Below the pieces are notes generated by a model. That model saw only the letters and a program-made list of their open reading frames with translations. It was not told the DNA's origin and did not search any database. From the NCBI GenBank assembly GCA_016867115.1, contig VGKG01000005.1, positions 1 to 61,250 of the forward strand: a stretch of DNA of 61,250 nt, written 5' to 3'. The DNA is from Candidatus Omnitrophota bacterium (GTDB lineage Bacteria > Omnitrophota > Gorgyraeia > Gygaellales > Profunditerraquicolaceae). The translations under genes and the position numbers were made by a program. Positions 1-61,250 of this stretch are shown here, one piece after another (positions within the stretch are counted from its first letter, which is position 1; each line of letters begins with the position of its first letter).

Positions 1-1115
1 TAAAGCGGCTCACTCCCGACGAGGCTGCCGATGCAGCCGCGAAGCTGGCCCTTCTCATGCAGCGTCACGAATGCACCGGTTTCCCTGGTCAATGCCGGGT
101 CTGTTTCGCTGAGTTCTAACCTATTTCCTGTCTTAAGGTAGGTTTCGATAGACTGGCGGGCGATCCTGAGCAGTTTCTTCTTCTGTTTATTATTCAGCAT
201 CGGTTTAGCTCCTTCTTCCTGATCAATGACGCAACTTGCGTATCCGACGGCCCAGATGCCGCTCTGTTTCCTTCCGGTGACCAGCGCGGAGTTGGTATAT
301 TTCAAGACATCTAATCTTTCATGCCCCAGCTCTTTAGCTAAAGCAAGCAGGGTCACCGCGCCGAAACCCCCGCACATCTGGAACCTGCCTTCGCGCAGGC
401 CGTAATAAAGCCCTTCGGCATCCATCTTCTTCAATTGCGCCAATGTGAGCTTATCTGCCTCCTCGCACTCGCGGAAATCATAGCCGTGGTAAAGGTCGCT
501 TGAAGCGATCACCAGTACGTCTTTACGCTTTCCGATCGCTTCCTTAAGAAGTGCCGCTAATTTCTGGCACTGCAGCAGGGTGCAATCCCCGAGGACAATG
601 GGGACGATCCGAAAGTTAGAAAGGACCTTTTGCAGAAAAGGAAGCTGCACCTCAACAGAATGCTCTTCGCTAAAGGCAGCCGGCTCAAAGAATATCTCTT
701 TATCCTTGTCCAGCAATCTGGCGGCAAAGGCCTTATCTACTTCAAGGTTGCCGAAAGGCGTGCGGAATGCGCCTTCCGGATAGACTGAAGCGCCGTTAAA
801 GCTGAACTGGTGGCTTGAGCCGACTATCACTACCGTTTTATAGGACTTCCCCTTGATGAGTTTATAACCGAAGGCAGCGGCCTCGCCGGAAAAGCCGTAT
901 CCGGCATGGGGCGAGATCAAACCAAAGATCTCTCCTTCCGGAGCCTTGGGGTCTGCCTTATCCAGAAACGCTTTGATCATCGCCTCAAGCTCCTTGGGGT
1001 TGTCCGGATAAAATGAACCCGCGAATTTAGCCGGAACGGCCTCTTCGGCAAAACAAATAACCACACAACACACAACACAAAACACAAAACTCAAGATGAG
1101 CCTATTCCCAGACAC
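1..1115 (-). CDS. amrB: AmmeMemoRadiSam system protein B (Memo-like) fused to protein A (AMMECR1 domain). The C-terminus lies beyond the left window edge.
   Basis: Absent from the ORF track (non-ATG start, open to the edge). My minus-strand translation gives AKFAGSFYPDNPKELEAMIKAF, GLISPHAGYGFSGEAAAFGY and SEEHSVEVQLPFLQ (Memo/AmrB hallmarks). It continues with LLRIARQSIETYL and GAFVTLHEKGQLRGCIGS (AMMECR1 hallmark). GTG at 1113-1115 follows AAGAGGAG by 7 nt. The N-terminus SGNRLILSFVFCVVCCVVICFA is hydrophobic. Confidence 0.8.
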   Translation of the reverse strand, partial: MSGNRLILSFVFCVVCCVVICFAEEAVPAKFAGSFYPDNPKELEAMIKAFLDKADPKAPEGEIFGLISPHAGYGFSGEAAAFGYKLIKGKSYKTVVIVGSSHQFSFNGASVYPEGAFRTPFGNLEVDKAFAARLLDKDKEIFFEPAAFSEEHSVEVQLPFLQKVLSNFRIVPIVLGDCTLLQCQKLAALLKEAIGKRKDVLVIASSDLYHGYDFRECEEADKLTLAQLKKMDAEGLYYGLREGRFQMCGGFGAVTLLALAKELGHERLDVLKYTNSALVTGRKQSGIWAVGYASCVIDQEEGAKPMLNNKQKKKLLRIARQSIETYLKTGNRLELSETDPALTRETGAFVTLHEKGQLRGCIGSLVGSEPL

Positions 1116-2205
1116 CTCTAATCTCCTCTTTACAAAAATCACATCTTCCGTCGGTCAGGTTTATCCCTAAGACCATATAGCCTGCCCGCCGTATAACTAT
1201 ATTCCCGCACTGCGGACAATAGGTGTTTTCCGCAGGGTTTCCTCCGACATTACCTATATATACGTACTTTAAGCCGCTATCCAAAGCGATCTGCCTTGCC
1301 CTTTCCAGGGCCTCAACCGGGGTGGGATTAAGCGCCAGAAGCTTATAGGTGGGGAAGAAGCGTGAGAAGTGCAGCGGCGTATCCGCGCCCAGGTTCTCTT
1401 TTATCCAGAGGCACATCTTTTGGATCTCTTCCGGAAAGTCATTAAAACCGGGCAGGATGAGATTCGTTATCTCAAGATGCACCCCTTCCTCCTTTAATAC
1501 TTTCAGAGTATTCAATACGGGCGCAAGCGTCGCGTCAGACAGCCTGGCGTAATATTCTTCGCTGAAGCCCTTGAGGTCGATATTTGCCGCATCAAGGTAT
1601 TTTGCCAGCTCTCTTAACGGCGCTTCATTGACGTAGCCGTTTGAGTGCATGATATTCCTGAGGCCCGCCTGCCGGGTGAGCTTAGCGCAATCCAGCATGT
1701 ATTCAAAAAAGATCACCGGTTCGGTATAGGTATAGGCGATCGTAGGCGAAGTGGAGGCGCGCGCTCTTTCGATTAAATCTTGCGGTTCGATGAATCGGTA
1801 ATCTACTTCCTCCGGGCACTTCTGGGAGATCTCCCAATTCTGGCAGAACTTGCACTTTAAATTGCAACCGGCGGTAGCTACGGAAAAAGCGGTTGTCCCG
1901 GGCAAAAAATGAAAAAGCGGCTTCTTTTCGATGGGATCAAGATGAACGGCTACAGTCTTGCCGTAAGACAGGGTGAAGAGCCTGCCTTTCTGGTTTTCGC
2001 GGATGCGGCAGAAGCCGCGCTTTCCGGGAGGAATAACGCAGTTGCGCGGGCAAAGGCGGCACTGGACGGCGTTATCGCTTAGCTTCGTGTAATATAAGGC
2101 CTCTTTCAGTTTCTCGGCGGTATAGAGGGAAGGCAAGAGAAAACAAAAGAAAATAAGGAAGCAAAAAAGTGCAGCAGCAAGAATAAACTTTACGGCTGGT
2201 TTCAT
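1102..2205 (-). CDS. amrS: AmmeMemoRadiSam system radical SAM enzyme
   Basis: Has the CNLKCKFCQNW radical-SAM CxxxCxxC motif. EALYYTKLSDNAVQCRLCPRNC and DPIEKKPLFHFLPG are typical of this activase-like family. It is adjacent to and overlaps the amrB/amrA fusion. It carries an extra hydrophobic N-terminal segment of about 30 aa. Confidence 0.85.
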   Translation of the reverse strand: MKPAVKFILAAALFCFLIFFCFLLPSLYTAEKLKEALYYTKLSDNAVQCRLCPRNCVIPPGKRGFCRIRENQKGRLFTLSYGKTVAVHLDPIEKKPLFHFLPGTTAFSVATAGCNLKCKFCQNWEISQKCPEEVDYRFIEPQDLIERARASTSPTIAYTYTEPVIFFEYMLDCAKLTRQAGLRNIMHSNGYVNEAPLRELAKYLDAANIDLKGFSEEYYARLSDATLAPVLNTLKVLKEEGVHLEITNLILPGFNDFPEEIQKMCLWIKENLGADTPLHFSRFFPTYKLLALNPTPVEALERARQIALDSGLKYVYIGNVGGNPAENTYCPQCGNIVIRRAGYMVLGINLTDGRCDFCKEEIRGVWE

Positions 2206-2387
2206 TGAGGTTTAAGGTAGGAAGATATTTTGGTATTAGCGCCAAAACGCATTGTTTTGGCATCCATTTTTAGGTGGTGGCGCCGCACTCGAGCACCTTA
2301 AGTTTTTATCTAGCGAAATACTTGCGAGCGATTTTTGCGAGCAAGTACGCTGCCTCGCTTGTCGCTCGGCTGCGCTCGTTGCGGCAT

Positions 2388-2596
2388 CACCAAAATTTTG
2401 CTTGTCGCAAAATTTTGATGTATGCACTACGCTCGCTAAGCCCCTTGTCGGGGCTTTTAACGCTCGCTTTAGTGCCACCAAATTTTTCCTTGTCGGAAAT
2501 TTTGATGTATGCACTACGCTCGCTAAGCCCCTTGTCGGGGCTTTTAACGCTCGCTTTAGTGCCACCAAATTTTTCCTTGTCGGAAAAATTTGGTGG
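2388..2596. repeat. Tandem 87-88 bp repeat immediately 3' of tRNA-Ala: two full units plus a partial third that overlaps the tRNA CCA end.
   Basis: Units at 2388-2475 and 2476-2562 are nearly identical, and a partial unit runs 2563-2596. Each unit holds hairpins with different stems but the same TTGTC loop: 2392-2416, 2438-2456, 2480-2503. The last copy forms a 15-bp stem, CCACCAAATTTTTCC/GGAAAAATTTGGTGG. Confidence 0.9.
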
Positions 2597-2665
2597 AGCT
2601 GGGGGGATTTGAACCCCCGACCCCCTCGTTGCGAACGAGATGCTCTCCCACTGAGCTACAGCCCC
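2591..2665 (-). tRNA. tRNA-Ala (anticodon CGC), CCA encoded
   Basis: The reverse complement folds by hand into a cloverleaf: GGGGCTG acceptor with the G3:U70 Ala identity pair, TTCGCAA anticodon loop (CGC), GGGGG-TTCAAAT-CCCCC T arm, and a terminal ACCA. Confidence 0.93.
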
Positions 2666-2688
2666 GATTATAATCTTACTTCTATAGA

Positions 2689-2868
2689 GGGGCGTGTGCC
2701 GCCGCACTTTACCCGTCGCCGGCCAACCCCAAACCTGATTCTACTCGTTTCCTTGGGGCGTGTGCCGCCGCACTTTACCCGTCGCCGGCCAGCCCCGCCG
2801 AATTAAGCTTTACTTCTTCCTTGGGGCGTGTGCCGCCGTATTTTACCCGTCGCCGGCCAGCCCCGCCG
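2689..2868. repeat. Three direct copies of a roughly 45-bp GC-rich motif, spaced 66 and 68 bp apart, upstream of tRNA-Ala
   Basis: GGGGCGTGTGCCGCCGCACTTTACCCGTCGCCGGCCAGCCCCGCC starts at 2689, 2755 and 2823. Copies 2 and 3 are preceded by TTCCTT. I found no convincing internal hairpin. Confidence 0.85.
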
Positions 2869-2904
2869 GAATATCAAATTTACCACAATTTTCTTCCTTT
2901 AGCA

Positions 2905-2947
2905 AACAAAAAGGGACACCCTTACGATTAGCTCAAAGGGTGTCCCT
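2905..2947 (-). terminator. Rho-independent terminator closing the pilus operon
   Basis: On the minus strand, the 12-bp stem AGGGACACCCTT/AAGGGTGTCCCT (2912-2923 and 2936-2947) is followed by TTTTTG. A second copy of the right arm overlaps the pilin stop codon. Confidence 0.7.
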
Positions 2948-2968
2948 GCTTTAGCTCAAAGGGTGTCC

Positions 2969-3586
2969 CTAATGCGTAGAAACAGAAGGCATCATAATGC
3001 GGCTTTGCATAACCACGGTGGGATTATCGGGGCTTCCGCAGGCAAAGGGGGTCTCGTCCGGGTCCCAGCAGGCAGTGATGAACACATCCACATAGTTGTT
3101 GGCGCTATTGTATACCTTATAAGTCTCGGGAGGCGTAGCCGGCAGCGAGGAGTAACCGGTGAAATCCGGCTGGATGACTTTCTGGGTTATCGTCTCAAAG
3201 ACAGCAGGGAAGTCGGTATAGTTGGCATAATAATTGAAACGGTAATTGGCGCTATCATAGACATAAGCTATCTGTTTATCGATAGTCGCGTCATCCCGCA
3301 TGCCGTTGCCGTTTGTATCCACCCATACCCGTATACTCTGGCTGGTGCCTATGACACCGATATCTACGGGCGGCTGATTAATATCCCCCACTGCCCCAAG
3401 CATCTGCTTGGCCATATGATCCAGCAGAAAGGAAACTTCGTTCTGGATCTTCGCCCTGCGGTCAGAAGAGATGACATGAAAACGGCTAAAGAGGTCCACG
3501 TTTGTCAGGGCCAGCGAGATAATTGCCAGCAGTATTATAGAAATCAATAGCTCAAGAAGGGTTAAAGCGGTAGCCGGCTTCTTCAT
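2969..3586 (-). CDS. Prepilin-type N-terminal domain protein (minor pilin/pseudopilin)
   Basis: The N-terminus MKKPATALTLLELLISIILLAIISLAL fits a class III signal with hydrophobic helix and Glu. It is the last gene of the pilus operon. Confidence 0.7.
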   Translation of the reverse strand: MKKPATALTLLELLISIILLAIISLALTNVDLFSRFHVISSDRRAKIQNEVSFLLDHMAKQMLGAVGDINQPPVDIGVIGTSQSIRVWVDTNGNGMRDDATIDKQIAYVYDSANYRFNYYANYTDFPAVFETITQKVIQPDFTGYSSLPATPPETYKVYNSANNYVDVFITACWDPDETPFACGSPDNPTVVMQSRIMMPSVSTH

Positions 3587-3594
3587 GGATTAGA

Positions 3595-4011
3595 TCAGGG
3601 TTCAAGTTCTGTCCAGGAGATACTTACGACTACGCGGCGAAGGCCGGTGTCCTGATTCGCAGCGTCTCTGACCCTGGAGACAGTGTAATTCGGGGTATAA
3701 TCGATATTATTAAGCCTCTGCTGGCTGCCGGCCCAGGACCTTGAATCATCGGCTATCGGGATCCTTAACAGGTTATTCGTCCCATCCCAACCATTATCCG
3801 CACCTGGTGAAGTCTCGGACTCCACCACATACATCTGCAGGGGATCAAGGAATACCCTGCCAACTTCTCCTCCGGTCATGCGCGCGCGGCTGTGCAGTAT
3901 ATACCTCTTTCCGGTAATGAAGATACTGGCCATGCCTGCCAATACCATCGTAATGAGCAGCGCAGAGACAAGTACCTCCATAAGGGTAAGGCCTTTTTTA
4001 TTCATCTTCAA
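3595..4011 (-). CDS. Prepilin-type N-terminal domain protein (minor pilin)
   Basis: MKMNKKG|LTLMEVLVSALLITMVLAG is a canonical G/xTLxE methylation motif. Confidence 0.75.
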   Translation of the reverse strand: MKMNKKGLTLMEVLVSALLITMVLAGMASIFITGKRYILHSRARMTGGEVGRVFLDPLQMYVVESETSPGADNGWDGTNNLLRIPIADDSRSWAGSQQRLNNIDYTPNYTVSRVRDAANQDTGLRRVVVSISWTELEP

Positions 4012-4017
4012 AACCCT

Positions 4018-4407
4018 TTAAGGGCAGGCTCCCTCGCTAGGATCATCGTCGGTATTCTGCATCCTCCAGGTCCTGGCTCCGGAATCGGTCCTCGTAGCCT
4101 GGGCGCAAACGCTGTCGGCGCCGGCCACCGTCTGGTAGTCCCATCTGCGGTCGCCGCCGGTAGGCAGAAGCAGCTTGAAATTATCGTTGATCTCCGAGAT
4201 GTCGCTGGTTCCGTAGTATCCGCCTACTTCCATGCGGTAGATCTTTTCCGCGGCCACGATCAGCTTAAGATTTGCCTGCGCCTCGCGGTCAAGTGCGCGC
4301 TCGCGGTAAGAACCGTACTGGGTCAAGGCTAATGTAGCCAGAACGCCGAGGATGACGATAACGACGATAAGTTCCATCAGGGTAAGGCTTTTTTTACGCT
4401 TGTGCAT
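4018..4407 (-). CDS. Type IV pilin / GspG-like pseudopilin
   Basis: The N-terminus is KKSLTLMELIVVIVILGVLATLALTQYGSYRERA. Confidence 0.75.
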   Translation of the reverse strand: MHKRKKSLTLMELIVVIVILGVLATLALTQYGSYRERALDREAQANLKLIVAAEKIYRMEVGGYYGTSDISEINDNFKLLLPTGGDRRWDYQTVAGADSVCAQATRTDSGARTWRMQNTDDDPSEGACP

Positions 4408-4417
4408 GTGGGGATGA

Positions 4418-4460
4418 TTTTAGCAAAGGCGCTCCTTTAAAAGGAGCGCCTTTGCTAAAA
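4418..4460 (-). terminator. Hairpin with an 18-bp perfect stem directly after the first pilin gene. It may be an intra-operon attenuator/terminator or an mRNA stabiliser.
   Basis: The stem TTTTAGCAAAGGCGCTCC (4418-4435) pairs with GGAGCGCCTTTGCTAAAA (4443-4460) around a 7-nt loop. It fills the 63-bp gap between two pilin genes. Confidence 0.5.
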
Positions 4461-4470
4461 TAGTTAACGA

Positions 4471-4905
4471 TTAATAATCTCCGCTCCAGGTGTCCACGCC
4501 TGTGGTCATGTCAGAGACAAGCTGCACCGTGTTTCCTGCAGCAGTTCCGCCCTGGGGAATCTTCCCGCCTGCAGCGCAACGGGTAGCCGTAGCAGTGACG
4601 GTAGAGGCCGTAGTCGCTATGGCATAACTAAAGTAGTGCGAAGGCCTGCAATTGCCGCCTGCAGGGCCGGGGATCTGGTCTGCTCCGCCGCCGATATTAG
4701 CCTCGGTATCGCCGAAGCTTGACAGATCCGCATACTCCAGGTAATAGGCTGCGGCAAACTTGCGGATATCGCCTAAGATCGCCTTTGCCTCTGCTCCGCG
4801 GGCCCTTTCCACCATCCTACCATACTGGGTAAGACCAAGGGTAGCCAGGACGCCGAGGATGATGATAACGATGATTAATTCCAACAGCGTAAAACCTTTC
4901 TTCAT
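4471..4905 (-). CDS. Probable major type IV pilin
   Basis: MKKG|FTLLELIIVIIILGVLATLGLTQYGRMVERA is the N-terminus. I prefer the ATG at 4905 (AAGGAG 9 nt upstream) over the track start at 4932. It is the first pilin of the block and is followed by a strong hairpin. Confidence 0.75.
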   Translation of the reverse strand: MKKGFTLLELIIVIIILGVLATLGLTQYGRMVERARGAEAKAILGDIRKFAAAYYLEYADLSSFGDTEANIGGGADQIPGPAGGNCRPSHYFSYAIATTASTVTATATRCAAGGKIPQGGTAAGNTVQLVSDMTTGVDTWSGDY

Positions 4906-5038
4906 TTTAACCATCTCCTTTCTTATCTCCATTTTTTAAAATAATTCCTCAAGGTTGCTTTTTTTAAGTTTACCCTTTTTAAGCACCTCCTTTCGCTTAA
5001 TAAAAGTGTACCACAACCCTAAATAGAAGTCAACTGCC

Positions 5039-6271
5039 TTACTTGATCTGGGCGATCTTAAAGATGGGCAGAAACATGCCGATGACCATGATCCCGATGA
5101 TCACGCCCATAAAGACCAGCATAAACGGCTCAAACATGGTAGTCAGGCGCGTAAGGAAAGTGTCTACAAACTCCTGATAAAAGGCATTCAGCCGCTTGAA
5201 CATATTGGAGAGCTCACCTATCTCCTCTCCGATAGTCACCATCTGCACTGCCATGGGGTCAAAAAATCCGCTTCTCTCCAGAGGCTGGCTTAAGGGTTTC
5301 CCCTCGCGCACATCGTCTTTTACCTGGCTGATGATCTCACCCAACGTCAGGTTATTTACGCTGTGCTCCGTGATCTCCAGTGAATAAAGGATGGGCACGC
5401 CGCTCTCAACCAGGGTAGCCATCTCTGACGTAAAACGCTCAATCACCAGTATGCGGAAGAACTCTCCGAAGACCGGCAGCTTGAAAAGGACCTTCTCAAA
5501 GGCCTTGCGGCCCGGCTTGGTCGAAATATAGCGCCTGACCATGACCGTGCCTACGGCGATGCCGATGACGATGTAGAGTATCCAGCCACGGATAAACTCG
5601 CTTACTGCCACCAGCATCTGTGTCAGGAGCGGCAGGTCAATATCAAACCCCTTGAAAAGCTCGGTAAAAGTAGGGATGATCTTTATGGTCAGGAATAAAA
5701 GCGCGCCGGTCCCGGCAAATAAAAGTATGGCCGGATAGATCAGGGCGGAAATGATCTTCCTTTTAAAGGCTTCATTCCTCTCAAGATAACCGGCAAGACG
5801 GCCCAGGACCAACGCCAGGTTCCCCGAAGCCTCGCCGCTTTCTACCAGGTTGATCCAGAGCTCCGAGAAGACCGCCGGGTGTTTAGCCATGGCTTCATGA
5901 AAGCTGAAACCGCCTTCCATATCTTTTTGCAGGGTCTTGATTATGGAATAGAGCTTGCGGCTTGAAACCTGCTGAGAAATGATATCCAGGCTCTTCAGGA
6001 TGGTAACGCCTGCGCCCAGGAGCGTAGCCAGCTGCCGGCAGAAAAGCACTAAATCGTCGCTGGTAACGCGGGAATGCTTAGGCCTGAACTTTGCTTCGGC
6101 CGCCACCTCGGCCTTCAGGCCTACCGCCTCTTTTACTTCGGGAAAAAGGGTGATGACGATCAGGTCTTTGGCCTGCAGGCGGCTGACCGCCTCTTCCTGA
6201 GTGGAGGCATCCTCTACTCCGGAAATCTTCTTACCCTGCCTGTCCCTGACAATATAGAAATATCTCGGCAT
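5039..6271 (-). CDS. Type II secretion system F family platform protein (PilC/GspF/MshG)
   Basis: 410 aa with duplicated T2SSF-like halves and three hydrophobic segments. Its position after the ATPase fits. Confidence 0.88.
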   Translation of the reverse strand: MPRYFYIVRDRQGKKISGVEDASTQEEAVSRLQAKDLIVITLFPEVKEAVGLKAEVAAEAKFRPKHSRVTSDDLVLFCRQLATLLGAGVTILKSLDIISQQVSSRKLYSIIKTLQKDMEGGFSFHEAMAKHPAVFSELWINLVESGEASGNLALVLGRLAGYLERNEAFKRKIISALIYPAILLFAGTGALLFLTIKIIPTFTELFKGFDIDLPLLTQMLVAVSEFIRGWILYIVIGIAVGTVMVRRYISTKPGRKAFEKVLFKLPVFGEFFRILVIERFTSEMATLVESGVPILYSLEITEHSVNNLTLGEIISQVKDDVREGKPLSQPLERSGFFDPMAVQMVTIGEEIGELSNMFKRLNAFYQEFVDTFLTRLTTMFEPFMLVFMGVIIGIMVIGMFLPIFKIAQIK

Positions 6272-7992
6272 TATTCCGCCCCCAAGGTCACAGAGAGCGC
6301 CTCTTCGACTGAAATCACGCCCTCTTCGACTTTCTCTATCGCTGACTCATAAAGCGTCTGCATGCCCGCTGCCCGGGCCACCTCACGGATCTTCTGAAAA
6401 GAAGCCTTCTGGTTTATCAGGCCCTGTATCTGCTGGTCCGCTATCATCACTTCGGCGATACAGCTTCTTCCGCGATGGCCGGTATTATTGCATTTCAGGC
6501 AGCCTCTTGAACGGTAGGCTAACTCCGACTTTAATTTAAGGCCCTTGTATTCCTCCTTCTGCGGCTCATACGCCTCTTTGCAGTCCGGGCACAACTTCCT
6601 CACCAGGCGCTGCGCTACGATCAGCAATAAAGAAGGCGCGAGCATATAAGACTCTATACCTATATCCATCAGGCGCGTCACTGCAGAAGGCGCGTCATTA
6701 GTGTGCAGCGTGGATAAGACCAGATGCCCGGTGAGGGCAGAACGGATACAGATCTGGGCAGTCTCAAGGTCGCGCACCTCACCGACCAACATGACATCCG
6801 GGTCCTGCCTCAAGAATGAACGCAGGGCAGTAGCAAAGGTGAGGCCGATCTCCGGTTTTACCTGGACCTGGTTTACCCCCTCTAATTTGTATTCTACCGG
6901 GTCTTCGATGGTCACGATATTTTTTGTAGGATGCCTTACTTCGCTTAATATGCCGTAAAGTGTAGTGGTCTTTCCGCTTCCCGTGGGGCCGGTCAGAAAG
7001 ACAAGTCCGTAGGGGCAGCTGATCGCCCAGCGGATCGACTCAAGCTGCTTGGCGTTAAAGCCCAGCTGGTTCAGGTCCAGGATCACCTGGCTGCGGTCTA
7101 AGAGGCGCATGACCACCTTTTCGCCGTAGATCGTAGGAATAGTAGAGACGCGGATGTCTATGGGCCGCTCGTCGATCCTGACCATAAATGCGCCGTCCTG
7201 GGGCAGGCGCTTTTCCGCGATATCCAATTTGGAAAGGATCTTGATACGGGAGATGATCGCAAGGTGCAGATGCTTTGCCGGGGGAGGTATCTCATAAAGT
7301 TTTCCGTCGATGCGGTAACGCAGGGAGATCCTTTCCTTGAACGGCTCGATGTGGATGTCGGAGGCGCGCTCGTCGATCGCCTGGCGGATGACCAGGTCTA
7401 CCAGCTTTACCACCGGAGCCTCTTCTGCCCGGGCGATCAGCTTATCAAGGCTCAATTCCTGCTCCGCGACCTCTATCTCCAGGGAGGGAGTCTCCACCCC
7501 CGAGATATCGTAGCTGGCTTCTACTGCTGCCGTAAGCATGGCGGATTTGCCGTAAAAATCTTCTATGGCTTTGGTGATATCCGACTTTGTGGCAATAACG
7601 GGGTTGATCTCGCAGGCAGTCAGCTTTCGCAGGTTATCGATAAGGATGAGGTCAAGGGGATCAGACATGGCTACAGTCAGAGACCTTAAGGTGCGCGATA
7701 AAGGCAGGACAGAGTTCCGCAGGGCGAAATCATGGGGGATAAGCCGGTCCAGGCCCTGGTCGGTCGCCGGCTTAAGCATGCCGGTGCCCAGGGAAAAATA
7801 AGGCACACTCAGCTGCTTTCCCAGCACCGCGACCATCTGGTCTTCCTTGACCATGCCTAATTTCACCAGGATCTCGCCTAAGCGGCCGCCTTCCTGCCGC
7901 TGGACGCCCATAGCTTTTTCCAATTGGCTGGCATTGATGAGCCCCTCTTTCACCAGAAGCTCGCCTAACCTCAGGTATTTTTCCTTAGGCAT
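6271..7992 (-). CDS. GspE/PilB-family assembly ATPase with an N-terminal MshEN domain (MshE-type)
   Basis: Has Walker A GPTGSGKTTT and the tetracysteine CPDC...CLKC. The N-terminus carries two RLGxxLVxxG...Q 24-mers. Confidence 0.92.
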   Translation of the reverse strand: MPKEKYLRLGELLVKEGLINASQLEKAMGVQRQEGGRLGEILVKLGMVKEDQMVAVLGKQLSVPYFSLGTGMLKPATDQGLDRLIPHDFALRNSVLPLSRTLRSLTVAMSDPLDLILIDNLRKLTACEINPVIATKSDITKAIEDFYGKSAMLTAAVEASYDISGVETPSLEIEVAEQELSLDKLIARAEEAPVVKLVDLVIRQAIDERASDIHIEPFKERISLRYRIDGKLYEIPPPAKHLHLAIISRIKILSKLDIAEKRLPQDGAFMVRIDERPIDIRVSTIPTIYGEKVVMRLLDRSQVILDLNQLGFNAKQLESIRWAISCPYGLVFLTGPTGSGKTTTLYGILSEVRHPTKNIVTIEDPVEYKLEGVNQVQVKPEIGLTFATALRSFLRQDPDVMLVGEVRDLETAQICIRSALTGHLVLSTLHTNDAPSAVTRLMDIGIESYMLAPSLLLIVAQRLVRKLCPDCKEAYEPQKEEYKGLKLKSELAYRSRGCLKCNNTGHRGRSCIAEVMIADQQIQGLINQKASFQKIREVARAAGMQTLYESAIEKVEEGVISVEEALSVTLGAE

Positions 7993-8000
7993 TATTTGTT

Positions 8001-9506
8001 CTATTCGAACTCGTTGAGACTGGAACTGACCACGGCTTCGCGATCAAACATGGAGACGGTGTTCTGCTCCCGTTCGGGAAGCGCGGCCTTTTTTGTCTGG
8101 GCAAGCTTGATGCCTTCTTTATCTTCCCTGATTATATGGGGGGTAATGAAGACTAATAATTCGCGGTCCTTTCCGGGTTCGACCTTCTTATGCCTGAAAA
8201 GCGCCCCCACTATCGGCATGTCTCCCAGAATAGGAAGCTTGGTGATGACCTCTGTCTTCTGGTTGCGGATCAGGCCGCCGATGATCACGGTCTCGCCGTC
8301 TTTGACCTTTACCGTGGTCTTGGTGCTCCTGGTCTCCGGGTCGCGGAAACTATAAGTCAATCCGCCGCTGATAAGGGTGGAACTAGACGTGGCATCAGAG
8401 ACCCGCGGATAGACAAACATAGTGACTTCGTTGCGGTCAAGGTCGATCTGCGGGGTAATGCGCAAAGACACGCCGGTCTCATACCTTTCCGCTTCTGCGC
8501 TGGTAGTGCCGGATGTCGCTTCGGTAGTAGTCTCGATACCGATGGCTTCGTTGGTGGTGATCTTGATTTCCGCAGTCTCGTTATTCAGGGTCAATACCCG
8601 CGGCCGCGCCAGATATTTGGTGTCGGTCTGGGTCCTTAAAAAATCCAGCTGCGCTGAATAGGTATTGGTGGCATTTATGCCCCAGGTGCCCATCCCTGCG
8701 GTAGCCGGGAATGCCTTGCCCCAATCCTTGAACGGAAAGCCCACGGACTCGGTAGCCCCGCCCAATGTCACTACAAAAGGCGTCTGGCTGAACTTTATGC
8801 CTATGGCATCGACGACGTTCTTGCTGACATCCAGCATCTCTACTTCCAGCATGACCTGAGGCACTGCCACGTCCAGGGCAACGATCACCTGCGCGATCAC
8901 TGCCATGCGGTTAGGCGTATCCGTGACGATCAGGCTGTTAGTGCGGAAATCTTCGATCACTGAGCCGGCGCCGGAGAGGAGTTTCTTGATCGCTGTTGTA
9001 ATACCACAGTCCTCCTCTGTTTTCCATTTACCTTCATCCTCGCCTCCGCCGCCATCTTCTCCCTCTTCGCCCGAAGTCTGGATCGTGGACATCTCTTCTT
9101 TCAGGGACGATGAGGAGACCGTGGCATGTTTTAGGTAAAATACCTTAGTGATGGTATCCACTTCCAGCTTTCCATAGTCCTTGACGATGAAGATATTGAC
9201 TTCATCATCCATCTCAAAAGAGAGATTGTTGGCCTTAAAGAGCCTGTCCATTGCCTGCTTCAGGGGGACCTTGTCCAGATACAGGGTGATCTTCCTGTCC
9301 TGCACCGCCTCCGAAGCGATAAAATTAAGGCCGGATTGCATGGAGAACGCCTTTAAGATATCTTTGAGCCCCGCATCCTTAAAGTCCATGGAGATCTGCG
9401 GCTCAAGGTCGGTCAGGGGGACCGTCAGGTCCGCGCTTGACCTGGGAATAGACAGGAATAAAGAAAGTATAAAGATAAAAGCGCTTAAGCGGAAAATGTT
9501 CTTCAT
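8001..9506 (-). CDS. Secretin (GspD/PilQ/MshL family)
   Basis: Has a signal peptide, and the C-terminal LPILGDMPIVGALFRHKKVEPGKDRELLVFITPHII is the secretin signature. Confidence 0.9.
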   Translation of the reverse strand: MKNIFRLSAFIFILSLFLSIPRSSADLTVPLTDLEPQISMDFKDAGLKDILKAFSMQSGLNFIASEAVQDRKITLYLDKVPLKQAMDRLFKANNLSFEMDDEVNIFIVKDYGKLEVDTITKVFYLKHATVSSSSLKEEMSTIQTSGEEGEDGGGGEDEGKWKTEEDCGITTAIKKLLSGAGSVIEDFRTNSLIVTDTPNRMAVIAQVIVALDVAVPQVMLEVEMLDVSKNVVDAIGIKFSQTPFVVTLGGATESVGFPFKDWGKAFPATAGMGTWGINATNTYSAQLDFLRTQTDTKYLARPRVLTLNNETAEIKITTNEAIGIETTTEATSGTTSAEAERYETGVSLRITPQIDLDRNEVTMFVYPRVSDATSSSTLISGGLTYSFRDPETRSTKTTVKVKDGETVIIGGLIRNQKTEVITKLPILGDMPIVGALFRHKKVEPGKDRELLVFITPHIIREDKEGIKLAQTKKAALPEREQNTVSMFDREAVVSSSLNEFE

Positions 9507-9516
9507 CTCATCCTCC

Positions 9517-10002
9517 TCACTGTCCCGTAACAGGCTCTCCGCCTGCCGCGGGTGCGGATATATTAAACTCTTGCCCCTGAAATTCGACTACTACCCCGTT
9601 TTTATCTATGTCGATAATACGTGCTCCTCCTATCGTATCGCCTTGTTTTACCACGCTGTCATTGATGATCGCCTGCGGCAGGCTGCTTCCCCAGATCAGC
9701 CCCTGGACCTTAAGGGGCGGAGGCTGGACCGCCTCTTTTGCCGGCGTAATTTGGCTGGAAGGCATCTGCACATCCTTGCCCAGCTCAAGAAAGGGGTCTC
9801 TCAAGTCCGTTGCTTTGTATTCAACGGCAGGCCGCTCGATCTGATCCTGCGGCCTGATCCCGGGCTGCTGTTTCTCTTTTTGTTCGATCTCCTTCACCAT
9901 CTCCCGGGAAGAGCCCTGCGTATAAGCCGGCGTCAAAAAAGAACAGATAATAAATGCGGCAAAAAAAGGTGTAGCTAAGGCTTCAGGGTTTATTTTTTTC
10001 AT
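9517..10002 (-). CDS. Secreted small protein in the MshK/PilP position of the pilus operon
   Basis: Has a signal peptide, and its position between the PilO-like protein and the secretin fits. I did not recognise a diagnostic motif. Confidence 0.4.
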   Translation of the reverse strand: MKKINPEALATPFFAAFIICSFLTPAYTQGSSREMVKEIEQKEKQQPGIRPQDQIERPAVEYKATDLRDPFLELGKDVQMPSSQITPAKEAVQPPPLKVQGLIWGSSLPQAIINDSVVKQGDTIGGARIIDIDKNGVVVEFQGQEFNISAPAAGGEPVTGQ

Positions 10003-10004
10003 AG

Positions 10005-10517
10005 TTAATCCGCAAAGGCTATGCTGCTGACTACCAAACCGACAGTTAATTCCTTCGCCTGATCTTCGGACCTGGTTTCCAAGGAGTCAACTACGAAGAC
10101 GATATCCCGGTAGCTTTCGATCCTTGCGATAAATCTTCCCAGATTATGGAAACTGGAACTGACCAGCGTCATGCTAAAGGGCATCTTTATATATTCCGGC
10201 ATCCTTTGTTCGTTTTCCGGCCGGATAGAAGCAAGCTTTACCCCTGATGCCTTGGCAATATTAGTAAGGGTATTCATCGCCGCGCTTGCGTCCTGGCGTT
10301 TCAACAGGCTCCTATAGGAGTTAAGCCTGCCTTCCAAATGTCCGAGGTTATTCAGTTTCTGATTCTTTTCCTCTTCCTGCGCGATCTTGGCTTCGAGCCT
10401 CTTCTTCTGGTTTAACTGGTCCTGATAGATATTGAAGGCGACGAACCCGGCCACCAAAAGAACCACCACATTTAGCACAAGGTTCTTGTTTTTATTGACG
10501 CTCTCGTTTAACTCCAT
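10005..10517 (-). CDS. PilO/MshJ-like pilus assembly protein
   Basis: Has a single TM segment, a coiled coil and a C-terminal PilO-like domain. I prefer the ATG at 10517 (GGGGGA 6 nt upstream, just after the upstream stop) over 10553. Confidence 0.7.
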   Translation of the reverse strand: MELNESVNKNKNLVLNVVVLLVAGFVAFNIYQDQLNQKKRLEAKIAQEEEKNQKLNNLGHLEGRLNSYRSLLKRQDASAAMNTLTNIAKASGVKLASIRPENEQRMPEYIKMPFSMTLVSSSFHNLGRFIARIESYRDIVFVVDSLETRSEDQAKELTVGLVVSSIAFAD

Positions 10518-10527
10518 AGTAATCCCC

Positions 10528-12081
10528 CTAAAAGGCCTTGCAGGAGATGGCAAAGTTAGTGCCCGTGACTCTCTCGCTCTGCCTGCGGTCTATAGAAACA
10601 ATGCTGATGTCTCTGAAATATTTGGTAAAATCAGGGTTCTTTTTTACTCTATCCAGAAAGCGGTTAACCGCCTCAAACTCCTTATCGGCGTCACCCATAT
10701 ACACCATGCCCTCAATGGCCAGATCCGACCTTCCCCTTTCTTTTCTCGCAGAGTAAGTAAGCCTGGTCAGCCACATCTCCTTGGGGGTCAGGCGCGGCAG
10801 GGCGTCAAGTATCTGCGTAAGGTAAACCTGTTTTTTTATCAGGTTATCCAGCGAATCTGCGCGGCGCTTAAAATCCGTTTCTTTGCCCTCCAGCTGCTCG
10901 ATAGTCGCATCCGGGCTTATGCCGGCTACTTCCGGACGGTTGCGGCGGATCCCGGCGAGCTCCTTGTTCAGGGGCTCCATCTGATAGCGGCCGTAGGCAA
11001 AGGCGCCGGCGCAAATAGCTATACCCAGGATGACCATCTTGACATCTATTTTCAGGCCCTTTAACAGGGGCGCTGCTTCAATGGCAATGCGCTTTTCTTT
11101 GGCTTCGGGCTTTATCTTTGCCCTTGCTGCCACAAGGTTTACCTTCACCGCGCTCTTGATGGCCTTGGTAAGGGATGCGCTGTAGCCCTTGGCAAAACTC
11201 AGGGAATAAGGTGCGGTGCGCTCAACTATCTTTTCCAGGTCCGCATAAGTGACGGAAAGGCCCATCTCCGCAAGCATACTTTCCAGTTCGCTGCGTACGT
11301 CAGGGCCGGTCAATAACAGGGTCTTTCTTACGTTTTTATTGGGGAACTTGCGCCGGAAATAATCCAGGGATACGCGGATCTCGGTTTTTAGTTTTCCGAG
11401 AAGATCCGCTGCCTCTGCCGGGCCGCCGAACTCCTCAGCCGGGCCTGAAGTCAGAGCGATATCGCGGCTGAAAAGCGGGAAGCCGTTCTCAAAAACGGTG
11501 AAGTTGACCTCGTCTTCTCCCTTAAGGTCCGCGCCGAGTATAGCGACCACTCCTTTTTCACCGACACCTGAGAGCGCAAGATACCGCGAAAGGCTGAAGG
11601 CGGAATATTCGATGGCGCTGATCTTGATATCCAGCTGGTTAAGGATGGCAAAATAGGTATCCAGTGTCTCTTTTTTAATGCCCATAAAAATGACCTGGTT
11701 GGTACGGCTCTCCTTATCCTGAATGAGCTGAAAGTCCGAGATCAGGTCTTCGACTCTGAAGGGGATGTATTTTTTGGCTTCAAAGATTACGGCGCTGGCG
11801 AGCTCCTCTTTGGGGAGTTGCGGGATCTCGAAAGTACGGATAATCAGGTCTTTACCCGAAAGACCGAGTGTTGCCTCTTTGGCCTCTATTCTGCTGCGCC
11901 TCAATTCATCCTTGAACAGGGCAATAATCTCGATCGTCTTGACTTCCTGCGGGACCTTCTCCTCCAGTTCCCCGCGGGAGACGGTGGCCTGTTGTATCTG
12001 CGCATGATTAAGGAGCTTCTTTCCCTTGGACTCTACGATGCTGATTATCTTAGGGCCGAAATATATGCCTAATGCGCTCAT
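10528..12081 (-). CDS. PilM-PilN fusion (MshI-like): an actin-like ATPase domain, a TM segment and a PilN-like domain
   Basis: About 340 aa of PilM-like sequence is followed by the TM segment VILGIAICAGAFAYGRY and about 150 aa of periplasmic domain. Confidence 0.75.
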   Translation of the reverse strand: MSALGIYFGPKIISIVESKGKKLLNHAQIQQATVSRGELEEKVPQEVKTIEIIALFKDELRRSRIEAKEATLGLSGKDLIIRTFEIPQLPKEELASAVIFEAKKYIPFRVEDLISDFQLIQDKESRTNQVIFMGIKKETLDTYFAILNQLDIKISAIEYSAFSLSRYLALSGVGEKGVVAILGADLKGEDEVNFTVFENGFPLFSRDIALTSGPAEEFGGPAEAADLLGKLKTEIRVSLDYFRRKFPNKNVRKTLLLTGPDVRSELESMLAEMGLSVTYADLEKIVERTAPYSLSFAKGYSASLTKAIKSAVKVNLVAARAKIKPEAKEKRIAIEAAPLLKGLKIDVKMVILGIAICAGAFAYGRYQMEPLNKELAGIRRNRPEVAGISPDATIEQLEGKETDFKRRADSLDNLIKKQVYLTQILDALPRLTPKEMWLTRLTYSARKERGRSDLAIEGMVYMGDADKEFEAVNRFLDRVKKNPDFTKYFRDISIVSIDRRQSERVTGTNFAISCKAF

Positions 12082-12278
12082 GATTTGTCTCCGGTTTTTA
12101 CTTCCTTTAACACGCGCCTCCTGCTCTTTAACCAGACATCCACTTCCTTACGGTCAAATCTCCAGACCCCTCCCACCTTGATCCCGGAGATCTTTCCCTG
12201 ATGCAGCCAGTTATAGATGGTCTGCTTCTTTAATCTAAGGTAATCCGCTAATTCGTCAATATCAATGAGTTTTGCCAT
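12078..12278 (-). CDS. Excisionase-family (HTH_17/MerR-type) DNA-binding protein, first gene of the pilus operon
   Basis: LADYLRLKKQTIYNWLHQGKISGIKVGGVWRF is the typical helix-turn-helix plus wing. It overlaps the PilM-N start by 4 nt. Confidence 0.75.
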   Translation of the reverse strand: MAKLIDIDELADYLRLKKQTIYNWLHQGKISGIKVGGVWRFDRKEVDVWLKSRRRVLKEVKTGDKS

Positions 12279-12319
12279 TTGTTTTTAGCCTATCTATTCT
12301 CTAAAACATTGTAGGTTTA

Positions 12320-12348
12320 ATTCAATCATAAAATCCTTATCCTGTCAA
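12320..12348 (-). promoter_or_regulatory. Candidate sigma70-type promoter of the pilus operon
   Basis: On the minus strand, TTGACA (12343-12348) is followed by a 17-nt spacer ending in TGa, then TTGAAT (12320-12325). It sits in an AT-rich 196-bp gap. Confidence 0.35.
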
Positions 12349-12474
12349 GTGTTTTTTTTGATATTCTTACTTAAACTTACTTTAAAGGCAAAAACCTCGT
12401 CGGAAACAAATATTAGCTAGATTAAATAATTTTATAATAGACTTACTTATTTTATGTTAGTTTATTATTGTTTG

Positions 12475-12873
12475 TTATGGGGTGTAAGTATAGGTGGCAG
12501 TGGATCTGATGCAGTGGCTTGAGCCGCCTGCAGGAACGCAGGTGGTCCCATCAGGGAAATTATAGCCTTCGGTGGCGATGACAATGGTAACATCCTTGTT
12601 GACGATGGAGCCGGGGAAGTTTTCATCATGCAGGGTAACGGTCGTAGCGCTGGAAGGGGGTACGTTTATGAGCTGTTTTCTCAGCTGGTCATAAGCATAA
12701 TTTACTCCGGCCATAGAAGCGTAATAGGCCTGGATACGGCTGACCTGATGATGGGTCAGGCGGGACTGGCTGGACATGAGCACCAGGATGACGTTGGTCA
12801 GAATGATCACTACCAGCAGCGTGCCTAATACCAGAAATAAAGCAATGCCCTTTTCCCCGCGGTCTTTAAACAT
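12475..12873 (-). CDS. PilX-N-like minor pilin / pilus-associated protein
   Basis: EKGIALFLVLGTLLVVIILTNVILVLMSSQ followed by AYYASMAGVNYA resembles PilX N-terminal domains. Confidence 0.45.
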   Translation of the reverse strand: MFKDRGEKGIALFLVLGTLLVVIILTNVILVLMSSQSRLTHHQVSRIQAYYASMAGVNYAYDQLRKQLINVPPSSATTVTLHDENFPGSIVNKDVTIVIATEGYNFPDGTTCVPAGGSSHCIRSTATYTYTP

Positions 12874-13072
12874 TTTTCCTTAGAAAAACCTTATAATCGT
12901 TCTCTGTCTGCAGCACAACCACGTGGCCTTCGCGCGCCAGCCATCCCAGGCTCATCAATACGTTATCGCGGGGCTTATCGATCCCGGAAATAAGCTGGGA
13001 AAGGGTAGTCTCTCCGTGCTGGTCTAAGAAATGCCAGATATCGCCGGCGACTATTCCGATTTCAGTAATCAT
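12866..13072 (-). CDS. Small winged-helix protein (DUF2582-like)
   Basis: 68 aa. IWHFLDQHGETTLSQLISGI and LGWLAREGHV give a winged-helix pattern. Confidence 0.55.
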   Translation of the reverse strand: MITEIGIVAGDIWHFLDQHGETTLSQLISGIDKPRDNVLMSLGWLAREGHVVVLQTENDYKVFLRKNV

Positions 13073-13126
13073 TATCTGCCTCCTTGAGGTAATTATAGGT
13101 AAATAAGCAGGTTATGTCAATATATT

Positions 13127-13348
13127 TTATTTCTTATTATAACTTCCGCAGCGGGGGCAGGTAGAGATCTTCTCTTCCCTCGTATTAATATAGGTATAGG
13201 TACAGACCGAACAGAACCAGATGTATTTGGGGTCAAGAGAAAGGTCTTTGTCCTTCTCTTTCCGGGCGATGATCCAAAGTGCAAAGATCACGCCCAGGAC
13301 AACGATCACATAAAAAGCAACGGCGAAAGAAAAATCCAGGTTAATCAC
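13127..13348 (-). CDS. Membrane-anchored zinc-ribbon protein
   Basis: Has an N-terminal TM helix followed by CSVC...CPRC. It overlaps the upstream gene by 8 nt. Confidence 0.55.
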   Translation of the reverse strand: MINLDFSFAVAFYVIVVLGVIFALWIIARKEKDKDLSLDPKYIWFCSVCTYTYINTREEKISTCPRCGSYNKK

Positions 13349-13973
13349 TTTCAGCTGAAAGGTCTATTTTTACCGTCTGCCAGGTATTGGGCGAAAATCT
13401 CTGGCGCTGCATGAATAGATAGCGGCCGATATAGCGGGTAGTCAGGAGGTCCGCCTCCAGGCTTCCGGATGAGATCTTCCTCTTTACGACCGTGAAGCTG
13501 CGGCTGGGGGTTGAAATAACCTTGAACTCAAGTTCCACGTGCGCCACCTGCCTGTCCTTGAAATAAAGCGGGAAGCTGTAGGGCAGGAGCGGATGAAAGA
13601 CTATCGTGGGCTCTTTTCTCTTCGGCCTGAAAGGCCGCTCCTGTTTTGCCTGCGGGGGGATGAGTTTCTCAGTGCTAAGCGAAAATATGCTCTGCGGCTT
13701 AAGATAGCCCCTGGATAGCGGCTCTTTAGCGGAAACCTTCTCCTCGAGCATCGAAGTCCCGGGCCTTAAAAAGAGGCTCCTGCCGGAGGGGCGGATATCC
13801 TTCTGTCCCGACGGCGAAACCTGGGAATTGTACAATACCTGGCCCCAGAAAGAGATCTCATGGTAGGCTGCCGGGGCAATGGGCCTGCCGAAAGAAAAGG
13901 TAAAGGCGCCGAAGAACGCTGCGTGCCCTAAAAGGGAAAGGATGATCGCCTGTCTGAAGGGGCTCTTTGTCAT
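13341..13973 (-). CDS. TonB/TolA-like energy transducer (weak call)
   Basis: Has an N-terminal TM segment. The C-terminal VELEFKV...ISSGSLEADLLTTRYI resembles the TonB C-terminal domain. It follows exbB-exbD. Confidence 0.5.
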   Translation of the reverse strand: MTKSPFRQAIILSLLGHAAFFGAFTFSFGRPIAPAAYHEISFWGQVLYNSQVSPSGQKDIRPSGRSLFLRPGTSMLEEKVSAKEPLSRGYLKPQSIFSLSTEKLIPPQAKQERPFRPKRKEPTIVFHPLLPYSFPLYFKDRQVAHVELEFKVISTPSRSFTVVKRKISSGSLEADLLTTRYIGRYLFMQRQRFSPNTWQTVKIDLSAESD

Positions 13974-14371
13974 TCCTGATTTGTGGCGATATTGATCTGA
14001 GAGACGCCCAGATCGCGCGCAGTATCCCAGATCTCAACCACTCTTCCCAGAGACGCGCGCCTGTCCGCCTTGATGAGGATAGTCTGCTCTCTCTTCGCCA
14101 CCTGCTTAAGCAGGGCCTTTAATTCCTGAGAAGTCACGACCTTGCCGTTAAAATAAGTCACATTCTCCCCGGTCACCAGTATCTCGATATTCTCTAACTT
14201 TACCGCTTCGCTGGTAACGGCTCTGGGAAGGTCGACCCTGATCCCCGGCTGGATCACGAAGCTGGAAGTGAGCATAAAAAAGATAAGCAGCTGGAAAACA
14301 ATATCTATGAGCGGAGCGATATCGATCTGCTTAAGTCCGTGCTCAAGCTCCATTCGCCCTTTAAAACGCAT
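13970..14371 (-). CDS. exbD: ExbD/TolR biopolymer transport protein
   Basis: IDIAPLIDIVFQLLIFFM is the motif, and the size is typical at 133 aa. Confidence 0.88.
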   Translation of the reverse strand: MRFKGRMELEHGLKQIDIAPLIDIVFQLLIFFMLTSSFVIQPGIRVDLPRAVTSEAVKLENIEILVTGENVTYFNGKVVTSQELKALLKQVAKREQTILIKADRRASLGRVVEIWDTARDLGVSQINIATNQE

Positions 14372-14380
14372 GCCTTCCTC

Positions 14381-15013
14381 CTATTCGGTGAGAAAGTTCA
14401 CCAGTTCCGTAGAGACCCTCTCCATCTCTATGATGAAGCTATTGATGCGGCTGGCAAAATAGTTGTAAGCCACGAAAGTCGGGATCGCCACGATCAGCCC
14501 TGCGACGGTAGTCAGAAGCGCCTCCCAGATCCCGCCGGCGAGGTCGCCGGGTGAGACCGGATGAAAACTGGTGGCCTTGGCCTGGACAGTCTGGAAACAC
14601 CTGACCATTCCGGTGACCGTGCCCAAGAGCCCCAAAAGCGGTGAGACATGAGCGATTGTTGCAAGCGCGGTAAGATTTTTTTTAAGGCGCGGTATCTCAT
14701 ACAATGAGGCGTCCTCTATACTCTCGACGATCTGCTGTTTCGGGCGGTCGTATTTTAAGACGCCGGCCTTGAGGATATTGGAGACCGGCCCCCTGGTAGA
14801 ATCGCAGATCTGCAGCGCCTCTTTTGTGTCGTGGTGTTTCAGTTTTTCGATGATCCTGGCCAGGAACGCCTGAGTATCGATATTGATGGCATGCAGGTGC
14901 ATGAACTTTTCCAGGACGATCGTAAAGGCAAAGAGCGAACAGAAAAGTATCGGCCACATCACCGGACCGCCCGCTAAAAATATCTGCCAGACACTCATCT
15001 TATAAAGATCCAT
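14381..15013 (-). CDS. exbB: MotA/TolQ/ExbB proton channel
   Basis: Has three TM segments and the C-terminal GLLGTVTGM...ALLTTVAGL pattern. Confidence 0.88.
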   Translation of the reverse strand: MDLYKMSVWQIFLAGGPVMWPILFCSLFAFTIVLEKFMHLHAINIDTQAFLARIIEKLKHHDTKEALQICDSTRGPVSNILKAGVLKYDRPKQQIVESIEDASLYEIPRLKKNLTALATIAHVSPLLGLLGTVTGMVRCFQTVQAKATSFHPVSPGDLAGGIWEALLTTVAGLIVAIPTFVAYNYFASRINSFIIEMERVSTELVNFLTE

Positions 15014-15027
15014 TTCTATCCTCCCCC

Positions 15028-17505
15028 CTATTTTGTATGCTCCGTAATCCAGTCAATGCGTTCCCTGGCGTATTTTGCCTCCTCAGTGTTCATGGCTACG
15101 ACCTTTTTGTAGATATTCAGCGCCTCTTTCATCTTGTCGAGGTTTTCGTAGATCTCCGCCACCCGCAAAAGCGCCTTTACCGAAAGGCCGGGGTCATCCG
15201 AATAGAGATAGGTCACTTTCAGGTACTCTTCGATCGCCACATCGGGTTCCCCCTTTGCCTCCAGGGCCTCGGCGATTTTGAGCTGTATCATGCCTACCTC
15301 TTTTACCGGGACAATATCCAGGCTCTTGCGGTAAAGTTCAAGCGCATCGTTATAATAATTTATCTTAAGGAAGAGGTCTGCCATTTTAGGATAAACCGAG
15401 CCAGCAAGATTCGGGTAATCCTTGACCGTCTGGCGGTAGGCGGAGAGCGCTTCATCGGTCTTGCCCTCCCTGGCATAGATGTCGGCAACAGCGATGGCTG
15501 CCTGCCCTGCCAGGTCCGTCTTTCCGGATTTGCCGACCTCCTTGAAGCTTGCGACTGCATCGGCATAGCGCGATTCTTCCTCATAGATAGAGCCGAGGGC
15601 GTAGTGGGCCTCCGGCACCAGGTTGCTCCTGGGAAAATCCTGGATCAGGCTTAAGAAATAACGCTGCGCCAGGTCCAGTTTATTATGACGGTAATAATAC
15701 TCGCCCAGCCACCACATGATCTCGGCGGTAAGGCTGGAATCCGGGTATTTCGAGCGCAGGGCCTTGAAACGGTTCATCGCCTCCTTTTCGTCGCCGAGCT
15801 GGTAATAACAATCGGCGATCTCGTATTCCGCTTTCTGGGCAAGCTCCTTATCCTGGCTATACTGCCGGCTGATCTCCCTGAAGACGTTTATCGCTTCGCT
15901 GTACTTTTCCAGATTATAAAGGCTCGTCCCGAAAAGATAGAGAGCCTGTGGCCTTAAAATACTCTCCTTGTATTCTTCCTGAAACCTGGCAAAAGTCTGG
16001 CGGCTGGAATCGTAATCCTGGCGCTGGAAATAGGCCAGGCCCAGGGCGTAGGTGGCGTCATCCGAAAGTTTCGATGCCGGGTAGTTCCTCTTAAAATTCA
16101 GGAAGCAAAGAATAGCTGCGTCGTAATTTGAGCTTTTTAAGAGTGTCAGGCCCAGCTGATACTGCACATAATCGGCGTAGGAGCTGTCGGGGTAATCTTT
16201 GAGTATCGCATCATACGCCTCTTTGGCCTTCTGGTAATCGCCCGAATCCTGATAAGTGTCTCCTATCTGGCAAAGGGCGCTCACCTTGATGATCTTATCG
16301 TCGCTGGTCTTGACGATCTTCTGGAACTCCCTGATCGCATCCTTAAACTCCCCCTGCTTAAGGTAGGCCCAGCTGAGGTTATAATGCAGCTTGTCGGAGA
16401 TCTCCTGCGGCATGAGGGCAGGGTTTATTTTTTTGAGCGCTTCGTTGTAAACGGCTATCGCTTCGGCGTACTCTGCCAGGTTATAATGGCAGTCGGCTTT
16501 GCCCAGATACGCCTGGATCAGCACCAGGGGATCGTCGGCCTCTTTTAAGATGCCCTCGTACAGCTTCTTGGCCTCATGCACCCGGTTTGTCTCAACCATC
16601 AAAATCGCTTTTCCCAGAAGCAGGACTTCGTTGCTGCGCTTTTCCAGGGAACCGGGCGAGACCTCAAGGAACTTGTTTTCCGCCTCCTTATAGCGTTTGA
16701 GCTTCAGGTACGACCAGGCCTGGCCTAATTCCGAAAGGCCGCGCAACCTTTCGTCGCGGGTGGACGAAAGCACCTTTGCATACCAGTCCTGCGCCTCAGC
16801 GAAATTATCCAGGTAATACTGCGCCTCAGCCATGTAAAAATAGAGATACGCAAGCCTGGGGGCATCCCTGGCAAACAGCTTGAGGTAGTTCTTGAGCTTC
16901 TCTCTGAGGGCGCTGTAATCCTTCAGGTTGTAAAGGCACTCAAGCAGCTTAAAGGAGGCGTCCTGGCTGAAAGACTCCCTCGGATATTTTTCTTCCACGG
17001 TCTTAAAGATCTCCGCGGCCTCTCTGAACTTCTGTTCCTGAAAAAGGCACCAGCCCAGCGAATAATACGCCGAGGGCGCGTAAGAAGACTTCGGGAACTC
17101 ATCCCAGACCCGTTTATAGTATAGGGCGGCCTTGTCGAAATTATTCCCCTTAAAATGCACCTCCGCGATCCAGTAAAGCGAGGCGTCTTTTATCTGGCCT
17201 GCCCCGGGGTCCTTGTAAAGCTCCTCGAACTTGGCCAGGGCATCCAGGAATCTGTTCTGGTGGTAAAGGGAGCGGCCGATAAGCAGTTTTGCCTCGGCTG
17301 CCTTCGAGGAATCCGGGTAGCTCTTTAAGAAACGCTCAAGGAGGTCGAGGCTCACTTCGTAGAAACCGTCTTCAAAAGCTTTCTTGGCGACAAAAAGGGA
17401 CTCTTCTTCTTTGGAAGAATCTTCAGCGAATAAAGTACGGGCGTTAACGGGCAGGTGACAGGCAAGAAGAAAGATGAATAAAGTTACGCTCAGCAATTTA
17501 CGCAT
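15028..17505 (-). CDS. Secreted multi-TPR repeat protein (YbgF/CpoB-like repeats)
   Basis: Has a signal peptide and more than 15 TPR-like Y/A/F-rich 34-mers across 825 aa. Confidence 0.8.
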   Translation of the reverse strand: MRKLLSVTLFIFLLACHLPVNARTLFAEDSSKEEESLFVAKKAFEDGFYEVSLDLLERFLKSYPDSSKAAEAKLLIGRSLYHQNRFLDALAKFEELYKDPGAGQIKDASLYWIAEVHFKGNNFDKAALYYKRVWDEFPKSSYAPSAYYSLGWCLFQEQKFREAAEIFKTVEEKYPRESFSQDASFKLLECLYNLKDYSALREKLKNYLKLFARDAPRLAYLYFYMAEAQYYLDNFAEAQDWYAKVLSSTRDERLRGLSELGQAWSYLKLKRYKEAENKFLEVSPGSLEKRSNEVLLLGKAILMVETNRVHEAKKLYEGILKEADDPLVLIQAYLGKADCHYNLAEYAEAIAVYNEALKKINPALMPQEISDKLHYNLSWAYLKQGEFKDAIREFQKIVKTSDDKIIKVSALCQIGDTYQDSGDYQKAKEAYDAILKDYPDSSYADYVQYQLGLTLLKSSNYDAAILCFLNFKRNYPASKLSDDATYALGLAYFQRQDYDSSRQTFARFQEEYKESILRPQALYLFGTSLYNLEKYSEAINVFREISRQYSQDKELAQKAEYEIADCYYQLGDEKEAMNRFKALRSKYPDSSLTAEIMWWLGEYYYRHNKLDLAQRYFLSLIQDFPRSNLVPEAHYALGSIYEEESRYADAVASFKEVGKSGKTDLAGQAAIAVADIYAREGKTDEALSAYRQTVKDYPNLAGSVYPKMADLFLKINYYNDALELYRKSLDIVPVKEVGMIQLKIAEALEAKGEPDVAIEEYLKVTYLYSDDPGLSVKALLRVAEIYENLDKMKEALNIYKKVVAMNTEEAKYARERIDWITEHTK

Positions 17506-17526
17506 GGTTAAGAATATAGCACTACT

Positions 17527-20322
17527 TTAGCTAGCCTTCAATACCTTTCTCAGGTAGGCGCCGGTATAAGAATCCGCCTTCTGTGCCAGCTCTTCGGGAG
17601 CGCAGGCTGCTACCAGCCTTCCGCCGGCATCCCCGCCTTCGGGGCCAAGGTCGATTATGTAATCGCTGCACTTGATCACTTCCAGGTTATGCTCAATGAC
17701 GATCACGGTATTGCCCTTATCCGCCAGCCGCTGCAGGACCGAAATGAGCTTGGCCACATCGGCAAAGTGCAGGCCCGTAGTCGGTTCATCCAGGATGTAA
17801 ACGGTCTTTCCGGACGAACGGCGGCTCAGTTCCGAGGAGAGCTTCAGGCGCTGGGCCTCGCCTCCGGAAAGGGTAGTGGCTGACTGGCCCAGCTGTATGT
17901 AACCTAACCCTACGTCGTTTAAAAGATTGAGGGTATTTTTAACGGGCGGGATGCCGGAGAAGAGGTCCAGCGCCTCCTCGACCGTCATATCCAGGCAGTC
18001 GGCAATGGACTTACCCTTATATTTTACTTCCAGCGTCGCGTCGTTAAACCGCTCGCCCTTACAGACATCGCACTTGACGTAGACATCGGGCAGGAAATGC
18101 ATCTCGATCCTTTTTATGCCATCTCCCATGCACGCCTCGCAGCGTCCGCCTTTGACGTTAAAGGAGAACCTGCCCGGTTTATATCCGCGGCTGCGCGCCT
18201 CGGGGAGCTTGCTGAAAAGGTCGCGGATATGCGTATAGACCCCGGTATAGGTGGCAGGGTTGGAGCGCGGGGTCCTGCCGATAGGCGACTGGTCGACCAC
18301 GACTACTTTATCGATGTATTCTACACCCAGGAGCGCCTTATGCAGCCCGGGTTTTTCTTTGGATTTATACAACCTCTTAGCCAGGGCCCGGTAAAGGATC
18401 TCATCAATGAGCGTGGACTTTCCTGATCCGGATACTCCGGTAACGCAGATAAAGGTGCCCAGCGGAAACTTTATATCGATATTTTTCAGGTTGTGCTCTG
18501 CCGCGCCCTTTACCTCTAAAAACCTCTTCTCTTTCCACGGCCTTCGCATTTGCGGGGCCTCGATCTCAAGCTGCCGGTTCAGGTATTTTGCGGTAAGGGA
18601 ATCTACGCATTTTAAAAGCTCATCCTTCGGGCCGCTAAAGATCACCTCTCCGCCGTGCCTGCCTGCGCCCGGGCCCAGGTCTACTACATGATCGGCGCTA
18701 CGGATAGTCGCCTCATCATGCTCCACTACCACCAGGGTATTACCCAGGTCCCTTAACGCCTTTAAGGTGGAGAGGAGCTTGTAATTATCCCGCTGATGCA
18801 GGCCGATGCTTGGCTCATCAAGGATGTACAGGACGCCGACCAGCCCAGAGCCTACCTGGGTAGCCAGGCGGATCCTCTGCGCCTCTCCTCCGGAGAGAGT
18901 GGCGCTCTTACGGTCCAGGGTCAGGTATTCCAGGCCTACGTCGATGCAGAATTGCAGTTTCTGAATGATCTCTTTCAGGGCCTGCCTTGCGATCAGCTTC
19001 TGGCGGTCAGTCAATTTCAGGCCGCTGAAAAAGGAGTGCGCTTCTTTTACGGACATCTGTGTCACTTCCCAGATATTTTTATTGCTTATCTTTACTGCCA
19101 GGCTCATCATCTTAAGGCGCGCACCCTGACAGGCGGGGCAGGGGAGGCTGGACATGAACCTGCTGATCTCTTCTTTCAGGTAATCGCTTTCCGTCTCCCG
19201 GAAAAGCCGGGTCAGATGCGGAATGATCCCCTCAAAAGGCTTGCCGGCGACCTCTATATCCGTGCCGTAAGTAATCGCCTTCTGTACATCCCTGCCTAAT
19301 TTCTTAAACGGGGTATCCAGGTCAAAACCCATCTCATCGGCGAGCTCACGGATCAGCCAACGGTAATAAAGGATGTAGCCGCGGCCACCTCTTTTCCAGG
19401 GCTCAAGCGCCCCTTCATTGATGGATTTATTTTTGTCCGGCACCACCAGGTCCGGGTCAAACTCAAACCTGGTCCCCAGGCCGTTACATTCCGGGCAGGC
19501 GCCGTAGGGAGAATTAAAGGAAAAAACGCGCGGCTCGACTTCGGAATAGCTTATGCCGCAAGTCGCGCAGGCATACTGCTCGCTGAAGACCAGGTCCGCC
19601 TGCCTGCCCTGCCGGCTGACAATGACCATGCCGTTACCGGTCTTTAGCGCAGTCTCCACCGAATCGGTGAGGCGCTTCTTTACTTCGGGTTTAATGGTGA
19701 GCCTGTCTACCACCACCTCGATGTTATGTACCTTGTATTTAGCTAAACTTTTGCGTAAAGGAAGTTCGAAGACCTCACCGTCCACCCGGCAGCGCACAAA
19801 ACCCGACTTCTGGATCGCCTTGAATACTTCCCTGTACTCTCCCTTTCTCCCCCGCACGACCGGAGCCAGGACCTGCACTTCTGTGCCGGGCCCCAGATCC
19901 ATGATCTGCCCGACTATTTCCTGCGAGCTCTGCCTTGAGATGAGCCGGCCGCAGCGGTAGCAGTAGACCGTGCCGATGCGGGCGTAGACTATCCTTAAAT
20001 AATCGTAGATCTCTGTCTGTGTTGCGACAGTGGAACGGGGGCTTCCTCCGGCAGTGCGCTGTTCGATGGCAATGGCCGGGGAGAGGCCGCTGATATACTC
20101 CACATCCGGTTTTTGCAGCTGTTCCAGGAACTGGCGGGCGTAACTTGAAAGGCTCTCCACGAACCTGCGCTGGCCTTCGGCATATAGGGTGTCAAAGGCA
20201 AGGCTGGATTTGCCTGAACCGGAAAGGCCGGTGACCACGATGAGCCTGTTACGGGGGAGTTCCAGACTTATGCTCTTCAGGTTGTGCTCTTTGGCGCCCC
20301 TGATGAAGATCGTTTCTTCCAT
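17527..20322 (-). CDS. uvrA: Excinuclease ABC subunit A
   Basis: GLSGSGKSSL and GVSGSGKSTL are the Walker A motifs, LSGGE occurs twice, and zinc-finger Cys clusters are present. The likely start is MEETIFIRGAKEHNL (20322) rather than 20376. Confidence 0.95.
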   Translation of the reverse strand: MEETIFIRGAKEHNLKSISLELPRNRLIVVTGLSGSGKSSLAFDTLYAEGQRRFVESLSSYARQFLEQLQKPDVEYISGLSPAIAIEQRTAGGSPRSTVATQTEIYDYLRIVYARIGTVYCYRCGRLISRQSSQEIVGQIMDLGPGTEVQVLAPVVRGRKGEYREVFKAIQKSGFVRCRVDGEVFELPLRKSLAKYKVHNIEVVVDRLTIKPEVKKRLTDSVETALKTGNGMVIVSRQGRQADLVFSEQYACATCGISYSEVEPRVFSFNSPYGACPECNGLGTRFEFDPDLVVPDKNKSINEGALEPWKRGGRGYILYYRWLIRELADEMGFDLDTPFKKLGRDVQKAITYGTDIEVAGKPFEGIIPHLTRLFRETESDYLKEEISRFMSSLPCPACQGARLKMMSLAVKISNKNIWEVTQMSVKEAHSFFSGLKLTDRQKLIARQALKEIIQKLQFCIDVGLEYLTLDRKSATLSGGEAQRIRLATQVGSGLVGVLYILDEPSIGLHQRDNYKLLSTLKALRDLGNTLVVVEHDEATIRSADHVVDLGPGAGRHGGEVIFSGPKDELLKCVDSLTAKYLNRQLEIEAPQMRRPWKEKRFLEVKGAAEHNLKNIDIKFPLGTFICVTGVSGSGKSTLIDEILYRALAKRLYKSKEKPGLHKALLGVEYIDKVVVVDQSPIGRTPRSNPATYTGVYTHIRDLFSKLPEARSRGYKPGRFSFNVKGGRCEACMGDGIKRIEMHFLPDVYVKCDVCKGERFNDATLEVKYKGKSIADCLDMTVEEALDLFSGIPPVKNTLNLLNDVGLGYIQLGQSATTLSGGEAQRLKLSSELSRRSSGKTVYILDEPTTGLHFADVAKLISVLQRLADKGNTVIVIEHNLEVIKCSDYIIDLGPEGGDAGGRLVAACAPEELAQKADSYTGAYLRKVLKAS

Positions 20323-20410
20323 AGAAGTGAAATTATACCAAAAAAGAAAGCCCCTGTAAATCGAAGATAAAGCCATATTACAGGGGCTTCTTTTGCGCTT
20401 TTTAAAGCGC

Positions 20411-20653
20411 CTAGCGTTTTTTCTTTTTCTTGCCGCCTCTTTTCATCTTGGCGCAGGAAACATCACCCTTCTTGTCCACGAAATAGAGGTAACCTTCTTT
20501 CCTCTTGATGCCGACTTTCGCGACCTTTTTCGGGCTGCCTCCTTTTTTCTTGCCTCTTGCCATCTTTGCGCAGGAGACATCGCCTTTCTTGTCGATGAAA
20601 TAGAGGTAACCTTTCTGCCTCTTGATGCCCAGTTTCACCAGTTTCGTTGCCAT
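20411..20653 (-). CDS. Small, highly basic protein built from two tandem modules of about 38 aa. Function unknown.
   Basis: GIKRxxGYLYF(I/V)DKKGDVSCAKM(A/K)RG occurs twice. The two DNA copies differ at synonymous third positions of this frame (aag/aaa, ggt/ggc, gtt/gtc, gcc/gca). AGGGGGTGA lies 9 nt upstream. Confidence 0.7.
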   Translation of the reverse strand: MATKLVKLGIKRQKGYLYFIDKKGDVSCAKMARGKKKGGSPKKVAKVGIKRKEGYLYFVDKKGDVSCAKMKRGGKKKKKR

Positions 20654-20692
20654 CTTATTATTTCACCCCCTTTCGTTGTAATATTTTATTTC

Positions 20693-21523
20693 TCAGGTGC
20701 CGATCTTTGCCGGCGCCAGTATTCCCCTTAAAGTGGCGATAGCCGAAAGCACCGCCAGGTAGCTGGTCTTGGGGTTATCCGGGTGCGTGATATTCTCCGT
20801 GCGCGTGGTGATCTTTGCCGCTTCAGAGAGGATCTGGATCTCATGGATATTCTTCTTTGTGCCAGGGGAAGCCACGATCTTTACATAAGTCTTATCCGCG
20901 CCTATCCCGGCAAGGCTCAAAACCGCAGCCACATTAATATTCTGCGGGAAAAACCTGACTGCTCTTATCGCCGGCCCGAAATAGAGGGTCTTATCCTGCC
21001 TGACCTTATCCAGGTCGATCTTAAGTTTTTTGACGTATTCGACTCCCTTGAACGCAGCCGGGTTCTTACGCGTGGTCAGAAGCACGCTCCTGATCCTTCT
21101 GATCCCCGCGGCCTTGAGGCCGTCTATCCCTGAGATCGCGCCGCTGGGGATGAAGATCCGGCGCCCTTTCTTCCCGGCGATAGCGGATAGACGATTAAAG
21201 GAACTTACCAGGCCGCCGACGCTCATCACCATGACGTCCCTGCCTTTATCCAGAGACTCCCCGGCAATTTCAGCCGAGGCGGCGGCGCAAGAACACTCGA
21301 CCACCAATTCCGACCTGCGGATCAATTCCCCCAGGCTTTTAACCGCCGCTGCCTCTTTTTTAAAAAGCCTGCGGGACAGCCTGCGGGATTTTTCCTGGTC
21401 AAGGTCAAAGAGCGCGACCAACCTTGCCTGGCGCGAAAAATCCCTGACAATAGCCCCGGCCAGTGAACTTCCTATCGCGCCGCATCCGACAATTCCGATT
21501 CTTAATTTTCCAGGCATCTGCAA
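20693..21523 (-). CDS. nadX: L-aspartate dehydrogenase
   Basis: IGIVGCGAIG, FPQNINVAAV, NIHEIQI and HPDNPKTSYLAVLS match the NadX family pattern. Confidence 0.75.
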   Translation of the reverse strand: MQMPGKLRIGIVGCGAIGSSLAGAIVRDFSRQARLVALFDLDQEKSRRLSRRLFKKEAAAVKSLGELIRRSELVVECSCAAASAEIAGESLDKGRDVMVMSVGGLVSSFNRLSAIAGKKGRRIFIPSGAISGIDGLKAAGIRRIRSVLLTTRKNPAAFKGVEYVKKLKIDLDKVRQDKTLYFGPAIRAVRFFPQNINVAAVLSLAGIGADKTYVKIVASPGTKKNIHEIQILSEAAKITTRTENITHPDNPKTSYLAVLSAIATLRGILAPAKIGT

Positions 21524-21536
21524 ATAAAATTACCGG

Positions 21537-22379
21537 TTACCGAACTATTACATTATCAATCAAGCGCGTACTGCCTATCCGCGCGGCCATGGCAATCAGC
21601 GCCTTGCCCTTTATTCTCCCGATCGGCTTCAGGTCAGCCAGGTTCACGATAAAAATATAGTCGATCTTTACTCTTTTTTTAGCCCGCACCAGCTGCGTCA
21701 TTTTTCTGATGATCTTCCCGGAATCCCTGACGCCTTTCCGGACCAGGCCCTCCGCCAGCCTTAACGCCTCTGATAAGACAAGCGCGTCGCGTCGCCCCTC
21801 TTTGCTCAAATACACATTCCTTGAACTTAAAGCCAGGCCTGCGGGCTCGCGCACGATAGGCGAGACCTTTATTCGTACCGGCATATTCAGGTCCTTGGCC
21901 AGCCTCCTGATGATCGCCGCCTGCTGGGCGTCCTTTTGGCCGAAATACGCACGCGTAGGATTCACGATATTGAAGAGCTTGGTCACTACCGTAGCTACGC
22001 CGCGGAAGTGCCCGGGCCGCGACCTTCCGCAGAGGACCCTACTTAAACCCTCCACCTCCACAAAAGTGCAATAACCCTGCGGGTACATCTCTTTTGCCTG
22101 CGGGTAAAACAGGGCATCCACCCCCTCTCTGCGTAGAAGCGAGGCGTCCCTCCTGAAATCCCTGGGGTATCTGTGCAGATCCTCTTTCGGCCCGAACTGG
22201 GCAGGGTTGACAAAGATGCTGGCTACCGCGCAATTATTTTCCGTTTTGGCCTTACGGATAAGGCTCAGGTGCCCTTCATGGAGCGCGCCCATCGTGGGTA
22301 CAAAACCTATCGTCCTGCCCTTAAGTTGCATCCGGCGGCTATACCCCTGCATCTTTCTGATCGTACGGATCACTTTCAT
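21537..22379 (-). CDS. panC: Pantoate--beta-alanine ligase
   Basis: GFVPTMGALHEGHLSLIR is the diagnostic motif. Confidence 0.93.
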   Translation of the reverse strand: MKVIRTIRKMQGYSRRMQLKGRTIGFVPTMGALHEGHLSLIRKAKTENNCAVASIFVNPAQFGPKEDLHRYPRDFRRDASLLRREGVDALFYPQAKEMYPQGYCTFVEVEGLSRVLCGRSRPGHFRGVATVVTKLFNIVNPTRAYFGQKDAQQAAIIRRLAKDLNMPVRIKVSPIVREPAGLALSSRNVYLSKEGRRDALVLSEALRLAEGLVRKGVRDSGKIIRKMTQLVRAKKRVKIDYIFIVNLADLKPIGRIKGKALIAMAARIGSTRLIDNVIVR

Positions 22380-22777
22380 ATTATTTCCAGTAAGGGCCTG
22401 CGCACAAAATCACGCTTCTTTATCCCCGGATGCGGGATCTCTAAAACCTTATCCCTGACGATACTGTCTCCGTAAAAAAGGATATCCAGATCTATGGGGC
22501 GCGGCCCCCAGCGTACGCCGGCGGTCCTGCCTAATTTCCTTTCGATATCTTTGAGCTCTTTAAGGAGTTTGGGCGGAGGAAGGCTGGTGACGATCCTGGC
22601 CGCGGCGTTCAGGAATTTGGGCTGCCTGGTTACGCCTTGAGGAAGGGTCTCGATTATTGAGGAAAGTTTGACGACTTTTGTCTCCCTGAGGGCATTGATC
22701 TGGCCTACCGCCCTCTTTATATTCTTACGCCTATCTCCCAGGTTTGAACCGATGCCCAGAAAACAAGTCACCATCAA
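22376..22777 (-). CDS. folK: 2-amino-4-hydroxy-6-hydroxymethyldihydropteridine diphosphokinase
   Basis: FLGIGSNLGDR and RWGPRPIDLDIL are the diagnostic motifs. Confidence 0.9.
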   Translation of the reverse strand: MMVTCFLGIGSNLGDRRKNIKRAVGQINALRETKVVKLSSIIETLPQGVTRQPKFLNAAARIVTSLPPPKLLKELKDIERKLGRTAGVRWGPRPIDLDILFYGDSIVRDKVLEIPHPGIKKRDFVRRPLLEII

Positions 22778-23934
22778 ATGATCTTCTTAAGCCGGACTAC
22801 TGCCTCGTTAACGCGCTCTTCAGGCACAGTCAAAGCCATCCGGATGTACCCTTCGCCGTATTTACCGAATCCAATCCCCGGAGTGACAACCAGGTTTGCC
22901 TTTTCAAGGATCAGCGCGGCGAACTTTATGGAATCCGTTTTAGCGGGGATCTTTATCCAGACATAAAAGGTCGCTTTTGGGGGGCTTACCTTCCACCCCA
23001 AAGAACTCAGGCCCTTTATCAGGGCGTCGCGCCTTCCCTGATACATCCGGCACATCTTTTGGGTATGCTCATCCGGCCCGTCCAGAGCCGCGATCCCGGC
23101 TAACTGAATCGCCGAGAATATGCCGGAGTCAACATTGGACTTTACCTCGGCCAGCGCTGACACAAGCGCCGCATTCCCCAGCGCCCAGCCGATGCGCCAA
23201 CCGGTCATATTATATGTTTTGGAGAGAGAATGGAACTCGATGGCAATCTCTCTTGCTCCTTCGAACTCGAAAACGCTCGGAGCGCGGTAGCCGTCATAGC
23301 CCATCTCCGAATAGGCGAGGTCGGAAACAAGGACGATTTTATTCCTGCGGGCAAACTCTATTGCCTGCTGATAGAATTCTATTCCCGCGGTAGCGGAAGT
23401 AGGATTATTCGGGTAATTGAGATAGAGTATCTTTGCTTTTTTAAGGACGGCGGGCGGTATTTTCTTAAAGTCGGGGAGGAAACCGTTTGATTCAAGGAGC
23501 GGCAAAAGATAGGGCCTGCCTCCGGCCAGGATCGTGCCGCCCTTATACGGAGGATAGCACGGATCCGGCACCAGAGAATAATCCCCCGGATTGATGAAGG
23601 CTAAAGGAAAATGCGCGATCCCCTCTTTTGAACCGATCAGAGGCAGGATCTCCGTCTCCGGGTCAAAATCCAGGTCAAACCTTCTTTTGTACCAGGCCTG
23701 GATCGAACGGCGCAAAGCCGGCATCCCCTGGTCCAGGGCATAGCGATGATTTGCCGGATCCCCGGCTGCCTTATCCAGCGCGTCGATGATGTATCCGGGC
23801 GTAGGCTGATCCGGATCGCCTATCCCAAGGTCAATGATGTCGCGGCCTTCGGCCCTTGCTTTTCTCTTTGCCTTATCAATCTCTAAGAAAAGATACGGCG
23901 GAAGACTTTGTAAATTTTTAGAAAGTTTGAACAT
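22774..23934 (-). CDS. dapL: LL-diaminopimelate aminotransferase (class I aminotransferase)
   Basis: LPPYLFLEIDKAK...IDLGIGDPDQPTP is the N-terminus, SLSKTYNMTGWRIG carries the PLP lysine, and it is embedded among dap genes. Confidence 0.8.
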   Translation of the reverse strand: MFKLSKNLQSLPPYLFLEIDKAKRKARAEGRDIIDLGIGDPDQPTPGYIIDALDKAAGDPANHRYALDQGMPALRRSIQAWYKRRFDLDFDPETEILPLIGSKEGIAHFPLAFINPGDYSLVPDPCYPPYKGGTILAGGRPYLLPLLESNGFLPDFKKIPPAVLKKAKILYLNYPNNPTSATAGIEFYQQAIEFARRNKIVLVSDLAYSEMGYDGYRAPSVFEFEGAREIAIEFHSLSKTYNMTGWRIGWALGNAALVSALAEVKSNVDSGIFSAIQLAGIAALDGPDEHTQKMCRMYQGRRDALIKGLSSLGWKVSPPKATFYVWIKIPAKTDSIKFAALILEKANLVVTPGIGFGKYGEGYIRMALTVPEERVNEAVVRLKKII

Positions 23935-23941
23935 GCGCCTC

Positions 23942-24652
23942 CTACTTCAGTACGTCTTGCATGGAATATAGCCCCGCGGGTTTTCCCATCACCCACTTGG
24001 CCGCTTTCAAAGCACCCAGGGCGAAGAGGTCCCGCGAGTGCGCCTGATGCTTGATCTCGATGCGTTCGGAATTACCGCAAAAGATGATTGTGTGATCCCC
24101 GACGATATCGCCAAGCCTCACGGCGTGGACCGGGACCTCTTTTGCGGTAGCTTCGGCCAGGATCGCGCCGAACTTCTTGGCCGTGCCGGAAGGCGCGTCC
24201 TTTTTTGCTTTATGGTGCGCCTCGACGATCTCGATACTGTAATCCGCACCCAGCCTCCTCGCCAGTTCCGGAAGCATGCTGAATAACACATTTACCCCGA
24301 CTGACATATTCGGAGAGAATACCACCGGAACGACCTTGGAGACCTCTTCCACTTTCCTGATCTGGCTGTCAGTCAGGCCGGTAGTCCCCAACACCAGCGC
24401 TTTCCTGTATCTGGCCACATAATCAAGATTGGATTCGGTCGCCTCGGGAGCGGTAAAGTCGATCAGCACATCGATGAGGAATATCCCGTCAGAGGTGGAT
24501 GATATCTTAAGCCTGCCCATCTCCCTGCCGATAGCGGGTGTTCCCCTCTTCTCTAAGGCGAGCGTCAGTTCAAAGTCCTTATCAGAAGAGGCCAGCTCAA
24601 AAATACGCCTTCCCATTTTTCCGCAGACGCCGGCAATGCCGAGTTTGATCAT
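23942..24652 (-). CDS. dapB: 4-hydroxy-tetrahydrodipicolinate reductase
   Basis: Has GVCGKMGRR and EAHHKAKKDAPSGTA. Confidence 0.92.
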   Translation of the reverse strand: MIKLGIAGVCGKMGRRIFELASSDKDFELTLALEKRGTPAIGREMGRLKISSTSDGIFLIDVLIDFTAPEATESNLDYVARYRKALVLGTTGLTDSQIRKVEEVSKVVPVVFSPNMSVGVNVLFSMLPELARRLGADYSIEIVEAHHKAKKDAPSGTAKKFGAILAEATAKEVPVHAVRLGDIVGDHTIIFCGNSERIEIKHQAHSRDLFALGALKAAKWVMGKPAGLYSMQDVLK

Positions 24653-24660
24653 CTTGCCTC

Positions 24661-25539
24661 CTACTTCAGTAACCCGTAGTCCTTCAGCGCTTTTTTAAGT
24701 TTCTCCAGATTCTCCGGCGACATGGAACACATCGGCAGCCTGAGGTCCGGTTCGCATAAACCCATCATGCCCATGGCCGTCTTTACCGGTATGGGATTGG
24801 TCTCTAAAAAGCAGGTCTTGATCAGCGGCAGGAGCTTAAAATGCAGCTCCTTTGCTTTTTTCAGGTTCCCTTTCTCAAACTCAAGCACCATCTCCGCGAC
24901 ATCCTTAGGCGCGATATTCGCGACTACGGAGATTATCCCTGTCCCGCCGATGCTTAATACCGGAAGGGTCAAGGAGTCGTCCCCGGAGATCAGACAGAAA
25001 GACGGCGGGCATAATTGCTTTATGCGCGACATCTGATCAAGGCTGCCGGAGGCCTCCTTCACGCCCACGATATTCTTGCAATCACCGGCAAGCCTTGCTA
25101 TCGTCTCCGGCTCGATGTTCACCCCGGTGCGCGAAGCAATGTTATAGAGGATGATCGGGATATCCACGGCTTCGGCAATGGCCTTAAAATGCTCATAAAG
25201 CCCGCGCTGTGTGGGCCGGTTATAATAGGGTGAGACCTGCAGCGACGCATCCGCCCCGCTCTCCGCAGCGTGCTTAGTCAGGGTAATCGCCTCTTCGGTG
25301 GAGTTTGAGCCGGTGCCGGCGATGACCGGAACCCTTTTTTTGACCTGATCGATGGTGATCTCGATCACTTTGTCGTGTTCCAGGAATGATAACGTAGCCG
25401 ATTCTCCGGTCGTGCCGCAGGGGACGATGCCAGAGGTGCCGTTTTCGATCTGGAAATCGATCAGGTCCCGCAGTTTCTTTTCGTCGACCATTCCGTTTTT
25501 GAATGGCGTAACTATGGCTACTATTGAACCCTTAAACAT
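24661..25539 (-). CDS. dapA: 4-hydroxy-tetrahydrodipicolinate synthase
   Basis: Has GTTGESATL and the overall DapA pattern. Confidence 0.93.
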   Translation of the reverse strand: MFKGSIVAIVTPFKNGMVDEKKLRDLIDFQIENGTSGIVPCGTTGESATLSFLEHDKVIEITIDQVKKRVPVIAGTGSNSTEEAITLTKHAAESGADASLQVSPYYNRPTQRGLYEHFKAIAEAVDIPIILYNIASRTGVNIEPETIARLAGDCKNIVGVKEASGSLDQMSRIKQLCPPSFCLISGDDSLTLPVLSIGGTGIISVVANIAPKDVAEMVLEFEKGNLKKAKELHFKLLPLIKTCFLETNPIPVKTAMGMMGLCEPDLRLPMCSMSPENLEKLKKALKDYGLLK

Positions 25540-26377
25540 TAATCACCCCCGTATAGACGAGCCTCGCTTTTCCTTCAAGCCAGACGTCGCTGAAGGAGCG
25601 GCCTTCTCTTTTAAAATATACCCTCAGGGTTTCGCCGCTAAGCGTACACACATCCACCCTTCTTCCGGCGCCGGTCTTAAGGCCAAAGATTAGCGCTGCG
25701 GCAACGCTGCCCGTGCCGCAGGCCAGGGTCTCATCCTCGACGCCCCTTTCATAGGTGCGCACACAGATCTTATCTTTATCCATGGCTTCCGCAAAATCCG
25801 CATTCGTGCCTGCCGGAGCAAACCGGCTATGATAGCGGATCGCCCGGCCGAGGTCGTTGATATACATCTCATCCAGCCCTTCGACAAAGGTCACCGCATG
25901 CGGTACTCCGGTATCGATGAAGTTCGTCTTAAGATTCCTGCCCATCACCCGGACAGGCAGATCCAACCTTATGTTTTTCGGGCTGGTCAATTTTATCCTA
26001 ACATTATCCCCTGCAACAAGTGATTCGATTATTCCGGCCTTTGTCTCTATCCTCACTTGTGACCTTCTGACCTTGTCCCCTCCGGGGAGGCTGCGCTTCG
26101 CTTCGCGCTGACCTTGTGACTTATACAACGCCGTGCACCTTGCGCCGTTACCGCACATTTGGGCCTCTGAGCCGTCGGCATTAAAGATGCGCATCCTGAC
26201 ATCCGCGGCCTTTGTTTTCTCAAGAAGCAGCAGGCCGTCAGCACCGATACCGAGTTTTCTGTCACAGATTTTTCTCGCCAGTATCCTGTGACTTTGTGAC
26301 CTGGTGACCTGGTGACTCTCTATAACCACGAAGTCATTACCGGAAGCCACCATCTTGGCAAAGATTATCTTTTTCAT
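25532..26377 (-). CDS. dapF: Diaminopimelate epimerase
   Basis: Has GNDFVV, and CGNGARC and ACGTGS supply the catalytic cysteines. Confidence 0.92.
   Translation of the reverse strand: MKKIIFAKMVASGNDFVVIESHQVTRSQSHRILARKICDRKLGIGADGLLLLEKTKAADVRMRIFNADGSEAQMCGNGARCTALYKSQGQREAKRSLPGGDKVRRSQVRIETKAGIIESLVAGDNVRIKLTSPKNIRLDLPVRVMGRNLKTNFIDTGVPHAVTFVEGLDEMYINDLGRAIRYHSRFAPAGTNADFAEAMDKDKICVRTYERGVEDETLACGTGSVAAALIFGLKTGAGRRVDVCTLSGETLRVYFKREGRSFSDVWLEGKARLVYTGVINV
26059..26123 (+). repeat. Split octamer array inside dapF: two GTGACCTT-type units, a 33-bp GC-rich insert, then two more units
   Basis: The units are gtgacctt and ctgacctt (26059-26074), then the insert gtcccctccggggaggctgcgcttcgcttcgcg (26075-26107), then ctgacctt and gtgactta (26108-26123). 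It encodes KSQGQREAKRSLPGGDKVRRSQ. Confidence 0.85.
26288..26319 (+). repeat. Four tandem GTGACNNN octamers inside dapF
   Basis: The units gtgacttt gtgacctg gtgacctg gtgactct encode ESHQVTRSQSHR. Confidence 0.9.
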
Positions 26378-27648
26378 AACCCCAGCAGGAAAGCCGGAAT
26401 GATCTCGTTACGCACCAGGTCATCCCAGGTATCCCTTTTCCTGATCACGAATGACTCACTTCCCACCACCAGCACCTCTTCGGCCCTCCTGCGGGAATTG
26501 TAATTGGAGGACATGCTGAATCCGTAGGCGCCGGCGCTCATCACCGCAAGGTATTCGCCTTCTCTGACCTTAGGCATGAGCCTTGCCTTGGCCAGAAAAT
26601 CCCCGCTCTCGCATATCGGACCTACAATATCAACCTTCTCTTGTGACCCGGTGACCCGGTGACCCGGTGACTTTAGCGGAACAATACTATGAAATGCTGC
26701 GTACAAAGACGGCCGGATAAGGTCATTCATCCCTGCATCCACGATCACGAACTTTTTCAGGGGGGTCTTTTTAATATATAAGACCTTAGTCACCAGGATC
26801 CCGGCATTACCAGAGATGAACCTGCCCGGCTCCATAATGATCTTAAGCCCGCGTTTTTTTAAGAGCGGCAGTACCTTTGCCGCAAACTTATCCGCAGTCT
26901 GGGGGGTCTCCTTATCATAGACTATTCCTAAGCCTCCGCCGATATTCAGATATTCCAGGACTATCCCTTCCTTGCGCAGCCTTCCGATAAAATCCACCAT
27001 CTTGCCGATGGCAGCCACGTAAGGGGCGCTTTCGGTGATCTGGGAGCCGATATGAATATGTAATCCCGATATCTTTACATTTGAGAGGGCCTTACGCACA
27101 AGAAAGATCTGCTGGGCGCTCTTAAAGTCTATGCCGAACTTATTGGTGAGCTTTCCGGTAGTGATGTACTTGTGGGTCTTAGGCTCCACATCCGGATTTA
27201 TGCGCAGCGCCACCTGTGCTGTGACCTTAAGCTTCCTGGCGATGCGGTTGATATTCTCAAGTTCAGGCACGCTCTCCACATTAAAGAAAAGGATCCGCTG
27301 CCTGAGCGCCTCTTCTATCTCCTTGTCGGTCTTGCCTACAGAAGCATAGACGATCCGGTTTGCGGGGCATCCCGCCTTTATAGCCCTTGAGAGCTCCCCT
27401 CCCGAAACAATATCCAGGCCCGCACCCTTATCCACGAGGCTGCGTAGGATTGCAAGGTTAGAATTCGCCTTCACCGAATAACAGATGAGCGGGTCTACGG
27501 AATGAAAGGCCTTCTTTAGTTTCAGGAAGTGGTCGACCAGCGTCTGATAACTGTAGACGTAAAGCGGGGTGCCGTACTTGCGCGCCAGGTCTTCGACTCT
27601 TACCTTTTCGCAATAAAGGTTTTTTCCCGTAAACTTAAACTCATGCAT
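26374..27648 (-). CDS. lysA: Diaminopimelate decarboxylase
   Basis: YSVKANSN carries the PLP lysine, with GGGLGI and the CESGD motif also present. Confidence 0.93.
   Translation of the reverse strand: MHEFKFTGKNLYCEKVRVEDLARKYGTPLYVYSYQTLVDHFLKLKKAFHSVDPLICYSVKANSNLAILRSLVDKGAGLDIVSGGELSRAIKAGCPANRIVYASVGKTDKEIEEALRQRILFFNVESVPELENINRIARKLKVTAQVALRINPDVEPKTHKYITTGKLTNKFGIDFKSAQQIFLVRKALSNVKISGLHIHIGSQITESAPYVAAIGKMVDFIGRLRKEGIVLEYLNIGGGLGIVYDKETPQTADKFAAKVLPLLKKRGLKIIMEPGRFISGNAGILVTKVLYIKKTPLKKFVIVDAGMNDLIRPSLYAAFHSIVPLKSPGHRVTGSQEKVDIVGPICESGDFLAKARLMPKVREGEYLAVMSAGAYGFSMSSNYNSRRRAEEVLVVGSESFVIRKRDTWDDLVRNEIIPAFLLGL
26643..26674 (+). repeat. Four tandem GTGACNNN octamers inside lysA
   Basis: The units gtgacccg (three times) then gtgacttt encode KSPGHRVTGSQ. 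Confidence 0.9.
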
Positions 27649-27649
27649 T

Positions 27650-29032
27650 TTAACTGACCTTTAATTTTTTCTGCCAGCGCAGGATCTGTTTTTTCACCAG
27701 CTTCGGGCTTGTGCCGCCGGGCGAACTTTTAAGATTCACCGAGGCCTCAGCATTCAGAAATCCCTTAATCCCTGCATCGAACTTGGGCGAATATTTCTTC
27801 AGTTCCGCTTCGCTTAGCTCGGAGATCTTCCTGCCCTTATCCAGGCACACCCTGACCATCCGGCCTACGATATCGTGCGCCTGACGGTAGCTTAAGCCCT
27901 TCCTGATCAGATACTCCACCAGGTCCACGGAAAAGAGAGATTCATCATGCAGGCGGGAGAGGACCGCCTCTTTTTCGATCACGATATTCCCGAAAAGCGC
28001 GATAAAGATCTCTAAGATTGATTTGATCGTATCAATGGCGTTGAAGAGCGGCGGTTTATCCAGCTGCATGTCCCGGTTGTAAGAGAGCGGCAGCCCCTTA
28101 AGCAGGATTAAGACACTTGAGAGGTCGCCGTGGATCTTGCCCACCGAACCCCGGATGAGCTCTAAGACGTCCGGATTCTTCTTATGCGGCATGATGCTTG
28201 AGCCGGTGCAAAAAGAGAAATCTATGTCGATGAAATTGAACTCCCTCGTTGACCAAAGGATCAGGTCTTCGGCGATCCGCGAAAGGTGTACCGACAGGAT
28301 CGAAAGGTCAGCCAAAAGCTCAACGATGTAATCCCGGTCGCTGACGCTGTCAATGCTGTTTTGCGTCAGCCGCTTAAATCCTAATTCTTTCCTGACCATC
28401 TCCCGGTCAACGGGAAGGCTTGTCCCGGAAAGGGCGCAGGCGCCAAGCGGCATCTCATCTGAGCGCTCCTTTGCCGAGAGGAGCCGCGACTTATCCCTCT
28501 CCAGGCTCTCCACATAAGCCAGGAGATGGTGCGTAAGCACTACGCACTGGGCGACCTGCAGGTGCGTATAGCCGGGAATTATGACTTTAGAATTGCTCTT
28601 GGCGAACTTCAAGACCGCCCTCTGTAGCAGAGTGAGCAATTCCGCAAGATCCCCTATCTCTTCCCTGATGTACATCTTCACGTCCAGCGCGACCTGGTCG
28701 TTCCTTGAACGCGCAGTATGCAGTTTATCCGCTGCCTTGCCGATTTTTTTCGCAAGCACTTCCTGGATATTGGAATGGATATCTTCGGCCTTGGGGTCGT
28801 ACTTAAAGGCCCCTTTTAAGACATCCTGCAGAATAGACTTCAGGCCCCTGATGATCGACGCCGCATCCTTAGGCGCAATGATCTTCTTCCTGCCCAGCAT
28901 CCTGGCATGGGCAATACTGCCCAGGATGTCATACTTAGCCAGCCGCTGGTCATAAGCAATGCTTGAGGTGAACTTGTCTGTCAGCGCAGAGGTTTGTCTG
29001 GCAAACCTTGTACCCCAGAGTTTTTTAGGCAT
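27650..29032 (-). CDS. argH: Argininosuccinate lyase
   Basis: Has the LWGTRF start and the GSSIMPHKKNPD signature. Confidence 0.94.
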   Translation of the reverse strand: MPKKLWGTRFARQTSALTDKFTSSIAYDQRLAKYDILGSIAHARMLGRKKIIAPKDAASIIRGLKSILQDVLKGAFKYDPKAEDIHSNIQEVLAKKIGKAADKLHTARSRNDQVALDVKMYIREEIGDLAELLTLLQRAVLKFAKSNSKVIIPGYTHLQVAQCVVLTHHLLAYVESLERDKSRLLSAKERSDEMPLGACALSGTSLPVDREMVRKELGFKRLTQNSIDSVSDRDYIVELLADLSILSVHLSRIAEDLILWSTREFNFIDIDFSFCTGSSIMPHKKNPDVLELIRGSVGKIHGDLSSVLILLKGLPLSYNRDMQLDKPPLFNAIDTIKSILEIFIALFGNIVIEKEAVLSRLHDESLFSVDLVEYLIRKGLSYRQAHDIVGRMVRVCLDKGRKISELSEAELKKYSPKFDAGIKGFLNAEASVNLKSSPGGTSPKLVKKQILRWQKKLKVS

Positions 29033-29066
29033 GACGACCTTCCTTTTGCTTTACCCGGTCTACCTG

Positions 29067-29124
29067 GTCGGGACAGGCTCCTATGTCGGGCAATGAATAG
29101 CTTTGACGGAGTCTGTCCCGCGAC
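29067..29124. repeat. 58-bp REP-like palindromic element (GTCGGGACAGG arms, 26-nt loop) between argH and argG
   Basis: gtcgggacaggctcc (29067-29081) pairs with ggagtctgtcccgcgac (29108-29124). A second copy lies at 30327-30384. Confidence 0.8.
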
Positions 29125-29126
29125 AA

Positions 29127-30305
29127 TTATCGCTTGTAGGGCAGCCCCCAAATCCTGATAAAACCTTCGGCCAGTTTCTGGTCGAACTTGTCTTCCCTGC
29201 CGTAAGTGCTCAATTCCTTTTTGTAGAGCGAATGTACGGACTTTCTTGCGACCGGGACGCAATTGCCCTTAAAGAGCTTTAATTTCACCGAGCCGGTAAC
29301 CCTCTTCTGGGTAGACTCTACAAAAGCATCTAAAGCCGACTTCAAAGGAGTATACCAGAGCCCGTAATAGACTAACTCCGAATATTTAAGCGCGACACCC
29401 TCTTTAAAGTGCGCCAATTCCCGGTCAAGGACCAGGCACTCAAGCTCTCTGTGCGCGGCATGCAGGATAGTCGCTGCCGGAGCTTCATAGATCTCCCGCG
29501 ACTTGATTCCCACTAATCTATTCTCCACCATATCCGCCCGGCCCACGCCGTGATGGCCGCCGACCTCGTTCAGGTGGTTGATCAGGCTCTTTAGTTTATA
29601 GGCCCTGCCCTCGATCTTTTTCGGCACGCCCTTCTCAAAGGAGACCTCGATGTACTTAGGGTAACTGGCCTGATGCGTGGGGTTTTTGGTGATCAGGTAT
29701 GCGTCCTCCGGAGGTTCCTGCTCCAGGTTCTCCAAAACCCCTGCTTCTATGCTGATGCCCCAGATGTTGCGGTCGATGCTGTAAGGCTTCCTTTTTGTGA
29801 CATCTATAGGGATATTGTACATCAAGCAGTATTCGATCTCCTCTTCCCGGGATTTGAACTCCCAGGTCCTTACCGGAGCGATGATCTCTAATTTCGGATC
29901 CAGGATCCCCGCGGTCACCTCGAACCTTACCTGGTCATTTCCCTTACCGGTGCAGCCGTGGGCTATTGCGCCTGCCTTCTCCCTGTGCGCGATATCTACC
30001 AGGTATTTAGCGATCAAGGGCCTGCCCAGGGCAGTAGCCAGAAAATATTTGCCTTCGTATACCGCACCCGCCTTCAAAGCCGGAAGCACGAAATCTTCGA
30101 CGAACTCATCCTGCAGGTCCTTGATGTAGACCTTGGAGGCGCCGGCAGCCAGGGCCCTCTTTTCTATCGCGCCCAGGTCCTCCCCTCCCAGACCCTGGCC
30201 GAGATCCGCCACAAAACAGACTACTTCATAATCCTGCTCTCTTAACCACCGGACGATGCAGGACGTATCCAATCCTCCTGAATAAGCTAAGACTACTTTT
30301 TTCAC
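29127..30305 (-). CDS. argG: Argininosuccinate synthase
   Basis: VLAYSGGLDTS is the motif, and the length of 392 aa is typical. Confidence 0.94.
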   Translation of the reverse strand: MKKVVLAYSGGLDTSCIVRWLREQDYEVVCFVADLGQGLGGEDLGAIEKRALAAGASKVYIKDLQDEFVEDFVLPALKAGAVYEGKYFLATALGRPLIAKYLVDIAHREKAGAIAHGCTGKGNDQVRFEVTAGILDPKLEIIAPVRTWEFKSREEEIEYCLMYNIPIDVTKRKPYSIDRNIWGISIEAGVLENLEQEPPEDAYLITKNPTHQASYPKYIEVSFEKGVPKKIEGRAYKLKSLINHLNEVGGHHGVGRADMVENRLVGIKSREIYEAPAATILHAAHRELECLVLDRELAHFKEGVALKYSELVYYGLWYTPLKSALDAFVESTQKRVTGSVKLKLFKGNCVPVARKSVHSLYKKELSTYGREDKFDQKLAEGFIRIWGLPYKR

Positions 30306-30326
30306 TGATTCTCCTTCTTCTATCCG

Positions 30327-30384
30327 GTCGGGACAGGTCCCTCAGTAACGTAAGTAAAAACTTCGGCGGGATCTGTCCCGTGAC
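30327..30384. repeat. Second copy of the 58-bp GTCGGGACAGG palindromic element, between argG and argF
   Basis: gtcgggacaggtccc (30327-30341) pairs with gggatctgtcccgtgac (30368-30384) around a 26-nt loop. An extra half-arm ccggacagtccc lies at 30394-30405. Confidence 0.8.
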
Positions 30385-30411
30385 GCGGTGTTGCCGGACA
30401 GTCCCTAGTAC

Positions 30412-31326
30412 TTATTTTAGCAACTTTATCAAGATGGCCTTCTGCACGTGCATCCGGTTCTCTGCCTGGTCAAAGATCACGGAATTGGGGCTATCCATCA
30501 TTTCGTCGGTGATCTCTTCTCCCCGGTGCGCAGGCAGGCAATGCATGATCAAAGCCTTAGGATGAGCCAGCCTCGCCAGGTTCTTATTGATCTGAAATTC
30601 CCGGAAGATCTTCTTTCTCTCTTGCGCTTCCTTCTCCTGGCCCATGCTGGTCCAGACATCCGTGTAGACCACATGCGCGCCCCTGACCGCGTCAGTCGGG
30701 TTATCGAACACCTTCACCTCTGCCTGTTTAGTCCGCGCAATAGCCTTTGCCTCGCCTACCACCGCGCTATCCGGAGTGTATCCTGCAGGCGAGCCGACAT
30801 GCATATTCAGGCCCACTTTCGCCGCGGCATAAAGCAGGCTGTTACAGACGTTATTGCCGTCGCCGACAAAGGCCAGGGTCAGGCCTTTTAATCTCTTCAA
30901 TTTTTCCCTGACGGTGTAGATATCCGCAAGCGCCTGACAGGGATGTTCAAAATCCGACAGGGCATTGATCACCGGGATATCCGCCGCCCGGGCAAGCTCT
31001 GTGACGTTCTTATGCTCGAAGGTCCGAAAGACTATCGCCTGGACATAACGAGATAAAGTCTTGGCCACGTCCCGGATAGACTCTCTCACCCCGAGGTTGA
31101 TCTCCTGCGGCGCAAGATACAGAGAGTAGCCGCCCAGCTGATACATGCCTACCTGAAAAGAGACCCGCGTGCGGTTTGAGGGCTTCTGAAAAATGAGGGC
31201 AAGCGAATTTCCGGATAGGGTGCGGCTATACTTCTGCGCGTCTTTCTTCAGTTTATCCGTAAGGTCAAAGATCTCCTTGATCTCTTTTGCAGTCAAGTCT
31301 TTTATCGAAACCAGGTCTTTTTTCAT
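30412..31326 (-). CDS. argF: Ornithine carbamoyltransferase
   Basis: Has SNRTRVSF, GDGNNVCNSL and HCLPAHRGEE. Confidence 0.92.
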   Translation of the reverse strand: MKKDLVSIKDLTAKEIKEIFDLTDKLKKDAQKYSRTLSGNSLALIFQKPSNRTRVSFQVGMYQLGGYSLYLAPQEINLGVRESIRDVAKTLSRYVQAIVFRTFEHKNVTELARAADIPVINALSDFEHPCQALADIYTVREKLKRLKGLTLAFVGDGNNVCNSLLYAAAKVGLNMHVGSPAGYTPDSAVVGEAKAIARTKQAEVKVFDNPTDAVRGAHVVYTDVWTSMGQEKEAQERKKIFREFQINKNLARLAHPKALIMHCLPAHRGEEITDEMMDSPNSVIFDQAENRMHVQKAILIKLLK

Positions 31327-31340
31327 CTTTATTTCTTCTC

Positions 31341-32525
31341 CTAACTACTACCTGCAATCGAAAAAACCCCATCCAGGATATTAATTGCCCTGTCAATTTC
31401 CTTTTTGCTGATATTCAATGCCGGCATAAGCCTAAGGACGGTATCGTGCGTGCAATTGATCAAGAGCCCCTTCTTAAGGCAACCCTCCACAATAGGCTTT
31501 CCTTCTCTATTCAATTCTACTCCGGCCATCAACCCTATCCCCCGGACTTCCTTGATCGCGGGATATTTATTTTTCAGGCTATTAAGTCTCTGAAAAAGGT
31601 GCTCCGACTGCTTTGACGCATTGGCAAGGAGCTTCTCTTTCTGGATCGCCTCCAAAGTAGCCAGGGCTGCCCGGCAGATCACCGGCCCTCCGCCAAAAGT
31701 AGAGGCATGCATACCCGGCTGCAGGGTATCGGCGATCTCTTTCTTTACCGCCATCATGCCGACAGGCAATCCTCCTCCCAGGGCCTTGGCCAGAGTCACG
31801 ATATCGGGAGTGATGCCGTAATGCTGGTAGCAGAAATATTTCCCCGTCCTGCCCAGGCCTGTCTGCACCTCGTCTACGATCAAAAGCAGATTTTTCTCAT
31901 CGCAGAGCTTCCTTAAAGCCAGGACAAAGTCTTTGCCGGCGACGTTTATCCCGCCCTCGCCCTGGATCAGTTCCAGCATGATCGCTACGGTCTTATCGCT
32001 AAGGGCGCCTTTTACCGCTTCAATATCATTAAACTTCACGATCCTGAACCCCTCGGGAAGCGGCTCAAAACCCTGCTGATATTTCTTCTGTCCGGTCGCA
32101 GCCAATGCCGCAAGCGTGCGGCCGTGAAAAGAGTTTTCAAAAGTGATGATCTCGAACCTGCCCTTGCCGAACTTGCGGCTGAACTTTATCGCGCCTTCGT
32201 TCGCCTCCGCCCCGGAATTGCAGAAAAATACCTTAGCCGCAAATGTCCGGTAAGCGACTTCTTTCGCAAGCTTTGCCTGCGGGATATGATAATAATTGTT
32301 CGGGATAAAGATCAGTTTGGAGATCTGGTCGCGCACGGCAGCCGATACTTTCGGATGGCAATGGCCCAGGTTCCCCACCCCCCAGCCGGGGAAGAAATCC
32401 AAATACACATTCCCGTGAATATCCCAGAGCCGGCTCCCCTTGCCTTTGACAAAGACCAAAGGTACCTTGGTGTAAGTCGGCATGATGTAATCCTTGTAGC
32501 TTTCAAAAACCTCTTCTAATTTCAT
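31341..32525 (-). CDS. argD: Acetylornithine aminotransferase
   Basis: It is a class III aminotransferase (DEVQTGLGRTGK) within the arg cluster. Confidence 0.9.
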   Translation of the reverse strand: MKLEEVFESYKDYIMPTYTKVPLVFVKGKGSRLWDIHGNVYLDFFPGWGVGNLGHCHPKVSAAVRDQISKLIFIPNNYYHIPQAKLAKEVAYRTFAAKVFFCNSGAEANEGAIKFSRKFGKGRFEIITFENSFHGRTLAALAATGQKKYQQGFEPLPEGFRIVKFNDIEAVKGALSDKTVAIMLELIQGEGGINVAGKDFVLALRKLCDEKNLLLIVDEVQTGLGRTGKYFCYQHYGITPDIVTLAKALGGGLPVGMMAVKKEIADTLQPGMHASTFGGGPVICRAALATLEAIQKEKLLANASKQSEHLFQRLNSLKNKYPAIKEVRGIGLMAGVELNREGKPIVEGCLKKGLLINCTHDTVLRLMPALNISKKEIDRAINILDGVFSIAGSS

Positions 32526-32526
32526 G

Positions 32527-33381
32527 CTATTTTACTATCTCCGTCCCGACGCCCTGGTCCGTAAATATCTCAAGCAGCAGACCGTGAGGCGTGCGCGCGT
32601 CAATCACGTGCGTCTTCTTCACCCCTGCCTCAAGCGCGCCAATGCAGGCCTTTACTTTGGGGATCATCCCCTGCTGGATGATTTTATTCTCTATCAGGCC
32701 TTTAGCTTCCTGCGTAGTCAGGGTGGAAATAAACGAGTGCGGATCCTCGGCATTACGCATGATCCCCTTGACATTGGTCAGGAGCACCAGCTTCTCCGCA
32801 TCAAGCGCTGCGGCAATGGCAGAAGCCGCTTCATCGGCATTGACGTTGTAAGTTTTTTTGTCTTTTCCTCTGCCCATGGGCAGGACCACAATCACTTTGT
32901 CTTTCTTCAGTTCCTCGGTTAGCGGCTCTTTATTTATATCGATAATGTTTCCCACCAGGCCTAAGTCTATTTTGGCCTTCTTTTTTTCCGCCGCGATAAT
33001 GCTCTCTTTTGCGCCGTTTAAACCGGCGGCCCTGGCGCCCAGTTCCTGCAGTTCCGTGACGATGAGGTCATTGAGATTCTGCAATTCCTCCTCTACCAGC
33101 TTTAGCGTCTCCGGATCAGTGACCCGCATGCCTTCGACAAACTCCGTCTTTTTCCCTGTCTGGCGCATCCGGTCGCTGATATTCGGGCCTCCGCCGTGCA
33201 CGAGGACGGGCCTTAGCCCCGTGAAACTCAAAAAGACAATATCCTCCAGGACGTTCCTGCGGATCCGTTCGTCGCCCAGTATGCTTCCGCCGTATTTGAT
33301 CACGATGGTCTTCTTATGGAACCTTTTAATATAGGGAAGTGCTTCAATCAGCACATCCGCTTTTTTTATCGCCTCTTCCAT
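32527..33381 (-). CDS. argB: Acetylglutamate kinase
   Basis: Has KTIVIKYGGS and LVHGGGP. Confidence 0.93.
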   Translation of the reverse strand: MEEAIKKADVLIEALPYIKRFHKKTIVIKYGGSILGDERIRRNVLEDIVFLSFTGLRPVLVHGGGPNISDRMRQTGKKTEFVEGMRVTDPETLKLVEEELQNLNDLIVTELQELGARAAGLNGAKESIIAAEKKKAKIDLGLVGNIIDINKEPLTEELKKDKVIVVLPMGRGKDKKTYNVNADEAASAIAAALDAEKLVLLTNVKGIMRNAEDPHSFISTLTTQEAKGLIENKIIQQGMIPKVKACIGALEAGVKKTHVIDARTPHGLLLEIFTDQGVGTEIVK

Positions 33382-33391
33382 TTTTCCTCGC

Positions 33392-34528
33392 TTAATTGTA
33401 TGCTGCGTTTATCTTGATGTATTCGGGCGTCAGGTCCGAAGTAAAAATGAGCGCAGCGCAACTGCCCCTGCCTAAAGCAACCTCAACGTCGATCTCTCTC
33501 CTGCTTAAGGGGCTAAGCTTGATCTTCAGGTCTTTCTCTTTTACCCTTAGGCCGCTTGCGCCCACTGCCGCCACGATCCTGCCGAAGTTCGGATTCTCGC
33601 CGTACATCGCGGTCTTAAAGAGGTTGGAGTTTGCGATGTCCAGGGCTACTTTGCGCGCCTCGGCGTAGTCTTTCGCATCTTTGACCCTGATCCGTATAAA
33701 CTTGGAAGCGCCCTCGCCGTCCCTGACGATCAACTCAGATAACTTAAGGCAGACTGCTTCAAGCGCTCCTGTAAAAAGCTCCAGATCCCTGCCGGATGAG
33801 ATCAGCCTGTTTCCTGCGCAGGAATTGGCTAAAAGTATAACCGAATCATTGGTGCTCATGCAACCGTCTACCGTGATACAATTGAAAGATTTATCCACGC
33901 ATGATTCAAGGGCTTTTTTGAGGCTCGCCTGCGAAATACGGGCATCCGTAAAGATGAAGGTGAGCATCGTCGCCATATCCGGGGCGATCATACCCGCGCC
34001 TTTGGCCACACCGCAGATCGAAACCGTCTTAGAACCAAGAGCGAACTCCACGGTGACCTCTTTGGTAAAGAGGTCCGTGGTCAGGATCGCCCGCTTCGCC
34101 TGCTCAATGCCGCCGGCGGATAATTTTCCGGCCAGATGCGGTATCGCGCTCTTTATCTTTCCTAAATCCAGGGGTTTTGCGATGATACCGGTAGACGCGA
34201 CAAGGACCATTTCCGGCCTGATCTTTAATTTCCCGGCAGTGGCCTTTGCCATGGCTCTTGCGTCTTTTAGGCCCCGGGCGCCGGTGAAGCAATTGGCATT
34301 ACCGCTATTAGCGATGACCGCCTGAAAAGCGGAACCTTTGCGCAGGTGCTGCCTGCACAACTCCACGGGAGCAGCTGCCAGGGTGTTTGCAGTGAACATG
34401 CAGGCGCCTTTTGCCGGAACGGCAGAATAAAAAAGGGCCAGGTCCGGTTTACCTGATTTTTTGAGTCCGCAGCTTAATCCTGCCGCCTTAAAACCCGAAG
34501 GTAAAATCGCCTTATTATAGACTTTCAT
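33392..34528 (-). CDS. argJ: Bifunctional glutamate N-acetyltransferase / amino-acid acetyltransferase
   Basis: KGAGMIAPDMATMLTFIFTDA is the autoprocessing region. Confidence 0.92.
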   Translation of the reverse strand: MKVYNKAILPSGFKAAGLSCGLKKSGKPDLALFYSAVPAKGACMFTANTLAAAPVELCRQHLRKGSAFQAVIANSGNANCFTGARGLKDARAMAKATAGKLKIRPEMVLVASTGIIAKPLDLGKIKSAIPHLAGKLSAGGIEQAKRAILTTDLFTKEVTVEFALGSKTVSICGVAKGAGMIAPDMATMLTFIFTDARISQASLKKALESCVDKSFNCITVDGCMSTNDSVILLANSCAGNRLISSGRDLELFTGALEAVCLKLSELIVRDGEGASKFIRIRVKDAKDYAEARKVALDIANSNLFKTAMYGENPNFGRIVAAVGASGLRVKEKDLKIKLSPLSRREIDVEVALGRGSCAALIFTSDLTPEYIKINAAYN

Positions 34529-35547
34529 AAGAGCCCGAGCGTCTCGGAGAGGCCGTACATGATATTCATATTCTGGACTGCCTGCCCCGAAGCGCCCTTT
34601 AAAAGATTATCGATCCCTGCGACGACGATCACGGAACCCTCTTCTTCCTTTACGCAGATATCGCAGAAGTTAGACTTTAGCACGTCTTTAAGCCGCGGAA
34701 AATCCCCTTCCTGCCTGACCCTGACAAAAGGCTCACCCTTATAAAACTCCTTGTATAGATTTATCAATCCATGAGCTATGGGCTTTGAGCTATGGGCTTT
34801 TTTTACATACACCGTCGCCAGTATCCCCCTGTTTAAGGGCAGCAGATGCGGCACAAAGGTGACCTTCAAAGGTTTTCCGGAGGCGTTTGACAATTCCTGG
34901 TCGATCTCCGGAGCATGCTGATGCGCGTTCACCCTGTAGGCCTTGAAATCCTCGTTGACCTCGGAGAATAAAAATCCCTCTGCCAGCTTCCTCCCCGCGC
35001 CGGTGACGCCGGACTTGGCGTCGATGATGATCGAATCAGGCTCTATAGCCCCTGACGAAACCAGAGGGGCCAACGCCAGGATCGCCACCGTCGGATAGCA
35101 GCCGGGGTTTGCGACTAAAGCAGCGCCCTTGATCTTCTGCCTGTAGATCTCAGGCAACCCGTATACCGCATCCTTTACATGCGCCGTATCCGTATGCCTG
35201 ACGTTATAATGCTTCTCGTAAACGGCAATATCCTTGATGCGGTAATCGGCGCTAAGGTCTATTATCCTCTTGCCCGGCTTCAATAATTTAGGCACCATCT
35301 CCATCGAGACCGTATGCGGAAGGGCAAGGAATATCAGGTCTGATTTTGCGGCGATCTCTTCCGGGTCGGGAAGATTACAGGTCAGATCTAACCGGTTCAT
35401 GAATCTGGGGAAAAGGCCTGAGATATCTTGCGGCTTGTCGATCTTGGCCGAGACGTGGGTGATCTTTATTTCGGGATGCCCAAGGAGCAGGTCGATCAAT
35501 TCCTCGCCGGCATAACCGGTCGCTCCGACGATGCTTACGTTTATCAT
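34525..35547 (-). CDS. argC: N-acetyl-gamma-glutamyl-phosphate reductase
   Basis: Has VSIVGATGYAGEEL and NPGCYPT with the catalytic Cys. Confidence 0.93.
   Translation of the reverse strand: MINVSIVGATGYAGEELIDLLLGHPEIKITHVSAKIDKPQDISGLFPRFMNRLDLTCNLPDPEEIAAKSDLIFLALPHTVSMEMVPKLLKPGKRIIDLSADYRIKDIAVYEKHYNVRHTDTAHVKDAVYGLPEIYRQKIKGAALVANPGCYPTVAILALAPLVSSGAIEPDSIIIDAKSGVTGAGRKLAEGFLFSEVNEDFKAYRVNAHQHAPEIDQELSNASGKPLKVTFVPHLLPLNRGILATVYVKKAHSSKPIAHGLINLYKEFYKGEPFVRVRQEGDFPRLKDVLKSNFCDICVKEEEGSVIVVAGIDNLLKGASGQAVQNMNIMYGLSETLGLL
34773..34800 (+). repeat. Tandem 14-mer (gagctatgggcttt, two copies) inside argC
   Basis: Two perfect adjacent copies encode KAHSSKPIAHG. Confidence 0.85.
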
Positions 35548-35593
35548 CTTTCACCTCTGGTATAATCCTCAGGTATGCAAATAAATTATACCT

Positions 35594-35672
35594 GATTACA
35601 CAGATTTCAAAACAGATTACACAGATTAAAGTTTCTAATCTGTGTAATCTAAGCGCTTTAATCTATGTAATC
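35594..35672. repeat. GATTACACAGATT nested palindromic element (two direct plus two inverted arms) upstream of argC
   Basis: Arms lie at 35594-35606, 35615-35627, 35637-35649 (inverted) and 35660-35672 (inverted, 1 mismatch). The inner stem is 14 bp and perfect. A near-identical element lies at 60513-60587. Confidence 0.85.
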
Positions 35673-35850
35673 ATAAATATGATCTTTATAAATGATTATC
35701 TTAAGATAAATTACCGACGAAGTCAAGTCTTTTTCTCGTCGGAGTCGAAAGCCCCCGCAGCTTCGCTTCGCGAAGCTAAACGCAGGGGTTATTTCAGCCA
35801 TAGACTTACGTCCACTGAAGAAATATAAGGTTCCGTAAGTCTAGGCTTCA

Positions 35851-35877
35851 ATAAAAAACCCCGCTTCACAGCGGGGT
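35851..35877 (-). terminator. Rho-independent terminator after rpsI
   Basis: The minus strand reads CCCCGC-TGTGAA-GCGGGG followed by TTTTTTAT. Confidence 0.8.
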
Positions 35878-35915
35878 CATCTATAATTTTAAATTTTAAA
35901 TTTAAAATCTACATA

Positions 35916-36311
<396 letters not shown>

Positions 36312-36318
36312 GTTACTT

Positions 36319-36750
36319 TTATACCTCCAGGGTTACGGGATTTTGCGCCTTCTGCAGGTGCTTGTCATCCGCGTAAACTTTTAACTTTTTTAATATCCGC
36401 GTTCCTAACCTGCCGCCGGGTAACATCCGGCCCACTGCCAGCTTCACCACCGTCGCCGGTTTCTTCGCCAGCATTGTCTCAAGGGTGACTTCTCTTAAGC
36501 CGCCCGGATAACCCGAAAAGCGGCGGTAGACTTTCTGCTTAGGCTTTCTGCCGGTCACTCTGACCTTGGCGGCATTGATGACAATGACGCTGTCGCCGGT
36601 ATCCAGATGCGGGGTAAAGATAGGTTTATGCTTACCCCTCAGGATAGTAGCTACCTTGGCTGCAAGCCTGCCCAGGGTCTTATCTTTGGCATCCACAAGA
36701 TACCACTGGTGTTTAATGTCCTCTTTTTTGGCTACATAGGTTTTATTCAT
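36319..36750 (-). CDS. rplM: 50S ribosomal protein L13
   Basis: Has WYLVDAKDKTLGRLA and GKHKPIFTPH. Confidence 0.96.
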   Translation of the reverse strand: MNKTYVAKKEDIKHQWYLVDAKDKTLGRLAAKVATILRGKHKPIFTPHLDTGDSVIVINAAKVRVTGRKPKQKVYRRFSGYPGGLREVTLETMLAKKPATVVKLAVGRMLPGGRLGTRILKKLKVYADDKHLQKAQNPVTLEV

Positions 36751-36836
36751 CCTCTGACGACTTTCTCTAAGTTAAACAACCTGGACCCTGCAGGACTGAA
36801 TCCCGGTAATTATCCGACTGGATTCGTAAGGTAAAA

Positions 36837-36864
36837 AGTATAACATAAATCCGGGCCAAGTCAA
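36837..36864 (-). promoter_or_regulatory. Candidate sigma70 promoter for rplM-rpsI
   Basis: On the minus strand, TTGACT (36859-36864) is separated by 16 nt from TATACT (36837-36842), about 85 nt upstream of the rplM ATG. Confidence 0.5.
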
Positions 36865-36865
36865 A

Positions 36866-38380
36866 TTATTTTTTTCTCCCCTTTGCCAGCCAGAATACCA
36901 GGCCAAAGACAAGGCCTAGCGCCCCGGCTGCCCAAAAAGGCACTGAAGCCCTGCGGATGACCGCCTGAGACCGGCACTTTTGATTCTTAAAGAGAGCGAA
37001 AAGCTTGGTCCGGCCGAACTCGCGCAGATCGTAGCGGATTACCGCCTTGCTCAGGGCTGAAGGGTCTTCATCAAGGGCAAAAACCGCTATCTTTGAGGCG
37101 GCAATGGGGTCGTAATCCCCGGAGGCAGGGCCTATTTCAGGCAGGAGCGCGTTTGCCGTAAATCTTCCGGAAAGGCCGGCTAAAGCCGGGCCTAATGCAT
37201 TGATACTGCAAAAGACTATGTCATCTTCGCCGGAATTACCGCGGATCAGAGAGACGGCGGGAAAATAATCCTGCGGAAACCAGATCGAACCGCCGCGCGC
37301 CAAAAGCAGGCCCAGAAAAGCAGAATCCGTAACCTTTACCCCATAGGTCACCTTCTCCCCGGGGCCGGCCTTATCCATGGAAAGGGTGGGAGAAATCAGC
37401 AGGATGAAAACCGCAACCAGGATGAAGATGAGCCTCCTGTATTTTATCTGGCTTAACCTATCATATATGTACGCCAGGAAACAGGCGCCAAGCAGGAATA
37501 TAGGCAGGTACCCTTCCTGCGAAAAAAAACGGTAGGGATAAACCACGTAAATCAGGCTGGCCGGCAATAAGCTGAAAATAAACCGGTATCTGGCCCCCTT
37601 CTTAAAAGCAATGAGTGCGCCCGCAATTGCCGGCAGATAATCGATGATCTTAATCTGACAGAGATTAGACTCGTTAAGATTCAGGCCAAGGCTTGAGACG
37701 GACCCGAGGCTGGCAATCTGTTTTGCGATCATCGGCGCTGAGAAGACAAGGCCCCAGAAAAGCGTAAAGGCACACGCCCTTCTAGTCTGCGTATCGAGAC
37801 AGGCATAAAACAAAATCGCCAGGGCCAGGAACCAGGACGTCCCGATATGCGTGTAAAAAGCCAGGGCCAGAAGCAGCGCGGCGCGCACGGCCTGCCTGCG
37901 AAAGATGCGCTCCAGCGAAAACATCCCGAAAATCAAAGCCAGCGTCACCGGGATGTGGTTGATCAGGGATAATGAAAAGGTAAAAGATGAACCGAAAGCA
38001 AGCAGGCTGAAAAACGCAAGGCGCGAGTCGAAATTCCGTTTCAGAAAGAGCCATAAGACGAACATGAATCCCGGTATGGAAGCTGCCTCGAATATTTTTG
38101 CGATAATGACCGGGCCGGACTTGATCCCGATCAGAAGGGCCAGCACGAAATGAAAGAAGGGCGGATAGATGTGAGTCCTGCCTAGCGGCGCATACTGCCA
38201 GAAATCCCAGCCGCTGTAGCCGCCGGCGCGGATAAAACCCTGCGCGGTCAGGATATGGTAATAGATATCCATGAACTGGGGGAGGACCCTCCAGCGCATG
38301 GCCTGAAAAAGCACAAAACAGGCAATGATCAGCAGGGAATAAAAATCCCAGCGTATTTCTTTCTGTCCCTCTCCTTGCAT
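36866..38380 (-). CDS. Polytopic inner-membrane protein, possibly a GT-C-type glycosyltransferase or polymerase. Function uncertain.
   Basis: Has more than 10 predicted hydrophobic helices, then a soluble segment of about 130 aa and a final TM. No diagnostic motif was recognised. Confidence 0.5.
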   Translation of the reverse strand: MQGEGQKEIRWDFYSLLIIACFVLFQAMRWRVLPQFMDIYYHILTAQGFIRAGGYSGWDFWQYAPLGRTHIYPPFFHFVLALLIGIKSGPVIIAKIFEAASIPGFMFVLWLFLKRNFDSRLAFFSLLAFGSSFTFSLSLINHIPVTLALIFGMFSLERIFRRQAVRAALLLALAFYTHIGTSWFLALAILFYACLDTQTRRACAFTLFWGLVFSAPMIAKQIASLGSVSSLGLNLNESNLCQIKIIDYLPAIAGALIAFKKGARYRFIFSLLPASLIYVVYPYRFFSQEGYLPIFLLGACFLAYIYDRLSQIKYRRLIFILVAVFILLISPTLSMDKAGPGEKVTYGVKVTDSAFLGLLLARGGSIWFPQDYFPAVSLIRGNSGEDDIVFCSINALGPALAGLSGRFTANALLPEIGPASGDYDPIAASKIAVFALDEDPSALSKAVIRYDLREFGRTKLFALFKNQKCRSQAVIRRASVPFWAAGALGLVFGLVFWLAKGRKK

Positions 38381-38402
38381 CTTTATCCCTTCGGACGAAA
38401 GG

Positions 38403-40709
38403 TTATTTTGACGGGGTAGTGACGATCTCGATAAACAGATCGGCCAGGCGCGGATCGAACTGCGCGCCCTTAACTCTATTGATCTCTCTTACCGCCTCTT
38501 CCACCGGAAAGGCCTTCTTATAGTCGCGGCCCGTAGTCAAAGCATCGAAGACATCCGCCAGCGAAATGATCTGGGCTGCCCGAGGAATAGCTTCACCCTT
38601 GAGCCCCTGCGGGTAACCCGAACCGTCCCACCTCTCGTGATGGTAAAGGATCCAGGGCAGGATATCCTTGAACTCTTTGAGCGGCTCAAGGATCTTTACG
38701 CCGATGATCTCGTGTTTCCTGATCAGGTCAAACTCATCCTTATCCAATGCGCCCTTTTTATGCAGGATAGCATCCGGAATACCGATCTTGCCCAGGTCAT
38801 GCAGTAATGCGGCTTTTTTAAGCTTTTCCTTTTCTTCTTCGGGCCACCCCAGCTTCTCCGCTAATTTGAGCGAATAATCCCGCACCCGCTCCGAATGCCC
38901 TTCGGTATAAGGGTCGCGCGCTTCCAGGGCATTTACCAGGGAAGCGATGATCTGAAAGTAGGTCTCTTTAGTCCTGGCATGCTCCCTGCTCAGGCTGTCG
39001 ATAAGGGCGAGCAGCTGACTGTTCCTCTCCTCGATATCTTCTCCGATCGTACCCAGGACATCCTTCACCAGCGCTGATTTTTCTCCTGCGGGCCTGGCCA
39101 TCGCGGCCATATCCCCGGGCAAAGCCTCTCTTATGCGCCCCCCCTCTTTCTTTGCCTCTTGCGCTAACATAAAAAGCAGGTCACCCCCGGAAACGCCTTT
39201 CCTGAGCTTGGCATAGACCAGCTTCACTTCGGAACGCAGGGATTTCCTGCGTAACAGCATCTCAAGCTCCGCGCTCAACGCAGACGCGATCTCCCTGATC
39301 TTCTTCTCGGGACCGGCTACCAGCCCCGCGATCTCCTCGGCTGAGTAAACCGACCAAAAGGACGACCTCTTCTGCAGGATCAAACAAATCCTTTTCCAGA
39401 TGTCTTTAAGCTCCCCGACAGAAATATCCTCCGTCAGCCGCCTGAGAGCCTCCAGGCGTATAAAAATAAGGTATTGCTGCCGGCCGAAGTAGATCTTTGC
39501 CGCCTCAAGGTCAAGGCGGTAAAGGAAATACCGCAGGGTAAAAAGGCCCCTTAAGGGATCGACCGTAGCCTTATCCTTGATCCTGATTATCTGCGCCAGG
39601 GAATAAAGGGATCTGTAAAGCTGGCCGAAAACAAAAAAAAGCAAACAGAAGAAGACGACCGGAGTAAAATCAAATCTCAGGCCGTTGAGGATCAAAATAA
39701 CCAGCCCGAGGAAGTCCAAAGTAAGCACGCCCATAGTCAGGACAGCGCCGAAAAAGAAACCGCCGTAGATTAGGGCCGCGGTAATGGCTGCCAGCGAGAA
39801 GATCAGGAAGGGTATGATCAGCGTATTTACCTGATGCAGCGTCCGACCGCTGACGATATTGGCTATCCCGTAGAGATGCAGCAAGCCTCCGGGCATCTTT
39901 CCGAGGGGAGTGGGATGGATATCGTGGCGGATCGCCGCTTCGGGATAGACTAAGACCAGGCTGCCTCTGAGAAAATCCTCTCCGTGGAGAGCCTTCAGTC
40001 CCGGCAGGTCAGAAAGCACATCATAACAGCTTATATACGTCATGCTTTCGGGATTCAGCAGGTAGTTAATATAGAATGTGCGGTCATCCCCGGATAGCGG
40101 CAGCGAAGAAACCAGCTCCTGCTCGCTTTTCTTAAGGAACGCTGCGGAGAGCGCGACAGAGAGCGAATAATAAGTCCTGCCCTTGGAGGTGATGTAGGCC
40201 CTTAAACGGCGGACCTTTCCGTCGGCGTCAGTGGGGGTATTCAGCATGCCCATAGAATAGGCGGCATTGATGAACCCTGCCTCAGGCAGGACCGGCGACC
40301 TCTCTTTAGGGTCAAAGTAATACGCCAGGACCACGCGGCTTTTAGCCTCTTTCAAGGCCTCTACAAAGAGCCGGTCTTCTTCCTTATTCTCGGATTCGCC
40401 GATGAAGGAAAGATCGATTCCTATGGTGTCTACGCCCTCTTTATTCAGTATCGTGACTAACTCAGCATAAAGAGACCTCTTCCAGGGCCAGCGCTGCTGG
40501 ATCTTATCCAGAGACCTGTCGTCTATGCCGATACCGACGATCTTGTGCGGCTTTACAGAGACGGATGAAATGGAGTGGGCATATTTAAGAGGAGAATCAT
40601 TAAGGCTAAGGGAAATACGCGAAGAGATCTTTCCGGAAAGGAAAATAGAAACGGCTAAGGCGATTAGGCCGATGGCCAGATACCTGATGAAGGTAATGTT
40701 TTTTTTCAA
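38403..40709 (-). CDS. CHASE2 sensor / HD-GYP domain protein (putative c-di-GMP phosphodiesterase)
   Basis: The N-terminal periplasmic CHASE2-like region (IVGIGIDDRSLDKIQQRWPWKRS) is followed by TM helices. The C-terminus has HSERV, LHDLGKIGIPD and HHERWDGSGYPQGL. Confidence 0.85.
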   Translation of the reverse strand: MKKNITFIRYLAIGLIALAVSIFLSGKISSRISLSLNDSPLKYAHSISSVSVKPHKIVGIGIDDRSLDKIQQRWPWKRSLYAELVTILNKEGVDTIGIDLSFIGESENKEEDRLFVEALKEAKSRVVLAYYFDPKERSPVLPEAGFINAAYSMGMLNTPTDADGKVRRLRAYITSKGRTYYSLSVALSAAFLKKSEQELVSSLPLSGDDRTFYINYLLNPESMTYISCYDVLSDLPGLKALHGEDFLRGSLVLVYPEAAIRHDIHPTPLGKMPGGLLHLYGIANIVSGRTLHQVNTLIIPFLIFSLAAITAALIYGGFFFGAVLTMGVLTLDFLGLVILILNGLRFDFTPVVFFCLLFFVFGQLYRSLYSLAQIIRIKDKATVDPLRGLFTLRYFLYRLDLEAAKIYFGRQQYLIFIRLEALRRLTEDISVGELKDIWKRICLILQKRSSFWSVYSAEEIAGLVAGPEKKIREIASALSAELEMLLRRKSLRSEVKLVYAKLRKGVSGGDLLFMLAQEAKKEGGRIREALPGDMAAMARPAGEKSALVKDVLGTIGEDIEERNSQLLALIDSLSREHARTKETYFQIIASLVNALEARDPYTEGHSERVRDYSLKLAEKLGWPEEEKEKLKKAALLHDLGKIGIPDAILHKKGALDKDEFDLIRKHEIIGVKILEPLKEFKDILPWILYHHERWDGSGYPQGLKGEAIPRAAQIISLADVFDALTTGRDYKKAFPVEEAVREINRVKGAQFDPRLADLFIEIVTTPSK

Positions 40710-40715
40710 ATTAAC

Positions 40716-41585
40716 TTAAAAACAAAATTTAATAGTATTGCAGGACCACTTCCTGATGTCATTCCAGGCATCCTCCCACCAGCTTTCCTCCTCGCCTTTA
40801 CTGACAGTAGGCTGGGCCTGAGCACTGCTCTTGCTTGGCGTTTTATCTTCTGACTCTTTTTTCTGGCCAGGCGCCTTAGCTGTGTCGCGCAAACCCCGCA
40901 CCGCAGTTACGCTTTCTACCTGAGCCATTACAGCTTCCTGCTCGATTGCATCGCCTTTGGTAATAGCCTGGGCAAAATTATCCGAACTGAATAACCCGAC
41001 ATGTTCATGCCTGCCGGTTAAACCGCTTGTGCCCGAGAATACCGGGGTCTCGCAATCAGCGATCAGGAATGTCCCCGCCCCGAGCCTGCGGTATTCGTCC
41101 GAGCCCAGGTTCTCAAGCTGCTCATTCATCCCGTAAGAACGGCCCCGGATCCCGCCGCCTGACCCTGTCGGAGGCGTATGGTCAGCAGGACAGGTGATTA
41201 TTTTGATGTCCCCTCCCGCCAGGATATCGGTCAGCAGAGAGCGTCCGCCCCCTTCCTCCCCCTGGGCAAAGGCCAAGCCCCTCTTTTCCAGGTCAACGAT
41301 AAAATAAGCAAGCTTGATCTTCCAGGCGCCTTTTTTCCGCAAGACCTCGGCGTACGCCCTGCGGATATAGTCTGCAGGCAGCCCGCTCAGGTCTCCGGGC
41401 AGGGTGTCGTTCTCCATGGCATAAATATCCAGGGCTCTTTTTAAGGCTTCCAGATTCTGCCGGCAGACCTTTGCCTTCTGGTTTTCCACCATGCTCTTGT
41501 AACCGGGAAAACCGAGCGTAGCAAGGATCCCTATGACTACGATCACCACGATCACTTCCATCAACGTAAATGATTTCTTATTCAT
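40716..41585 (-). CDS. Prepilin-type N-terminal domain protein with a long C-terminal extension
   Basis: MNKKS|FTLMEVIVVIVVIGILATLGFPGYKSMVENQKA is the N-terminus. At 289 aa it has a charged, Trp-rich tail (EESWWEDAWNDIRKW). Confidence 0.7.
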   Translation of the reverse strand: MNKKSFTLMEVIVVIVVIGILATLGFPGYKSMVENQKAKVCRQNLEALKRALDIYAMENDTLPGDLSGLPADYIRRAYAEVLRKKGAWKIKLAYFIVDLEKRGLAFAQGEEGGGRSLLTDILAGGDIKIITCPADHTPPTGSGGGIRGRSYGMNEQLENLGSDEYRRLGAGTFLIADCETPVFSGTSGLTGRHEHVGLFSSDNFAQAITKGDAIEQEAVMAQVESVTAVRGLRDTAKAPGQKKESEDKTPSKSSAQAQPTVSKGEEESWWEDAWNDIRKWSCNTIKFCF

Positions 41586-41618
41586 CTATCTGCCTCCGTT
41601 CATAAAAAAAGGGCTTTT

Positions 41619-42392
41619 CTAGTATTTTACCTTTAGCAGGCACAAACCCTTTGCCGGTGCTGTCGGCCCGGCAAGCCTGCGGTCGCGCGAATTAAGGATC
41701 CTCTCCAGAGCGCCTGCGTTTAGCTTGCCCCTGCCGATCTCAATGAGCGTGCCGACGATATTTCTGGCCATATTATACAGGAATCCGTCGGCCTCAATAT
41801 AAATATATATGAAATAACCCTGCTTCGCAACCTTTATTTGCTTAATGTGCCTCAGGGGATTCCTTGCCTTGCCACCGGAAGCCCGGAAAGAACTGAAGTC
41901 ATGCCGGCCCAGGAGCCTGCGGCTTTCTCTCTGCATCAGCCTGACGTCAAGGGGAAAAGGATAAAAGTAGGCGCTTCTTTTCAGGAAGGGGCTTGAGTGC
42001 TTGCGGTTTAAAATGGTGTAGCGGTAGAGTTTGGATCCGGCGGAAAAACGGCTATGAAAATCAAGCGGCGCTTCTTTTAAGGAATATACAGAGATGTCGT
42101 CGGGAAGGAGGCCGTTTAAGGCCCGTTCTAATTTCTCTAAGGGGATCTGTGAAGAGGTTTTAAAATTTGCAACTTGGCCTAAGGCATGCACCCCGGCATC
42201 AGTTCTTCCCGAGGCAATTAAACGGACCTTTTCCTGGAGGACCTTTTGGAGGGTCTTTTCTATTACTTCCTGGATACTTCTCTGGCGACCTGGCGACCTG
42301 GTGACCTGGTGACTTTGAATCTGCCAGCCGCAATAATCCGTTCCGTCGTACTCTATGCTGAGCCGGATATTCCTTATTATTTTACCAGGCAT
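41619..42392 (-). CDS. truA: tRNA pseudouridine(38-40) synthase
   Basis: Has YDGTDYCGWQ and GRTDAGVHA. Confidence 0.92.
   Translation of the reverse strand: MPGKIIRNIRLSIEYDGTDYCGWQIQSHQVTRSPGRQRSIQEVIEKTLQKVLQEKVRLIASGRTDAGVHALGQVANFKTSSQIPLEKLERALNGLLPDDISVYSLKEAPLDFHSRFSAGSKLYRYTILNRKHSSPFLKRSAYFYPFPLDVRLMQRESRRLLGRHDFSSFRASGGKARNPLRHIKQIKVAKQGYFIYIYIEADGFLYNMARNIVGTLIEIGRGKLNAGALERILNSRDRRLAGPTAPAKGLCLLKVKY
42285..42316 (+). repeat. Four tandem G(C/T)GACNNN octamers inside truA
   Basis: The units gcgacctg gcgacctg gtgacctg gtgacttt encode SHQVTRSPGRQ. Confidence 0.9.
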
Positions 42393-43393
42393 TCGGCAAT
42401 CTGCACCGCATTAGTGGCAGCGCCCTTACGCAGGTTGTCTGCGACCACCCACAGCCACAGGCCCTTCTTTTCAAAGCAGTCCTGGCGGATCCTGCCCACA
42501 AAGACCTCATCCCTTCCCTCTACGTCCTTGGGCATGGGATAAAGGCTCTTTGCCGGATCGTCGATAACCACGATTCCGGCAGCCCTGGAAAGCAGTTTTC
42601 TTGCCGCGTCAGCGGTAATGGGCTTTGCGGTCTCGATATAGACCGATTCGGAGTGTCCGGTACGCACCGGAACGCGGATAGTGGTGGCTGAAATCTTGAT
42701 CTTTTTGTCATGCATGATCTTGTGGGTCTCATGCACCAGCTTCCATTCTTCGCTGGTATAATCGCATTCGCTGAAACCTCCGATGTGGGGAAAGACGTTG
42801 AAACCCAGCTGCTGGGGCATGGCCCTGTTTTCGACATTCACATGGACGCTGGTAAAACCGCGAGAAGAAATGATCACGGTCTCTTCCTTTAATTGCTCTA
42901 CCGCCGCTTTTCCCGCTCCGGAAGAAGCCTGGAGGGTAGTGACGATTATCTTCTTGATGCCTGCCTTTTTATGTATCGGCCATAAGGCAACCACCATCTG
43001 TATGGTCGAGCAATTGGGGTTGGCGATGATTCCTTTGTGCTTCCTGACATCGGCGGCATTCACCTCCGGCACGACCAGGGGCACTTTAGGGTCCATGCGG
43101 AAGTCCGCGCCGTTATCGATGACTACAGCGCCCCTCTTTATCGCCTCCGGAGCGAAAGTCACCGCAGCCCCCTTTTCTCCTTCGGTGCCGGCAAAAAGGG
43201 CGATGTCAATACCTTTGAATCCTTCCGGAGAAACCGCCTCCACGGCGTACTTCTGTCCATCTACATCGATCTCGCGGCTTGAGCGCGCAAAAACGCGCAG
43301 GTCCTGGACCGGGAAGTTCCTCTCTTTTAATACGCGCAGCATCTCTATGCCCACTACGCCGGCGCCTATGACTGCGACATTATATTTTTTCAT
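42377..43393 (-). CDS. asd: Aspartate-semialdehyde dehydrogenase
   Basis: Has VIGAGVVG and NPNCSTI with the catalytic Cys. Confidence 0.92.
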   Translation of the reverse strand: MKKYNVAVIGAGVVGIEMLRVLKERNFPVQDLRVFARSSREIDVDGQKYAVEAVSPEGFKGIDIALFAGTEGEKGAAVTFAPEAIKRGAVVIDNGADFRMDPKVPLVVPEVNAADVRKHKGIIANPNCSTIQMVVALWPIHKKAGIKKIIVTTLQASSGAGKAAVEQLKEETVIISSRGFTSVHVNVENRAMPQQLGFNVFPHIGGFSECDYTSEEWKLVHETHKIMHDKKIKISATTIRVPVRTGHSESVYIETAKPITADAARKLLSRAAGIVVIDDPAKSLYPMPKDVEGRDEVFVGRIRQDCFEKKGLWLWVVADNLRKGAATNAVQIAECLVK

Positions 43394-43406
43394 CGGTAAA
43401 CCTCTC

Positions 43407-44459
43407 CTATTTTAGGTGTTTTACGACAAGGTCGCCGACCTCGCTGGTAGAATAGCCCATCTTTCCCGCGGCGAGGGACTTTAATTTTGTCTGCACCACC
43501 TCGATCACTGCGTCTTCCACCGACTTTGCCGCCTTCTCCTCTCCCAGGTTCTCAAGGAGCATTGCGCCTGCGCAGACCGCCGCCAGAGGATTGATCACGT
43601 TCTGGCCGGTATATTTCGGGGCGCTGCCGCCGATCGGCTCAAACATGGATACGCCCTTGGGGTTGATGTTGCCTCCTGCGGCAATACCCATTCCTCCCTG
43701 GATCATTGCGCCCAGGTCGGTAATGATGTCCCCGAACATATTATCCGTCACGATCACGTCAAACCACTCCGGATTCTTCACGAACCACATGGTCGTGGCA
43801 TCCACGTGCGCGTAGTCAGTGGTAATATCCGGGTATTCCCTGGCTACTTCATAAAAGGTCCTCTCCCAGAGGTCCCAGGCATAAGTCAATACATTCGTCT
43901 TGCCGCAAAGGGTCAGCTTCTTCCTCTTATTGCGCTTGCGCGCGTATTCGAAGGCATAACGGATGCAGCGCTCGACGCCCTGGCGGGTATTGTAGGAGAC
44001 CTGTATGGCGACTTCGTCTTTTGTGCCCTTGTCCCGGAACTCGCCCATGCCTTTATAAAGGCCTTCCGAGTTCTCCCGCACTACCACAAAATCAATGTCC
44101 TCGGGCCTTTTGTCTTTCAGCGGGCAGAAGCCGGAATTATATAGTTTCACCGGACGCAAGTTTATATACTGGTCAAGGCTAAACCTTAATTTCAGGAGCA
44201 CCCCGGTCTCAAGGATGCCGGGTTTTACGTCCGGGTCCCCTACCGCGCCCAGGTATATGGCGTTATATTTTTTTAACTCTTCGATGTCCTGGTCGCCGAC
44301 GAGCTTGCCGGTCTTAAGGTACCTGGCCCCGCTAAAATCGAAGGCTTTCGCCTCGTATTTAAAGCCGAACTTTTTAGCCGCCGCCTCCATTACCTTCAGG
44401 CCTTCGCGGACCACCTCCGGGCCTGTCCCGTCTCCGGGGATAACTGCGATCTTAAACAT
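43407..44459 (-). CDS. leuB: 3-isopropylmalate dehydrogenase (isocitrate/isopropylmalate dehydrogenase family)
   Basis: Has [10 protein letters not shown] and [12 protein letters not shown], and it follows leuD. Confidence 0.85.
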
Positions 44460-44949
44460 TTCTGCGCGACCTCTCTTTCATATAATTCATAAGGCCCCCC
44501 TTTTCTACGATCTCCTGCAGGAATCCGGGGAATGCCTCGGTCTTATAAGTCTCATTTTTAGTGAGGTTTTTAATCAGGCCCTCCGAGAGATCGATCTCAA
44601 GCGTATCCGCCTCCTCGATCCTCTCTATCTGGCCGCACTCAAGGAAAGGCAGGCCTATATTGATGGCGTTGCGGAAGAATATCGCCGCAAAACTCTTTGC
44701 AACTACTGCGCTGATCCCACACCCTTTGATCGCAAGCGGGGCGTGCTCCCGCGATGAACCGCAGCCGAAGTTCTCACCGGCCACAATAATATCCCCCGGG
44801 CTGACCTTGCCGGCAAAATCCGGGCGGATGCTCTCAAGGCAGTGCCTCCCGAGCTCTCTGGCATCGGTGGAGACAAGGTATTTTGCCGCGATGATATCGT
44901 CGGTATTACAATCGTCTCCCAGCTTATGGACTCTTCCTTTGATGATCAT
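44452..44949 (-). CDS. leuD: 3-isopropylmalate dehydratase small subunit
   Basis: Has GENFGCGSSREHA. At 165 aa it is the short (archaeal-like) type. Confidence 0.9.
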   Translation of the reverse strand: MIIKGRVHKLGDDCNTDDIIAAKYLVSTDARELGRHCLESIRPDFAGKVSPGDIIVAGENFGCGSSREHAPLAIKGCGISAVVAKSFAAIFFRNAINIGLPFLECGQIERIEEADTLEIDLSEGLIKNLTKNETYKTEAFPGFLQEIVEKGGLMNYMKERSRRNV

Positions 44950-45536
44950 CTTTCCAATCCGCCTGCGCCCTGCAGCCCCTGCATCATACCGGAGATATCC
45001 TGCTGCCTCACTCCCGCCGGCAGAACGAACAGGCTGTCGTCAAGGGGCGCATTGACGACCAGGTTTTTATAATGTACGGTCGCGCCCCCGGTCTCTAACT
45101 TTACAGGAAAATCTACCGACTCATCCATCCACATCTTGACCGGTACGGCCCCCTTTGAGCAGTTGTAGACGCCGCAGTTTTTTCCGTCGCAAGCCTCCTG
45201 TCCCAGATACTCACAGTCTTTTTTATAGTCTCCCACTTCAGGGACCTGCCCTGCCGCCTCTCCTGCGGGCACGGTTACAGCCATGTTCTGCGCAGGCATA
45301 TACATATACGCCTGCACGCCGTCGAAAATAGTGATGGTCTCGATCCCGCCGGTCTGCATCACCATGCGGCTTTTCTTGCCCTTAGTGTAGACTTTAGTAG
45401 CCGTGCTGCCCATGACAGGGGTCTCCATTACCACATCAAACTGCAGAGTGGAATAATTACGCTCAGCCTGCGCAAAAGCGAGAACCGCAAACAAAGACAT
45501 TAAACATAATAACGACTGCCTGATCAGTGCCTTCAT
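44946..45536 (-). CDS. Secreted LolA-fold-like protein (DUF4412/LolA-like) embedded between leuC and leuD
   Basis: MKALIRQSLLCLMSLFAVLAFAQA is the signal peptide, preceded by AAGGAG 7 nt upstream inside the leuC stop region. The C-terminal LDDSLFVLPAGV is typical of the LolA-like fold. The longer track ORF (to 45767) overlaps leuC out of frame. Confidence 0.65.
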   Translation of the reverse strand: MKALIRQSLLCLMSLFAVLAFAQAERNYSTLQFDVVMETPVMGSTATKVYTKGKKSRMVMQTGGIETITIFDGVQAYMYMPAQNMAVTVPAGEAAGQVPEVGDYKKDCEYLGQEACDGKNCGVYNCSKGAVPVKMWMDESVDFPVKLETGGATVHYKNLVVNAPLDDSLFVLPAGVRQQDISGMMQGLQGAGGLER

Positions 45537-45546
45537 ATCCGTCTCC

Positions 45547-46842
45547 TTAGGATAGTTCTCCGGGATGCGTGACCCTGCCCGTAACTGCCGAGGCTGCGGC
45601 CACTGCGGGCCCGGACAGATAGACAAACGACTCAGGGCTGCCCATCCTTCCGATAAAATTACGGTTCGTGGTCGCAAGGCAGACTTCTCCGGCGGTAAGT
45701 ATCCCCATATGGCCGCCCAGACACGGGCCGCAGGAAGGCGTCTCAAACACCCCTCCTGCCCTGACAAAGACCTCCGCCAGCCCTTCCCTGACCGCCTCTA
45801 AATATATCTTCTGCGTCGCCGGGATGACTACCAGCCTCAACCCCGGCCTGATCTTCCTGCCGCGCAGGATCTTGGCCGCTACCTTTAAGTCCGTGATCCT
45901 TCCGTTAGTGCAGGAACCGATAACTACCTGGTCCAGCTTCACATTACCTAAGCTCGAAGCTGGCTTGACATTGCTGGGTAGATGGGGACAAGCCACCATG
46001 GGCTCAAGGCCCGAAACATTCCACTCGTAAATCTTCTCATAAACGGCATCTTTATCAGACTTAAGCCCTTCCCATGTTTTTAGCTTTTTACTTGTGACGT
46101 GGTGACCTTGTGACTTGGTGACCTCTTTTATATATCTCAGCGTTACCTCATCCGGCTCGATTATGCCTGCCCTGGCTCCGGCCTCTATCGCCATATTCGA
46201 TATGGTGAGCCTCTCTTCCGCGCCCAGCGCCCTGATCACCGGTCCGCTGAACTCCATTACCTTATATAAGGCGCCGTCTACGCCGATCTCGCCTATCGTA
46301 AACAGGATCAGGTCTTTTCCGCTGACCCATTTCTTGAGTTTTCCATGATAGACGAACTTTACCGTTTGCGGAACCTTCAACCAGCATTTGCCGTCAATAA
46401 AGGCGCGCGCAAGGTCAGTCGAACCCACCCCGGTGGCATAGCTGCCCAGCGCACCGTAAGTGCAGGTGTGCGAATCCGCGCCGATCACCAGGCTTCCCGG
46501 CAGCACCAGGCCCAGCTCCGGAAGGAGGACATGTTCAATACCCATACAGCCGACTTCAAAATAATTCCTGATCTTCTGCTCTCCGGCAAAATCCGCCAGG
46601 ACCTTGCACTGGTTTGCGCTTCTTGAATCCTTTGCCGGAGCAAAATGGTCCGGGACAAGGACTATTTTCCCGGGGTCAAAGACCTTCTTGAAGCCGGCCT
46701 TCCTGAACTCTGCGATAGCAAGGGGTGCGGTAATATCATTACCGAGGGCAAGATCGACATCTGCCTCGATAAACTCATGCGGCTTTATTGACTTCCTGCC
46801 GCAATGAGCCATGAGTATCTTTTCAGCGATTGTATAACCCAT
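45547..46842 (-). CDS. leuC: 3-isopropylmalate dehydratase large subunit
   Basis: It is aconitase-family, with GADSHT and the GSCTNGR and CGPCLG cluster ligands. Confidence 0.92.
   Translation of the reverse strand: MGYTIAEKILMAHCGRKSIKPHEFIEADVDLALGNDITAPLAIAEFRKAGFKKVFDPGKIVLVPDHFAPAKDSRSANQCKVLADFAGEQKIRNYFEVGCMGIEHVLLPELGLVLPGSLVIGADSHTCTYGALGSYATGVGSTDLARAFIDGKCWLKVPQTVKFVYHGKLKKWVSGKDLILFTIGEIGVDGALYKVMEFSGPVIRALGAEERLTISNMAIEAGARAGIIEPDEVTLRYIKEVTKSQGHHVTSKKLKTWEGLKSDKDAVYEKIYEWNVSGLEPMVACPHLPSNVKPASSLGNVKLDQVVIGSCTNGRITDLKVAAKILRGRKIRPGLRLVVIPATQKIYLEAVREGLAEVFVRAGGVFETPSCGPCLGGHMGILTAGEVCLATTNRNFIGRMGSPESFVYLSGPAVAAASAVTGRVTHPGELS
46094..46125 (+). repeat. Four tandem GTGACNNN octamers inside leuC
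   Basis: The units gtgacgtg gtgacctt gtgacttg gtgacctc encode EVTKSQGHHVTSK. Confidence 0.9.
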
Positions 46843-46845
46843 AGT

Positions 46846-46988
46846 TTAAATTCTAAATTCGAAATCCTAATTTCTAAACAAATCCCAAATCCTAAACTCC
46901 AACGTCCCAACAATACTTAGTTTGGAATTTGGGAAATTGAAATTTAGAAATTGTTTAGGATTTAGTGCTTGGGATTTAGAACTTAATT
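46846..46988. repeat. AT-rich imperfect inverted repeat of about 140 bp filling the fabF-leuC gap
   Basis: Both arms are built from aaatcctaa / tttctaaa / tcccaaat words that recur as their reverse complements (tttaggattt, tttagaaa, atttggga) on the other side of a centre near 46900-46915. Confidence 0.7.
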
Positions 46989-48236
46989 TCATCCTTCAAA
47001 CTTCTTCACAATCAGTGTAGCGTTGTGGCCGCCGAAGCCTAAGGAATTGGACATGCAGACATCCACCTTCGCTTTGCGGGCGGTATTGGGGACATAATCC
47101 AGGTCACAGTCAGGATCCGGATGTTCGTAGTTGATCGTCGGCGGGATGACTCCGTCCTTTATCGCCAGGCAGCAGGCCGCAAACTCGACGCCTCCGGCAG
47201 CGCCCAGCAGATGGCCGGTCATGGATTTAGTGGAAGAGACCGCTATTTTCTTAGCGTGGCTTCCTAAGGCCTTCTTTATCGCCACAGTCTCCAGCTTATC
47301 GTTAAGCTTGGTAGAAGTTCCGTGAGCGTTAATATAATCTATGTCCTCGGGATTAAGCCCTGCGTCACGCAGAGCTGAGAGCATTGCCCGGCAGGCTCCG
47401 TCTCCTTCAGGATCAGGGGCAGTGATATGATAGGCATCGCAACTCATGCCGTAACCGCAAATTTCACCGTAAATGCGCGCGCCTCTCTTCTTTGCATGCG
47501 CAAGGCTCTCAAGGACTACCAGGCCGCATCCTTCGGCCATGACAAAACCGTCCCGCTCTGCATCAAAGGGACGCGATGCCTTCTGAGGCTCGTGATTACG
47601 TAAAGAGAGCGCCTTTAAAGCGCAAAAGCCGCCGACCCCTAGAAATGTGATGCAGCTTTCCGTGCCTCCGGTGACCATCACGTCGGCATCCCCGCGCTCG
47701 ATGATCTTAAAGGCGTCTCCGATCGCGTGTGACCCCGAAGCGCAGGCGGTGGCGACGCAGGAATTAGGCCCCTTCAGGCCGAAATTGATCGCTACATGGC
47801 CGCTGGCCTCGTTCACGATGAGCATAGGTATAAGAAAAGGCGAGATGCGCGAAGGCCCTTTCTCGTAATAGACCTTGGCCTCTACTTCAACGGTATGCAG
47901 GCTCCCTATGCCCGAACCGACCAGAACGCCTATCCTGGCCAGGTCTTCCTTATCCAGCTCTAAACCGCTATCCTTGATCGCCTGCGTGGCGCTGGCTACG
48001 GCGTACTGGACAAACTTATCCATCCGCTTGGTATCCTTGGAGGATAGACCGTAGAGGCCGGGGTCAAAGCCTTTTATTTCGCCGGCGATGCGTGAATCGA
48101 ATTTCGAGGCGTCAAAGGTCTTCAGGACATCTACGCCGCTTGCGCCTTCTCTTAAGGACTTCCAGAAAGAAGGCACATCATTGCCGACCGGCGTGATCAC
48201 TCCCAGGCCCGTAACTACGACTCTGTTTTCCTGCAT
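46989..48236 (-). CDS. fabF: Beta-ketoacyl-ACP synthase II
   Basis: The Cys-His-His triad is intact: ATACASGSHAIG, INAHGTSTKLND and KSMTGHLLGAAG. Confidence 0.94.
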   Translation of the reverse strand: MQENRVVVTGLGVITPVGNDVPSFWKSLREGASGVDVLKTFDASKFDSRIAGEIKGFDPGLYGLSSKDTKRMDKFVQYAVASATQAIKDSGLELDKEDLARIGVLVGSGIGSLHTVEVEAKVYYEKGPSRISPFLIPMLIVNEASGHVAINFGLKGPNSCVATACASGSHAIGDAFKIIERGDADVMVTGGTESCITFLGVGGFCALKALSLRNHEPQKASRPFDAERDGFVMAEGCGLVVLESLAHAKKRGARIYGEICGYGMSCDAYHITAPDPEGDGACRAMLSALRDAGLNPEDIDYINAHGTSTKLNDKLETVAIKKALGSHAKKIAVSSTKSMTGHLLGAAGGVEFAACCLAIKDGVIPPTINYEHPDPDCDLDYVPNTARKAKVDVCMSNSLGFGGHNATLIVKKFEG

Positions 48237-48354
48237 GTTTTATCTGACTGTGTTAATCCCGCTGCTCCGTAAACAAGGCGGGATAAATTCGGCCAGACAA
48301 CTTACGCTCCCTGCCCCGCCTTTGGCGGGGGGGGAGTCGCGTAAGTTATGGCCT

Positions 48355-48390
48355 CATTTAATAAATACCCCGCCGGAATGCGGCGGGGTA
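48355..48390 (-). terminator. Hairpin terminator/attenuator after acpP
   Basis: The 10-bp stem TACCCCGCCG/CGGCGGGGTA (48366-48375 and 48381-48390) is followed on the minus strand by TATTTATT. Confidence 0.6.
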
Positions 48391-48417
48391 TTTTGAACAC
48401 GGATCTATCTGTAGACT

Positions 48418-48660
48418 TTATTTCGCGGCGGATTTTGAGTCGATGTACTTCATTGCATCACCCACGGTGATGATCTTTTCCGCGTCTTCATCCGGGATCT
48501 CGATGCCGAATTCCTCTTCAAGAGCCATGACCAGCTCTACGGTATCCAGCGAATCAGCGCCCAGGTCATCCACAAAAGATGCCTCGGGGGTGACCTCTTC
48601 TGGTTTTACTCCCAGCTGCTCTGCGATGATTGATTTGACCTTATCATGCACTGCTGCCAT
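48418..48660 (-). CDS. acpP: Acyl carrier protein
   Basis: [20 protein letters not shown] contains the phosphopantetheine Ser. Confidence 0.96.
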
Positions 48661-48707
48661 GCGTTTACCTCCTCAATTAATTTGCCCTAGATTTCCGGGC
48701 TGGCAAA

Positions 48708-49451
48708 TTATGCCATTACCATTCCGCCGTCCACTACTATAGTCTGGCCGGTAATATAGCTGGCATCGTCTGATGCCAGGAACAAACACACATTGGCGAT
48801 ATCTTCGGGGCTGCCAAACCTGCTTAAGGGAATAGCCTGTTTCATCTTCTCCTTAAGCTCCTCGGGAAGCTTTGCCGTCATCTCGGTTGAGATGAAGCCC
48901 GGCGCCACTGCGTTTACGTTGATATTGCGGCTGCTCAGTTCCTTGGCCGCGGTTTTGGTCAGAGCGATTATGCCTGCCTTGGAGGCAGAATAGTTTGCCT
49001 GCCCGGGGTTTCCGATTATCCCGATGATCGAAGCGATGTTGATGATCCTGCCTGAGCGCTGCTTGATCATGGGCCGGGATACGGCCTTGATGCAGTTGAA
49101 CGTGCCTTTCAGGTTCACATCCAGCACCGCATCCCACTCCTGCTGGCTCATTCTGAGAAGAAGATTGTCTTTGGTGATGCCGGCATTGTTAACTAATATA
49201 TCAACCTTTGCGAAATTGTCAAGAATTTTGTTTAGCGCTTCCTCTACCTTGGCAAAGTCGGTGACATCCATGGAGACGGCTAAGGCTTTCCTGCCGCCAG
49301 CCTCTATCTCCTTAGCCGTACTCTCTGCCGCTTCTATATTTACGTCCGCCACCACTATGTCTGCTCCGGATGCGGCAAAGCATAGAGCAATAGCCTTACC
49401 TATGCCGCGAGCGCCCCCTGTGACCAAAGCAACCTTATCTTTAAGCTCCAT
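48708..49451 (-). CDS. fabG: 3-oxoacyl-ACP reductase
   Basis: It is an SDR with TGGARGIG, NNAG and YSASKAG. Confidence 0.93.
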   Translation of the reverse strand: MELKDKVALVTGGARGIGKAIALCFAASGADIVVADVNIEAAESTAKEIEAGGRKALAVSMDVTDFAKVEEALNKILDNFAKVDILVNNAGITKDNLLLRMSQQEWDAVLDVNLKGTFNCIKAVSRPMIKQRSGRIINIASIIGIIGNPGQANYSASKAGIIALTKTAAKELSSRNINVNAVAPGFISTEMTAKLPEELKEKMKQAIPLSRFGSPEDIANVCLFLASDDASYITGQTIVVDGGMVMA

Positions 49452-49474
49452 CTTGCCTCCCTAACTACTATCTG

Positions 49475-50395
49475 CTAACTGCTATCTACTGTATTTAGGA
49501 TGTCCTCTTTCTTCTCTATGCCGGTAACCGGTATACTGCTGTCAATACGGCGCATCAGGCCCTTTAGCACCTTTCCCGGGCCGAATTCATAAAAATCGGT
49601 CACGCCCTGGGAGATGATATATCTCATTGATTCTTCCCATTTTACCGGAGAATACATCTGCTGGATGAGGTTCTCGCGGATCTGGCCTGCGCGGTATTGC
49701 GGCATGGCGGTAACATTACTTACTACCGGCACTGCCGGTGCGGATACCGGGGTATTCTCAAGAAAGAGCTTTAGCTCAGCTGACGCTTCAAACATGAGGG
49801 ATGAGTGGAAGCCGCCGCTCACCTCAAGGAAAATGACTCTTTTTGCCCCCTGCCCCTGGCACGATTTAGCCGCCGCATCCACTGCTTCAGACTTACCGGA
49901 GATGACGATCTGGCCGGGGGCATTGAGGTTGGCGATCTCTGCGCCGGTCTTAAGACAGATATCCTTGACCGCATCAAAACCCAGTTCAAGCACCGCTGCC
50001 ATCTTTCCGGGGTAGCGGCAGGTGGCATCTTCCATGATCTCGGCCCTTCTCCTTACCAGCCTAAGGCCGTCCTCAAAGGTAAGGCTGCCTGCGGCGATCA
50101 GCGCGCTATACTCCCCGAGGCTAAGGCCGGCCATAAAAAGGGGGTGCGGCTTGGTTATGCTCTTGAATGCTTCAAGGGCCGCGATGCTTACGGTGAGGAT
50201 CGCCGGCTGCGACATGATCGTCTGCTTAAGCATGGCCGGATCGCCGCTGAACATGAGGCGGGACAGGGAAAAATGGAGCGCCTCATCGGCAGAATCAAAG
50301 ACCGCCTTGCTTTCGGGAAAGGCCTCGCATAAGTCCTTTCCCATCCCGATATACTGGCTGCCCTGGCCTGCGAACAGAAAAGCTGTCTGTGCCAT
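49475..50395 (-). CDS. fabD: Malonyl CoA-ACP transacylase
   Basis: Has FAGQGSQYIGMG and GLSLGEYSAL. Confidence 0.93.
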   Translation of the reverse strand: MAQTAFLFAGQGSQYIGMGKDLCEAFPESKAVFDSADEALHFSLSRLMFSGDPAMLKQTIMSQPAILTVSIAALEAFKSITKPHPLFMAGLSLGEYSALIAAGSLTFEDGLRLVRRRAEIMEDATCRYPGKMAAVLELGFDAVKDICLKTGAEIANLNAPGQIVISGKSEAVDAAAKSCQGQGAKRVIFLEVSGGFHSSLMFEASAELKLFLENTPVSAPAVPVVSNVTAMPQYRAGQIRENLIQQMYSPVKWEESMRYIISQGVTDFYEFGPGKVLKGLMRRIDSSIPVTGIEKKEDILNTVDSS

Positions 50396-50403
50396 AGGTT
50401 AAT

Positions 50404-51381
50404 TTACCATTCAATGACTACTGCGCCCCAGACCAGGCCCGCACCGAAGGCATCCAGCAGCACGGTGTCTCCCTTTTTGACCCTGCCTTCTTTTACCGCC
50501 TCGCAAAGCGCGGTAATGGTGGAGGCGCTGGACATATTGCCGTATCTTTCTATATTCAGGTAGATCTTCTCCTGCGGAAAGTTAAGCTTTTTTGCCATAG
50601 CCATAATGATGCGCACATTCGCCTGATGGGGAATGACCAGGTCTATATCTTTAGGTTCAAGCCCCGCTTTTTTGATCGCCATATACGCTGCTTCGGCCAT
50701 GGTCGTCACCGCAAGCTTAAAGACTTCGTTTCCCTCCATCTTTAGATAATGCAGCCGGTCCTCCAGCGTTTGAGTGGTCGCCGGATGCCGGGAACCGCCG
50801 CCGGGAATATTCAAAAGGTCTGCCCTTGTGCCGTCGCTGCCCAGGTACGTGGAGAGTATGCCTCCTGCCTCCACCTCTGAAAGCACAGCCGCAGCTGCGC
50901 CGTCCCCGAATAAGACGCAGGTATTCCTGTCTTCCCAATCGGTAAAAGCGGAGAGCTTTTCCGCTCCGATTACTAAAATATTCTTGTAGGTGCCGCGGGA
51001 AATGAACTGGCTGGCGACGCTTAAGGCGTAAACGAATCCGGCGCAGGCAGCGCTGACATCGAAAGCTGCGGCGTTCTTTGCGCCGATACCATGCTGCACA
51101 TAGCAGGCGACCGAAGGAGTAAACATATCCGGGGTGATGGTGGCGACGATGATCAATTCAAGGTCGATTGCGGCAAGCTTCGCGTCCAGGAGCGCCTCCT
51201 TGGCGGCCTTTATCGCCAGGTCCGAAGTGGCCTCATTCTTAGCCGCGATCCTGCGCTCTTTGATGCCGGTGCGCGTAGTGATCCATTCATCGGAGGTATC
51301 GACCATCTTCTCAAGGTCGGCGTTGGTCAGTACCTTTTTGGGCAGATACTCTCCCAGGCCTATAATACCTACTCTTTTCAC
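50404..51381 (-). CDS. fabH: Beta-ketoacyl-ACP synthase III
   Basis: Has SAACAGF and IPHQAN, and the C-terminal GAGLVWGA. Confidence 0.93.
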   Translation of the reverse strand: MKRVGIIGLGEYLPKKVLTNADLEKMVDTSDEWITTRTGIKERRIAAKNEATSDLAIKAAKEALLDAKLAAIDLELIIVATITPDMFTPSVACYVQHGIGAKNAAAFDVSAACAGFVYALSVASQFISRGTYKNILVIGAEKLSAFTDWEDRNTCVLFGDGAAAAVLSEVEAGGILSTYLGSDGTRADLLNIPGGGSRHPATTQTLEDRLHYLKMEGNEVFKLAVTTMAEAAYMAIKKAGLEPKDIDLVIPHQANVRIIMAMAKKLNFPQEKIYLNIERYGNMSSASTITALCEAVKEGRVKKGDTVLLDAFGAGLVWGAVVIEW

Positions 51382-51407
51382 TCTTACGCTTTCCTTTCTA
51401 TGCTGAT

Positions 51408-52397
51408 TTATTTCGGCTTGATCGCTTCGAGGATTTTTTCGTTGAAGGAGCGTTCGACTTCTTCTTTGGCGACACGGATAGCGTTCTTGATGGCTTTGAT
51501 GTTTGAGCGGCCGTGGCCGATGATCACGACTCCGTTTACCCCCAAAAGCGGCGCTCCGCCGTATTCGGAATAATCCAGCTCCCGCTTAAAACGCATGAAG
51601 CTTGACCTTAACATCAGGAGCCCGATCTTACTCATGGGATTGCTTAACAGGTGCTTCTTGAGGAATGCCTGCATGGTCTCAACCACCGACTCCGTCACCT
51701 TAAGTGCAACGTTACCCACAAAGCCGTCGCAGACGATGATATCGCTCTTTCCGGAGAAGAGGTCCTTTCCCTCCACATTGCCGATGAAATTAAGGCCGCT
51801 CTTTTCCAGGAGTTCGCGCGCCTCCTTAATCACCTCGGTACCCTTGCTCTCTTCTTCTCCGATATTCAGGATCCCGACTTTGGGGTCGGGCCTGTTGAGG
51901 ATGTAGCGGAAATAGGCGTCCGCCATGATGGCGTACTGCAGTAAATGCGTGGGCTTAATGTCGATATTGGCGCCCACGTCGATGATCAGGGAGATGTCCT
52001 TTAAAGTGGGGGTAATGATGGCGATCCCCGGCCGCTCGATCCCGGGAAGAAGCCCCAGCCACAGGGTCGCAGCGCAGACTACCGCGCCGGTATTGCCGGC
52101 GCTGAAGAACGCATCGGCCTTTCCTTCCTTGACCAGGTTCAACCCTACGACTATAGAAGAGTTCCTTTTACGCCTGACGCTGGTGGCGGCGGATTCGTCC
52201 ATCTGGATCACGACGGGGGCGTGGTGCACGGTGATATTGCTGCCGTTGTATCTGGCTTTCTTTAAAAGCGGGGTGATCCTGGCTTCGTCTCCTACCAGGA
52301 TCACTTCGGCATTATATTCGTTTACTGCCGCGACTGTCCCCTCGATAACTACCTCGGGCGCATGATCCCCGCCCATCGCATCAACGACTATCTTCAT
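51408..52397 (-). CDS. plsX: Phosphate acyltransferase
   Basis: The start is MKIVVDAMGGDHAPE. I prefer the ATG at 52397 (ATGA overlap with the rpmF stop) over the track start at 52499. Confidence 0.92.
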   Translation of the reverse strand: MKIVVDAMGGDHAPEVVIEGTVAAVNEYNAEVILVGDEARITPLLKKARYNGSNITVHHAPVVIQMDESAATSVRRKRNSSIVVGLNLVKEGKADAFFSAGNTGAVVCAATLWLGLLPGIERPGIAIITPTLKDISLIIDVGANIDIKPTHLLQYAIMADAYFRYILNRPDPKVGILNIGEEESKGTEVIKEARELLEKSGLNFIGNVEGKDLFSGKSDIIVCDGFVGNVALKVTESVVETMQAFLKKHLLSNPMSKIGLLMLRSSFMRFKRELDYSEYGGAPLLGVNGVVIIGHGRSNIKAIKNAIRVAKEEVERSFNEKILEAIKPK

Positions 52398-52594
52398 CTC
52401 TTCTTCTTCTTTTCTTTGACTTCGATCTCGACGACTTTCCTGCCGTTGTAATAGCCGCAGACCATGCAGGCGCGGTGAGGCAATTTCGGCTGCTTGCACT
52501 GGGGGCAGGAAGAAAGATTCGTCGTCGCCACTTTCCAGTGTGTGCGGCGCCTTCGGCCGCGCGCTTTAGAATGTCTTTTTTTCGGTAGAGCCAC
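52394..52594 (-). CDS. rpmF: 50S ribosomal protein L32
   Basis: Has MALPKKRHSKARGRRRRTHWK and a CPQC...CMVC zinc ribbon. Confidence 0.93.
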   Translation of the reverse strand: MALPKKRHSKARGRRRRTHWKVATTNLSSCPQCKQPKLPHRACMVCGYYNGRKVVEIEVKEKKKKR

Positions 52595-52610
52595 AGCGAA
52601 CTCCTTTCAC

Positions 52611-53018
52611 TTATTTACAATCGCACTTTCCTTCGTTCAGGTTCCTGCCGCATTTCGGGCATAGCCCCTGACAATCCGCCTTGCACAGAGGTTTTACCGG
52701 ATAATCCAGGATCGCCTCTTCCCTGATCTCGGGATCCAGATTCACTAACGGGTTCTGGTTATCCGCCGGAAGATCCAGGTCAAACTCTTTATTAAACTTT
52801 ATCTGGACGGCCTCAAGGCACCGGCTGCAGGTAGCCTTAAGCAGGGCGGCCATATTCAGATGCAGATGGACGGCATTGGTGATCTTGGTCGCCTCTACAG
52901 TCACCTTAAGCGGGGTGGTAAACTTGACACAATCCGTGTCCAGGTCCAGGCTCTCCGGCGGAAAATCCTCGGCGAGAATCAGCCCTTCCTCCGGTATCTG
53001 GTTGATATCTATTTTCAT
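52611..53018 (-). CDS. yceD: YceD/DUF177 family protein
   Basis: It sits in the conserved position upstream of rpmF, with the C-terminal CKADCQGLCPKCGRNLNEGKCDC. Confidence 0.85.
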   Translation of the reverse strand: MKIDINQIPEEGLILAEDFPPESLDLDTDCVKFTTPLKVTVEATKITNAVHLHLNMAALLKATCSRCLEAVQIKFNKEFDLDLPADNQNPLVNLDPEIREEAILDYPVKPLCKADCQGLCPKCGRNLNEGKCDCK

Positions 53019-53506
53019 AAAGTCTGTTTATGCAGCTTTATTTTAAGCGCTTCTTCCACAAAATCAGGGACAAAACTGGACAGATCCGCGCCGAGCGTTG
53101 CCGCCTCCTTTAAAAGTTTCGAAGAGAGGTAGCTGTAGGATTCCTGCGGCATCAGAAAGATCGTCTCGATATCGGGTGCGAGCTTGCGGTTCGTCAGGGC
53201 CATCTGAAACTCATACTCAAAATCAGAGAGCATGCGCAGGCCCCGGATCAGGACCTTGGCCTTGTGTTTACGCGCATAATCCACTACCAGCCCGTCAAAA
53301 GACTCAATCTCCACCCCTTTTAAGCCGGCAGTAGCCTTCCTGATCATGGCTACCCTTTCCTCAAGGCTGAAGAGCGGGCCCTTATGCGGATTGCGCGCCA
53401 CGGCTACGATCACCTCGGAGAATACCTCCTGCGCCCGCTTGATCAGATCGATGTGGCCGTAGGTGACCGGGTCAAAGGTACCCGGATAAATGGCTACCTG
53501 ACACAT
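53015..53506 (-). CDS. coaD: Phosphopantetheine adenylyltransferase
   Basis: AIYPGTFDPVTYGHIDLIKRA is the diagnostic motif. Confidence 0.94.
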   Translation of the reverse strand: MCQVAIYPGTFDPVTYGHIDLIKRAQEVFSEVIVAVARNPHKGPLFSLEERVAMIRKATAGLKGVEIESFDGLVVDYARKHKAKVLIRGLRMLSDFEYEFQMALTNRKLAPDIETIFLMPQESYSYLSSKLLKEAATLGADLSSFVPDFVEEALKIKLHKQTL

Positions 53507-53508
53507 AC

Positions 53509-54231
53509 TTACGCTTCTTTCCTATAAATGGAGATTACAGTATCGCCGTACCTGGCTTGCTTGACGAGGCTAAGCTTTCCGGCTTGCCGGGGGAGCTCAT
53601 CGCGCTTAAAATGCTGCACTACCACCAGACCAATGGGCGCTAATATATCATAAGCCCCCAGCATTTGCAAGGCTTTTTTTGACGCAGAAGGCGGCACACC
53701 AACCCATCCTTTAGGGTTGGGTGTTGACGCAGAAGGCGGCACACCAACCCATCCTTTAGGGTTGGGTGTTGACGCAGAAGGCGGCACACCAACCTTTCTG
53801 TCCATAGAGGACGCACTTGGCAATCCTTTATGCCAAGGTGCCTTAAGGTTGGGCGTTGCCGTACCCTTCTTATAGTAAGGAGGGTCTAAGAAGATGATTT
53901 CAAAGCTTTTCTTCTCTTTATGCAGGAGCCGGATCGCGCTTTCAGAATCCAGGGGAATAAGGCTGCAGTCGGTTATTCCCAGGGACTCTATATTCCTGCG
54001 GATCGCCTGCAGGGATTCCCGTTCAGGCTCAACCAGGGTAAGGCTCGCAGCTCCCCTGGAGAGCGCCTCAAAGCCCACTGCCCCCGAACCGGCAAAAAGC
54101 TCCAGGAAAGAGAGCCCCTCGATGTCTCCCAGGATGTCAAAGACCGCCTTCCTTACCTTATTCTGGGTCGGCCGGATGCCTTTGGGCATCTTAAGGAGCC
54201 TGCCTTTGAATATACCGGTAGTTATTCTCAT
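53509..54231 (-). CDS. rsmD: 16S rRNA (guanine966-N2)-methyltransferase RsmD with an internal repeat insertion of about 60 aa
   Basis: Has RPTQNKVRKAVFDIL, LELFAGSGAVGFEALSRGA and IFLDPPY. At 240 aa it is longer than the usual 180-190 aa. Confidence 0.88.
   Translation of the reverse strand: MRITTGIFKGRLLKMPKGIRPTQNKVRKAVFDILGDIEGLSFLELFAGSGAVGFEALSRGAASLTLVEPERESLQAIRRNIESLGITDCSLIPLDSESAIRLLHKEKKSFEIIFLDPPYYKKGTATPNLKAPWHKGLPSASSMDRKVGVPPSASTPNPKGWVGVPPSASTPNPKGWVGVPPSASKKALQMLGAYDILAPIGLVVVQHFKRDELPRQAGKLSLVKQARYGDTVISIYRKEA
53681..53866. repeat. In-frame array of hairpin units inside rsmD: two perfect 45-bp units, a partial third and diverged copies
   Basis: Units run 53681-53725 and 53726-53770, with a partial unit 53771-53794. 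A diverged hairpin lies at 53813-53841 and a half copy at 53841-53866. All hairpins share the loop ATCCTTTA and a bulged G. Confidence 0.9.
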
Positions 54232-54237
54232 CAGAGA

Positions 54238-55734
54238 TTATTTCAGCGATCTTAAAGCAAGGTCTGCCGCGTCTTTTCCGGAGACAAGGGCCCCGTGCAT
54301 GCCGCAGCCTGGCCTGGTCCAGGCGCCGGAAAGGAAGAGCCCCCTGACCCGGGTGCTTTGCGCCAGGCGGTTGATGCTCGCCTGGTTCACCGTCTGGGCA
54401 AAGCCGTAAATCGCGCCTTCCGGCAGAGTGCCGAAACGCTGCATAGTCTTAGGGGTGGCGACTTCCATGACCTCGATGGTTTCGCTTAAACCCGGCAGGT
54501 ATTTTTCCAGCCGCCTGATCAGCCGGCCAGCCACCGCAACTTTTTTCTCTGCGTATTCTCTCCCGTTTAAATGCGCCCAGTTGGCGAAATTATCCAGGGA
54601 CATGATCAAGAGGCTCCCCTTGCCCGGCGGGGTGAGGCCGGGGTCAAGCTGCGCATGGTCCACGGCAGAAAAGGCGCTATGTTCATAATCGCCCCGCATA
54701 AAGCGGCCAAAACCCTCGTCATGGTCGTAGCCGGTGCAGACCGAAAGCATGAAATGCTCCATACCCAGGCTCTTTGCCGGGACATTTAAGCCCAGGTATA
54801 TCTGAAGCGCAGAGACTGATTTTTCCATCGCTGCCAGACGCCGGGCATAATCTTTCTTCAGTTCGCCGTCATCGAGCAGAGTGCATAACGTATCTATGGC
54901 ATTGGCATTGGAAATCACTGTGCGGGCCCTGAACTCTTCCCCTTTAGCGGTGACCACCCCGCAGGCGCCGGACCTTGCGGTGACGATCTTTTTTACTTCG
55001 GTATTAAACCTCACCTCGCCCCCCAGCTCTTCTATTCTTTGCGTCATGGCCCTGAATATCCGGATAAAGCCTCCCCTGCAATAAACAGTAGGCTCGAAAT
55101 AATAACCCCTGAAGACGACCAGAAAATAAAATGCCGAAAGGCGGCTGGGAGGCGAGCCGATGAAACGCCAGATCTCGGTAAGGATAGCCGTCAGTTTCTT
55201 ATCGCTGATGTATTTCTTAAGGAAACTTTCGGCAGTAAGGCAGGAGGCCCTGATGATCCCCGGATAAAGGATGGGGGCAAGCGCCAGGTTAAGCCATTCA
55301 GGCAGCTTCGAATCCGCATAGCGGTCAAACTGACGGTAGAGATCTTTAAGGCCGCAAAAGAGCCGGCTCAGCTCTTCTGCCTGATGCGGGAAGCTCTTCT
55401 TTAAATAATCCTTGTAGTGTCCGGGATCAAAGTCTGCGACAAAGTCGTGTTCGGGAAACCTGATGCGGCAGAAATCTTTCAGGGGGATAAACTCAAGGCC
55501 ATTATCCAGGCCGTATTCCTGCAGGAACCGGCGCACCTCACCGCCCTCTGCCAGGGCATCCACGCAGTGCAGGGCGGATTCGAAGGTAAAACCCCGGCGG
55601 GTAAAGGTTGTGCCCAGCCCTCCGGGAAGAGGCTGTTTTTCAAGGACCAGGACCTTCCTGCCTGCAGCTGCCAGCTTGACTGCCGGGACCAGTCCGCCGG
55701 TGCCGGCGCCGATGATTATGCAATCATAAAGCAT
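54238..55734 (-). CDS. Phytoene desaturase (CrtI)-family NAD(P)/FAD-dependent oxidoreductase
   Basis: The dinucleotide fold is YDCIIIGAGTGGLVPAVKLAAAGRKVLVLEKQPLPGG. At 498 aa it has the C-terminal GAWTRPGCGMHG. Confidence 0.8.
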   Translation of the reverse strand: MLYDCIIIGAGTGGLVPAVKLAAAGRKVLVLEKQPLPGGLGTTFTRRGFTFESALHCVDALAEGGEVRRFLQEYGLDNGLEFIPLKDFCRIRFPEHDFVADFDPGHYKDYLKKSFPHQAEELSRLFCGLKDLYRQFDRYADSKLPEWLNLALAPILYPGIIRASCLTAESFLKKYISDKKLTAILTEIWRFIGSPPSRLSAFYFLVVFRGYYFEPTVYCRGGFIRIFRAMTQRIEELGGEVRFNTEVKKIVTARSGACGVVTAKGEEFRARTVISNANAIDTLCTLLDDGELKKDYARRLAAMEKSVSALQIYLGLNVPAKSLGMEHFMLSVCTGYDHDEGFGRFMRGDYEHSAFSAVDHAQLDPGLTPPGKGSLLIMSLDNFANWAHLNGREYAEKKVAVAGRLIRRLEKYLPGLSETIEVMEVATPKTMQRFGTLPEGAIYGFAQTVNQASINRLAQSTRVRGLFLSGAWTRPGCGMHGALVSGKDAADLALRSLK

Positions 55735-55737
55735 AAG

Positions 55738-56574
55738 TTAAAGACCGTCCAGGAACTTAACCGCCTCGGCGATCACCTTTTCCTTTTCCTGGTCAATGGT
55801 GATCATGTGGTAACTGTCTTCCAGCATCACCAGGCTCTTCCTGGAAGAGCCGATCCTTTCGTAAAGGTATTGGGCGTTGCGCGGGCTGGTCATATCGTCT
55901 TCGCGGGCATGAATGATCAGGATGGGGCTCTTCACAGAAGAGAGCACCTGTTTTACTACCTTGGTAAAAAGGTGGTGCTGATAAAGGCAGGCAAGCGGGA
56001 AAAATGGGCTGCCGAAGATAAGGACTTTCTGGTCGAAGTCGCGCGCTTTTGCCTGCTTATAAAATCTCTCGATGTGCGCCCGGGAATATTCATCCTTCAG
56101 GCCGTAAGGCCAGCCTTCCCTGATATTGACGGCATTCCTGATAAAGGGTATGTGCCAGGTCAGATACATAAATACCCTTTTCTTAGGCAGGGCCCAGCCG
56201 TCATAAAACAGGGTGGGGGCAAGGGCGATGATGCCGGAGACCTCATCGGGAAACTCATGGGCAAGCCTGACCGCCATCAAAGCGCCCATAGAGAGGCCGC
56301 CGACATAAACCCGGTCATATTGCTCTTTCAGCCGGTGCAGGTCGCCTGCGCAAAAGGAATATATCTGCTGCCAGGTGACCCTTTTAAGCTCTCCCAGGGA
56401 AGAACAGTGGCGCGGCAGGGTGTTGCAGGCCACGGTGTATCCGGCCCTATTCAGCCCCTTGCCTAAATAACGCATTTCGCTGGGCGTACCGGTGATCCCG
56501 TGGATCAAAAGAACCGCTTTACCGTTTGTGCCGGTAAGCGAAAAATTGTACTTCTTGGAATTCTCCGTTTCCAT
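55738..56574 (-). CDS. Alpha/beta hydrolase (carboxylesterase/thioesterase-like)
   Basis: Has LLIHGITGTPSEMR and the GGLSMGA nucleophile elbow. The likely start is METENSK (56574), which avoids overlap with the upstream KS. Confidence 0.8.
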   Translation of the reverse strand: METENSKKYNFSLTGTNGKAVLLIHGITGTPSEMRYLGKGLNRAGYTVACNTLPRHCSSLGELKRVTWQQIYSFCAGDLHRLKEQYDRVYVGGLSMGALMAVRLAHEFPDEVSGIIALAPTLFYDGWALPKKRVFMYLTWHIPFIRNAVNIREGWPYGLKDEYSRAHIERFYKQAKARDFDQKVLIFGSPFFPLACLYQHHLFTKVVKQVLSSVKSPILIIHAREDDMTSPRNAQYLYERIGSSRKSLVMLEDSYHMITIDQEKEKVIAEAVKFLDGL

Positions 56575-56584
56575 AGGGGTAGTA

Positions 56585-57799
56585 TTATAGCACAAAATTC
56601 TTAAAGATGACCGAGGCGTTATTTCCGCCGAATGCCGAGGCATTATTCATGGCGAACTCTACCTTAAGCCTGCGGCAGGAGTTCGGCACGCAGTCGATGT
56701 CGCAGTCGGGATCAGGGGTCTTGAAATTTATCGTCGGAGGGATACACCCTTCTTTTATCGCCAGGCAGCAGGCGACCGACTCGATCGCAGAAGCAGCGCC
56801 CATAGTATGGCCGAGCATGGATTTGATGGATGAGACCGGGATATCGCGGCAGGCGCTGCCAAAGACCTCTTTCATCGCCAGGCACTCCTCCCGGTCATTA
56901 GCAGGCGTACCTGTGCCGTGGGCGTTGATGTAATCGATATCTCCGGGAACTAACGAAGACTCGCTAAGCGCATTACGGATCGCCCGAGCTATGCCCGGGG
57001 CATGCGGGGCAGTCATGTGATAGGCGTCGCAGCTTATCCCGTAGCCTGCCACTTCGGCCAGAATATCCGCGCCCCTCTTCTGTGCGCGGTCAAGGGATTC
57101 CAGGACTAGGGCCGCAGCGCCCTCGCCGACCATCATCCCTTTCCTGTCCTTGTCGAAGGGCTGGCAGATCTCGGGGGCTACGGCGAAAAGCCGGTTAAAA
57201 CCGGTAAAAGCGATCTTTGAAAAGGCATCCGTTCCTCCGGCAAGCATGACATCCGTCACCCCTGCCCTTATCAGGTCAGCGGCGTATCCGAGGGCGTAAT
57301 TTCCGGCTGCGCAGGCATTAGGAAGGACAAGATTGGGGCCTTTAAGCTTGAACTCTATCCCGACATTGGCAGCCAGCACATTGGCCGGCAGGCGCGGCAG
57401 CCAGACAGGATCGATTGCCTGCTCTCCTTCTTTTACCCAGCGGTAATTGATCCGCTCAAAGACCTGCGTCTCGCCCATCGTCGTGCCGAGGATGACCCCT
57501 GCCTTTTCTTTATCGCCGGCGCTCAGTTTCAAGCCTGCGTCGGAAAACGCAAGGCGGGAAGCGGCTATGGCCAGTGCAGATGCCCGGCCGACCAGTTGCG
57601 CCCTCCTCCTGCTCATAAAGTCCTCGGGGGAAAAATCTTTTATCTCGCCGCCGTTGTGCGTGGGAAAACCGGAGGTATCAAAGGTCTCGACCGGCCGGAT
57701 GCCCGATTTGCCCGCAGTCAGGGCTTTCCAGAAAACGTCCCGGCCTATGCCGATGGAAGAAACTACCCCGACTCCGGTAATAACGACTCTCTTATCCAT
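56585..57799 (-). CDS. Beta-ketoacyl synthase (FabF-like, catalytically complete) of the second cluster
   Basis: PNACAAGNYALG (Cys), INAHGTGTPANDREE (His) and KSMLGHTMGAAS (His) are all present. Confidence 0.88.
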   Translation of the reverse strand: MDKRVVITGVGVVSSIGIGRDVFWKALTAGKSGIRPVETFDTSGFPTHNGGEIKDFSPEDFMSRRRAQLVGRASALAIAASRLAFSDAGLKLSAGDKEKAGVILGTTMGETQVFERINYRWVKEGEQAIDPVWLPRLPANVLAANVGIEFKLKGPNLVLPNACAAGNYALGYAADLIRAGVTDVMLAGGTDAFSKIAFTGFNRLFAVAPEICQPFDKDRKGMMVGEGAAALVLESLDRAQKRGADILAEVAGYGISCDAYHMTAPHAPGIARAIRNALSESSLVPGDIDYINAHGTGTPANDREECLAMKEVFGSACRDIPVSSIKSMLGHTMGAASAIESVACCLAIKEGCIPPTINFKTPDPDCDIDCVPNSCRRLKVEFAMNNASAFGGNNASVIFKNFVL

Positions 57800-58229
57800 T
57801 CTCTCTGGCGCTCAGGCTGATCTCTCCCCGGGCAACGACTTTATCGCCGACGCGCGCTTCGGCGCTCACGATGCCGATATTAGAAAGCATTTTCAATGGC
57901 TCTACCTTGATGATTAACTGGTCGCCAGGTGAAACCGGCTGCAAAAAACGCATCTTCACTGCGCCCAGATAATAGGACATGTTCTTGCCGGATAACCCGG
58001 ACTTACCAGAATAGAAAAGCACGATTGAAGCCTGGGCCATGGCCTCAATGATCAACGCCCCGGGCATGACCGGCCTGCCGGGAAAGTGTCCGGAGAAGAA
58101 CTGCTCGTTAAAACTGACGTTCTTTACCGCCACGGCCTTTTTCCCGGGCTCTAATTCAGTCACCCGGTCGATCATCAGGAAGGGGTAACGCTGCGGCAGT
58201 ATCTCCTGTATCTGTTCGATATTAAGCAT
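57792..58229 (-). CDS. fabZ: 3-hydroxyacyl-ACP dehydratase
   Basis: FFSGHFPGRPVMPGALIIEAMAQ is the diagnostic motif. Confidence 0.92.
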   Translation of the reverse strand: MLNIEQIQEILPQRYPFLMIDRVTELEPGKKAVAVKNVSFNEQFFSGHFPGRPVMPGALIIEAMAQASIVLFYSGKSGLSGKNMSYYLGAVKMRFLQPVSPGDQLIIKVEPLKMLSNIGIVSAEARVGDKVVARGEISLSARENG

Positions 58230-58476
58230 CTTGTCCTTTCTTGTCTAAAAACTCCCGGGCTACGGCTACTGTCTGCCGCAATGTGGTCAGTTGCGTCAGT
58301 TTCTCCTCGGGGATGTGGATGCGATACTTCTTCTCCATCGCCGCCAGGATCTCCAGGGCCATCATGGAATCCACGCCCAGGTCCTCAAAAAACCTGGCGT
58401 CCGGGGTGACCTCCCGAGGTTCCTTCTCAATAATCTCTGCGATAAGATTCCTGATTTCGTTTTCCAGATCCTCCAT
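58222..58476 (-). CDS. Acyl carrier protein (second, cluster-specific)
   Basis: FFEDLGVDSMMALEILAAMEKKY contains the DSM Ser motif. I prefer the ATG at 58476 (AGGAGG 9 nt upstream). Confidence 0.85.
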   Translation of the reverse strand: MEDLENEIRNLIAEIIEKEPREVTPDARFFEDLGVDSMMALEILAAMEKKYRIHIPEEKLTQLTTLRQTVAVAREFLDKKGQDA

Positions 58477-58489
58477 CTTAATATGCCTC

Positions 58490-59236
58490 CTATTGTATGG
58501 ATAACCCTCCGTCAACGATGACTACCTGTCCGGTGATAAAACTTGCCCGGTCGCTGGCCATGAATTCCACTACCCTTGAGACATCATCAGCCGAACCGAA
58601 CCTGGCAAGGGGTATCCTCTTCCTGATCGCCTCGCGGAACTCTTCTTTCAGCGAACCGATCATATCCGTATCGATGAATCCCGGGGCCACGGCATTGACC
58701 CGGATATTGTAAGCGGCTACTTCCCTGGCTAAAGCCTTAGTAAAGCCAATGATGCCGGCCTTGGAGGCGGAATAATTAGTCTGACGGGGCAGGCCCGTCA
58801 CCCCGCTTACCGAGGTGATATTCACGATAGAGCCGCTCTTCTGTTTTAAAAAAGTGACGATGGCGCACCTGGTGGCGTTAAAGGTGCCGTTTAGATTCGT
58901 ATCCACCACCTCAAGCCACTCCTCCCTGGTCATCATCATCAAGGCCTTGTCGCGGGTGATCCCGGCATTATTCACCAGTATATCCAGCTTTCCGAAATCG
59001 TCCTTCACTCTTTCTATAAGCTGTCTGGACTGGTCGAAATCGCGCACATCCGCCTGTAAAGCCAAAACGCGCCTGCCGAGTTTCCCTGCTTCCCGGATCA
59101 ACAGATCTGCTTCCTGGGAACTTTTCAGATAAGTAAAGGCCACATCGCAGCCTGAACGGGCCAGGCGTAAGACTATTGCCCGGCCTATGCCTCTTGTCCC
59201 GCCCGTAACTATCGCGACTTTATCTTCAAGCAGCAT
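58490..59236 (-). CDS. SDR-family 3-oxoacyl-ACP reductase (FabG-like) of the second cluster
   Basis: Has TGGTRGIG, NNAG and YSASKAG. The likely start is MLLEDK at 59236. Confidence 0.88.
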   Translation of the reverse strand: MLLEDKVAIVTGGTRGIGRAIVLRLARSGCDVAFTYLKSSQEADLLIREAGKLGRRVLALQADVRDFDQSRQLIERVKDDFGKLDILVNNAGITRDKALMMMTREEWLEVVDTNLNGTFNATRCAIVTFLKQKSGSIVNITSVSGVTGLPRQTNYSASKAGIIGFTKALAREVAAYNIRVNAVAPGFIDTDMIGSLKEEFREAIRKRIPLARFGSADDVSRVVEFMASDRASFITGQVVIVDGGLSIQ

Positions 59237-60488
59237 TTTTATCCTTCTGGCCCCCGAAATCGGCAATCACAAGGCTTGTGCTGCAACCGCTTAACGAAAC
59301 GGCGTTGACCAGCACATTCTTTACTTGCGTTTCGCGGGCCGTATTGGGCACGCAGTCCAGGTCGCAATCCGCGTCACTCTCTCTGTAATTGACCGTCGCA
59401 GGCACGGTCTGCCGCTCTATCGCGCCTACTGCGGATACTGCCTGCAACGCCGCCGAAGCGCTGAAACATTCTCCGAGCATGGACTTGACGGAACTGGCGG
59501 GTGTCATTTTAGCTTTTGCGCCGAAGACTTCCTTTATCGCTCTTGTCTCCTCGAGGTCTGCCGCCCAGGTGGAGTTCGCCGCGCAGCTGATATAGCTGAT
59601 ATCTCCGGCAGGCATTCCCGAATCCTCAAGCGCCGCAGAGACCGCCTTCTTCAGCCCGTCTGCCCTGGTATAATATTTATTGAGCCGGTAAGGATCAAAG
59701 CCCCTGCCTGAACCGAGGACTTCGGCAAAGATCCGGGCATTCCTTTTCCTGGCATGCGTAAGCTCTTCGAGGCAAAGCACGGCTGCGCCTTCCCCCAGGA
59801 TGACCCCGTTTCTTCTTTTGTCAAAAGGGCAGCTTAATTCCGGAGCGCCTTCTTTTAATCCGGCCAAAAGTCCGCCTTTATAAAAAGCCAGGTAAGTCTG
59901 CAGGCAGAGTTCTTCCACTCCGCCGGCTAAACATGCGTCTATCCTGCCTGACCTGATAGCCTGCGCAGCATAGATCAGGGCATCCAGGCTTGAACAGAAG
60001 CTGTTAGAAACCGAGACATTGAATCCCTGGATATTGAACTTTATAGAGACCTGGCTTGCCGCGGAATTGATCACTGTATTCGGAAAGAGCGCGGGGTTCA
60101 CGTATCCGGGGCCTTCAAGGATCGCTTCCCGGTCAAAACCACTGATGCTGGAGATGCTGCCAAGGCTTGTGCCGACGGCTACTCCTATGCGGCCGCAATT
60201 CTCCTGCGTTACCGCTAAAGAGGCGTCATCCAGGCAGAGTTTTGTCGCCGAGCAGACGAGCCTGGTGCTGCGGTCAAGCGTCCTTAGGCCCTTTTGGCCG
60301 AGGTAATCCTGGGGGTTAAAGCCGCTGATCTCGCCGGCCAGATGCGCCTTCAGGGCCGCCGTATCAAAAAGCGAGACCGGCTTTATGCCGGATACCCCTT
60401 TAAAGAGAGCCTCATAAAAGGCATTCTTACCTATGGCATTAGATGCCAGCACCCCTATCCCCGTGATCGCTACCCTTTTGGCGTTCAT
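59226..60488 (-). CDS. Beta-ketoacyl synthase-like protein lacking both catalytic His (KS partner / chain-length-factor-like)
   Basis: The KS fold is present throughout and the Cys position is retained (SNSFCSSLDAL). The AHGT position reads SCAANST and the GH position reads LGECFSASA. Confidence 0.85.
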   Translation of the reverse strand: MNAKRVAITGIGVLASNAIGKNAFYEALFKGVSGIKPVSLFDTAALKAHLAGEISGFNPQDYLGQKGLRTLDRSTRLVCSATKLCLDDASLAVTQENCGRIGVAVGTSLGSISSISGFDREAILEGPGYVNPALFPNTVINSAASQVSIKFNIQGFNVSVSNSFCSSLDALIYAAQAIRSGRIDACLAGGVEELCLQTYLAFYKGGLLAGLKEGAPELSCPFDKRRNGVILGEGAAVLCLEELTHARKRNARIFAEVLGSGRGFDPYRLNKYYTRADGLKKAVSAALEDSGMPAGDISYISCAANSTWAADLEETRAIKEVFGAKAKMTPASSVKSMLGECFSASAALQAVSAVGAIERQTVPATVNYRESDADCDLDCVPNTARETQVKNVLVNAVSLSGCSTSLVIADFGGQKDKNAA

Positions 60489-60512
60489 CTTCGCTTAAAA
60501 TTAAATATAAAG

Positions 60513-60587
60513 GATTACACAGATTTATTTAGATTACACAGATTGAAGCTTTAATCTGTGTAATCTACCCTTATAATCTGCGTAATC
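60513..60587. repeat. Second GATTACACAGATT nested palindromic element, upstream of the KS-partner gene
   Basis: Arms lie at 60513-60525, 60532-60544, 60553-60565 (inverted) and 60575-60587 (inverted, 1 mismatch). The architecture matches 35594-35672. Confidence 0.85.
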
Positions 60588-60649
60588 AGAACGATCATTT
60601 TTTTAAACAATGAAGTATTATATACCACAAGCACGGCGACTGCAAGGCT

Positions 60650-61250
60650 TTAGCCCACCAGCATCAGGCGCTCGTATTCCGGGAATCTCTTCAGCAATCT
60701 TTCTTTTAAGGCGAGGTTCTCTTTTGCCGTAAGCCTGGTATCGGAAGCGACCAGTTTGACCGCCTCTTCCCGCGCTGCCTTCAATAGATGCATCTGGGTA
60801 AGCGGGTTGGCTATCTTCAATTCGCTGAGGCCATGCTGCCGGCTGCCGAAAAACTCTCCCGGCCCCCGGATCTTTAGGTCCTCTTCGGCGATGCGGAAAC
60901 CGTCATTGAATCTTGTCATCGCCTCGATCCGCGCTTTGGCCTGAGGCGTCTCAAGATCCGATATAAGCAGGCAGAATGATTCAAGGCTTGCCCTGCCGAT
61001 ACGGCCGCGCAGCTGATGCAATTGGCTGAGGCCAAAACGTTCGGCATGCTCTATAATCATGCAGGTAGCGTTCGGTATATCAATGCCCACCTCTAATACC
61101 GTGGTGGAAACCAGGACATCAAGCTCCCTGTCCTTGAACCTCTGCATGGCCTTATCCTGGTCCTCCTGCTTGAGCCTGCCGTGGATGAGCCCTACCCGGT
61201 AATCCCTGAACTCTTTTTTCTCTAGCTCCTCGTACATCTTCTCTGCTCCA
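60650..61250 (-). CDS. recG: ATP-dependent DNA helicase RecG (C-terminal part; the N-terminus lies beyond the right window edge)
   Basis: Has LIHGRLKQEDQDKAM, VSTTVLEVGIDIPNA and the QLHQLRGRIGR motif VI. The frame is open to the window end. Confidence 0.9.
   Translation of the reverse strand, partial: GAEKMYEELEKKEFRDYRVGLIHGRLKQEDQDKAMQRFKDRELDVLVSTTVLEVGIDIPNATCMIIEHAERFGLSQLHQLRGRIGRASLESFCLLISDLETPQAKARIEAMTRFNDGFRIAEEDLKIRGPGEFFGSRQHGLSELKIANPLTQMHLLKAAREEAVKLVASDTRLTAKENLALKERLLKRFPEYERLMLVG

Follow-up and report, generated by a model that had tools for sequence, protein, structure and literature searches.

Non-triplet tandem repeats in essential genes are usually deemed either lethal or switches for phase variation. 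A 61,250-nt stretch of contig VGKG01000005.1 from a Candidatus Omnitrophota bacterium (hereafter the window) nevertheless carries five arrays of four GTGACNNN units, two in dapF and one each in lysA, truA and leuC, and repeats of this kind prove to be stable, translated and present phylum-wide in catalytic enzymes. The locus therefore raises the question of what these arrays are, how genes accommodate them, and whether it is their DNA or their peptides that is kept.

Arrays, host enzymes and coding constraints

All five arrays lie in-frame within minus-strand CDSs (Table 1). The first-pass annotation of the window gave their positions, peptides and placement in housekeeping genes correctly, and each of the four uninterrupted arrays holds exactly four units; it spoke of six loci but listed five, all of which are present, and no sixth was found in the window. 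Searches of the window for GTGAC-type arrays of two, three, five or six units found none, nor were there any GTGAC-type arrays on its minus strand. A three-unit pattern allowing at most two mismatches matches the window eight times, against 0.01 expected from dinucleotide shuffles, so that the arrays are indeed commoner than composition predicts. TRF assigns them a period of 8 and 3.6-4.0 copies. Their unit family is RGTCACMN, and individual units differ between copies, following AABB and ABAB arrangements; nucleotide periodicity is perfect (up to 100%) in the lysA array and at two loci of other Omnitrophota, L127 and L128. Rfam recognized a tRNA-Ala alone in the window and no family at the arrays. 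The possibility that GGTCACC units pair with one another or form an RNA hairpin was rejected, since folding of the four uninterrupted arrays is no more stable than that of shuffled sequences (z-scores +0.97 to -2.07).

Table 1. Arrays, inserts, host genes and intergenic hairpin in the window
Feature	Position	Strand	Units on + strand	Gene sense	Product, peptide or remark
dapF	25532..26377	-			Diaminopimelate epimerase, 281 aa; hosts arrays 1 and 2
dapF array 1	26288..26319	-	GTGACTTT GTGACCTG GTGACCTG GTGACTCT	AGTCACCA GGTCACCA GGTCACAA AGTCACAG	SHQVTRSQSH, DapF residues 21-30
dapF array 2, whole locus	26059-26123				2 units + 33-nt insert + 2 units
dapF array 2, distal half (gene sense)	26059..26074	-	GTGACCTT CTGACCTT
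dapF array 2, central mini-hairpin insert	26075..26107	-		GCGAAGCGAAGC...CCTCCCCGGAGGGGAC	33 nt; REAKRSLPGGD
dapF array 2, proximal half (gene sense)	26108..26123	-	CTGACCTT GTGACTTA
lysA	26374..27648	-			Diaminopimelate decarboxylase, 424 aa; hosts one array
lysA array	26643..26674	-	GTGACCCG x3 + GTGACTTT	AGTCACCG GGTCACCG GGTCACCG GGTCACAA	SPGHRVTGSQ
truA	41619..42392	-			tRNA pseudouridine 38-40 synthase, 257 aa; hosts one array
truA array	42285..42316	-	GCGACCTG GCGACCTG GTGACCTG GTGACTTT	AGTCACCA GGTCACCA GGTCGCCA GGTCGCCA	SHQVTRSPGRQ
leuC	45547..46842	-			3-isopropylmalate dehydratase large subunit, 431 aa; hosts one array
leuC array	46094..46125	-	GTGACGTG GTGACCTT GTGACTTG GTGACCTC	GGTCACCA AGTCACAA GGTCACCA CGTCACAA	VTKSQGHHVTSK; ABAB, 2 x 16 nt
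Long hairpin, leuC to next gene	46843..46988	.			Intergenic; arms of tandem heptamers TAAATTC/TAAATCC

Alignments to PDB structures place the array segments in variable or inserted positions, and the arrays lie in structurally permissive surface loops of low model confidence. Confidence in the DapF model (pLDDT) drops over residues 21-30 and 91-110, which correspond to arrays 1 and 2: the first, between strand 14-20 and helix 28-38, falls to 72, and the insert within the second falls below 50 at residues 100-103. With its array, the loop of TruA is 8 aa longer than that of the E. coli enzyme, in keeping with the earlier placement of the dapF and truA peptides in variable segments, and the leuC array lies in a variable loop 6 aa longer than that of chain 4nqy. 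Orthologue alignment gives no single answer as to insertion or substitution. The 8 aa gained by TruA are an insertion, whereas the lysA array substitutes for a variable loop with a net change of +1 aa against three orthologues, and at DapF site 1 the array takes the place of the loop without the +8 aa of simple expansion. In practical terms, such cassettes show where insertions are tolerated in DapF, LysA, TruA and LeuC, and by lengthening loops they yield spurious low-complexity "motifs" in protein families.

The codon phases at which the five arrays start are 1, 2, 2, 1 and 0. Since the arrays are read in three phases and give differing peptides, and since orthologues carry other units, the similarity among them is driven by DNA and not by protein, as had been proposed. 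Strand is constrained as well. The GTGAC core contains TGA, which, given a period of 8 nt, falls in every frame over the course of three units, so that a CDS can be crossed only in the GTCAC sense; all 128 of the 128 CDS arrays among the matches listed run in that sense. The common orientation noted for the window arrays is thus real but not an independent property, being imposed by the stop codon on the other strand.

Copy number obeys a similar rule. Adding three units preserves the frame whatever the unit length, so that "exactly four," although true of the window, is partly a frame filter; relatives have arrays of 7 and 10 units and one three-unit polymorphism, the dapF alleles of loci L214 and L215, which differ by 0 mismatches and one 21-nt indel, or three heptamers. 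Yet arrays in non-coding DNA, where no frame filter acts, likewise have a mode of ~4 copies and a modal length of 31 nt. The first-pass annotation's concern that an octamer array would be prone to frameshifts is well founded but is resolved by selection, because the steps seen are of three units only. Phase-variable contingency loci present a different picture: here the host genes encode core enzymes of biosynthesis and tRNA modification, the copies seen are all in-frame, and the sole variant differs by three units. The arrays offer a natural example of a reading frame filtering a DNA-level repeat process, allowing three-unit quanta, a forced strand and loops only.

Recurrence in other Omnitrophota

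Orthologous loops in other Omnitrophota contain 7- or 8-nt arrays of differing units, circularly permuted peptides, or no array, which argues against the window peptides being an ordinary conserved motif. At DapF sites 1 and 2, for example, L127 has GTCACAAA x4, L128 has GCCAAAA x4 and GTCACAAG x4, L129 has GAGCACAA x7 and x4, and L130 has AAAGTCGC x4 and GTCACAAG x4; in L215 the site-1 dapF array is homologous to that of the window and is read in another register. The loops of TruA, LeuC and LysA are likewise reused with different units among orthologues, and the LeuC array site is a hot spot among 120 orthologues. TruA loop length is bimodal (38-39 aa in 57 of 120 orthologues, 43-46 aa in 47), with a step of +7 or +8 aa, and the array state is labile among those 120: Fitch parsimony requires 28 changes, against 39.8 on average for randomised states. 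Only 8/120 DapF and 5/120 TruA orthologues match a strict peptide signature of GTCAC octamers; the GTCAC unit is therefore one among many in the phylum and not dominant.

Where the unit does recur, it is markedly constant. A metagenome scan with a DapF profile, in which loci of other phyla served as controls, yielded among the matches listed six loci at least 55% identical to the window DapF. GTCRCAAR array sequence is 75-91% identical between five lineages whose four-fold degenerate sites are saturated (30-47% identity), a figure inflated by the non-independence of units within an array. Constancy beyond synonymous saturation, judged from these alignments, points to selection on sequence or to a sequence-specific generating process, and neutral turnover alone does not predict it. 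It frames the question of whether such arrays are binding sites, selfish elements or mutational by-products.

Some arrays are interrupted by short inserts. The 33-nt insert of the second dapF array recurs within arrays in L211 dapF and L213 truA, and in L211 the homologous insert is translated in a different frame from that of the window. Elsewhere in the window only one 13-mer recurrence was found for it, at 35760, and this is weakly significant. L212 contains, within 1.1 kb, four copies of a 21-nt palindrome with heptamer arrays on either side. The inserts are thus dispersed elements nested within arrays.

Arrays also lie between genes. The spacer between leuC and the next gene holds a long hairpin (151 nt fold with an MFE of -38.6 kcal/mol), a like architecture is present in L127, L129, L132 and L040 as well as at loci of other phyla, and the phylum's spacers carry inverted pairs of ~4.3-copy heptamer arrays. 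Judging by these shared features, the intragenic arrays and the tandem-heptamer arms of the intergenic hairpins appear to form a single class. The early impression that no arrays are intergenic holds for the GTGAC type in the window, but window spacers contain other 7-9-nt arrays (e.g., 46847-46878), and the GTGAC type itself occurs in spacers of related Omnitrophota (L040, L076 and L077).

A universal bacterial "GTGAC" element was considered and rejected. Matches occur in many phyla, but control cores in viral contigs give comparable counts (GTGAC 94, GAGTC 49, CAGTG 56, GTAGC 39), and the GTCAC core was found in 0/79 period-7/8 arrays of unselected loci from other phyla; most scan matches are therefore generic octanucleotide microsatellites.

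Origin and maintenance of the arrays

We favor, at about an even chance of being right, the explanation that the arrays are 7-8-nt tandem-repeat cassettes that turn over at the DNA level and are translated as passive loop filler. A cassette would usually have four copies, ~30-32 nt in all, and would persist within a gene given a permissive surface loop, the stop-free GTCAC sense and a copy number shifted by multiples of three (1, 4, 7, 10). The engine of turnover is probably slipped-strand or unequal exchange in three-unit steps combined with unit-to-unit conversion, the latter keeping arrays internally homogeneous while units would drift between lineages. The resulting arrays may act as preferred landing sites for the 21-33-nt hairpin-forming inserts. 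The peptide presumably has no function, and some sequence bias, whether a trans-acting factor or biased generation, may keep the GTCRCAAR unit across lineages.

Several observations sit less easily with turnover: the ~4 copies of non-coding arrays, the single unit family at all five loci, the loop replacement in LysA and at DapF site 1, and the window's own population, for which the matching assemblies revealed no unit-number polymorphism. Moreover, a single 8-nt copy cannot slip, and intermediates of two or three copies would be frameshifts in essential genes, so that the origin of the first four-unit array is not accounted for by stepwise slippage.

Part of this evidence would fit a function in cis, which we regard as possible though rather doubtful. 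The arrays would then be candidate binding sites for a multimeric nucleic-acid-binding protein with one subunit per 7-8-nt unit, four units approximating three helical turns; the protein could be ribbon-helix-helix (RHH)-like on double-stranded DNA or use Csp- or S1-type OB folds on single-stranded RNA. Gene density would account for the placement of the sites in permissive coding loops, and the unit sequence would be maintained by selection. Conservation of the unit far above saturated synonymous sites in five lineages is what such sites should display, as are one unit family at five loci in 61 kb, a mode of about four units (~31 nt) that extends to non-coding DNA, and GTGAC-type arrays, including inverted pairs, in spacers of other Omnitrophota; the authors of the Geobacter metallireducens genome paper arrived at this hypothesis for the four-repeat elements of that organism (PMC2700814). 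The conservation is nonetheless exaggerated by non-independent units, the presence or absence of an array at a given site is near random on the tree, which is odd for a needed site, many lineages have unrelated units in equivalent loops, and the sites do not lie at promoters.

A broader proposal, which we would entertain only as a tentative and rather improbable one, is that cassettes of 4 x (7-8 nt), within genes and as inverted pairs in spacers, might be the cis-acting component of a genome-wide system, as yet undescribed, in the Omnitrophota and several other phyla. Such a system might include a sequence-specific trans-acting factor that recognises, maintains and perhaps writes the arrays, conceivably a protein that binds DNA or RNA as an array or else machinery for templated insertion or conversion. 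Equally conjecturally, this factor could hold the unit constant over saturating divergence and recruit mini-hairpins to the array centre, with genes tolerating only loops and three-unit quanta.

That the arrays are themselves non-autonomous mobile mini-elements resembling Rickettsia palindromic elements, MITEs or small dispersed repeats, pasted as a pre-formed ~24-32-nt block by an enzyme acting in trans, is unlikely. Block insertion would avoid frameshifted intermediates and would explain one unit family at five window loci, and the nested inserts are clearly dispersed (the 33-nt one at three loci and the 21-nt one four times in L212). The arrays, however, have no terminal inverted repeats, target-site duplications or conserved flanks that we could find; their copies vary between units in AABB and ABAB fashion, orthologous sites are filled with different units in different lineages, LysA exhibits replacement, and the three-unit polymorphism resembles slippage.

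Selection for a hydrophilic Ser/His/Gln/Val/Thr/Arg linker, with DNA periodicity as a by-product, is very improbable: the peptides are indeed hydrophilic and lie in loops, but three phases yield different ones, orthologues show either an unrelated peptide or nothing extra at the site, close relatives translate homologous inserts in differing frames, and a linker has no need of perfect periodicity. An assembly or sequencing artefact can be practically dismissed, because six independent assemblies (Logan and JGI, from different runs and other samples) agree at 99.99-100% identity over 8-17 kb including dapF and lysA, the window reading frames are intact, and comparable architecture is present in many other assemblies. 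Chi-like (CTGGTG) and anti-Shine-Dalgarno-like (GGTCACC vs GATCACC) readings of the unit were also rejected, since unrelated units occupy the same sites in other lineages and orientation is forced by coding.

Comparison with known repeat systems

Rickettsia palindromic elements, reportedly described by Ogata and colleagues in 2000, are dispersed palindromes of ~100-150 bp that occur in-frame in ORFs. They share with the arrays the presence of a DNA-level repeat in-frame in housekeeping ORFs, at permissive surface positions and with a passenger peptide, and to that extent the likeness first drawn between the two stands. They differ in being palindromic, longer and near-identical, whereas the arrays are unstructured 32-nt direct repeats whose copies differ and which sometimes replace sequence. 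The arrays are not Rickettsia palindromic elements, and the resemblance is an analogy; it is the nested hairpin inserts of 21-33 nt alone that look like miniature versions. Those inserts may also be comparable to the small dispersed repeats of Nostoc, which Elhai and colleagues are said to have found in 2008 embedded in repeat contexts. The Nostoc elements are ~21-27 nt, some hairpin-forming and possibly mobile, and occur within genes and near short tandem repeats, but phylum and sequences differ.

RHH operators comprise 7-8-bp repeats in several systems: the 8-bp metboxes of MetJ (x2-5), the WATCACW heptads of the omega protein (x7-10) and the 8-bp parH repeats of ParG. Their tandem periodicity and direct and inverted arrangements recall the window arrays, and the omega heptad has a TCAC core. 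They lie, however, at promoters or centromeres and their binding proteins are known, whereas the window arrays are intragenic; the parallel may offer a lead to mechanism rather than membership.

Closer in form are the long simple sequence repeats (SSRs) of bacteria, with units of 5-11 nt (Mrazek et al. 2007, as summarised in PMC4679880), the cyanobacterial STRR heptamers and the TAACTGA repeats of Beggiatoaceae. "Forward" TAACTGA repeats are barred from ORFs by stops in three frames and "reverse" ones are occasionally translated, and binding of single-stranded RNA by Csp- or S1-type OB folds has been proposed for them (MacGregor 2015, PMC4679880). All are head-to-tail 7-8-nt repeats, typically of 2-6 copies, and occur sporadically across taxa. 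The arrays described here are microsatellite-like in being head-to-tail and beyond chance, with slippage-type change in L214/L215 and a seven-unit array in L129. Most of those other repeats fall between genes or at the ends of hypothetical proteins, whereas the present arrays lie phylum-wide in orthologous loops inside conserved catalytic enzymes. According to an earlier generalisation, the unit length of repeats in coding sequence is a multiple of three (PMC4679880); here non-triplet units survive by three-unit quantisation.

The closest precedent appears to be a pair of unexplained elements in Geobacter metallireducens. The genome paper describes four tandem heptanucleotide repeats with the consensus GGACCGG (Gmet_H4##, 49 copies) and paired sites at which the octanucleotide GTTGCTYN is repeated four times in tandem, lying inside genes, sometimes more than once in one gene, and between them, and proposes that they are protein-binding sites (Aklujkar et al. 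2009, PMC2700814). Both they and the window arrays comprise four tandem 7- or 8-nt units, are multicopy, and have one unit family per genome. Placement is also comparable, with five copies within genes in the window, two of them in dapF, and intergenic copies in other Omnitrophota (L040, L076 and L077). The paired Geobacter sites are on opposite strands, resembling the inverted arrays of Omnitrophota spacers, and insertion sequences lie at a fixed distance from sites, which may be compared with the mini-inserts at the array centre here. The phylum differs and the units are unrelated (GGACCGG/GTTGCTYN vs RGTCACMN), so that what is common is architecture and not homology. Frame and orientation logic, orthologous hot spots, three-unit polymorphism and loop translation do not feature in the text of that paper (PMC2700814). 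The arrays described here link an old four-repeat observation in G. metallireducens to a much wider range of uncultivated bacteria.

Arrays in the window and the constraints of coding

Four tandem octamers (GTCAC in gene sense) occur at five loci in the window, and their positions in the first-pass annotation are borne out at each; its total of six is not, five having been found. All five arrays lie in-frame inside CDSs and translate into the peptides that it quoted; source databases' protein names assign the organism to Omnitrophota. A three-unit pattern with at most two mismatches matches eight times in the window, against 0.01 expected from dinucleotide shuffles, and period 8 was called by TRF at the array loci alone. 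Neither runs of two, three, five or six units nor opposite-strand arrays were found in the window. Over 8-17 kb including dapF and lysA, the window agrees at 99.99-100% with six assemblies obtained independently from other samples; the arrays are therefore no artefact, an explanation we regard as effectively excluded. No variation in array length was seen among these six assemblies of the window's population or within 90% protein clusters.

Coordinates and composition of arrays and related repeats. L plus a number denotes another locus or contig, from Omnitrophota relatives or unselected metagenome loci; array composition in the window is given in + strand sense.
Feature	Locus	Positions	CDS strand	Composition or context
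dapF	window	25532-26377	minus	host of two arrays
dapF array 1 (site 1)	window	26288-26319	minus	four GTGACNNN units
dapF array 2 (site 2)	window	26059-26123	minus	two units, 33-nt insert (26075-26107), two units
lysA	window	26374-27648	minus	host of one array
lysA array	window	26643-26674	minus	four GTGACNNN units
truA	window	41619-42392	minus	host of one array
truA array	window	42285-42316	minus	four GYGACNNN units
leuC	window	45547-46842	minus	host of one array
leuC array	window	46094-46125	minus	four GTGACNNN units
Arrays in same loops	L127			GTCACAAA x4
Arrays in same loops	L128			GCCAAAA x4 (heptamer); GTCACAAG x4
Arrays in same loops	L129			GAGCACAA-type x7 and x4
Arrays in same loops	L130			AAAGTCGC x4; GTCACAAG x4
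Arrays in same loops	L215			GTCRCAAG x4; CTCCCAA-type heptamers
Arrays in same loops	L212			AGCTCCA heptamers
Heptamer array	L142	385-419		ACAAACT x5.0
CCTGCCTGTCCGGCAGGCAGG copies	L212	1511-1531, 1927-1947, 2143-2163, 2575-2595		21-nt palindrome
Spacer hairpin	window	46843-46988
Spacer hairpins	L127	2993-3065, 14935-15002
Spacer hairpin	L132	4792-4890
Spacer hairpin	L129	2919-2976
Spacer hairpin	L040	4212-4273
GATTACACAGATT groups	window	35594-35672, 60513-60587		intergenic
GCTTCGCTTCGCG, further copy	window	35760-35772		spacer between ORFs ending 35547 and starting 35916
Degenerate heptamer array	window	1049-1094		CAAAACA x6.4, 77% matches; just downstream of minus-strand ORF 1102-2205
Tandem repeat	window	2388-2586		87 nt x2.3, 96% identity
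tRNA-Ala(CGC)	window	2591-2665
Tandem repeat	window	2689-2868		68 nt x2.7, 86% identity
Tandem repeat	window	53679-53794	minus	perfect 45 nt x2.6, in ORF 53509-54231

The common orientation of the arrays relative to their genes, also remarked on in the annotation, stands as an observation but not as an independent property. GTGAC contains TGA, which at a period of 8 falls in all three frames within three successive units, so that no ORF crosses an array on the GTGAC strand and orientation is fixed by coding; in a public genome scan, long ORFs crossed arrays in the GTCAC sense only (128 arrays among the matches listed). The window's genes are all on the minus strand and its GC skew stays below zero, so that orientations relative to replication and to transcription are inseparable here. 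Taken as a whole, the window looks like a single co-oriented replichore segment, with essentially all long ORFs across 1-61250 on the minus strand and negative skew in every 5-kb block. A gain of three copies is a multiple of three bases whatever the unit length, and the smallest frame-keeping expansion of one copy gives four.

Reuse and turnover of loops across Omnitrophota

The codon phase at which the arrays start varies (dapF, 1 and 2; lysA, 2; truA, 1; leuC, 0), and one DNA motif therefore yields three peptide families. We aligned 120 Omnitrophota sequences each of DapF, TruA and LeuC, reading the DNA of syntenic loci alongside. In many lineages the same loops hold tandem arrays of other units, the seven-unit array of L129 being at dapF site 1; other orthologues have a short loop without an array. 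The register of the site-1 array in L215 and the frame of the homologous insert in L211 both differ from the window's. The annotation had ascribed the similarity to DNA and not protein, and had proposed looking for the same peptide in orthologues; the comparison came out in favour of DNA, and selection at the protein level on the peptide itself is effectively excluded. The window also holds a conserved arg-lysA-dapF-dapA-dapB cluster, syntenic across Omnitrophota. L142, one of the unselected metagenome loci, encodes a DapF that shares only 44% identity with that of the window and has a heptamer array at about residue 21, in the same loop as site 1; judging by this array, the hot spot may extend beyond Omnitrophota.

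The dapF and truA peptides were noted in the annotation to fall at variable segments of E. coli homologues, and PDB alignments agree, the segments being variable or gapped at every site examined. The AlphaFold2 model of the window's DapF (mean pLDDT 86.6) dips there: array 1, at residues 21-30 between a strand and a helix, is in a block of pLDDT 72, and array 2 together with the insert (residues 85-106) is in the worst region (blocks 51 and 71; residues 100-103 below 50). Insertion is seen in TruA, which in the window has 8 residues more than in E. coli. Across 120 orthologues its loop segment has two length modes (57 sequences with 38-39 aa and 47 with 43-46 aa, plus a tail of longer forms bearing additional inserts), the step of 7 or 8 aa equalling three extra heptamers or octamers. 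The LeuC loop has a minimum of 17 aa (10 of 120 sequences), array-bearing forms clustering at 25-29 aa and hairpin-bearing forms reaching 42-47 aa. At DapF site 2 the window's excess of 11 aa over Acinetobacter DapF is the 33-nt inner insert, the four-unit array itself filling loop length already present, and the LysA array stands in place of a variable loop, lengthening the protein by only 1 aa net relative to three orthologues (73-75% identity). Arrays are thus sometimes three-unit additions and sometimes occupy earlier sequence.

Presence or absence of arrays is very labile. On a 120-sequence neighbour-joining tree the TruA-site state changes 28 times, against a mean of 39.8 and a minimum of 27 for randomised states, and the DapF site 2 state 21 times against 31.6, these being poorly resolved trees of short genes. 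Turnover is seen most directly in the dapF alleles L214 and L215, which come from different samples and have no mismatches over 852 aligned bases; their sole difference is a 21-nt indel inside a heptamer array, exactly three units. Unit patterns (AABB in truA, ABAB in leuC, and one A-to-G change common to three of four units in L130) point to probable conversion or duplication among units.

The units themselves are conserved over long divergence. In comparisons among the window, L127, L128, L130 and L215, dapF is saturated at four-fold degenerate sites (30-47% identical), whereas the site 1 and site 2 arrays are identical at 24-29 of 32 bases, a count inflated in that units co-evolve and positions are not independent. 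By the fairer measure, the 8-nt unit, seven or eight of eight positions match across several lineages. Neutral concerted evolution predicts that units drift, as seen in L129; the match elsewhere therefore implies that something more is retained or regenerated, candidates being selection on the sequence, a sequence-preferring generating process, or transfer.

The GTGAC unit is only one of many lineage-level variants. From Omnitrophota, 8 of 120 DapF and 5 of 120 TruA sequences bear the strict GTCAC-octamer peptide signature, always in hot-spot loops. Four GTGACNNN units were found in many phyla among the matches listed in the public scan. GTGAC as a universally special core was rejected: its count in viral contigs (94) is within about 2.4-fold of control cores (49, 56 and 39), and it is absent from all 79 period-7/8 arrays that unselected loci of other phyla yielded.

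Nested hairpin inserts and repeats outside genes

In gene sense the 33-nt insert of dapF array 2 reads GCGAAGCGAAGC then CCTCCCCGGAGGGGAC; within it a GCGAAGC motif occurs together with a CCCC-GGA-GGGG hairpin (CCCC-GRA-GGGG across copies). L211 has a near-identical element, TGCGCAGCGAAGCGAAGCCTCCCCGAAGGGGAC, in its dapF site-2 array (DapF 78% identical to the window's), and L213 has it in its truA array (TruA 83% identical), where the window's array is uninterrupted; this mini-element thus recurs as a dispersed element in arrays of more than one gene, in different reading frames. The palindrome CCTGCCTGTCCGGCAGGCAGG has four copies within 1.1 kb of L212 (one in lysA, three in dapF), each with tandem heptamers on both flanks; one copy is inverted and has other units beside it. 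Translated, the palindrome gives PACPAGRQ and variants, which occur in the same loops of many DapF, TruA and LeuC orthologues. The inserts of the window, L211, L213 and L212 thus mark arrays as preferred hosts of tiny dispersed hairpin elements, which lie at or near array centres and are likely copy-paste mobile elements. The 13-mer GCTTCGCTTCGCG of the dapF insert has one further copy in the window, beside a GC-rich hairpin, a recurrence of only weak significance, since two matches also arise in 5 of 100 shuffles.

Omnitrophota spacers carry inverted pairs of heptamer or octamer arrays (about 4.3 copies) that form hairpins with arms of about 30 bp; around dapF in other phyla, arrays of this kind are also common. 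Non-coding arrays of period 7 or 8, surveyed in about 0.96 Mb of unselected loci, are most often 31 nt long, so that "about four" is not due to reading frame alone; arrays within long ORFs concentrate at 3.5-4.9 copies, by an ORF criterion that admits some false coding calls. Elsewhere in the window, the 13-mer GATTACACAGATT (8 matches against 0.8 expected) forms groups of two direct and two inverted copies at equal spacing, and has the look of a dispersed element, either operator-like or a hairpin. tRNA-Ala(CGC) lies between two larger tandem repeats, and the 45-nt repeat holds an internal palindrome, CACCCAACCC...GGGTTGGGTG.

Origin of the arrays and comparison with known systems

The best reading, which we hold with moderate confidence, is that the arrays are DNA-level tandem-repeat cassettes that would turn over by slippage or conversion and, in genes, would pass a threefold filter, persisting only in a permissive loop, on a stop-free strand and in three-unit steps, with the peptide as a passenger. 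Such turnover does not account for the rise of a first four-unit array with no frameshifted intermediates, for a mode of about 31 nt in non-coding arrays as well, or for the retention across saturated divergence of a unit common to several loci. For these reasons real weight accrues to a second, tentative and rather unlikely explanation, that the arrays are candidate binding sites for an arrayed protein. The sites could be double-stranded DNA in the style of ribbon-helix-helix operators, which have exactly 7-8-bp tandem sites, or single-stranded RNA, as proposed for TAACTGA repeats (PMC4679880). That the arrays themselves, as distinct from their nested inserts, are a copy-paste mobile element seems improbable, more so than binding sites.

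The first-pass annotation was right that the feature is real and DNA-driven, and only partly right in interpretation: the arrays lack the defining features of Rickettsia palindromic elements, to which it likened them, and those of contingency loci. They can be placed among long simple sequence repeats as a general class, and share the stop-codon logic of the Beggiatoaceae TAACTGA repeats (PMC4679880). The closest description found is in the Geobacter metallireducens genome paper, which describes multicopy elements of four tandem heptanucleotides as well as octanucleotide sites, again of four tandem units, that are paired on opposite strands and have insertion sequences at a set distance from them, and proposes, without experiment, regulatory RNA or global-regulator sites (PMC2700814); the architecture is alike, but sequence and phylum differ. 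Beyond these earlier systems, the features that appear to be new are recurrence across the phylum in orthologous core-enzyme loops, three-unit quantisation with direct polymorphism, unit conservation beyond synonymous saturation, and nested mini-hairpin inserts.

Follow-up and report, generated by a model that had tools for sequence, protein, structure and literature searches.

The dapF gene and the octamer arrays of the window

The window, i.e., the whole stretch of 61,250 nt of Candidatus Omnitrophota DNA that was analyzed, contains a gene for diaminopimelate epimerase, dapF (25,532-26,377, minus strand, an ORF of 846 nt). Its product is a DAP_epimerase according to Pfam (PF01678, E=1.5e-43) and matches DapF chains in the PDB (E=1e-34). 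Both catalytic cysteines, C75 and C220, are kept and occupy invariant columns of an alignment of orthologues (alignment A1). The AlphaFold model has a mean pLDDT of 87.9, and the identical protein is present on five contigs.

Five octamer arrays were found in the window, all of them intragenic: dapF has two, and lysA, truA, and a leuC-like gene of the aconitase family have one each. The dapF array at site 1 (26,288-26,319, minus strand; TRF period 8, 3.6 copies) is uninterrupted and encodes the peptide SHQVTRSQSH. This site is an indel hot-spot across 30 orthologues, and the respective residues 21-30 have a mean pLDDT of 71. The arrays in the other genes are likewise annotated on the minus strand, i.e., in lysA, which encodes an Orn/DAP decarboxylase according to Pfam (26,643-26,674; TRF period 8, 3.6 copies, 100% matches; peptide SPGHRVTGSQ), in truA, the tRNA pseudouridine synthase gene (42,282-42,314; TRF period 8, 4.0 copies; Pfam PseudoU_synth_1), and in the leuC-like gene (46,094-46,124; TRF period 8; Pfam Aconitase). 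The window has 10 matches to the octamer pattern GTGACYNNSTGACY, all of them on the plus strand, compared to 0.00 in 100 shuffles, and a unit type C..GTCA is common to the arrays of five unrelated genes. A G-quadruplex function of the arrays was rejected, because GGG tracts are confined to the lysA array, which has just three. Phase variation in the sense of contingency loci is unlikely, as the arrays consist of only three to five units of 7-8 nt and the genes are essential. A genome scan with (GGTCACNN)2GGTCAC was too unspecific for the mapping of octamer arrays, and the matches listed were mostly from Streptomyces and other high-GC organisms. In these high-GC genomes the matches are 24 nt apart and probably represent 24-nt protein repeats.

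The second dapF array is interrupted. The initial annotation had described it as a four-unit octamer array that is split by exactly 33 nt, and this was confirmed from the sequence: on the plus strand, gtgaccttctgacctt (26,059-26,074) and ctgaccttgtgactta (26,108-26,123) enclose gtcccctccggggaggctgcgcttcgcttcgcg (26,075-26,107; 33 nt, 11 codons). The length of the insert was correctly given, whereas its position has to be shifted one base to the right, because the periodicity of the array is best restored by removal of 26,076-26,108. The 33-nt element thus delimited (minus strand; coding strand GCGCGAAGCGAAGCGCAGCCTCCCCGGAGGGGA) matches the consensus of the family described below. It is preceded on the coding strand by two octamer units, ATAAGTCA and CAAGGTCA (26,109-26,124, minus strand), and followed by three, CAAGGTCA, GAAGGTCA, and the degenerate CAAGTGAG (26,052-26,075, minus strand). 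The adjoining units form an exact direct repeat (8/8), the flanks joined without the 33 nt have a lag-8 self-match of 0.60, and the element sits exactly at a unit boundary (A|C).

At the protein level, the array adds residues in-frame to a surface loop of DapF, directly behind the helix beginning at the catalytic Cys. The element encodes R91-G100 plus parts of Q90 and D101, and residues 94-102 have pLDDT values below 50. The loop is 19 residues longer than in the shortest Omnitrophota orthologue (alignment A1). Compared to E. coli DapF it is presumably longer by about 11 residues, and not by the 15 residues claimed before.

Distribution and genomic context of the 33-nt element

The window contains just one copy of the element. 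A scan with the 26-nt pattern GCGAAGCNNAGCCTCCCCNNAGGGGA retrieved 49 DNA stretches, nearly all from Omnitrophota and originating from many projects, while about 0.07 would be expected by chance according to our own estimate. Several genomes have more than one copy of the pattern, with up to six per genome, the density of the element in the sampled genomes is about one per 60-150 kb, and viral contigs gave 0 matches. Element positions 8-33, except for the Ns, are set by the search pattern, and their invariance across the 49 loci is thus by construction; the seven 5' positions outside the pattern are likewise conserved. The variable sites of the family are position 2 and the triloop middles 6 (A18/C5/G19/T12), 16 (A24/C1/G20/T9), and 27. 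The dapF copy has a single difference to the consensus GTGCGnAGCGAAGCGnAGCCTCCCCGnAGGGGA, at position 2. Copies from the same genome have 2.45 of the four variable-site states in common, versus 1.53 between genomes, a difference reached by none of 2000 permutations, and the copies form genome-specific subfamilies. No correlation of the three variable loop bases with the flanking unit sequences, as expected for a "guide", was visible among the copies. The elements occur singly or in direct tandem (L090, L094, L098), and the two identical copies of L090, one unit apart, look like a product of 41-nt slippage. The one inverted pair (L101) is 1.2 kb apart and lies inside a larger duplication. A 24-nt variant is present in the other dapF array of one further genome. 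Literature searches yielded no paper linking Omnitrophota with such repeats, and searches with sequence strings gave primer lists only.

Most copies of the family are embedded in tandem arrays with a unit length of 7-10 nt and keep the phase of the units. Excision of exactly 33 nt restores a periodicity of 7 or 8 nt in 28 of 54 copies, compared to 0.1% of random positions, and all other definitions of the boundaries restore it less well. A direct repeat of one unit with at least six matching positions flanks the element in 28/54 copies, and conservation of the flanking bases is limited to A at -1 (48/54) and C at +1 (47/54). Some of the host arrays have periods of 9 and 10. In 1.28 Mb of Omnitrophota DNA, 63 arrays of period 7 and 16 of period 8 were found (shuffles: 2 and 0), of which 46 and 13, respectively, are situated in spans that stay open for 150 codons or more. 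Arrays with a period of 6 or 9 are rare, with five and one, respectively. The unit sequences vary by site and genome, and most arrays are devoid of the element. The proposal of one repeat family residing within another, with the frame kept intact, is therefore well supported by a dispersed 33-mer family with copies in phase inside arrays, as far as the nesting is concerned; the preserved frame is real, yet incidental to the peptide, because the family is read in all three frames.

Of 56 copies, 32 are sense-oriented and lie in spans without a stop over 150 codons or more, distributed over the three frames in a ratio of 14/9/9. All 10 tested host spans encode housekeeping enzymes (CarA, PGM twice, PrmC, an HisH-like amidotransferase, LeuRS, a Mur ligase, and others). 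In 49-50 of the 56 copies, the forward strand of the element coincides with the strand rich in G and in genes, and this is also true for about 10 of the 13 intergenic copies in our reading of the tables. The sense strand of arrays and element has no stop codons, and the insert is tolerated because of this property and because compensating changes in unit number keep the inserted length a multiple of three. What is conserved is the nucleotide sequence, without conservation of the peptide.

In the closest DapF relative (L083), the element is present at the same dapF site, one frame over, and the frame of the gene is restored by a gain of 26 nt and a loss of 8 nt. The element thus encodes AQRSEASPKG in L083 and REAKRSLPGG here. 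All 29 constrained positions of the two copies are identical, compared to 62% of the quasi-neutral third positions (P about 1e-6), and the four differences all fall on variable sites of the family. The dapF copy probably predates the split between this genome and the closest relative sampled. An uninterrupted array, which the initial annotation had suggested to look for, was found at the same dapF site in L081/P0002, which also speaks for the nesting. One unit of L081, CAAGGGGA, may be the scar of a deletion via AAGG microhomology or a chance two-base variant. Close relatives have both arrays and element, and not extra residues devoid of an octamer signature. Overall, some DapF orthologues have no insert at all, and others have inserts that are quite different (alignment A1).

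The initial annotation had taken a 13-mer common to the insert and to positions 35,759-35,771 as a sign of the nesting. The 13-mer, GCTTCGCTTCGCG, occurs exactly twice in the window, at 26,095 and 35,760. The second copy is part of an intergenic hairpin between rpsI and argC (35,752-35,788, minus strand) with 15 base pairs, the apex GCGAAGC, and a predicted DNA folding energy of -15.9 kcal/mol (z=-3.8). The similarity to the element stops after 13 nt and comprises only the GCGAAGC cap and one more GAAGC, and the hairpin is no member of the 33-nt family. The 13-mer is not abundant (the 12/13-mer has three hits in the 1.28 Mb of Omnitrophota DNA, which had not been selected for the element), and on its own it is weak evidence, as 5 of 100 shuffles give at least two hits with at most one mismatch. 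A search of the rpsI-argC spacer against Rfam gave sub-threshold chance hits only, none at the gathering score.

Predicted hairpins and comparison with known repeats

The element is predicted to be composed of four hairpin modules with GNA triloops, i.e., three overlapping GCGnAGC motifs and TCCCC-GnA-GGGGA with a stem of 5 bp. The GCGNAGC motif fits positions 3-9, 8-14, and 13-19, with the variable base as N. DNA with this motif is known to fold into mini-hairpins of extraordinary stability, in which two G-C pairs and a sheared G-A pair are formed and N may be any base, and variants with CC..GG stems are similarly stable (PMC13037366). Conventional thermodynamic models miss this stability (PMC13037366). 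Nearest-neighbour DNA folding gave z values of about 0 against shuffles for the 33-mer (range -1.5 to +0.8 for the 33-mer and the 65-nt region), and the hairpin prediction is therefore based on the motif and on the placement of the variation. The sole compensatory example is L088 with TACCC/GGGTA, and a metagenome scan for stem variants with a non-C at position 22 gave one ambiguous match, TGCCC-GAA-TGGGA. Natural mini-hairpins have been described at origins and priming sites of ssDNA phages (PMC13037366). The element resembles d(GCGNAGC) DNA in having the motif three times and, in addition, a GnA loop closed by CC..GG; however, d(GCGNAGC) is a structural motif and not a genetic element, and the review describes no dispersed repeat of it (PMC13037366).

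Among genetic elements, REPs and REPINs are similar in several respects. REPs are also short (20-60 nt), dispersed, imperfect palindromes, the palindrome of the element being TCCCC-GnA-GGGGA, and for both a non-autonomous nature and an action as folded single strands are assumed. However, the great majority of REPs lie outside genes, with hundreds of copies per genome, whereas the element is mostly intragenic and far lower in copy number, and REPINs replicate as inverted doublets, in contrast to single or directly repeated elements nested in arrays of 7-10-nt units. A tblastn search with two Y1/HUH transposase probes gave no match, and hence no RAYT, in 1.67 Mb (more than 100 genomes, of which less than 1% was covered). 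Insertion of IS200/IS605-type elements is strand-specific, into the lagging-strand template, and the strand bias of the element agrees with that. IS200/IS605 elements insert 3' of a fixed tetra- or pentanucleotide without target duplication. The flanks of the element keep only A at -1 and C at +1, and within arrays a target duplication would look like a further unit. MITEs, which are derived from DDE transposons, have terminal inverted repeats and target-site duplications, whereas the ends of the element (GTGCG... and ...GGGGA) are not inverted repeats. Rickettsia palindromic elements (RPEs) are likewise small palindromic repeats residing in-frame in protein-coding genes, which they do not destroy; they are about 100-150 bp long and not known outside Rickettsia or in association with tandem arrays, in contrast to the 33-nt Omnitrophota element, which also has a larger intragenic share. 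Of 728 RPEs, 85 are located within ORFs (PMC1166351). Cyanobacterial SDRs differ from the element in sequence and phylum. They are reportedly very small hairpin repeats of 21-27 nt that insert into other repeats, a finding attributed to Elhai et al. in 2008. SDR5 is said to use HIP1 as its insertion site (PMC5861425).

Tandem heptanucleotide arrays are known from Calothrix/Nostoc and Xanthomonas (PMC4692102). The Omnitrophota arrays resemble such STRR-type SSRs in having head-to-tail 7-nt units and several families per genome, those of the window being octamers. However, the heptamer arrays of Nostoc and Xanthomonas are over-represented in non-coding regions (PMC4692102), whereas the Omnitrophota arrays lie mostly in long ORFs. 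It was stated in 2015 that no detailed literature has focused on heptameric repeats (PMC4692102).

Possible modes of spread

With a probability of about 70%, the 33 nt in dapF are a copy of a miniature dispersed repeat of the Omnitrophota that is copied into tandem arrays and conserved as DNA. We infer the spread from the distribution of the element alone, and a within-species pair of filled and empty alleles was not seen. The element would be recognized as a folded single strand and copied strand-specifically into tandem arrays by an enzyme of the host or transposase type that is provided in trans, as for REP/IS200-type ssDNA elements, and the arrays would offer preferred landing pads and, in genes, sites at which the element is tolerated.

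The spread might also proceed without a dedicated enzyme, if template switching or gene conversion took the nested 33-mer from one array to another with like units. The copies are indeed in phase with the units, those of one genome often reside in the same unit type (in MAG005 three times in CGCAATA and three times in TGACCTA) and have variable-site states in common, and the L090 pair has the appearance of slippage. Nevertheless, this explanation is unlikely, because the same element is found in arrays of unrelated units, within and between genomes, and is near-invariant across a phylum in which DapF proteins are just 50-60% identical. This near-invariance points to sequence-specific recognition.

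A function at the RNA level is a further alternative, i.e., the element might be a structured module of mRNAs involved in stability, processing, or protein binding, with its sense orientation kept by selection. It would explain that the sense-strand bias extends to intergenic copies and that the nucleotides are conserved independent of the reading frame, and the TCCCC-GnA-GGGGA hairpin would form in RNA as well. However, most copies reside in translated ORFs, where ribosomes would unfold them, no Rfam family matched the dapF region at E values up to 1, and insertion into the lagging-strand template equally predicts a sense bias, because genes follow the G-rich strand. GCGNAGC has, moreover, been described as a mini-hairpin motif of DNA (PMC13037366). 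Taken together, an RNA-level role seems improbable.

The same low probability is assigned to the arrays being footprints of the element, which would arise if insertion duplicated a 7-8-bp target, excision left the duplication behind, and repeated visits built up an array. The direct repeats of one unit that flank the element, both in the window and in about half of the copies, the differences of unit sequences between sites and genomes, and the dominance of periods 7 and 8 over 6 and 9 would all fit. But the C..GTCA unit type recurs in unrelated genes of the window, which argues for units being more than local sequence, some host arrays have a period of 9 or 10, the element is absent from most arrays, and insertion into a pre-existing array would look the same.

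It is very improbable that DapF was selected for the additional residues, e.g., as a functional loop, with the repeats as a by-product of coding for it: the insert keeps the frame and dapF looks functional, but in L083 this DNA is read in a different frame, copies in unrelated enzymes are translated in all three frames, the DapF segment is modelled with low confidence, and orthologues have no or very different inserts. Chance GC-rich filler or an assembly artefact, for which only the weakness of the isolated 13-mer could be quoted, has a negligible probability in view of 49 independent DNA stretches with the pattern, the exact protein on five contigs, and the arrays occurring 10 times against an expectation of 0.

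If the copied-repeat explanation is true, essential biosynthetic and translation genes throughout the phylum tolerate two layers of non-coding-type repeats, and the DNA of the element stays near-invariant although it is translated in whichever frame it has landed. Peptides like SAxRSxASPKGT, VRSEAxPPRRG, and xAKRSLPxGD in Omnitrophota proteins should then be annotated as repeat-derived and not as domain features. It would become testable how tiny elements without terminal repeats or genes of their own move, whether ultra-stable mini-hairpins of DNA play a part in genomes apart from phage origins, and how the short heptamer and octamer arrays of bacteria originate.

As a more tentative extension, which is possible though doubtful, the element might represent an undescribed class of intragenic mobile DNA, a 33-nt module of GNA mini-hairpins that would be copied as folded ssDNA, strand-specifically, into arrays of 7-10-nt units in surface loops of essential enzymes, and its 20-nt core (GCGNA)3 could mark an ancient cross-phylum signal, e.g., for priming or for an HUH-type enzyme, rather than convergence. 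The core, GTGCGnAGCGAAGCGnAGCC, recurs at 120 or more loci of Alphaproteobacteria, Geobacter, Riflebacteria, and Cloacimonadota, with several loci per genome, and it may be common to these groups and the Omnitrophota by descent or by convergence on a (GCGNA)3 cap. Outside the Omnitrophota it forms the apex of long hairpins, e.g., CCTCATCCTGAG-core-TCGAAGGAYGAGG, and is enclosed by a lineage-specific outer stem, whereas the Omnitrophota core has no outer stem and is followed by TCCCCGnAGGGGA, and the whole lies within tandem arrays.

The dapF gene and its tandem arrays

The gene under study, dapF (25532..26377, minus strand), encodes a diaminopimelate epimerase (Pfam PF01678, E=1.5e-43; solved DapF chains, E ~1e-34) and adjoins dapB, dapA, lysA and argH. 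As described in the initial annotation, its octamer array is split 2+2, i.e., gtgacctt ctgacctt (26059-26074) and ctgacctt gtgactta (26108-26123, + strand) are separated by 33 nt (26075-26107). The octamer motif is far above chance, with 10 matches to GTGACYNNSTGACY in the window versus none in 100 shuffles. Five arrays of C(A/C)NNGTCA units (coding strand) are present, two in dapF and one each in lysA, truA and a leuC-like gene, all in the same orientation. The 8-nt unit runs through all three frames within three units, and the orientation within genes is explained by the fact that the opposite one (GTGAC) always puts a TGA in frame.

Short tandem arrays are a phylum-wide feature of Omnitrophota, as judged from 1.28 Mb comprising the collected DapF loci and the window, and thus from loci picked around dapF, a hot spot in its own right. 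This sample contained 63 arrays of period 7 (46 in open spans of 150 codons or more; 2 in a composition-shuffled control), 16 of period 8 (13; 0), 5 of period 6 (5; 2), and one of period 9 (0; 0). The unit sequences vary from genome to genome and from site to site. Further heptamer arrays of the window, at 1049-1094, 46847-46902 and 49461-49487 (CAAAACA, TAAATTC/AAATCC and CTAACTG), apparently lie outside genes or at gene ends.

The DapF matches of the window protein come from Omnitrophota and comprise 256-295 residues. Aligning 30 of these orthologues (A1) revealed that the catalytic cysteines C75 and C220 are both invariant, and that length variation is concentrated in three loops, namely, site 1 after VVIE, site 2 after the CGNGARC helix, which carries the insert, and a loop near ALKTG. 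The spacing from the Cys of the helix to RIETKAG is 27 residues in the window protein versus 8 in the shortest orthologue. An AlphaFold model built from this alignment has a mean pLDDT of 87.9, with values below 50 at residues 94-102, within the insert, and 71 at site 1. Therefore, the insert adds a disordered segment to a surface loop, and the enzyme is intact in other respects. Other small hairpin inserts occur in the same loops of other genomes (proteins P0116, P0086, P0026, P0047 and P0014 of A1; loci L100 and L102). They include a PACPAGRQ type (CCTGCCTGCCGGCAGGCAGG), of which P0116 has three copies, and the types SLRAPKGRSN...EIASSGFALLAMT and FDKLRTSLRAG; several small-insert families thus use the arrays of these loops.

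A dispersed 33-nt element nested in phase in tandem arrays

The insert belongs to a family of dispersed, strand-biased, sequence-constrained 33-mers that occur irrespective of reading frame and lie in phase within tandem arrays, which bears out the proposal of the initial annotation that one repeat family resides within another. The closest DapF relative (protein P0004, locus L083; 86% identity outside the arrays) has a 33-nt stretch at the same dapF site that is identical at 29/33 positions. A scan of 185,579 species genomes for GCGAAGCNNAGCCTCCCCNNAGGGGA, with about 0.07 chance matches estimated at equal base frequencies, yielded 49 stretches of DNA, with up to six loci in some genomes. Almost all derive from Omnitrophota or from Planctomycetia-labelled MAGs that were also found among the DapF relatives, and Auribacterota are represented as well. 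The seven bases 5' of the search pattern were unselected, yet they are conserved (G52 t39 G51 C50 G52 n A52 of 54). The consensus is GTGCGnAGCGAAGCGnAGCCTCCCCGnAGGGGA, and the window copy occupies 26076-26108 on the minus strand.

Excision of exactly 33 nt restores a 7- or 8-nt periodicity across the joined flanks in 28/54 copies, compared to 0.1% of random positions, and a shift of either boundary by one base reduces this to 5-8 copies. In 28/54 copies, by our own count from the table, the 7- or 8-mers immediately adjacent to the element on its two sides form a direct repeat with 6 or more matching positions; those of the window copy match at 8/8 (CAAGGTCA on either side). Some copies reside in arrays of period 9 or 10 (L086, L126, L129, L130). 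The preceding base is A in 48/54 copies, the following base C in 47/54. A 24-nt variant, GAGCGCAAGCCTCCCCGAAGGGGA, occurs at site 1 within the dapF array of another genome (L373), and a HisH-like gene carries the element at the same loop in two genomes, within different arrays (L094, L109). Three loci (L090, L094, L098) contain two copies in direct tandem with one or two array units between them; in L098 the separator is a different hairpin insert. At L095, near 2185 (minus), an element copy within a CGCAATA heptamer array precedes an apparent tRNA gene (gccctcgtagctcagtatggatagagcac...) by about 16 nt. Four 8-kb loci with the element (L085, L107, L108, L114) consist of one open frame over their whole length (2666 codons or more), and the hosts are therefore giant genes.

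An uninterrupted array, the existence of which the initial annotation had left as a question, is found at the same dapF site in a relative (P0002, locus L081; 70% identity outside the arrays) and reads TTAAGTCA CAAGGTCA CAAGGGGA CAAGGTCA. The third unit is identical to the expected product of a 33-nt deletion from a unit's AAGG to the AAGG of ...CCCCGAAGGGGA. It may be the scar of a secondary loss of the element; two substitutions would likewise explain it. Another relative (P0003, locus L084; 79%) has five AAGTCAA heptamers at this site and no element.

Conservation as DNA and a putative folded form

The 33-nt insert preserves the dapF frame, as had been noted, yet across its hosts the element is read in all three frames: 32/56 copies run in the sense direction through open spans of 150 codons or more, with frames distributed 14/9/9 and the peptides SA[KEQ]RS[EGV]ASP[KE]GT, VRSEA[KE]PPRRG and x[EVG]AKRSLP[GE]GD. 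All ten tested host ORFs encode ordinary enzymes (CarA, two phosphoglucomutases that carry the insert at different places, PrmC, a HisH-like amidotransferase, a GDP-mannose-dehydratase-type epimerase, a Kdo transferase, LeuRS, a Mur ligase, and a radical-SAM protein). As judged by eye, T at a loop base never yields an in-frame TAG in genic copies.

Even in dapF the same DNA is read as REAKRSLPGG in the window and as AQRSEASPKG in L083, which has gained 26 nt upstream and lacks one 8-nt unit downstream, so that the length differs by 18 nt and the frame is restored. The gain is an extra insert at 75-100 of L083, CACTGCCTGCGCAAAGCGCTGGCGCA, which contains GCGCAAAGCGC and is separated from the downstream 33-mer by one unit. 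Across identical A/G/P/T/V/L/R/S codons, the two genes agree at 62% of third positions, versus 29/29 of the constrained positions of the element (P ~1e-6), and the four differences, at positions 2, 6, 16 and 27, fall on the variable sites of the family. The element is conserved as DNA and not as peptide, and its sequence is either under purifying selection as nucleic acid or renewed from other copies. Protein-level selection for the insert and a chance origin are both excluded.

The element has the layout GT-GCGnAGC / GCGAAGC / GCGnAGC-C-TCCCC-GnA-GGGGA. GCGNAGC is a "mini-hairpin DNA" motif with two G-C pairs, a sheared G-A pair and any N; GCGAAGC melts at 76.5 C, CC..GG stems are likewise accepted, and the stability is unexplained by conventional thermodynamic models (PMC13037366). 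The three freely varying bases coincide exactly with the N of the GnA loops, which is suggestive, albeit not proof, of mini-hairpin folding. Nearest-neighbour folding of the element was no better than that of shuffles. A compensatory stem change was present in one diverged copy only (L088, TACCC/GGGTA), and a metagenome scan for stem variants retrieved a single ambiguous case.

The 13-mer that the initial annotation had used to connect the insert with an intergenic hairpin indeed occurs exactly twice in the window, but a common origin as element did not hold. The hairpin (35752-35788, between rpsI and argC; 15 bp, apex GCGAAGC, z = -3.8) resembles the element for 13 nt only, and the two have a hairpin cap in common, not the element. 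The 13-mer is no common low-complexity sequence, a possibility that had been considered, as occurrences in Omnitrophota DNA are few: GCGAAGCGAAGC is found three times in 1.28 Mb unselected for the element, in the two dapF elements and at 35760. The 20-nt 5' half of the element (GTGCGnAGCGAAGCGnAGCC) alone has at least 120 matches. Most of those listed are in Alphaproteobacteria, where abundant hairpin repeats have this core at their apex (CCTCATCCTGAG-core-TCGAAGGAYGAGG), with several per genome in Methylorubrum, Methylobacterium, Devosia, Caulobacter and Brucella; the matches listed also include Geobacter, Riflebacteria and Cloacimonadota, where the outer stem is specific to each group (L134-L251). 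Across phyla, the shared core may derive from a common ancestor or have arisen by convergence towards a (GCGNA)3 cap.

Strand bias, spread and related repeats

The forward strand of the element is the G-rich strand in 49/56 copies and the strand with most long ORFs in 50/56. Selection against stop codons alone cannot explain this bias, because it is also seen in about 10/13 intergenic copies (our own reading of the tables) and because no frame of the reverse orientation contains a stop. Copies share 2.45/4 variable-site states within genomes compared to 1.53/4 between genomes, a difference reached in 0/2000 permutations, which indicates that the element has been spread or homogenised within genomes.

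One way of spreading, to which we assign a probability of roughly 35%, would be REP/IS200-like: a trans-acting enzyme would recognise the folded single strand of the element and copy the element into arrays, and the arrays would be preferred targets and tolerated places at once. No Y1/HUH gene was found in a small sample (about 1.7 Mb, tblastn), and no copy of the element was found in viral contigs. Alternatively, the within-genome spread might have occurred by template switching between like arrays, or the arrays, with their direct repeats at the element's flanks, might be accumulated target duplications of the element. The constraint on the nucleic acid might also reflect a role at the RNA level.

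In its working, the element is similar to REP/REPIN sequences, but it lacks the defining features of REPs, which are extragenic, form inverted doublets and have a high copy number. Residence inside genes is shared with the Rickettsia palindromic elements; however, these have about 100-150 bp and are confined to Rickettsia, in contrast to the 33-nt element of Omnitrophota. The nearest analogue of element and arrays is presumably the combination of small dispersed repeats and STRR heptamers in cyanobacteria. For one of these dispersed repeats, SDR5, HIP1 is reported to serve as insertion site (PMC5861425). Our literature search retrieved no account of either the arrays or the element for Omnitrophota.

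The window contains additional repeats. A 45-nt unit is present 2.6 times with 100% identity at 53679-53794, within an RsmD-like methyltransferase gene (53509..54231, minus) whose Pfam match is limited to residues 1-124, and the unit includes the hairpin CACCCAACCC...GGGTTGGGTG. At 2388-2868, an 87-nt repeat (x2.3) and a 68-nt repeat (x2.7) lie on either side of a tRNA gene (2594-2665, minus) and may mark an integration site or stem from duplication of the tRNA end. Lastly, two intergenic regions (35594-35672 and 60513-60544) contain GATTACACA(GAT) motifs as direct and inverted repeats, and these motifs look like operator sites of one regulator.

Follow-up and report, generated by a model that had tools for sequence, protein, structure and literature searches.

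An in-frame array of a dispersed two-hairpin palindromic unit at an A-tract in rsmD of an Omnitrophota bacterium

Repeats of the REP/BIME and REPIN type, which go with RAYT transposases, are short imperfect palindromes that occur in many copies, often at gene ends near terminators, and their structure is conserved more than their sequence. Members of the IS200/IS605 group are recognised through a folded hairpin with an extrahelical base and insert beside a short specific target, without duplication. Rickettsia palindromic elements (RPEs) are dispersed palindromic repeats that lie between genes and also in frame in unrelated housekeeping genes, to which they add a peptide at a tolerated position while leaving the ORF intact (PMC10969869). 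The pneumococcal BOX, RUP and SPRITE repeats and other prokaryotic MITEs are small and non-autonomous; they cluster, insert into one another, form stable hairpins and are associated with terminators (PMC10969869). Here we describe a 45-nt unit that is arrayed in frame within rsmD of an Omnitrophota bacterium and dispersed through genomes of the phylum, and whose best reading is a new family of REP/RPE-like palindromic elements.

Omnitrophota form a large phylum known almost entirely from metagenomes. Our literature searches found no description of Omnitrophota repeat elements, and a 2026 preprint on complete Omnitrophota genomes makes no mention of palindromes, hairpins or MITEs (bioRxiv 10.64898/2026.06.07.730766). 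The DNA analysed here, referred to as the window, is a stretch of 61,250 nucleotides from a Candidatus Omnitrophota bacterium (contig VGKG01000005.1). Its rsmD gene belongs to a cluster in the order rsmD-coaD-yceD-rpmF-plsX-fabHDG-acpP, with coaD directly downstream, and the ORF is intact despite carrying an insert (53509-54231, minus strand). The product matches Pfam PF03602 (E 9.6e-45) and the RsmD-family PDB chains 3p9n and 2fpo, the alignment breaking at the insert. It shows the Cons_hypoth95 fold, the SAM-binding motifs and the DPPY motif, which is invariant in the orthologue alignment. Its homologues are Omnitrophota proteins of 179-251 aa, and its excess of some 60 aa over the insert-free orthologues (179-185 aa) agrees with the unusual length remarked on in a first-pass annotation made from the sequence. 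That annotation had placed the extra segment between the SAM-binding half and DPPY, which proved incorrect: the array lies directly downstream of DPPY (53875-53886), in the protein order DPPY-YKKGTA-insert-KKALQ, between motif IV and the next helix. The limits of the insert were set by comparison with empty-site orthologues of the form DPPY-x4-[AS]-KK, and the features of the locus are as follows.

53015-53506, minus strand: coaD, phosphopantetheine adenylyltransferase (ORF list; Pfam CTP_transf_like in the identical locus L362)
53509-54231, minus strand: rsmD, 16S rRNA m2G966 methyltransferase, 240 aa (ORF list, Pfam PF03602, PDB, AlphaFold)
53642-53670, minus strand: promoter-like sequence within rsmD, TTGCAA, 17 nt, TG-n-TATATT (promoter scan)
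53674-53680, minus strand: A7 tract, A8 in most relatives, encoding KK (orthologous loci)
53680-53856, minus strand: whole insert, 177 nt or 59 codons, four repeat units of which one is nested (comparison with empty-site orthologues; AlphaFold)
53680-53724, minus strand: unit 3 in sense order, adjoining the A-run (covariance model R1, 59.1 bits, E 2.7e-13; exact pattern match)
53680-53696, minus strand: hairpin 2 of unit 3, with one C.T mismatch
53696-53724, minus strand: hairpin 1 of unit 3 (exact pattern match)
53725-53769, minus strand: unit 2, identical to unit 3 (R1, 70.7 bits, E 3e-16; TRF, 100% identity)
53741-53769, minus strand: hairpin 1 of unit 2 (exact pattern match)
53770-53796, minus strand: 3' part of the outer unit 1 (KVGVPPSAS), the 3' arm of hairpin 1 plus hairpin 2 (RNA and DNA folds)
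53797-53841, minus strand: nested unit (APWHKGLPSASSMDR) in the loop of unit 1 (R1, 14.9 bits, E 0.05)
53813-53841, minus strand: covarying hairpin 1 of the nested unit, with the same loop and bulge as the other units
53842-53856, minus strand: 5' part of the outer unit 1 (TPNLK), the 5' arm of hairpin 1 (RNA and DNA folds)
53875-53886, minus strand: DPPY codons, motif IV (direct reading and orthologue alignment)

The array of 45-bp units described in the first-pass annotation was recovered by TRF with a period of 45 nt, 2.6 copies and 100% identity (53679-53794); it encodes GVPPSASTPNPKGWV, and its two identical units go back to a tandem duplication that was local and recent. The hairpin ACACCAACCC-ATCCTTTA-GGGTTGgGTGT occurs exactly at 53696-53724 and 53741-53769, with 0 occurrences expected by chance. 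Each unit had been taken for one hairpin with a bulge; the bulged hairpin is there as described, and a second, smaller hairpin in the unit had been overlooked. The diverged copy at 53813-53841, GCACTTGGCA-ATCCTTTA-TGCCAAGgTGC, keeps the loop and the bulge and has complementary changes at stem positions 1, 5, 6, 7, 8 and 10, so the compensatory changes claimed for it are real; what had gone unremarked is that it belongs to a complete unit nested in the loop of the third. The R1 match to this nested unit spans 53799-53844, its small hairpin 2 is GTCC-TCTAT-GGAC, and the same nested peptide KAPWHKGLPSAS is found in two further loci (L033 and P0018). In both the RNA and the DNA folds, the two arms of unit 1 (53770-53796 and 53842-53856) pair around it. 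The 8-mer ATCCTTTA, proposed earlier as a handle on further hairpins, occurs 10 times in the 61-kb window against 2.6 expected; three of these are hairpin loops, all in the array, and the other seven form no hairpin. Likewise, R1 found no copy outside the rsmD array in the 61-kb window. The array region folds better than shuffled sequences on both strands, with z -4.5 as RNA and z -6.05 as DNA.

The canonical unit, read in the sense of the gene, is ACA CCC AAC CCT AAA GGA TGG GTT GGT GTG CCG CCT TCT GCG GCA. Hairpin 1 consists of ACACC-c-AACCC, the loop TAAAGGAT and GGGTT-GGTGT, giving a 10-bp stem with a bulge, which is a C on the sense strand and a G on the plus strand; its loop follows YAWNGGAW, most often TATCGGAT. 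Hairpin 2 has a GC-rich stem of 5-6 bp and the loop YTTCT (TTTCT or CTTCT). In relatives it reads GCCGC / CTTCT / GCGGC, and in all window copies GCGTC, which leaves one C.T mismatch. The outer stem (ACACC/GGTGT), the bulge and hairpin 2 are conserved in sequence, and free variation is confined to the five inner pairs of hairpin 1 (one pair is GC in 56 copies, CG in 34, AU in 26 and UA in 7). Nesting in loop 1 recurs, as six copies hold 21-53 nt there. By direct reading, the unit comprises 15 codons and is open in at least four of the six reading frames. A bulged hairpin and a GTTGGGT box also recall an integron attC site, which size, context and the absence of an integrase rule out.

The first-pass annotation had proposed that structure is maintained at the level of nucleic acid, and the variation among units bears this out. 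Across 15 distinct rsmD units, 97.8% of stem cells are paired and 11 of 15 pairs have changed on both sides; none of 500 shuffles did as well, and slid registers pair at 30-45%. Among 130 distinct dispersed copies, 95.3% of stem cells are paired and 13 of 15 pairs carry double changes, in an alignment fitted to R1 and drawn from loci picked by a pattern that includes hairpin 2, which inflates apparent conservation; sliding the partners lowers pairing to 28-48%. Mismatched stem cells are about as often A.C (34) as G.U (43), and relative to their flanking genes 25 copies have both in the opposite orientation and 16 have both in the same. Function of one RNA strand would predict an excess of G.U and a bias in orientation. 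Neither is seen, which points to complementarity that is maintained in the DNA and not in a single strand of RNA. The DNA route could be recognition of a folded single strand, templating of one arm by the other, or both, and the conserved bulge and outer stem suggest recognition by a protein.

The unit is not confined to rsmD. A 21-mer pattern that includes hairpin 2, GGTGTGCNGCYTTCTGCNGCA, was scanned against 185,579 species genomes. Among the matches listed are more than 120 stretches, at least about 100 of them in Omnitrophota, and 97 of the 125 individual matches listed have a proper hairpin 1 upstream. At least 12 matches fall in one genome and at least three in the complete chromosome of Velamenicoccus archaeovorus, whereas the matches listed outside Omnitrophota are close to chance (about 35 by a rough random-sequence estimate). 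Using R1, we found 136 copies in 697 kb of loci selected with GGTGTGCNGCYTTCTGCNGCA. In loci centred on rsmD, the R1 copies outside that gene include some upstream of fabG and acpP, an intergenic array of three units (L042) and copies in yceD. The dispersed copies are mostly found between ORFs. In-frame copies occur in yceD (L119 and L112, a duplication on the opposite strand), in uvrA (L204, where the reading frame is the same, SPNPIGGVGVLPSAA) and, antisense, in a GT2 glycosyltransferase gene (L241). The exact 22-mer of the window hairpin gave only a chance match in Prevotella among the 185,579 species genomes, representatives from which the genome of the window or its exact hairpin variant is absent. 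Searching proteins with a synthetic repeat peptide yielded a single candidate and was uninformative, probably owing to low-complexity handling. The same unit is thus present in many dispersed copies in Omnitrophota genomes, as the palindromic mobile element considered in the first-pass annotation would be.

The parallel with RPEs drawn in that annotation holds for behaviour and not for homology. Like RPEs, the unit is a multi-copy dispersed palindrome with in-frame copies in rsmD, uvrA, yceD and a GT2 gene, and at rsmD it occupies what appears to be a tolerated surface site. It is set apart from the RPE families proper by size and host, being 45 nt instead of about 100-150 nt and found in Omnitrophota instead of Rickettsiales. 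Unlike RPEs, it has two defined hairpins and a bulge, forms tandem arrays, nests in its own loop and associates with A-runs, and a codon-exact site in rsmD has been taken repeatedly by several families.

This site was compared across loci from species genomes and metagenomes. Its basal state is DPPY followed by five residues and KK. Of the distinct loci, which number 141, 64 show this empty state, whereas in the other 77 an insert of 5-84 extra residues begins at one and the same codon boundary; all 141 are in frame and stop-free, and none is disrupted. The inserts fall into several unrelated sequence families. That of the window (…ATPNxKGxVGVPPSAA) is present in 17 rsmD loci, and other families of the site also have copies elsewhere, namely in yceD and upstream of acpP. 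Orthologous inserts encoded without hairpin potential would speak against a structural origin; those found do have such potential. Not all rsmD inserts are demonstrably hairpins, as only 33 of the 75 that measure 18 aa or more have a fold clearly better than that of shuffled sequences (z < -2). On a neighbour-joining tree of RsmD, which is a weak tree, the window family is scattered over at least eight places among empty sites and other families, and the closest relative (P0006, 77% identity) holds a different insert family at rsmD. Taken together, the scatter and the different family in the closest relative suggest that inserts have been gained, lost and replaced repeatedly, and argue against a single ancient event.

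The insertion point is precise to the nucleotide. In the window, the 5' edge of the A7 tract is exactly where the repeat block stops, and 125 of 140 distinct rsmD loci have an A-run of exactly 8, with or without an insert. The DNA that follows is conserved at the nucleotide level regardless of the insert, as gCA AAAAAAA cC TTGCAA N17 TG-n-TATATT, and the A-run with TTGCAW-N17-TAYAYT is kept in 128 of 140 loci. Third codon positions in this promoter-like block are conserved at 0.83, compared with 0.54 in the conserved FLELFAGSG motif used as a control. The block is presumed to act for coaD as an internal promoter of the sigma-70 type that includes an A-tract. A run of the form A_AAA_AAA is also the heptamer of programmed frameshifting and lies in the right phase; nothing supports such a role. 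Dispersed copies show a similar setting: in 33 of 97, six or more of the 8 nt that follow are A, against a background of 1.64%, so that the association is limited to a third of copies. A GC hairpin usually follows the A-run beside them, so that, read on the other strand, the element comes directly after a terminator's T-run. Filled rsmD sites have GCA on both sides, GCA being also the end of the element; around intergenic copies no duplication recurs consistently, and overall no target-site duplication was seen. The simplest synthesis is that the element prefers the 5' edge of A-tracts and that the A8 tract of rsmD mimics this target.

We consider the most probable reading, at a probability of about 0.6, to be that a dispersed palindromic element, targeted to an A-tract, forms an in-frame array in rsmD that is tolerated there. 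The unit would be a small, non-coding, structure-defined Omnitrophota repeat that behaves like a REP, a MITE or an RPE, and we infer movement from the distribution alone. The A7-8 tract of rsmD, which provides the KK codons and the start of the promoter-like sequence, would mimic the preferred target of the element, so that the window family and several other hairpin families may have landed repeatedly at that nucleotide. The site would encode a disordered surface loop after motif IV, and the unit of 15 codons is open in most frames; selection would consequently keep only insertions that are in frame and free of stops, and those kept would be translated as a tolerated extension of the RsmD loop. 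The ORFs are intact in all loci, which argues for a working rsmD gene and for selection acting on the frame of insertions.

What might move the unit can be narrowed down by comparison with known systems. RAYT-like proteins are abundant in Omnitrophota (1858 at E <= 1e-10), and the gene for one of them, a Y1 transposase (PF01797) in locus L096, has repeats of another kind on its flanks (AGAATAGGGGACGCTTC). R1 gave no match within 1.5 kb of 80 RAYT-like genes. A link to this transposase family was therefore rejected, the family having flanking repeats of its own and no copy of the unit near these 80 genes. Viral contigs, scanned on trial with a RAYT-like transposase, gave nothing, and eight loci with a longer conserved element context share no conserved neighbouring gene. 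The likeness to REP sequences is that of a short imperfect palindrome found mainly outside genes, a third of the time by an A-run and hairpin (a terminator on the opposite strand), in a phylum where RAYT-like Y1 transposases are common. In contrast to the REP/RAYT system, none of the 80 RAYT-like genes is flanked by this unit, no conserved REP-type 5' tetranucleotide was identified in it, its two hairpins are different rather than inverted REP doublets, and it occurs inside ORFs. Like BOX, RUP, SPRITE and other MITEs, the unit clusters, inserts into itself, forms hairpins and adjoins terminators, but terminal inverted repeats with a target-site duplication are not evident, it is much shorter, and no parent insertion sequence was found for it. 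The single-stranded DNA logic of IS200/IS605 fits the symmetric Watson-Crick conservation of the unit, whereas its two hairpins are unlike each other, no TnpA/TnpB partner was found, and the proposed target is a homopolymer run. More tentatively, the unit may be the substrate of a candidate structure-specific insertion system, which would recognise the outer stem, the bulge and the loops on folded single-stranded DNA and place the unit without duplication at the 5' edge of A-tracts, that is, the 3' side of terminator T-tracts. If this doubtful but possible scheme were true, the unit would be one of the smallest mobile units known, a micro-transposon targeting terminators and A-tracts, and the A8 tract of rsmD would be a phylum-wide natural trap holding dozens of independent insertions at single-nucleotide resolution.

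The main rival, which we judge unlikely, is that the hairpins are a selected cis-acting structure beside the embedded promoter. As an RNA, or as a cruciform in DNA, they would serve upstream of the coaD promoter in promoter insulation, supercoiling, or the processing or stability of mRNA in the rsmD-coaD-yceD-rpmF-fab operon, and the dispersed copies would do the same job. It would account for an insert that always adjoins the nucleotide-conserved promoter-like block, for dispersed copies and other families that recur just upstream of fabG and acpP, and for strong stem covariation with conserved loops; recurrence at rsmD could likewise reflect selection for structure there. It is harder to reconcile with the 64 of 141 distinct loci that do without an insert, and with inserts from unrelated families, half of which lack significant folding. 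Copies in both orientations relative to flanking genes and the lack of a G.U excess over A.C also run against it, such an excess being expected for RNA function. Nor is the array an intrinsic terminator, as A's come after the hairpins on the sense strand and T's come before them on the other; the scan that called the promoter-like site found no terminator. No Rfam family matches: a search of Rfam 15 with the window region 52300-55000 gave nothing relevant, and a repeat-rich Velamenicoccus spacer gave only sub-threshold hits, such as Bacillaceae-1, whose 23.9 bits fall short of the gathering score of 35.

A second alternative needs no mobile element at all. The array would have arisen locally at the A-tract, through slippage in replication and template switching at quasi-palindromes, with the arms correcting each other. 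Two units in tandem that are 100% identical, an A7-8 run prone to slippage, and Watson-Crick pairing kept symmetrically on both strands all fit such an origin, and slippage probably explains the tandem expansion itself. As a full explanation it is improbable, being contradicted by dispersed copies beyond its reach: near-identical 45-nt units, exact 21-mers included, stand at at least about 100 unrelated sites in many genomes.

We also weighed whether the protein, and not the DNA, is what is selected. The insert would then be an adaptive proline/glycine-rich loop beside the catalytic DPPY that alters the contact of RsmD with the 30S subunit, and the palindromy of the DNA would be incidental. 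The insert is indeed always in frame, is widespread in the phylum and adjoins motif IV. Against this stands the way the stems change, which swaps residues radically with pairing kept (N..V, N..I, E..F, KR..SF, RP..GA, GA..GA and GL..KA); because the encoded residues change freely where the stem varies, the peptide does not appear to be the conserved entity. In addition, unrelated peptides from different families occupy the same site, and elsewhere the same DNA is mostly intergenic or lies in another frame or strand of other genes. In the AlphaFold2 model based on the orthologue alignment, the RsmD core is confident, with blocks at 85-97, and the insert (residues 120-179) has a pLDDT of about 34 and no secondary structure. 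The idea that the insert is a tolerated surface loop is in keeping with this model, in which it is a disordered, structurally tolerated loop between strand 4/DPPY and the following helix. An adaptive loop is thus very improbable. The chance that the array is an assembly artefact, as can arise when tandem repeats are mis-assembled in metagenomes, or that rsmD is a pseudogene, is negligible, because an identical 226-aa product is found on 4 contigs, one of them from JGI sample 3300020109, and the ORF is intact with its catalytic motifs present and its core modelled confidently.

Our preferred reading accordingly remains a dispersed palindromic element that is arrayed in frame in rsmD and tolerated there, and what is distinctive about the element is its tiny two-hairpin unit, its self-nesting, its association with A-tracts and a codon-exact hotspot in a universal gene that several families share. 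It would be a second, independent example of selfish or structural DNA inside housekeeping proteins, after the RPEs of Rickettsia. With 64 empty and 77 filled loci, the rsmD site offers a natural experiment in which target rules, frame filtering and turnover can be measured. The promoter-like block in rsmD may be a separate case of overlapping coding and regulatory constraint. For the phylum as a whole, such repeats inflate and fragment protein families, as with RsmD at 179-251 aa, give rise to spurious ORFs in spacers, and mark places where short-read assemblies are likely to break.

The spacer upstream of acpP is a second recurrent landing site within the gene cluster of rsmD, the first being a codon-exact insertion point in rsmD itself. 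Depending on the genome, it holds one of three different hairpin repeat families, and in four fetched loci (L-numbers, each with its own coordinates) the repeats lie directly upstream of the acpP ribosome-binding site:

L031 8856-8893
L039 7435-7480
L002 5941-5990
L257 1018-1066

Coding sequences other than rsmD are entered as well. In-frame hairpin repeat units were found in three other conserved genes, namely uvrA, yceD (DUF177) and a GT2 glycosyltransferase gene; yceD was entered by two different repeat families, at two places. In L197, L239 and L248, an ORF ends in a C-terminal tail encoded by copies of the hairpin repeats. In-frame units in other genes were located as follows:

L204 ~278-323
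L119 8191-8239
L112 3037-3085
L241 5011-5166
L108 5495-5531
L138 4815-4861
L129 11167-11199

Within the rsmD coding sequence, a promoter-like block conserved at the nucleotide level lies about 130 nt upstream of coaD:

window 53642-53680, minus strand, promoter-like block (A8, TTGCAA, 17 nt, TG-n-TATATT)

The equivalent position is likewise conserved at the nucleotide level in about 140 rsmD loci, and conservation at the synonymous positions of the block is far above that of a control motif. Separately, the A AAA AAA heptamer of this block is in a phase that fits a -1 frameshift site.

Hairpin modules also make up nearly the whole of one intergenic spacer:

L195 2953-3552, 600-nt spacer, Candidatus Velamenicoccus archaeovorus LiM chromosome

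This spacer carries a composite block of about 250 nt in two copies. An Rfam search with the block gave no match. Its context reappears at L171, L172, L188, L229, L238, L239 and L263, which represent at least five genomes, and a comparison of the neighbouring genes there revealed none that is conserved.

Two further arrangements of repeats were found in the window:

2591-2665, minus strand, tRNA-Ala(CGC)
2388-2586 and 2689-2868, tandem arrays on either side of this tRNA gene
35579-35628 and 60498-60545, direct orientation, GATTACACAGATT motif, two copies at each place

The two arrays flanking the tRNA gene are unlike each other, being built of 87-nt units with 96% identity and 68-nt units with 86% identity. 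The 87-nt unit forms two hairpins that share a TTGTC loop and differ in their stems. Copies of these arrays were sought in the fetched loci and found in none. The two GATTACACAGATT pairs are 24.9 kb apart and could represent operator or attachment-type sites at the bounds of a segment.

Finally, a transposase gene with its own repeats was identified:

L096 4330-5170, RAYT-like Y1 transposase gene (225 aa, PF01797)

Three copies of AGAATAGGGGACGCTTC lie before this gene and the inverted CGTCCCCTATT lies after it; the protein family to which its product belongs is very abundant across the phylum Omnitrophota. Together, the gene and its repeats look like a separate, REP/RAYT-type system of Omnitrophota.
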